From the NCBI GenBank assembly GCA_943704425.1, contig CALSCP010002263.1:1-37543 (forward strand): a DNA stretch of 37,543 nt, written 5' to 3'. The stretch comes from Ministeria vibrans ATCC 50519 (Eukaryota > Protista > Filasterea). The position numbers were made by a program, and so were the translations under genes. Of the stretch, positions 1 through 37,543 are shown one piece after another. The notes below the pieces were generated by a model. It was not told the origin of the DNA and ran no database searches. It was given only the letters and a program-made list of their open reading frames with translations. Numbering within the stretch: position 1 is the first letter of the stretch; each line of letters opens with the position of its first letter.

Positions 1-108
<108 letters not shown>

Positions 109-151
109 AGTTTAGGCATTTCACTTTTGTTTCTTTTGTTTTCTTTTTTAC

Positions 152-1351
152 CCGCCCTGGCACATTGGACAGTTCGCCAGCAGTGGTGTCGTCAAAGCGG
201 GCAACAAGCTTTTCCAGGAGCTCGAGAGGCGTCAGGACATGGCGAAAAGTAAGGAGAAAAGTCTGCTCGAGGTCCGTCTCGATGCGCTCGGCGGCTGTCA
301 GGAGCTCGATGAGCTTGTCGATGGGTGCCGCACTGACGCGACGGGTGCCGTCGCTGACGCGCATTGAGTACTCGATGGAGTCCTCGATGACAGTGATCAT
401 GTGAGGCTGCGCGAGATCCTGCGTCGACGATGTTGACGCGGAGGTGCGTCGACGGCCCTCGGCGGCCGCATTGGTCGAGCCCATGTTGGCCACGTTGCGT
501 AGGTCACGTGCCGGCTCGTCGGGCTTCTTTCGCGAGATACCCTGTTGCATGAGCGAAACGGAGATGGCGTCGCGCAACGCGGACGGTCGGCGTCTCAAGT
601 TGGTGAGACTCGAGTGAGGCGAGCTGCCGTTCACCTGCGGCATGGAACCGTTGCTGGCGGTCGACGCACCGCCTACACTGGTTGCGTCGTCGTCTGACCA
701 GGCGGGCACTGCACTCGACGACGTCTGCGACACCATCGAGTAAAGACTCTTCTTTTTCTTCAGCTTCCGCTTCTTTGATGACGACAGATCGTCGTTTGAC
801 AGGTTCCCGTCACTAATCATCATCGAGTCGCTCATCTGGCGCGACACCATCTGCATGACACGGTCCTCGGGATCAAAGTCGCCGTCGCCGATGGGCGTCG
901 CAATGAGGCTGCCCACCGAGTCGTCGGCCTCGCTTGCGTCCGCCTCGGTGTGTGTCGCTGTTGTTGCGACTGGCGTCTCTCCAGCTGTGGCCGCGTCGCC
1001 TACTTCAGGATCGCTCGCACCGTCATCCTCGTCGACGCTCACGGGCGGATGCGAGTCGAGGGTCGTGCCTTCCTTCCAGGACTTGACAGCGGCGCGGTAC
1101 CGCTTCAACGCTTGTGACGAATCTCGCGAGCGACCCTTCACCTCGCCTCCTGCGTTCAGCTGACGGATGCGCTCGCCTACGACCCGCTTGGAAAAGCTAG
1201 CGTTCACGGTGGACGCGGAGCGCGCCAAGCCCGGGCTGGACGACGCGGGGCTGGCGGGTGCGGCAGTCGCAAAGGGATCTTCGCCAAACACCACCCCGAC
1301 ATCGTCCGTGCCCTTGTGCGACGCTCTTCTCCGCAGCGAGAACCGCGGCAT
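152..1351 (-). CDS. RasGEF-family protein, first exon (400 codons: disordered N-terminus plus REM/RasGEF_N domain); continues off the left edge
   Basis: ATG at 1351 opens a frame MPRFSLRRRASHKG...VSAAPIDKLIELLTAAERIETDLEQTFLLTFRHVLTPLELLEKLVARF, matching the REM signature (L..L......F..TFLLT.R....P.ELL..L..RF). It ends at the donor CGG|gtaaaa at 152/151. This ORF is not in the supplied ORF track. Confidence 0.8.
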
Positions 1352-1540
1352 GGCCCAAAACGACAAGACAGGACAATGAGAAGACTCTCAAGTGGTGCAG
1401 CCGTCCAATCGAACAGTTCACGGAAGGGCAACGAAGGAAAATATTTTATTGTGATTATATTAATATTTTTGGCACGTCACATATTCATACTTGCACAGTC
1501 GCATTCCACCATTGACCATTATTTTCTTCGTTTTGCTTAG

Positions 1541-3850
1541 ATGTCGTCAGATTCATTAATAGACAGACGATCCCAAGTATTAGATCGACTGGATCAAGTG
1601 CAGGTGCGTCGCACGAGCGAGGGGTTGTTGTGCCCTTCCTGTTTTTTATTTTTGTTGATCACGCCGCGACCCATTTGACGGCTACAGGATCCCGATCTGC
1701 ATCGAAGCGTCGTTGCGTGCAACTTTATAAAGAACCTGGTGATTGGGGAGGACACGGGGAGCGTCGCGTTTGACGTGGAGCTCACAACACCCGCTTGTCC
1801 CGTCAAAGAGTCGCTTGAGGCGCAGTGTCGCAGTGCGGTGGCGTCGCTCGACTGGGTGCGCTCGCTCACCGTCAACATGACTGCGCAAAAGGTTGCGTCG
1901 CGAGCGTCGCGTGCGCCTGGGCTGCGGCACGTCGCGCACCTGATTGCCGTCGCCAGCTGCAAGGGCGGCGTGGGCAAGTCGACCGTCGCCGTCAGCTTGG
2001 CTCTGGCTCTCGCGCGAAAGGGCGCCGTGGTCGGTGTCTTTGATGCGGACAGTAAGCTGCACAGCACGCAATGAGGGTGGTGGAGAGAGAGGGGGGAAGG
2101 AGGGAGAAAGACACAAAGTGTGAGAGAGACACAAAGTGAGACTGACAGACAGACAGATAGATAGATAGAGAAGAGAGACAGAGAGGCACACAAGAAAGAA
2201 GCAAAGTGAAGAGAGAGAGAGGGACGACAGATAAAGAGAGAGATAAAGATATTGAGACACGCGAGAAAAAAAACAAGTGAAGAGAGAGAACTAATGCATT
2301 CAAATTTATAGTTCACGGACCGTCGCTGCCTCTTCTGCTCCCAGTCGCTGACACAAATGTACAGCAAGTGAAAGCAAGCGACCCGCTCAACGACAGTGGC
2401 ATCGACATGATCTTGCCTTTTCTCAGCGACCAGAGGGAGGATGAGGAGGCACACGCGCCTCTAAGTCTGATGTCGTTTGGGTGGATCAAGCCTGAGGGTG
2501 CTGCAACCATGCGTGGTGCCATGGTGAGTCGTGTCATCAATCAGCTGCTCACAACGACTCGCTGGGGTGCACTTGACTACCTTGTGATCGACTTGCCACC
2601 AGGCACGGGCGACGTGCAGCTCACCCTTGCGCAAATTGTGCCCCTCTCCTGTGCCATTATGGTCTCTACCCCTCATCCGCTCAGTGTCGTTGATGTCGCG
2701 CGAGGCGTCGACATGTTCAACCGACTCCAAGTAACAATTTATAGCTCAAGTGCGTCCAAGGGTGGGAGAAAACTGAAGTGTATGTGTGTATGTATTTTTG
2801 TAGATCCCTACAGTGGCTCTGGTGGAAAACATGGCGTACTTTACGTGCGACGAATGCACCGCGCAACATTCGCCGTTTGGCCAGGCAGGGGCCTGTGCCG
2901 CCCTCATTGCACAGCATAGTATCGCCGAGCACACCCTTCTCCCTCTCGTCAAACTGCCTCCACTCGACACTGTACAGGGCGACGAGGAGGAACGTGGGCG
3001 GCAGTGGACAAGAAAACACTTTGCAACAGTAGTTGAGCGCACGCGCAGTGCGGTGGACCAGCTGGCCAGTGTGGTTGTGCGAGAGGTCAGCAAGGGCCGC
3101 TTTGGGGCCGACGCACGCCCCCGGGTCATGTACGACGCATCACACGGCACAAAACAGGTTAATACGGAGCTAGAGAGAGAAGACAGAAACAAAGTGATAG
3201 AGAGAGAGAGAGAAGAAAGAAACAAAGTGATAGAGAGAGAGAGAGAGAAGAAAGAAACAAAGTGTGTGAGAGAGAAGAAGAAGAAGAAGAAAGAAAGAAA
3301 GAAAGAAACATAGTGAGTGAGAGAGAGAGTGAATGCGTGAATGAGTGTGTGTGTGTGTACGAGTGACAGTGAGTCAGTCGGTGAACCATTTTTGATTGCT
3401 AGGTGTTGATGATTCTTCCGGACGGGGAAACTCTGTCGATCGGATCGGCTGAGCTCCGCAGAGAATGTCGCTGCGCCGATTGTGTTGTAGAGGGAACGCA
3501 AACGGTAATAGAAAAATAAAATAATTATTATGTACCATCATGATTGTGATTCTATTGTCTTTGTCTGAGCGTAGAAGAAACTGGATCCGTCGCAAGTCAG
3601 CGACAGAGTATTTCCAGACGGTACGCAACTTTTTCTCAGACTACTGTGATCAGAGACTCTTTAAAACATTTCTCTATGAATTACCTGATAAACAGAGATC
3701 TACCCAATGGGGAACTATGGAGTGGGAATGCACTGGAGCGACGGCCATGCGACGAGTATCTTTCCCTTTGCGCTGCTAGAGGACCTTGCCCGAGCACACA
3801 TGCCCAAGCCGCCAACATGTGCCACTGGCGACCCTTCACTCGACTGGTGA
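1541..3850 (+). CDS. HCF101: HCF101-type Mrp/NBP35 Fe-S cluster carrier ATPase (DUF59 + P-loop ATPase + DUF971), 7 exons
   Basis: Exons 1541-1603, 1688-2051, 2312-2730, 2804-3157, 3403-3504, 3575-3620, 3696-3850; all introns GT-AG and phase-consistent. Motifs: DPDL...ELTTPACP (DUF59), ASCKGGVGKST (deviant Walker A), DADIHGPS, WGALDYLVIDLPPGTGDVQLT, VENMAYF, CRCADC and GNYGVGMHWSDGH (DUF971). The protein ends ...PSLDW*. Confidence 0.92.
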
Positions 3851-3937
3851 TCGCACTCTCAAATGCCATACTTACGACGACTTGACTATAGAGTATTGTT
3901 TTTATTATAAATACAAGACAAACAAAAAATTCTACTG

Positions 3938-4698
3938 TTACTGTTCCAGTCGAGACCATTCAAAGGTGGACGGGAAAAAGCAATAGCCCTGGATGATCTC
4001 GGTGGGATTGGCAGTGGCACGGCGGTGGAGGGGAGGTGCCGGCGAGCAGGTGGAGGGGGCAGGACACGACGCAGGCACAGCGAACAAGGCGGCGTCGAGT
4101 GTGGCCGCAGACGGATTGCCGACAAGACACGAAATGTCGACACCCATTGCAACGTTGTGGGCGATAACGCCGAATGGCAGCACCACGGCCGCGTTGGTGG
4201 TGTTGGCGTAGTAGCGCACTTCAATGGACTGCGGCAGAAGGTTCCAGGGCGCTGAGGTTTGCTCTTCGACACCCCACACTTCGAAGGAGTCTCCGTCGTG
4301 TGTGATGTTGTGTAGAAACACAGCGGCGGCAGGAACACCTAGAATAGGAAGGTCTCCGTCCATCTGAACGCACGAACACGCCGTTGAGCCCCCTGGCTGC
4401 GTCTGGTAGAAGTACAAAACTTTCTGCAAATACATTGTTGTGTTCCCAGTCTGTTTCGCGTTGCGTTGCGCTCACATACCTGCGCATAGTCATGCAAATG
4501 GGTAACAGCAAATTCTCCGGGGCCAAAGCCAAGCACGTCAATGCGAAATGCGTTGTGTTCCACAGAAAAGTACAGATTGCTCTGCTCCTCGCCATACGTC
4601 AACTCGGCACTGAGTGCGGAAGGATATGTGGGCGCCACTGTTTGCCCCAGTGCTGCCACCGACGCAACAAGCGTGACGACGACAGGGAGCAACAGCAT
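3938..4698 (-). CDS. Secreted protein, probably ependymin-related (EPDR/LolA-like fold), 2 exons
   Basis: Exons 4698-4480 and 4423-3938 (56-nt GT-AG intron, phase 0). Hydrophobic signal peptide, then P..P...., R.D, T.L.DY....Y......C.C and D..LFAVP..C, the pattern typical of EPDR proteins. Confidence 0.6.
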
Positions 4699-4959
4699 CA
4701 ACGAGGTGTGAAAAAAATGATTGATGATGAAAATATGTAAATGAAGTGAATAAAATTAAAAAGTGTGTGAAATTGAAGCTTAAAAAAAATACAATTAAAA
4801 TACAATGAAGAGTACTGCAATGCTTCCGCCACAAATGACGAACCATGATTAACTGCCCGTGCCTCATTAACACTATTGAATTGACTATTGATTATAATGT
4901 TTTGATATATTTTTGATTCAATTTTTAATGTCTCTTTCGTTCTTCTTTTTCTCGATTTT

Positions 4960-7900
4960 TCAGGGCTTGCACTTGACCAGACTGTTCAGAGCAAACACCT
5001 GCATGCCCCGCTCGAGCTTCACAAGGGCCTCGTTGCTGTCGATGGACTGGATGAGACCACGCGAGCGACCGGCCGAGTCGAGCACGATCACATTGTCATT
5101 GGGCTGCAACCCAATGCGCCCACACTTGCTTGCCGACACCACTGACTTCTGTTCCGTCTTGAGATCGCGCACGGTAATGTCGTTGCCATTGATAGCGGTC
5201 ACAACGTACGTGCGCTCATCCACAAGCACCAGCGCATCAAACATGATCCAGCCGCCTTCGCCTGCCGTCGCTGGACCCTGCGGTGCCCCACCCACACCGC
5301 CGGCGCTGGCGGACGGCGTTGACGCACCCAACAGAGCACCGCCAGGCGTGGGTCCCACCGTGTAGGCGCCCGGAGCGGGCGAGTAGTCGGACGGACCGAC
5401 AGAGCCTGGTCCACCCATCGACGACGGGCCAGGCGTGCTGCCGTACGCGCTGTAGGCGGGTGTCGAGCCGTAAGCACTACCATAGCCGGCTGAGGGTGTG
5501 CCAGTAGAGGTACCGTACGGACCGGGCGTTGTGGGACCCGGGGTGACGCCGAACGCTCCCGACGAGCCCGCGTCGGTCGAGTACGGATCTGTAGCAGAGG
5601 GTGTGTTGCCGTAGGCACTGGCCGCGGGTGTAGGTCCGCCATACGCACCGCCCATCGGAGTGCCGGCCGTAGTGCCGTAAGCACCGCCCGTTGGAGTCCC
5701 GGCAGAGCCGCCGCTGTAGCCGGGCGTGCCCGCATTAAGATACCCACCGCCGGGAGTGGGTGCAACACCACCGCCCGCAGAGGGAGTGGTCGCCGACGTG
5801 CTACCGTACGGATTGGTGTTGCTGCCACTGCCAGACCCTGTGCTGCCGTAGGGTGCGGGAGTGGGACCCACACCATAGGCGGATGGAGTGCCGGCATAAG
5901 CGGCACCACCACCCGGCGTGCTGGCCGAGTAGTTGCCAGGACCGGGCGTGTAGGCGGACGCGCCAGCGTTGGGAGTGGCGCCGTACGAAGGCGTGTCGCC
6001 CGAAGTGTACGCCGAGCGAGGCGTGCCGTACGCATTCCCATCGGGCGTGTACTGGCTCGTGTTGCTATTGGACGTGTCTGGGAATGCCTCGTCCAGCGGG
6101 TTACTGCCGTAGTCGGATTCCCAAGCGGGAGTCGCGCCACCGGGTGTTGCCCCACCGGGAGTGTTGGCGACATTCGGATCCCAGGCGGGCGTCGCGCCTC
6201 CTTCGTGACCAGGTGTCATGCTGCCCGTGTAGGCGGGTGTGCGTGACGAGTAAGCGGGCGTGCGCGACGCGTTGTTGTACGTGTCGGACGCAATGGAGTA
6301 AGAGCTGCTGGTAGACGCGCCAAAGTTGTAGCGCACGCGAATGTCCTCGTTGATGTCGGCACGACGCACATTCACAATCTTGTTGCGCGCCTGCAACTCC
6401 ACCTTGGCGTGCGTCTCGGTCGCGTCGCGTACCATGCCCACCATTGACTTGTACGTGCCCTTGACAATGGCTACCGTCTTGCCGACGAGCGAGTCGTCAC
6501 GTCGACTACCCCTTCCTCGTGCATAGCCCGGCACGAACGATGGTGTTTGTGCCGGCGACTGCCCCTGAGTGCCGCCAGTCGGTGTGTGCGGAGAGGGTGA
6601 GCCCAGGCGTTGCTGAAGTTGGTTGCTCGCACCCAAATGCATGGGCGAGCCAAGTGATGTGGGCGCCGGCGAGGCAGCCATACGATTCACACCACCACCA
6701 CCACCAACACCACCACCACTGCTACCACCACCTGAGCCTCCAACAAGCTCCAGTTCATTGGCGCGCATCACAAGCACACCGGCGTTCTCGACGACGTCGC
6801 GCGTGTACAAAAAGACGTACTGACGATATACGTGCTTGACGGTGCCGGTGCGATTGCGATGAGCGCCCACCGCCACCTTGACCGTGTTGCCGGTCTCCAC
6901 CTGTTTGCGATTGCGATCGAGAGCCTTGATTCCGCGTGTCGTGTTGCGTTTGAGGTCACGACGCGACGCAGTGCGTACCGTACCACCGGTGTCGAGCACC
7001 TTGAATGTGTCACGCTCCACCTTGATGATCACGCCAATCGTGTCCATGTTAACAAACACCAGATCGTACACACTGTACATGCCAAGTGCGTCCACCCCCG
7101 ACGCCTTCTCCGCAGCCACCTGCACATCCTTGGTCAGCGCACGCAGCTCCTTGAACCCCTGATCAGAAACAATCACAGCGACCTCGCCCTCCACACGCAC
7201 CACCATGCCAGTCTCGCCAGTGTGTCGCCCCTTCAACACCTGCAAAAAAAAAAAAAAAAAAAAAAAAAAAGGGAGGGGGAGAGGATAAAATTAGTGAGAC
7301 GTTTTTTTCTTATCCCTTCCTTGTAGTTTTTTTTTTTGGTTACTTTGATGTGATTGCCGGCTTGGATAAATTTACGCAGCTCGGTGGCGGGAAACTTGAC
7401 GAGGTCGCGACTGACATTTTCGTCGCGGGGACGTATGCTCACAATGCCCCCCTCAATCTTCTCGACACGCCCCAGCACATTCTGCATGTTGCCATCAACC
7501 ACCTCGACCATGTCGCCCTTGACAAACTCACAGGTATTGACGTTGCGCGCCGCTGCGGCGTTGTTCATCTGCAACGTTGCTTCGGCTGTGTCGGCGGCTC
7601 CCGGAAACCCGCGCAGCTCGTCGAGGGTAGGGTTGACTTCGCGCTGCTCGAGATAGTCGATGGTCTCGAGGCGGAACACGAGACCATTCTCGTACTGTTC
7701 GCGGTTGAAGACGTACCGTTGCGTGACCGGGTCGCGCTGGACATCGCCGCCAGCACTGGTAACCTCTTCGAGACTGAATAGTTTCTTGGGCGGCTGGATG
7801 CGACGGGCGTCGCGTGTGCGTTTGTCGCTGCGCAGCGCACGCAAGTCAATGCGCGGCACCATTTTGATGAGCACCTTGCCGTTGACCGACTCGGACATGT

Positions 7901-9024
7901 CCTCAATCTGTGCCAGATCGCCCTTGTACTTGCCTCGCTTGCATCGTACCCACGACCCTTTGCGCAACACCATGGTCTTCTTGCGGATCGTGAGAGCATC
8001 CACTCGCTCGTTTATGGGCACCAGTCGTTGCACCTTGCGACCGTACGCGAGTACATTGAGTCCCGCAATCGCATCTTGAATGTCGGCCTCTTTGCGCGCC
8101 TCGACATAAATGGCCCCCTTAAGAGTGGGGACGGCAAACGCCGAGAAGATAGCCAGCTCGCCACGCTTTGGGTCTGTCGAGCCTTGTCGCTCAAAGTAGC
8201 GACGCATCAGGGCGACAACCGCCTCGCGCTCTTGACCCTCGCGACACCGCACCACATATAGCTTGGGATGTCGAATGGTAGGGTGTGCACGCTTAAGCTC
8301 GGCTCGCTTGCGCCCACCACCGGCGCTCTTTCCGAGTCGCTCCTCCTCATAACTGCCGCCTTCCATGGGCTCGACCACGTCGTCGTCACTGACAACCACA
8401 TCATCGTCGTCGTCCATTCCTGTATCGGCCAGGTTCTCTTGGATCAACTTCTTCTTTTTCTCCTTCTTCGCCGCCAGCGCAGCCTTCTTCTGAGCTTCCT
8501 GTGCCTTGCGCGCCTCGCGCTCCTCTCGTCGCGCCGCCTGCTCCTCGATATTCTTCACCGCCTGCTCCTGACGCTCGCGTGCAGTCATACCCTTTGTGTA
8601 AATCTCCTTGCTTTTGGCAGCCTAATTGATTCGACACAGCGTTGATGAGTCGATATCATACACACACACACACACACACACACGATTGTGATTTTTTCTT
8701 GACCAACCTTGAGACGGTCTGCTGCTGTAATGTTCTCGTCTTCGCCCTCCTCTTCGTCGTCGTCGCCCTCCTCCGCTTCAATATCAAGGAGAGTGTTCAC
8801 AGCGCGTTTGCGCTTCTTGCGACGAGGCTATCGAGTGCGCGATAAGTAAACGAGAGAACAACATGTTGTGTACAACTTACCCCTTCGTCTTCTTCTTCTT
8901 CGTCTTCTTCTTCTTCGTCTTCTTCGTCCTCCTCCTCATCGTCGTCGTCATCGTCTTCATCACTGTCATCATCATCATCGTCGTCGTCGTCATCATCGTC
9001 CTCCCCATCGTCGTCGTCAGAGCC
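4960..9024 (-). CDS. SPT5: Transcription elongation factor SPT5 (acidic N-terminus, NGN, KOW domains, CTR repeats); start codon not found
   Basis: Exons 9024-8881, 8827-8708, 8621-7344, 7239-4960, all phase 0. Motifs: RRKKRKR..N.LLDIEAE (Spt5_N), PKLYVVRCREGQERE and KGAIYVEA (NGN), WVRCKRGKYKGDLAQ and GKTVAIVKGTYKSMVGMVRDA (KOW), and (G/S)xTP(A/G)(Y/W) CTR repeats. Confidence 0.96.
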
Positions 9025-10354
9025 CTACGGAGCACGAACAAAAGGTAAACGACAAAAAAAAAAAAAAAAAACAGGAAAAAGAAAATTACAAACAAAACAA
9101 AAAGACAAAACAAAAACTTACGATTTATGCCACCACCAAGATTAATTCCAGTGGATGCGCCAGTCGAAGGACGGGCACGACTAGAAGAGGACGTGACTGA
9201 AGGACGAGCACGCGGCGGAGGACGTCCCCCTCCACCACCACCACCACCACCAGCCCACCCACTTCCGACAGAGCGCGATTCGGAAGGCGCCGCAGACGAC
9301 GATTCTGACGCCATGTCGAAGCTGCCGCCACCTCGACGCGCTGCACTGTCTGCTTCGCCAAGCGCCGTATACAAGTTTCGGGCGCCATCCGGCGCCATCA
9401 CTGCAGAGAAACATTAATCATAGGTGTTCTATTGCGTTTTATGGCACGGTACCATCGCCTTGTAGAATGGCGCAGGCACGCAGAGAGTTGTCGCCGTAAA
9501 ATTTGTGATTAGTCTCTTTGCGCTCGATGAGTGTCGAGGCCTCAAGAGAAATGCCACCAAAGAGTCCCTTGCTCTTGCTGTAAGAGTACACTGAGGCAAC
9601 GGAGCGCGCCGAGACGGACGCTTCAGCATTGCGGCCCAGCGGACCCACAGCGATGGTCAAGTTTGCACCAAAGGTGACGTTGGTGCCCTTGGAGAAAGCC
9701 GACACGGCTCGGTCGGTGTTGAGCACCAACAAGAAGTCGGTGATCTCGACGCCCAGCTCAAACCCTCCGCCAATCCCGGCGACGCCCAGCGCAGAGGGAG
9801 CCGACCAGCCCGCCGCCGTGCGCGCCACCACCAGACCCGCTCCCGCACGCGCTGTCACGAGAAAGCCCGCCTTGGCAATCGTAATGATAGCAATCCCTTT
9901 GCATCCCGAGATAATGTTGCCGGGAATGACGCTGTCGGGGCCTTTCTGGGAAGGGGCAAGACGGTGAAGAAGGGAGAGTGAGAACCTCAGACGTTTCGCA
10001 TTGGAAATGTCGTATGTGTGAGGCTTGGACGCCCCTTCTCCCAAGTCACTTTCAGCTAGTGACAATGGGTGTCTGAGTGACCACGAGACTCCAGAGTGAG
10101 AACGAGCGTGAGGAAGGTGAAGAAAGAAAAAAAAAATCAAGTGACGCCAACGCTGAGAGAGTTGGACAGCCACATGACAAATGGGGGGAGGCACGTGCAG
10201 GCTGTCAGCGGGGGTCCCGCGCAGACGCATGCGAGGGGCGTGCAACACCGGTGAACTTGCTTACGGTTGCAGTGGGAATGGTGAATTCACGCAGAATTTT
10301 GGCCGCTACGTCGCATGTTTCGCGCAGATCTTTGGGCAGAGGCGAGTGCACCAT
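9017..10354 (-). CDS. SH3YL1: SH3YL1/Ysc84 (SYLF-domain) protein; no SH3 domain visible and 3' end uncertain
   Basis: Exons 10354-10265 (MVHSPLPKDLRETCDVAAKILREF), 9945-9453 (GPDSVIP...KAGFLVTARAGAG...WSAPSA...SKGLFGGISLE..LIERKETNHKFY) and 9400-9122 (V.AP.GA..LY.AL, then a Gly/Pro/Ser linker). The next acceptor at 9025 gives R-L-stop at 9017. Confidence 0.9.
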
Positions 10355-10670
10355 TCAGTAAACGGGGAACGGCCGAATAATAATAATTATAATTTATCTC
10401 CTCTGACTTCATGATCATCATCTACCCACTTTGCAACATTTCCCCCGCAGAGTGCATAAACTTTTCAGATAGTTTACTCATGAGTCATCAGTCAAGTCTG
10501 TCTGTCAAGAGTCATGAAATCATGGTCAGTGACGGTCTGAGATGAAAGTGGGCGAGAAGTGAATTGTGACTCGTGAGTGAATTACTTTTATTCAACACCA
10601 TTATTTTGTATACTATTCATTACAAAAAAAAAAACGCGTACGAAGATAATCAACTAAGTATTACTCGCCG

Positions 10671-11551
10671 ATGGACCCCCCTGATGAGGTGTATTGCTTG
10701 GCCACCGACCCACCCGAGAGGATACGTCGGGTGTTCGCCAATCACGGGTACTGCATCTTTCGCGAGTTCCTCTCCCTCCAGGAGGTCGGCCAGGCCAAGG
10801 ACTCTGTCGAGCGCCTCGTGAGCACCCTCGCCGACAACCCAGGCGTGCCGCGCGAAGACCTTGCCTACGACGATGTCAGTCGTCCTCTGACGCTCAAGCA
10901 GATCCAACACCTGCACGAGCACAACGCCTTCTGTGGTGCGCTGATGCAGACGACCCTCCGTCCGCTCGCTGCGTGCGCGCTCGGCGAGTGTGTCGTCTCC
11001 AGAAACATGCAGTAAGCGATATTCTCTGCGTAAGGCCCCGCGGATGATTGACCAGGCGGTGAGTAGATACTTTAACAAGCCCCCGCTGAGGGTGTATACG
11101 CCCGGCGACTGTTCGCGCGAGACACCGCCGCATCAGGACGGCTACTACTTCATGATCGAGCCTCAGAGCGCAGTCACAATGTGGCTGGCGCTTGACGATG
11201 CCGACGAACACAATGGGTGTCTGCGGTATGTTGCAGGGAGCGTGCGCAAGGGAATCCGACCGCACGACTTTAGCGACATTGTCGGCTTCTCACAGCGCAT
11301 CACCGACTACGACAATGCCACCGACAACGACACAGCACACGAAGTGCTCGTGCGCGCTCGCCCCGGCGATCTGGTCATCCACCATTCGCTCACCATCCAC
11401 CGTGCCGAGCCCAACCGCACCGAGGCACGTCCACGTCGTGCGGTCGGTGCAATCTTCTACGGTGTCTCCGCACAGGTGGACCCGACCCGCGTGGCCCAGC
11501 GACAGAGTCAAATCCGACAACGCGCAGCGCAGCTCAAAGGCCAACAACAAT

Positions 11552-11553
<2 letters not shown>
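10671..11553 (+). CDS. PhyH-family Fe(II)/2-oxoglutarate dioxygenase, 2 exons
   Basis: Exons 10671-11011 and 11067-11553. Motifs: F..HGY, MQYFNKPP, TPPHQDGYY (HxD), TMWLALDDADEHNGCLRYVAGS, GDLVIHHSLTIHRAEPN..RRA. Confidence 0.92.

Positions 11554-11601
<48 letters not shown>
11543..11601. repeat. (CAA)n microsatellite spanning the PhyH stop codon, between convergent gene ends
   Basis: Direct CAA repeat run. Confidence 0.95.
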
Positions 11602-11651
11602 AATGAGGCATAAATGAACAGAATGATTGTACAGTGGACGACGACTCTCTG

Positions 11652-22712: not shown

Positions 22713-25700
22713 TATCATTATCATCACTACTGTCGCTCAGCGATGGTCGGAATCCCGCTCCAGGCGACGGAGGCTCAAACATCGTCGCATCGTTTGTCGC
22801 GACCGGTTGTGCAGGGAGCTGACGACGCTGTCCGCCACTGCTGCCACCACTCTTTTTGCGACTCACACTTGTCACCGTCACGGAGGTGGTGGAGGTGGTG
22901 GCGTCGTTTCGAATCGCATAGCCAACCATCTGTCCGGTCTGGGGATCTTCGACGGGTTCCGCCAGGGGTGTCACAGAGCCACGGCCATCTTCCATCTCGA
23001 CGGCCAAACTGGGGCTGCGTTCCAGCACCACCAGACTCCCTCCACTCGCACCACGACTGCCCACGCTTGTTGTGGCAACGGAAGACTCTTCCATCTCGAC
23101 GGGTGTGTCGTTCATGGCCTCCATGCGTGCACGCAATGATTCACGCTCTTTGCGCTCTCCTTCCAGACGCAGTCGTGTCTTCACTGCCAGCTCCTTGGCT
23201 TCCGTCGCACCCACATCGGCCCCCATGACGCCAGGCTCAAGCTCAAGAAAGCCATGCTCTTCGTCGATGGCATACGAACCAGGACGCAGCTTGGCTGCCA
23301 GTGCCTTCGCCCCTGGTCGTGCCTGGGGTGCGGCAAAGGGTGGAAGGATAGTGGGACTTGGGCTGCCAACGCTTGGCGGTGGCAACGGTGGTGGTCCCGC
23401 TGGGGGTGGTCCCACGGGCAATGCAGGCGACTCGGTGTTGGCAACGGGCGTCTTGGACGGTGGCAACGGAGGTGAAATTTCGGAAATTTGGTGGTGAATC
23501 ACGGATGCACGGCGTGGCTGTGCCGCCGCCAACACGTCAGAAGCATTGTCGTCGTCGTTGTCGTCGTCGTTGTCGTCGTCGTCGTCGTCGTCATTGTCCG
23601 CAGATGAGTTCAAATCATCGTCGTCGGTTGTCAGGTCGTCGTCTATGGAATCATCGTCTTCTGTCGTCGTCGCATCATCACCATCTTCTCCTTCTTCTTC
23701 TCTTTCTTCTTCGTTTCCTTCTCCTTCTTCTCCTTTTTCTTCGCCACCATTCTTGTCGTTCTCCTTTTCCTGCACAACTGGTGTCTCCACTTGCTCTTCG
23801 TCCTCCTCAACCAACACGTCGAGTCCGTCAGTACCAAAGGGACCCGCCAACGGCATTGAGCGTTCTGGTAACAGCTCACTGGCCCCCGACCGTTGCATGA
23901 GCACTTCAAAACGCATCGACAAGACGGCCGCCGGATAGGCCGCATTCTCGTCGTCAAACAGAAATGCCTCGTCCAGTTGCGCTGCCATGGCCACCAGTCG
24001 CTCAATGTCCGGCTTCTTCTCGGCAATCTCGGTGGCGTTGGGTGCCCCCACATCCTCGCAGGCAAGCAGCCACGCACCAAAGGCGTCCGACCGCGCCACG
24101 TACTCCTCCAGTAGCCGGGCGTCGCTGGAGCACTGCGCTCGGCCATCCCGCAGCTGCTCTTGTCGGTAGCGCAACAGGGCAGTCGCCTCCTCGACTCGCT
24201 CGCGCAACGACTCGCTTTGCACCGTCTGGTCTGAATTTGCAATGGAAACACTCAGCTCACGCAATGCCTCGACATGCTCGCTCATGTCACCACCGTCGGA
24301 GGCGCGCTCCAGGTGTGCTTCGATGACGGTCGCCAAACGTTCGTAGTCTTCGTCGTTCTCGCACGCACACGCATCGGCACAGTCATCCTCAACACTCTCC
24401 AGCCAGCGAGTCACCTCTCCCTGGTGCTCGTCAAACTTGGCCATGTGAACCTCGGTGGTGGCATACGACGCGAGACACTTGTCCAACTGACGACCCCGTT
24501 CGCCGGCCGAGCGCACCAGCGACTCGTAGCGTGCCAGTAGCACCTGAAAGCGCACCGGCAACTCTTTGTCATCATCGTCGGCGGCGACCGCGCGCGCAAT
24601 GCTCGCCTGCAGCGACTCCACCTTGACACGGTGCGCCTCAACGGTACTCTCCAGCTCCGTGTGCACACCAATAAGCGCGCGTGTCTCCTCGGGCGTACTG
24701 CCCACCGATCCGGTGGTCTGACGCAACATGAGCATGATGAAGCGGTCGAGTCCGTCCATTTCGCGCTGCAACGCGTGCAACAACAACTGTTGCTCGAGAC
24801 ACCGCTGACGCCCACGCATCGCCTCCTCGAGCTTGACAAATTGCGCCTGGGCTGTCTCCATGCGCGCATGCACACGCGTGCTCACTTCTGCGTCCCGCTC
24901 CACAAGAACCGTGCCGGCCGCAATCGACACCTCTATGCGCGAGTGATGTGCTTCCATTTCGGCGGTGAGCGCGGCATGCGAGGCGACGAGCAGTCGTGTC
25001 GCGGCCAGGTTGCTACCCACGTCAGCGGCCGTCGCCCGCTCGAGTGTCTGTTGCACCCACTCCTCTTCGACATGGAGTCGCTCCGACCAGCGCAAGTACT
25101 CCACCTGGCTCATGAGCACCTTGCGACGATGCTCCACCAGGGTCGTCAGATCGACACCGCGCTGGCGCAACGTCGTCGATGGATTGTCGCCTGCCGACGT
25201 AATACTCTCGGAACGTTCGCGAATCACCGTCACGGTGCTGGGGCCGTTGGTGGTGGCCGAGGGGCTGGCGACCGGCGTAGCTTCAAGCGCCGCGTCGCCC
25301 ACGGACAACTCGGAGACGCGCCGGTGAGAGAGACGCGACACGGCAAGCAAGTCGGACGCTTCAATCACGGAGGCACGTCGTACCACCGACTGCACCGAGC
25401 CTTGCAGCGTCTCGACGCTGGCCGCCAGCAAATCGTGCCGTTTGGTCGCCACCTCGAGAGTGCGCAAGTCGGCGGCGCCATAGTCGTCGTTTGCGAGCGC
25501 CCCATGTTCGGCAAGCAACACTTCCTCGCGTTGGCACTGGTCGCGCAGTGCCAACGCCTCGGTGTGTCGTCGCACCTGTGTCACACGCTGTTCGCACGCC
25601 TCGAACACCTCGTTGTGCAACTGTCGCAGCTGCTCGCCACGCGTGCCGTCGGTGCACGCCGATGCGGCTGCGTCTACGGCGGCACCACGCGAGGCGATGG

Positions 25701-28700
25701 CGTCGGCAAGCGACTCATGCTGCCGCAGCGACGCCTCTGTGACGGACGTTGCCATGGAGGGCTCGTCAACACGCAAGAGAGCGTGCACGTCGTTGAGCCA
25801 CACCTCGAGTTGCGCGCACTTGTTGTCGGCGGGCAATGCAGCGTTGACAAGCACGGCGGCGTCCGTGTCGACGACGGGCACGGTGGCCGCGAGCGTCGTC
25901 TCAAACATGCCTGTGCTCGCGTGGGTCAGGGCCGTGCCCGTCGTTGCGGTTGACGCATTGAGCACCAAGTCGCGTGTCTCTGACACGAGCGCCTGCAGTT
26001 GCGCGGAAGCGGCGTCGGTGCGCTCGCGCACCGCGCCATTGTCGGCGACGCCGGCAGCGGCAAGTTTGCGTGCGTGGGACTGCATTGTTTTGACGGGCGA
26101 CGGTCCCTCGAGGCGCTGGAGGAGTGCGTGCTGTCGGGTGCGCAGGTGAATTTCGCGAAAGGATCGGGTGCGCTTCGCCTGCGCCGCCTTGTCCATGAGC
26201 GCCGTCTTGTTGAACGACTCGGCACTGAGCAGCCGCGTCGTCTCCTCGAGCCAGGCGTCCGCGGCGAGCGCCACCTCGTAGAAGACGAGCAGGTTGCGGC
26301 GATCCAGCAGCGCCTGTCGTTGTTCGTCGTGCCGTGCTTGCACCAGGGTGAGACGGGTAAGAAGCGTGCCGCTCTGTTCCTTGATTTCGTCGCTTGCAAA
26401 GTGATCGAGGTCGGCAAGGTCGTGGGCAAAGGCGGTGAGGCGCTTCACCTTGGCCTGCACATCAGGAATGGATTGGCCATTGAGGGAGTCGAGCAGACGC
26501 AAGAGAGCCTCGCACTCCATGGTGGACGAGCAGTGAGCGGAGGCGTGGGCGACGGTGCGCGAAATCCACGCGAGGTCACGTTCGCACGCGTGCGCATCTC
26601 GATGAAAGTACATCAGGTCGAGAGTCTGATCGAGGCGCACGCGGCGCACCGACCACTCGCGCTGAAGGTTGTCGAGGTCGACGGCGACGGTGTCGAGATC
26701 GACACGGACCACGGCGGCGCTTGGATTTTGCTTGCGTTCCATTTCGATGCAGCGCTCCGACAGGTGGTCGTGTCGACGACGCTGCTCGGCCACGACCTCC
26801 TTGAGGGCACTGTGACGTGTCACGAGTGCCTCGGCCGTGCTCACGTCGTCGGGCACATTGGATTCGTCCATGTCGCAACGCAGGCGTTGAATGCGCACCT
26901 TCACCTCGGCGAGCTCGTCGCGCACGGCGAGAGCCTCCGCGGCACAGTCTAGCTGAATTTGGCGGGCGTCCGCCAACTGGCGTGCCTCGGTGAATGCATG
27001 GCGTGCCTCGGTGGCCAACGATCGAAAGAGAGGCGCGCGCGTGCGCATCGACTGTGCAAGCATATCGCTGCTGCGCTCGACCACGCGAAGACGCTCCTCG
27101 TAGCTGTGCTGCAAGACGTTGAGCTGGGCGGCGTGTGCCGCCTGTGTGCTTTGGATCTCGGCCTCGTCGACGCCGCAGTAGGCCATGCTAAAGTCGGAGG
27201 CCATCTCGTTGAGTTGCGACACGAGTTGTGACGTGTTCGTCTCGAAGGTGCGAGCCTCCTGTTCGAGCGACATTTCCGCCTCGAGTTGCGCGGCCGTCTT
27301 GGACGTGTCGAGTTGGAGAAGCAAGTCAAAGGCGTCGCGCTGCAGCTGTTGCAACAGCTGCGAGATGGGCGTCACGACGGAACTTTTGATGTTTGCCTTG
27401 GTAGCGCGCGCTACGAGTTGCAACACGCTCATTTCGTTGACGCTGAGGGCAGTGCGCAAAGTGAGCACACGTGCACGCAAACTGAGTGGGTCCACCTTGG
27501 TAGTAGCATTGGCATTGGCAGCAGCAGCAGCAGCAGTGGTGGTGGTGGTGGTGGTGGTGGTGGTGGTGGAGGCTTCGTGCGCAACGCCTTCAAGGAGGGC
27601 ACGTCGTTGTTGAAGCCAGATGCGCGTATCGGTGAGCTCGTCGACGAGAACGTGCTGCTCGAGCGAGTGCTCAAGGACGGCCCGACGGTCCTCGCACACG
27701 TCGAGCAGCTGTGTGTAGAACTCTTCGACCTTGTTGCGGTCGTCGCTGCCGCGCGGCAACAAAGCCAGCGATTCGGCGCACTCGTTGAGGCGTTTCTCGA
27801 CGACGCCAAGACGCTCGAGAAGGTAGGTGCACTCGTCGCGGTCGCGACCGGTACCGGTGGGTGCACACAAAAGCGCCTCTTGTTCGTTGAGAATGCAGGT
27901 GAGCTCGGCGACGTGAGCCTTGGACGATGCCTTGGGCGGCAGTACGGGCGTGCCCAGGACAGCATCTAGATCCTCGTCGACGAGGGGCAGCGAAGTGGGA
28001 GTCGACGGCGACGGCAAGGACATGGAGGTGAGCGAATCGCGACGCAGACGCGACACGGTCGAGCGCACCGCCTGTTGCAGCGTTTCCGCTAGCGATTGTA
28101 CTCCATTGATGGCGCGTCGCCACGTCTCCTGGTACGCTGTTTCGCTGAAGGTGTCGCGTGTTTCGTTTCGGAGCTATAACAAGTGAAAAATACAAATAAA
28201 AAGAAAGAATTTTTTAATTTTTGGTGTGATATAATTTTGGTGCGATGATACGGGGAGTATGTGTAGTATAATAGTTGTAATTTGGTTTGGTTTGTCGTGA
28301 TTTGGTGTGGTTTTGATGTGATGTGGAGGTGTGTTGTAATTTGGTTTTGGTGTGATTTGGGTATAATTATTATTATGCGTTGTCATTCGTAAGTTGTTCG
28401 TATGAATTACATGTTATGTGATTTGCATGTGACTGGTCACGTTTGGTTTTGCAAAGTGTGATGTTGTAATTTGGTTTCGGTGTGATTTGGATATTATTAT
28501 GCGTTGTCATTCGTAAGTTGTTCGTATGAATTACATGTTATGTGATTTGCATGTGACTGGTCACGTTGTAAAATAATTTCCGTCTTCTTCAGTTTTGCCT
28601 GTTTTTATTAAGATTTCCTTACCGTTTTGATTTGTTCAATCTTGGCGTTGACAGAAGAGAGAGCACCGGCACAGGCACTTTGGGTGCCTTTGGAGATGGC

Positions 28701-30239
28701 GACGTGCTGGTCGGTGATCCATGCCTCGATGGCAGTACGTTGTTGGTTGAAGGCAAGGAAGCGCTGGGCAAGCTCACAGGCAGCGATGCGCTCGGCAGCA
28801 AGAGTACGCGTCGCAGCCAGCAGACGCGTCAGACCCGCCGTGCGTTGGTCCACTTCTTGTTCTTCAACAATCTCCAGGTCTTTGATTGAATCTGCTCGCT
28901 CCTTCAACAGGTCGAGGCGTTGCAAGAGTTCACCCGACAGGCGACCTAATAATAAAACAATATTAATATTATTAATAATTAGTGCTTTTCTTTAGGGATG
29001 CGCTTTACCGTTGACTTCGTTGATGCGCGCTCTGACTTCATCCACAAGCTTCGATTGATCCACCCAGGTAATGGTCGAGACTGAGAGGTCGAGTGTATCG
29101 TCCGTGTCACTGGAACATAGTATGGCAATAGAATTGCGTTTAATAATTGGAAAATGAATTATTCATGCTGGGGTGTTGTGGTTCTTACGCTGGGTCGAGT
29201 TGTTCGCGCTCAAGACGGACCGAGAGGGTTCGTAAACACTGATCAAGAGACTCGCAGTCGCGGTAGAACGATTGGAGCATTGACGAGTTGTCGATCTTAA
29301 AAAAAAAAGAACTTGTATCAATGGTGTGTGATGTGTGTAGAGGGGTGAGAAGTAATGTTTGTGACAGATTCAAAGTGAAGTAGAATAATTTATGATAGTG
29401 AGAGAGAGAAAAAGAAGAAGATGTGATGGTGGTGAGAGGGAAGTAAAGAAGAAGAAGAAAATGTGATGGTAGTGAGGGAGAAGTAGAATAAGTCATGGTA
29501 GTGAGAGAGAGAAGAAGAAGAAGATGTGTGTGATTGTGAATAAGTCATGGTGGTGAGAGTGAGAAGAAGAAGAAGATGTGATGGTGAATAAGTGTGAATA
29601 AGTTGGTGGTGAGAGTGAGAAGAGATCATGGAAGTGAGAGAAAACAAGAAGAATAAGTCATGGTGGTGAGAGAAAAGTAGAATCAGAGAGAAGTAGAATC
29701 AAACAAGAAACAAAATAATTATAATAATAAAAATAAATAACAGCTATGAATTATCTTTTACCCGCTCTCTAAAGGCATCCAGGTGAAGAAGACAGTTGGA
29801 CCAACGCGTGTCAATATCTTCGGCAAGCTCAGTGACGGCCGAAAACCCACCCACCGCCTCTCCCGCATCCTCGGTAATGTCATCGGCGAGAATCAGCACG
29901 GACTGCACCCAATCGTCGTGCGCCACAATCTCACGTCGCAGTGCCTCATACTTGGCTCGTGACGTCGCAATGCGCGCTGCAGAACTACCAATCTTCACTT
30001 CGCTCAGAGTCTTGTCAATGCTTAGAAGCCATTCGATGCGGACACGCGCACGCGCTTGGAATCGTTCAATCTAAAAAATCAGGGACCAAACGTTAAATGC
30101 AGAGACGTAAAAGCATATTCTTCAAACCTCAACTTCGGTGTGTCTCAACTTAAGCATGGCATCCCGTAGCTCCACATCTTTGTCTCTACGTCATAATACA
30201 CACCAAAAAAAAATACATATGAAGACATTCAAAAAAAAA

Positions 30240-30279
<40 letters not shown>

Positions 30280-30448
30280 GACTTGGTGAGTTCGCTTCTA
30301 ACCGTTCAGCTTCTTCAAAAGCTTCCCAGAGAGGCTCAACGTCGACTGAATCCTCCGCAGACAATGACAACTTGACACTAAACCACATGGGTTTGTACTC
30401 CTACGCCAAAAAGGTCAAGTGACAACGTACACAGAGAGAGCGAGAGAA

Positions 30449-30485
<37 letters not shown>

Positions 30486-30613
30486 AGGGTTTTAAAAAAA
30501 AAATCTCAACACCACTCGAAAACTACTCGACAATCAATCACTCGTCACCCTACCCGTGTAAATGTCTTCAACTGAGACGAGATCGAGCGAGCGCCCGCCA
30601 GTGTTTGAGGTAT
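21865..30613 (-). CDS. Beta-spectrin-like spectrin-repeat protein with a long acidic/Pro-rich disordered tail; 5' exons missing (gap)
   Basis: Exons 30613-30554, 30400-30303, 30185-30128, 30070-29762, 29295-29189, 29109-29009, 28945-28623, 28173-21865 are phase-consistent. W...EEAERDKDVELRDAM...ERFQARA..RIEWL resembles beta-spectrin repeats 1/2. There are many repeats of the type L..F.RD....E.W...G.....AEAL..RH. Confidence 0.85.
28332..28567. repeat. Intronic tandem duplication of ~110 bp (28332-28443 and 28462-28567)
   Basis: The block ATTATTATGCGTTGTCATTCGTAAG...GTGACTGGTCACGTT occurs twice. Confidence 0.92.
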
Positions 30614-30651
30614 CTAAAGTCGAGAACGAGACACAAGTGTCACAAAAAAAA

Positions 30652-31068
30652 NNNNNNNNNNNNNNNNNNNNNNNNNNNNNNNNNNNNNNNNNNNNNNNNN
30701 NNNNNNNNNNNNNNNNNNNNNNNNNNNNNNNNNNNNNNNNNNNNNNNNNNNNNNNNNNNNNNNNNNNNNNNNNNNNNNNNNNNNNNNNNNNNNNNNNNNN
30801 NNNNNNNNNNNNNNNNNNNNNNNNNNNNNNNNNNNNNNNNNNNNNNNNNNNNNNNNNNNNNNNNNNNNNNNNNNNNNNNNNNNNNNNNNNNNNNNNNNNN
30901 NNNNNNNNNNNNNNNNNNNNNNNNNNNNNNNNNNNNNNNNNNNNNNNNNNNNNNNNNNNNNNNNNNNNNNNNNNNNNNNNNNNNNNNNNNNNNNNNNNNN
31001 NNNNNNNNNNNNNNNNNNNNNNNNNNNNNNNNNNNNNNNNNNNNNNNNNNNNNNNNNNNNNNNNNNNN
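30652..31068. other. Assembly gap (N run)
   Basis: N characters. The gap hides the 3' half of the second tRNA copy and probably the spectrin 5' exons. Confidence 0.99.
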
Positions 31069-31120
31069 GCTGTTCACGAGAGCGGGAAGTTGCCCGCGGT
31101 TGCCGTTACACCACCGGGGA
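31069..31120 (-). tRNA. 5' half of a second copy of the D-loop-insertion tRNA-Glu gene, truncated by the gap
   Basis: Exact reverse complement of 35960-36011. The anticodon would lie inside the gap and is not seen. Confidence 0.8.
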
Positions 31121-31179
31121 GAATTTTCCATGTTGCGCTTTTGCCTTAGCTGATGCTTTGGCTACTGCACATGGCGAAA
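31121..31179 (-). ncRNA. Conserved hairpin leader upstream of tRNA copy 2
   Basis: Exact reverse complement of 35901-35959. TTATA on the minus strand at 31204-31208. Confidence 0.5.
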
Positions 31180-31276
31180 GATTGCCAAAATGTGCTATTG
31201 GTGTATAAAGTGAAGTGGGTTCGACGCACATGCATCGACAGTTACATGTTCGCTGCATTCAACACTGGAGTGCGAT

Positions 31277-31466
31277 GAGATCTTTCAGCTACAATGGTGC
31301 TTCTCAGGCACGCGCGTGTGTGTGCGAAAGTGAATAAATGCTTTTACTCGTTCGTTTTGGTTTTGATGAATATTTTTTTGTTTTACATGCATTCGACACG
31401 AGAATAGAATCAGATCTTTTTGTTACAATAATGCTCCTCAAGCACGCGCGCGCGTGTGTGTGTGTG

Positions 31467-31510
<44 letters not shown>

Positions 31511-31556
31511 AAAATGAAATTAAATTTTTACTCGTTTTTTGGTTTGATATAATATA
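31277..31556. repeat. Degenerate tandem duplication (~130 bp unit) with a (TG)n microsatellite
   Basis: AGATCTTT..TACAAT..TGCT.CTCA.GCACGCGCG(TG)n...TTTTACTCGTT..TTGGTTT occurs twice. Confidence 0.7.
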
Positions 31557-31760
31557 ATAATAAAATTAATATACAAAAGAAGAAGAAAACTCCATTGATT
31601 CATTTAATTGGCTCAAACTTGAAAAATAATAAAAAATAATAATTATAATACAATAGAGTAATACAATGCTTCCGCCACAGGCTAGCTCCAAGGAAGATGA
31701 AGCACCCATAGACCCGCAGATACGCTCTCGCAGCAACATATGGATAGCGATGATAATTAC

Positions 31761-34758
31761 TTATGGCGGTGGCAAGAGAGGCAAAGCCCAGTCCTGAAGA
31801 ATGCGAGCGGCATGTTCGGGCTGCTGAGCGGCGTGTGCCAGAAAAAAGGGGTGTTGTTGAAGCTGAGTGGGGTCTGGTCTTTGTGCGTGGTCCTTTTCCA
31901 GACTACAAAAAGAAAAGAAAAAAATAAGGGGGGGGGACTGAAGGGGCATTTATGCTTACCATTGGGCAACAAAGTCACACAAGAGGGGAGTAAAGTTGAA
32001 ACGTGCGGCAACTGTGTGCAGAGATGGTGGTGGATCGTTGACTAGTGTAGAATGCAAGAGAGATAGAGAGGAAAAAGGGAGAAAGAAACAAAGTGACAGG
32101 GAGACAGAGACAAAGACACACAGCGAGAAACAGAGACAGAGGCCACACAGACACACAAAAGGAGAGACAGAGAGACGAAAAGACGGAGAAAAGAGGGAGA
32201 AACAACAAAGTGATAGAGAGAGAGAAACAAAGCGAGTGTAAGAGATGTGAGTAAGCAAGTCAGTAAGTGAGAGGTCGCGCAGTGAGTGCGTACCAACCAT
32301 GGACATGAGTTCAAAGGGACCAGTTGCCTGGTAAGGAAAGCGGCCAGACGCCATCTCGACTACGGTCAGTCCCAGCGACCATACCTCGGAGCGCAGAGAG
32401 TACGGAAACGACGCGATTCGTTCGGGCTAAATGCAAAAAGACATAGATTGGCATGTGGACAAAACGGATTTTTTGGTCTAGTTCGTCGTTTGGGTAACAT
32501 ATTTTAAAGCCCCTTTGACAAATGTTGGAGTGTCTTATGACATATTTTAAAGCCCCAGTGACTAATTTTTGGGGTACAATCGACTTTCACAGTCCCATTG
32601 CCAAATGTTTAGTAGTCATTTGTCTTTCACAGTCCCATTGACCATAGGTTTGGGTGTTATGACATTTAAAGGTTCAATTGGTAAATTTAGTGTCATTAAT
32701 TGACATTAATTTTGTCAAGTGCGATTGATACCCTACTGTAATTGCGACGCACTACTATGCATTGCAAGATTCGTCGTGTCTCTCAAAGTGTCTCTTACTG
32801 CCATATACGCGTTTGTGCCCACAAATGAGACAGCAACTGACTTTTCCAGTTGAGCCGACACACCAAAATCACACAGTTTTATGGCTCCAGAACTATTCAC
32901 CAGAATATTTGACGGTTTCACATCTGAACAATTTGACCCATTAGAAGATGTGCGAACATGACTTTTTTTTTTTGTCTGACCGCGATGGAGGATCTTAAAG
33001 TGTTCGTAGAGAAAGAGAAGTCCCCGGACAACACTCACAACGATCGGCCCCAAAATAGGCTCTTCAATGTGTCCGTAATAGTGATACGCACTACAAAAAA
33101 AGGTCGCACACAAAAAAAAATACAATATTAATTTATTATAATTAATAATAATAATAATTATTATTATTATTATAATATTATTTTTATTATTTATATAATT
33201 ATTTTTATTATTATATTGACTAATCGCATATGCATAGTCTTCTCCTTTCTTCCCTCCATCACCCTCACGACCTTATCAAAGTAACTCTCCTTTCAATCAC
33301 TTTGCCTTCGTTCATCGTGTTATCACATCTGGCTATTTATCTCCGTATTCCGCCCCCCTGCCTCTCTCTCTCTATCACTTTGTTTCTCTCTCCTCTCCAT
33401 CTCTCCCTCCTCTCTCTCAGACTCTATCACTTTGTTTCTCATTCCCCCCTCTTTAACCTCTCTTATCACATTACCCATCAAGACTACCCGCATCCATGTA
33501 CTCCATGAAAAGACAGATGGCACCTGTGGGAAGGGCACATGCGCCGTAGTATTCAACTACAAAGGGACATTCGCTCACCCGCTTGAGCACCTCCAGCTCA
33601 AGTAGAATCTGACGAAGCACACTCCCTGGCTCGTGCACAGGAAACTCCTTCATGGCAACCGTCTGTTGTGACGGTGTGTGTTTCGCCCGAAACACAGTGC
33701 CTCCGCTCCCGTGTCCCAACAAATTTAACCTGGGCAACAACAAAAAAAAAAAAAAAAAAAAAAAAAAAGCACACGAAACACAAAACACAAAAGGGTTTGT
33801 TTGCGGGAAAGGGCAAAAGAGCAATACAATGGTAAAGGTCCGACGTACCGTTGAAAATCGCGAATGTCAACGGTAAACTCGCCCTTTAAAAGATTCATTA
33901 GTCGATCGACACTGTGCACTGTCTCACTCCTAAAAGACAAGGTTGAGAAAATGCAAAAGTAAACCGTTCGAGCAGGTGAACACAAGACAGCAACTAAAAA
34001 TGAAGGGGTACTCAACTTGAGCAAGAACATGCATTGAGGAGACAGACGAAAAAGGGTTGGTTTCAAAAAGAAAAAAGAAACAAAAGTACACATGAGATGT
34101 GCCAAATATCGCGAGAGAAATACACAAGTGAGAGAACGCGTAAATACAGCCGATAGATATAACAACAAACCAAATGAGTCGGGGGTGCAAAACACAAAAG
34201 TGCAAGCAACAGACCAAACATACAGCACAAGCAAGAGTGCAGACACAAATCACACCTGGCAATGCAAATGACAGGCTAAAAATATTTACCAAGCCAAATA
34301 ATGAAGAAACGGTGACAGAGATACAAACAGTGACAAGCAACACACCAAAACGTATGCAGATAAAAAAAAGTACAAGCAACAGGCCAATGAACAAGTACAA
34401 TCACGGACAGGTACAAAAAATGGACCAGTACGACCAGTACAAATGAACAAAGCAGTTCAAACTTCAAATGGACAAAACAGTTCAAATGGACAACACAGTT
34501 CAAATGAACAAAACAGTTCAAATGGACAAAAATAATAGTTCAAATGGACAGGTACAAAAAATGGACCAGTATGACCAGTACAAATGAACAAAGTCAAACT
34601 TCAAATGGACAACACAGTTCAAATGAACAAAACCGTTCAAATGGACAAAAATAATAGTTCAAATGAACAGGTACAAAAAATGGACAAGTACAAAGCAGTT
34701 CAAATGGACAAAACATTTCAAATGACAAGTGAGAGATCAAAAGAAGAAAACAAAAACA

Positions 34759-34793
<35 letters not shown>

Positions 34794-35343
34794 TTAAGCA
34801 ACGTACGGTTCCAGACTGGTGGGCTCGTTGCCCAGCGAGGCGCCTCCAAATAAATCCACTGTGAGTCCGAGTTCGTTCATCGACGGCACGTCAAACGGAC
34901 GCGGCTCAGGAATGATAAACAACTGGATGGCTGTGTTGCTTCCCGCTCCCTTCTACACAGCCACACATGGCATGGACCGTGTTACAGGCGGCACCACACC
35001 AATCGCATCGTACCAAGCGAAACATCTCAGCGACTTCTTGGTCGCTTTTCACCGAGACACGGTCGCCCTCGTCGTCTTCATCTACACAGAGAAGCATGAA
35101 ATCCGTCAACGCGGCCGACATTCCGCTTGTCTCTTGCGCACACTCAAACTGAACACCACCGCCAAAGGCTTGGCTGAGCGTGCCCTGTGGGAATCAGCCA
35201 AAAGTCCCAAAAACAAAAAAAGACGCGTCAGTGAGCGAGATTCAAAACAAGTGGCGCACCAAAATGTCCGCGTATGACATTTCCGTCGTTGCCATGACTA
35301 GGATTGGTTCAGCATCGTTGAGGCAACACTGTAACTCTATCAT
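31761..35343 (-). CDS. MAP2K5: MAP kinase kinase 5 (MEK5): PB1 domain + STE7 kinase, 11 exons
   Basis: Exons 35343-35260, 35184-35142, 35081-35014, 34952-34807, 33929-33849, 33729-33475, 33090-32981, 32923-32799, 32426-32294, 32041-31960, 31902-31761. PB1 OPCA motif [18 protein letters not shown]; LGHGSGGTV; [14 protein letters not shown]; [31 protein letters not shown] (GTNAYM as in MEK5). Confidence 0.92.
34375..34730. repeat. Intronic minisatellite (~18-bp unit GTTCAAATG(G/A)ACAA(A/C)ACA with higher-order blocks)
   Basis: Many copies of CAAATG(G/A)ACA. The block GGTACAAAAAATGGAC occurs three times. Confidence 0.92.
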
Positions 35344-35871
35344 TTTGAAATATTTTGATGATGGGTGATCGAATTATTCGAATTATTCGAAACTGACATG
35401 AAAAGAAAATCCGTCCCCAAATCAAAATATACCAAGGATCAAACGAAGATCAAACTCTCTCTCTCTTTCTCGTTTGGGATGCGGGTACAAGCTCACTACA
35501 CACTAGAATGGATGCACTTATTGCACCCAGCTTATTGCTTTTGTCCTAGCCAGTCAGAACCAACCACTTTCTCAGCATGTTTTAACTTTTGGAATGGGAT
35601 TGCTTTAAAATTGAAATGTCAACCCATAACTCAAACTCATTCAAGGAGAGAACAATCACTAGATAAGACGAGGGTCATCAACACATTTACGATAGCTGAG
35701 TAAAGCGTGTACTACGCGGACACTGAAAACGACTTGTCATCAGGCAAACCCGAAACCCGACGCCTCCTGCAAGAGTGACATTCTTTTACTATTGCCTCTC
35801 GCAGGTGCGCCAGTCATTGTATAGCCTCATGAGTGCCAGTTCGCAAACACCGTTGTATTCGAAAAAACAAA

Positions 35872-35876
35872 TTATA
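35872..35876 (+). promoter_or_regulatory. TATA-like element (TTATA) ~30 nt upstream of the conserved leader
   Basis: Kept at the same offset in the inverted copy (31204-31208) while the neighbouring bases differ. Confidence 0.45.
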
Positions 35877-35900
35877 GAGGAGTAGCACATTTTGGCCATT

Positions 35901-35959
35901 TTTCGCCATGTGCAGTAGCCAAAGCATCAGCTAAGGCAAAAGCGCAACATGGAAAATTC
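35901..35959 (+). ncRNA. Putative structured 5' leader or co-transcribed hairpin RNA
   Basis: Nested pairings CCATG/CATGG, TGC/GCA, GCC/GGC and AGC-ATCA-GCT. Identical in the second copy. Confidence 0.5.
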
Positions 35960-36060
35960 TCCCCGGTGGTGTAACGGCAACCGCGGGCAACTTCCCGCTC
36001 TCGTGAACAGCATCGGACGTTCTCACCGTCCAGACCGGGGTTCGACTCCCCGTCGGGGAG
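35960..36060 (+). tRNA. trnE-CTC: tRNA-Glu (anticodon CTC) with a ~27-29 nt insertion (putative non-canonical intron) in the D-loop
   Basis: Acceptor TCCCCGG/TCGGGGA+G; A-box TGGTGTAACGG; D-stem GTGT/GCAT; anticodon arm GGACG-TT-CTC-AC-CGTCC (CTC at 36022-36024); 4-nt variable loop AGAC; T-arm CGGGG-TTCGACT-CCCCG. Length is 101 nt versus ~72 expected. Confidence 0.9.
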
Positions 36061-36076
36061 TTTTCCTTTTTTTTTT
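36061..36076 (+). terminator. Pol III oligo(T) terminator
   Basis: TTTTCCTTTTTTTTTT directly after the discriminator base. Confidence 0.8.
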
Positions 36077-36109
36077 GTTTTTGTTTCACATAATTATCTT
36101 TTTTTTTTG

Positions 36110-36187
36110 ACTTCCCGTTTTCGTGAACAGCATCGGACGTTCTCACCGTCCAGAGTGTCTCCAGACCGAGGTTCGACTCACCGTCGG
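36110..36187 (+). pseudogene. 3' fragment of tRNA-Glu (tandem duplicate 1)
   Basis: Starts at ACTTCCCG inside the D-loop insertion. It has an 11-nt insertion in the variable region, T-stem substitutions and a truncated acceptor strand. Confidence 0.85.
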
Positions 36188-36251
36188 CTTTCCTTTTTTT
36201 TTTTGTTTGTTTTTTGTTTCACATCACATCAAATTATATCTCTTTTTTTTT

Positions 36252-36328
36252 ACTTCCCGCTTTCGCGAACAGCATCAGACGTTCTCACCGTTAAGACCGG
36301 GTTCGACTCCATTTTGGCCATCGGGGAG
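36252..36328 (+). pseudogene. 3' fragment of tRNA-Glu (tandem duplicate 2)
   Basis: Same start point as duplicate 1. The anticodon stem is mutated and the T-stem 3' strand is replaced by CATTTTGGCCA. Confidence 0.85.
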
Positions 36329-36427
36329 TTTTCTTGAATACATCTCTATTACAGTCACCACGCAAACGCCCTATGACTTGTTGACTTGTTCTTCATTCAC
36401 TCTCATTCACTCATTTTGTTCATTGTT

Positions 36428-37190
36428 GAAGACACAGCCAAATCGCCTTGCAAACTCAACCAAGACCTCTAAAGGTAACATGGGAGAACAGTGGCAGGTC
36501 AGAGTGCTGCGTCGATTAATAATAATTGAAAAAGAAGAATACAAGAAGAATACAATCAATTTATTAATGATTTACAGTCACCACACGAAGACACAGCCAG
36601 ACCGCCTTGCAAACTCGACCGAAACTCTAAGGTAACATGGGAGAATAGTGGCAGGTCAGAGTGCTGTGTCGTCGCTATCCAGTGAGGAAATCGCGATGTT
36701 ACGCCATACCCCCCTCCAGCCAGTTGGGGCTTAGGGCTCTGACACAACTCAGACACCAATGAGGTGTCTGTCGGCAAAGAGTGTACAGTCGAAGTCGTGG
36801 TTGAACTGGTTGGTGGCGGTAAAGTCCATGTGACTGCGGGGCGCTTCTGTGGTACACAGGCGGTGCGGGTTGGCTGCAGGGCGGCTGGCGTGCCTGTTGC
36901 CGTGACAGTGTGTTAAAATGAGGATAAAAAAAATGGGAGGGAATAAAGCAGGGGGGAGTAATAAAGAGTGAATCACTGGGTGGCGTTGACGACGGCGATG
37001 AAGCATTTGTACATCTCCGCCAGGGGAAAAAATGCTTCATAGTGAGTGCCTCGGCAAGGGTCTTGGCGACCAGTGAGTTGTGTCGGTGTCGGTACACCGC
37101 TGGGTGACCACCAGTGGAGCAGAAAGTGTTCTGGGCGCACCGTGGTCAGCGGTGGTTATTGCAGTTGTTGTTGTTGTATATCCGTTTTGG
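36428..37190 (-). mobile_element. Decayed RLE-type (CRE/R2-like) non-LTR retroelement 3' region, plus an extra ~90-bp copy of its 3' end (36428-36514)
   Basis: Minus-strand remnants in the expected order: CSTGGHPAVYRHRHNSLVAKTLAEAL (C..GG...RHN), SHMDF...HDFDCT, GGMA...DFL, VSVEFARR, then AATAAA. Stops and frameshifts throughout. Homologous to 19132-19456. Confidence 0.55.
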
Positions 37191-37424
37191 CTCATGCGGA
37201 AGTGGAGCAGTCGCTTCGGCTGGCTAAAGCAGATTATGTTGAATAATGACGCTCCTGCCCCCTAGGGATTTCCCAAAAAGAATGTTGTTGTTGTTGTGAT
37301 GGTTGTGGGACGGCTGCGCCCACGCCCCACAGGAATGTGTCGACCGTCGCGCCCACGGTCTAAGGCTCCAGATTACTATGTAAAATAATAGGGTAGTAAA
37401 TATAATTCACTTTACTAAGATTAT

Positions 37425-37543
<119 letters not shown>

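Follow-up and report, generated by a model that had tools for sequence, protein, structure and literature searches.

Reviews place ectopic tRNA introns and circularly permuted tRNA genes in archaea, in nucleomorphs and in a small number of red and green algae only (PMC13578239 of 2026; PMC4090602). In Cyanidioschyzon merolae, for instance, 27 tRNA genes hold 42 introns, 14 of them in the D-loop; the accompanying bulge-helix-bulge motifs are strict, relaxed or helix-less, and excision has been demonstrated by RT-PCR (PMC3728597). In the nucleomorph of Guillardia theta, D- and T-arm inserts of 3-24 nt are excised in vivo, sometimes at sites with no clear motif, according to the account of Kawach et al. 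2005 given in PMC4090602. D- and T-arm insertions in eukaryotes are otherwise mostly seen in a single aberrant gene that has many synonymous counterparts, and are for that reason regarded as pseudogenes (PMC4090602). Our literature search returned no paper linking permuted tRNA genes with holozoans.

The locus considered here lies in a window of 37,543 nt, the whole stretch of DNA analyzed, from the protist Ministeria vibrans (contig CALSCP010002263.1). Animal-like signaling and cytoskeletal genes are present in the same window; its genes with introns encode SPT5, a spectrin-repeat protein, WD40/STAND proteins and a MAP-kinase-kinase-like protein. A protein search with SPT5 gave four distant hits, none of which placed the organism. 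The features of the tRNA locus are as follows.

35872-35895, forward strand: upstream promoter-like element, TATA-like TTATAGAG at 35872-79 and then AGCACATTTTGG at 35884-95
35896-35959, forward strand: 5' leader, with its own hairpin at about 35898-35957, folding apart from the tRNA domain
35960-36060, forward strand: tRNA-Glu(CTC) cloverleaf, enlarged by about 27 nt past G18-G19
35960-66 / 36053-59, forward strand: acceptor stem, read from the sequence
35960-35979, forward strand: 5' exon, comprising the acceptor 5' strand, U8, G9, D-stem strand GTGT and D-loop AACGGCA including G18-G19
35969-72 / 36010-13, forward strand: D-stem, GTGT with GCAT, read from the sequence
35974-77, forward strand: first central-helix strand, ACGG (including G18-G19), followed by bulge CAA at 35978-80
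35980-36006, forward strand: predicted D-loop intron of 27 nt, with cuts after 35979 and 36006 by the bulge-helix-bulge rule
35983-87 / 35994-98, forward strand: insert hairpin GCGGG/CCCGC, from the minimum-energy fold
36001-04, forward strand: second central-helix strand, TCGT, followed by bulge GAA at 36005-07
36007-36060, forward strand: 3' exon, comprising ACA, the GCAT D-stem strand, anticodon arm, variable loop, T-arm, acceptor strand and G73
36015-19 / 36027-31, forward strand: anticodon stem GGACG/CGTCC, loop TTCTCAC, with CTC at 36022-24
36036-52, forward strand: T-arm CGGGG-TTCGACT-CCCCG (B-box), preceded by the 4-nt variable loop AGAC
36060, forward strand: G73, with a T-run next
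36061-36076, forward strand: RNA polymerase III-type terminator (TTTT, CC, ten T), a layout shared with other dispersed tRNA genes

A sequence-only reading of this DNA had described an otherwise intact tRNA-Glu(CTC) cloverleaf with an insertion in the D-loop, and every one of its coordinates holds. All stems of the full gene pair, the A-box is intact and lies wholly within the 5' exon, and the B-box is intact. The body is of Glu type: it combines the CUC anticodon with U1-A72, G10.U25, U11-A24, U13.G22 and a 4-nt variable loop lacking base 47, features which, anticodon aside, we take to be marks of Glu tRNAs. The D-loop of the unspliced gene measures 37 nt versus the usual 8 or so, and we know of no cytosolic tRNA described with a D-loop of that size. 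With the insert present, neither ARAGORN in default mode nor Rfam (E up to 10) calls a tRNA at the locus. The joined form was built in silico by script and scored locally with ARAGORN; deletion of 35980-36006 yields tRNA-Glu(ctc) with a score of 116.4. Adjacent deletions score about equally, such that ARAGORN does not fix the exact junction.

The central helix has four base pairs, three Watson-Crick and one G.U, and the CAA and GAA that follow its strands are unpaired. An unconstrained minimum-energy fold, with or without the leader, reproduces both the ACGG/UCGU helix and the GCGGG/CCCGC hairpin, as the sequence-only reading had drawn them together with their NAA bulges. Its two caveats, that the pairs flanking the bulges are mismatched and that the spliced D-loop would be 1-2 nt longer than normal, were also correct. 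On the inner side a 2x2 mismatch (C-C, C-U) separates the bulge from the 5-bp hairpin; on the outer side an A faces CA between the bulge and the D-stem. Under the strict hBHBh' definition, in which flanking helices sit directly at the bulges, the motif fails, with h_in and h_out both 0. Because the flanking pairs are mismatched, it fits only relaxed classes, ones that PMC3728597 also accepts. The usual rule places each cut after the second bulge base and would give a 27-nt intron and a 74-nt mature tRNA; the intron so defined contains the 35983-87 / 35994-98 hairpin as well as the second central-helix strand (36001-04). Read by hand, the canonical 37/38 intron of the Leu(CAG) gene on contig C1260 fits the same rule of a 4-bp helix and bulges. 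At 10 nt, four of them between G19 and A21, the D-loop predicted after splicing exceeds the usual length.

How readily such a motif arises by chance depends on what is asked of it. Of the insert shuffles, 23% contain a 4-bp helix that would suit a D-loop of 7-11 nt, so such a helix proves nothing by itself, while the same helix together with an inner helix of at least 5 bp within 2 nt occurs in 0.34% of 5000 insert shuffles, under criteria chosen after the motif had been seen. Taken as a unit, the D-arm and insert show no stability beyond that of their shuffles (z = -1.0), and the whole leader-plus-tRNA transcript is unusually stable against its own (z = -3.45).

Three other ways of parsing the insert were considered and rejected. 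A different register, GGTG/CGCT, with a 28-nt intron at 35974-36001 and an ARAGORN score of 117.2, places D-stem bases in the helix and loses G18-G19. Local alignment of the insert to the 5' exon, as expected of an internal duplication, scores like shuffles (p = 0.43). A D-arm-less tRNA 'inner unit' starting at about 35991, with six of seven acceptor pairs, has an unpaired D-arm, and its two further copies are decayed.

BLAST of the locus against the 29.7-Mb assembly gives four matches, all on this contig and within 5.3 kb. Those other than the gene itself are listed here.

31069-31196, reverse strand: second copy, comprising the element (31185-96), leader, 5' exon, whole insert and start of the 3' exon
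36110-36187, forward strand: decayed fragment U2, which starts within the insert, lacks the 5' exon and the acceptor 3' strand, and carries an 11-nt duplication and two uncompensated T-stem changes
36252-36333, forward strand: decayed fragment U3, which starts within the insert, lacks the 5' exon, and has a broken anticodon stem and T-arm

The second copy is identical across the whole insert (31069-31125, reverse strand), in keeping with the claim of the sequence-only reading that the insertion is unchanged there; identical copies give no covariation. Over the leader, as far upstream as the promoter element, it differs at two bases, with no difference from about 35903 onward; still farther upstream, past the TATA-like element, the sequences of the two copies bear no relation to each other. 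A search of the genome with a Glu 5'-half pattern matches only these two copies. A run of N at 30652-31068 (417 bases) begins exactly inside the second copy and hides its 3' exon.

The fragments tell a different story from the full gene: both lack the 5' exon and show stem-breaking changes and indels, whereas the stems of the full gene are intact. Both begin at ACTTCCCG (36110, 36252). Because U2 and U3 contain sequence from past the terminator, they are best read as DNA-level tandem duplicates that decayed afterward. In U3, the broken T-arm region reads as the 12-mer CATTTTGGCCAT (36310-36321), found also in the upstream/leader region at 35888-35899, and this recurrence hints at repeated local recombination inside the cluster. 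DNA depth over the gene in an independent run is about 3x, with contig breaks at the gene borders, which fits two to three copies.

The upstream element ties the locus to other genes of this genome. AGCACWTTTTGG has 12 matches genome-wide versus none for a reversed control, and nine of the 12 sit 14-64 nt upstream of tRNA genes: two Ala(AGC), a multi-insert Met, Leu(CAG), two permuted Lys(CTT), a permuted gene with a UCC anticodon, and both Glu copies. The remaining matches lie before a small gene (one) and in coding-like DNA (two). Matches on other contigs include the following.

C277:5089, C277:23589, C434:21003, C434:28927, C1049:8559, C1260:43649, C2280:70089, C2371:117556: AGCACWTTTTGG matches

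The one at C2371:117556 precedes a non-tRNA sequence of about 150 nt that ends in a T-run, possibly another small RNA gene. More broadly, a TATA-like box plus an AGCAC(A/T)TTTTGG element marks genes of the Pol III type across the genome, and uninterrupted dispersed genes for Thr, Val, Trp, Phe and Ala-CGC carry close variants (TATA-like plus CAC(A/T)TT) together with a T-run. The Glu gene shows the full set of features of a dispersed nuclear Pol III tRNA gene, namely the upstream element, A and B boxes and a T-run near base 73. Since its element is shared with tRNA genes and a T-run follows, the Glu gene, as judged from these signals, matches the cell's own Pol III tRNA genes in the layout of promoter and terminator.

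Assembled contigs from three runs that we judge to be probable RNA, none of which is on record as RNA, have zero depth over 35509-36433 while covering neighboring mRNA exons, as expected of poly(A)-type libraries, in which a tRNA would not be seen. In the same three runs the gene at 31627-35323 (reverse strand), which lies between the inverted Glu copies, is expressed and spliced, its eight GT-AG introns appearing as joints.

No further nuclear-type Glu(CUC) gene emerged from BLAST of the locus, a T-arm search (up to 3 mismatches), an anticodon-loop plus T-loop pattern or the Glu 5'-half pattern, and pattern-based searches likewise returned no nuclear Glu(UUC) gene; searches of this kind would pass over genes that are permuted or split in another way. 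Across six ORFs of the window, 71% of the Glu codons are GAG, so demand for a Glu(CUC) tRNA is expected. An uninterrupted Glu(CTC) gene, whose existence elsewhere the sequence-only reading had thought worth checking, is present in a tRNA array on contig C2083 (38151-38540) that reads Glu(TTC), Gly, Glu(CTC), Asp, Gly. The array is AT-rich, has no promoter element and no T-runs between its genes, and adjoins an rve integrase ORF and a 1377-aa SF1-helicase/GIY-YIG ORF. Such a setting suggests that a mobile or virus-like element carries the array as cargo; its Glu(CTC) gene might supply the function.

The upstream element is missing from array-type tRNA genes in general, and a T-run from most of them. 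Further tight arrays of uninterrupted, AT-richer tRNA genes occur at C2083:6864-8070, at C585:35684-37082 and on C2093, with anticodons that are partly unusual for eukaryotes (Val-GAC, Arg-GCG, Ser-GGA). Contig C1523, tRNA-rich and of 24% GC, looks mitochondrial.

The Glu insert also has counterparts in the same arm of other tRNAs, the off-site introns that the sequence-only reading had proposed looking for. Gln(UUG) on C1142 carries a 42-nt D-loop insert with TGGT, bulge TT|C, inner helix GCGA/TTGC, GCCA and bulge AT|T; Gln(CUG) on C1507 carries a 29-nt insert at the border of D-loop and D-stem with GGTT, AG|A, ATG/CAT, GATT and CC|C. Both motifs are cleaner than that of Glu, and in both ARAGORN scores highest at the junction predicted by the motif. 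G18-G19 belong to the exon strand of the central helix in Gln(UUG), Gln(CUG) and Glu alike. A tandem array with a 163-bp period at C491:11813-12540 holds four uninterrupted Gln genes, two CTG and two TTG, so the intron-bearing gene on C1142 is not the only Gln(UUG) gene of the assembly.

Canonical introns interrupt Tyr, Asp, Leu and Ser genes, and circularly permuted genes, with the 3' half before the 5' half, occur at several places.

C2280:70089-70200; C277:5060-5300 and 23400-23630; C1769; C491:39636-39876: circularly permuted tRNA genes

The permuted set includes Lys(CTT), split in the T-loop, and the UCC-anticodon gene, which has a Glu/Gly-like body. An elongator-Met-like gene of 145 nt (C1049:8300-8620) and a Leu(CAA) gene of 130 nt (C1255:4908-5148) each contain more than one insert, one of them in the D-arm; our deletion scan removed a single insert at a time, which placed the D-arm inserts of both beyond its reach. 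At least three copies of tRNA-Ala(AGC) (C434:20844-21084, C434:28857-29097, C123:2312-2449) have a D-loop of 17 nt, in which 9 extra bases stand between AGT and TGGTA, with a T-run after all three and the promoter element at both C434 copies. No bulge-helix-bulge was found for these extra bases, which represent an expansion that is kept or else a very short intron of a different type. Among GGTTCAA-type B-box matches, none had a pairing T-stem plus a full acceptor stem. Two exact-pattern scans of metagenomes, one for 5' exon plus gap plus loop plus T-loop and one for a 31-mer of the 3' exon, returned no relatives, a result to which exact patterns lend little weight.

The enzyme such genes would need is encoded. 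Two genes with PF01974 (C1244, C1078) and one each for Sen54 (PF12928, C1258) and Sen15 (PF09631, C1907) all score above cut-offs; all four TSEN subunit families, a set that the sequence-only reading had proposed examining, are thus represented.

Taken together, we think it probable that the locus is a working nuclear tRNA-Glu(CUC) gene that exists in two copies or more and whose D-loop is interrupted at 35980-36006 by a relaxed bulge-helix-bulge intron. It is favored because the cloverleaf is complete and returns an ARAGORN score of 116.4 after removal of the intron in silico, because the copies agree through the insert, with unrelated flanks and decayed neighbors that lack the 5' exon, and because introns in the same arm of Gln genes, permuted genes and four TSEN subunit genes are present. 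Permuted tRNA genes need the same splicing enzyme and are therefore counted for the intron. Transcription, the cleavage sites, ligation and charging of the Glu(CUC) tRNA are matters that we infer from the sequence and fold, the context, the copies and the parallel genes.

On this model RNA polymerase III would start downstream of the TATA-like/AGCACATTTTGG element and stop in the T-run. In the precursor, D-loop bases A15-G19 would pair with intron bases 36001-04 in the 4-bp helix, leaving CAA and GAA unpaired after its strands; with the intron hairpin closing one end of the motif and the D-stem its other end, the result would be a relaxed bulge-helix-bulge. The two catalytic subunits of the tRNA-splicing endonuclease would then be guided by this motif rather than by the Sen54 'ruler', cutting after the second bulge base on each side. 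A ligase would join the exons, and RNase P (at the leader) and tRNase Z would trim the ends. The predicted product has 74 nt, a D-arm of G10.U25, U11-A24, G12-C23 and U13.G22, a 10-nt D-loop and no base 47. Eukaryotic endonucleases reportedly cut bulge-helix-bulge substrates in vitro independently of the mature domain, as Fabbri and colleagues are said to have found in 1998, and this is the mode proposed for the Glu precursor.

The main rival is that an ordinary tRNA-Glu(CUC) gene was disabled by a D-loop insertion or rearrangement and then duplicated, GAG being read by the array Glu(CTC) or by Glu(UUC) wobble; we rate this as unlikely. The general practice of taking D- and T-arm insertions in eukaryotes as pseudogenes (PMC4090602) speaks for it, but that rule concerns a lone aberrant gene beside many synonymous ones, whereas our searches turned up no normal nuclear-type copy of this gene. 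The locus is rearranged, with decayed tandem fragments alongside, yet four stems, promoter and terminator have stayed intact while those adjacent fragments decayed. A relaxed motif and a D-arm fold that is not significant against shuffles are also what a disabled gene might show; however, the insert is kept in both copies and has its like in Gln genes. The uninterrupted Glu(CTC) gene on C2083 offers the most concrete substitute, although it sits in an AT-rich array that has neither promoter element nor T-runs, beside the integrase and helicase/GIY-YIG ORFs.

The sequence-only reading had left a choice between a spliced D-loop intron and a tRNA-like RNA with an enlarged D-arm. The intron is the better supported of the two, by the promoter, the want of another nuclear Glu(CUC) gene in our searches, the Gln introns, the permuted genes and TSEN. 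That a 101-nt RNA instead keeps the insert, and acts as a tRNA or tRNA-like RNA whose enlarged D-arm bears an extra hairpin, we consider improbable. The 17-nt D-loops of Ala(AGC), for which no bulge-helix-bulge was found, suggest that large D-loops may be tolerated, but nucleomorphs can excise very short ectopic inserts (PMC4090602), which makes Ala(AGC) unclear support. In the folded precursor, moreover, G18-G19 would be locked in the central helix and could not make the D/T-loop elbow, and the geometry of the insert is that of a splicing substrate, as in the Gln genes.

A tRNA-derived repeat with no role in translation, whether SINE-like or a retro-copied pre-tRNA, would account for tandem fragments that begin within the insert, each after a T-run, but is very improbable and largely refuted by copy number, since in place of the many diverged, dispersed copies that the sequence-only reading named as its refutation there are four matches in 29.7 Mb, all within 5.3 kb of a single contig, with DNA depth of about 3x rather than high copy number, fragments that run past the terminator and so point to duplication of DNA, and no family of diverged copies.

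If the Glu gene is spliced as proposed, a TSEN that includes Sen54 and Sen15 can use a local motif inside the part of the tRNA body that the ruler reads, and Ministeria vibrans becomes a natural system for testing how the eukaryotic enzyme chooses its sites. On a wider claim we are evenly divided: that an animal-related, non-photosynthetic protist with a four-subunit TSEN routinely splices ectopic bulge-helix-bulge introns, including one in what is possibly its sole nuclear Glu(CUC) gene. If that is true, an endonuclease of the opisthokont lineage works in vivo by following the motif independently of the tRNA body (the 'archaeal' mode), and scrambled tRNA genes are no peculiarity of algae or archaea. 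The kind of disrupted tRNA gene is already known; the interest lies mainly in the lineage and in the full TSEN set, and what is new hinges on the host being related to animals. There is also a practical side, in that standard tRNA finders miss such genes, so the tRNA sets of protists may be under-annotated.

How the locus compares with known systems can be set out case by case. With C. merolae (PMC3728597) and Chondrus crispus (PMC13578239) it shares a nuclear D-loop intron, motifs that range from strict to relaxed, an intron length within 11-69 nt, and a genome that also holds permuted genes and canonical 37/38 introns. Unlike C. merolae, the window has animal-like genes and gives no sign that the host is an alga; Sen15 is encoded here, whereas the discussion in PMC3728597 implies that a subunit of the yeast-type complex was not identified there; and excision is proven there, inferred here. 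The nucleomorph of Guillardia theta likewise shows D-arm insertion in a eukaryote-derived tRNA gene, but as described in PMC4090602 its inserts measure 3-24 nt and belong to a reduced algal nucleus, in contrast to 27 nt with a recognizable motif in a nuclear genome of 29.7 Mb.

The archaeal non-canonical introns (Crenarchaeota and others), to the extent that Marck & Grosjean 2003 is relayed in PMC4090602, resemble the predicted Glu intron in their 4-bp helix, 3-nt bulges and cut after the second base, and in a position independent of the anticodon loop. They differ in that the flanking helices are mismatched here and in that the enzyme would be a four-subunit TSEN, not an EndA with a broad-specificity loop. 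Canonical 37/38 introns, which TSEN locates with the Sen54 ruler, would probably share with the Glu intron both the enzyme and the cut geometry. Unlike them, however, the D-loop site lies in the part of the tRNA body that the ruler uses, and recognition at this site would therefore have to rely on the local motif.
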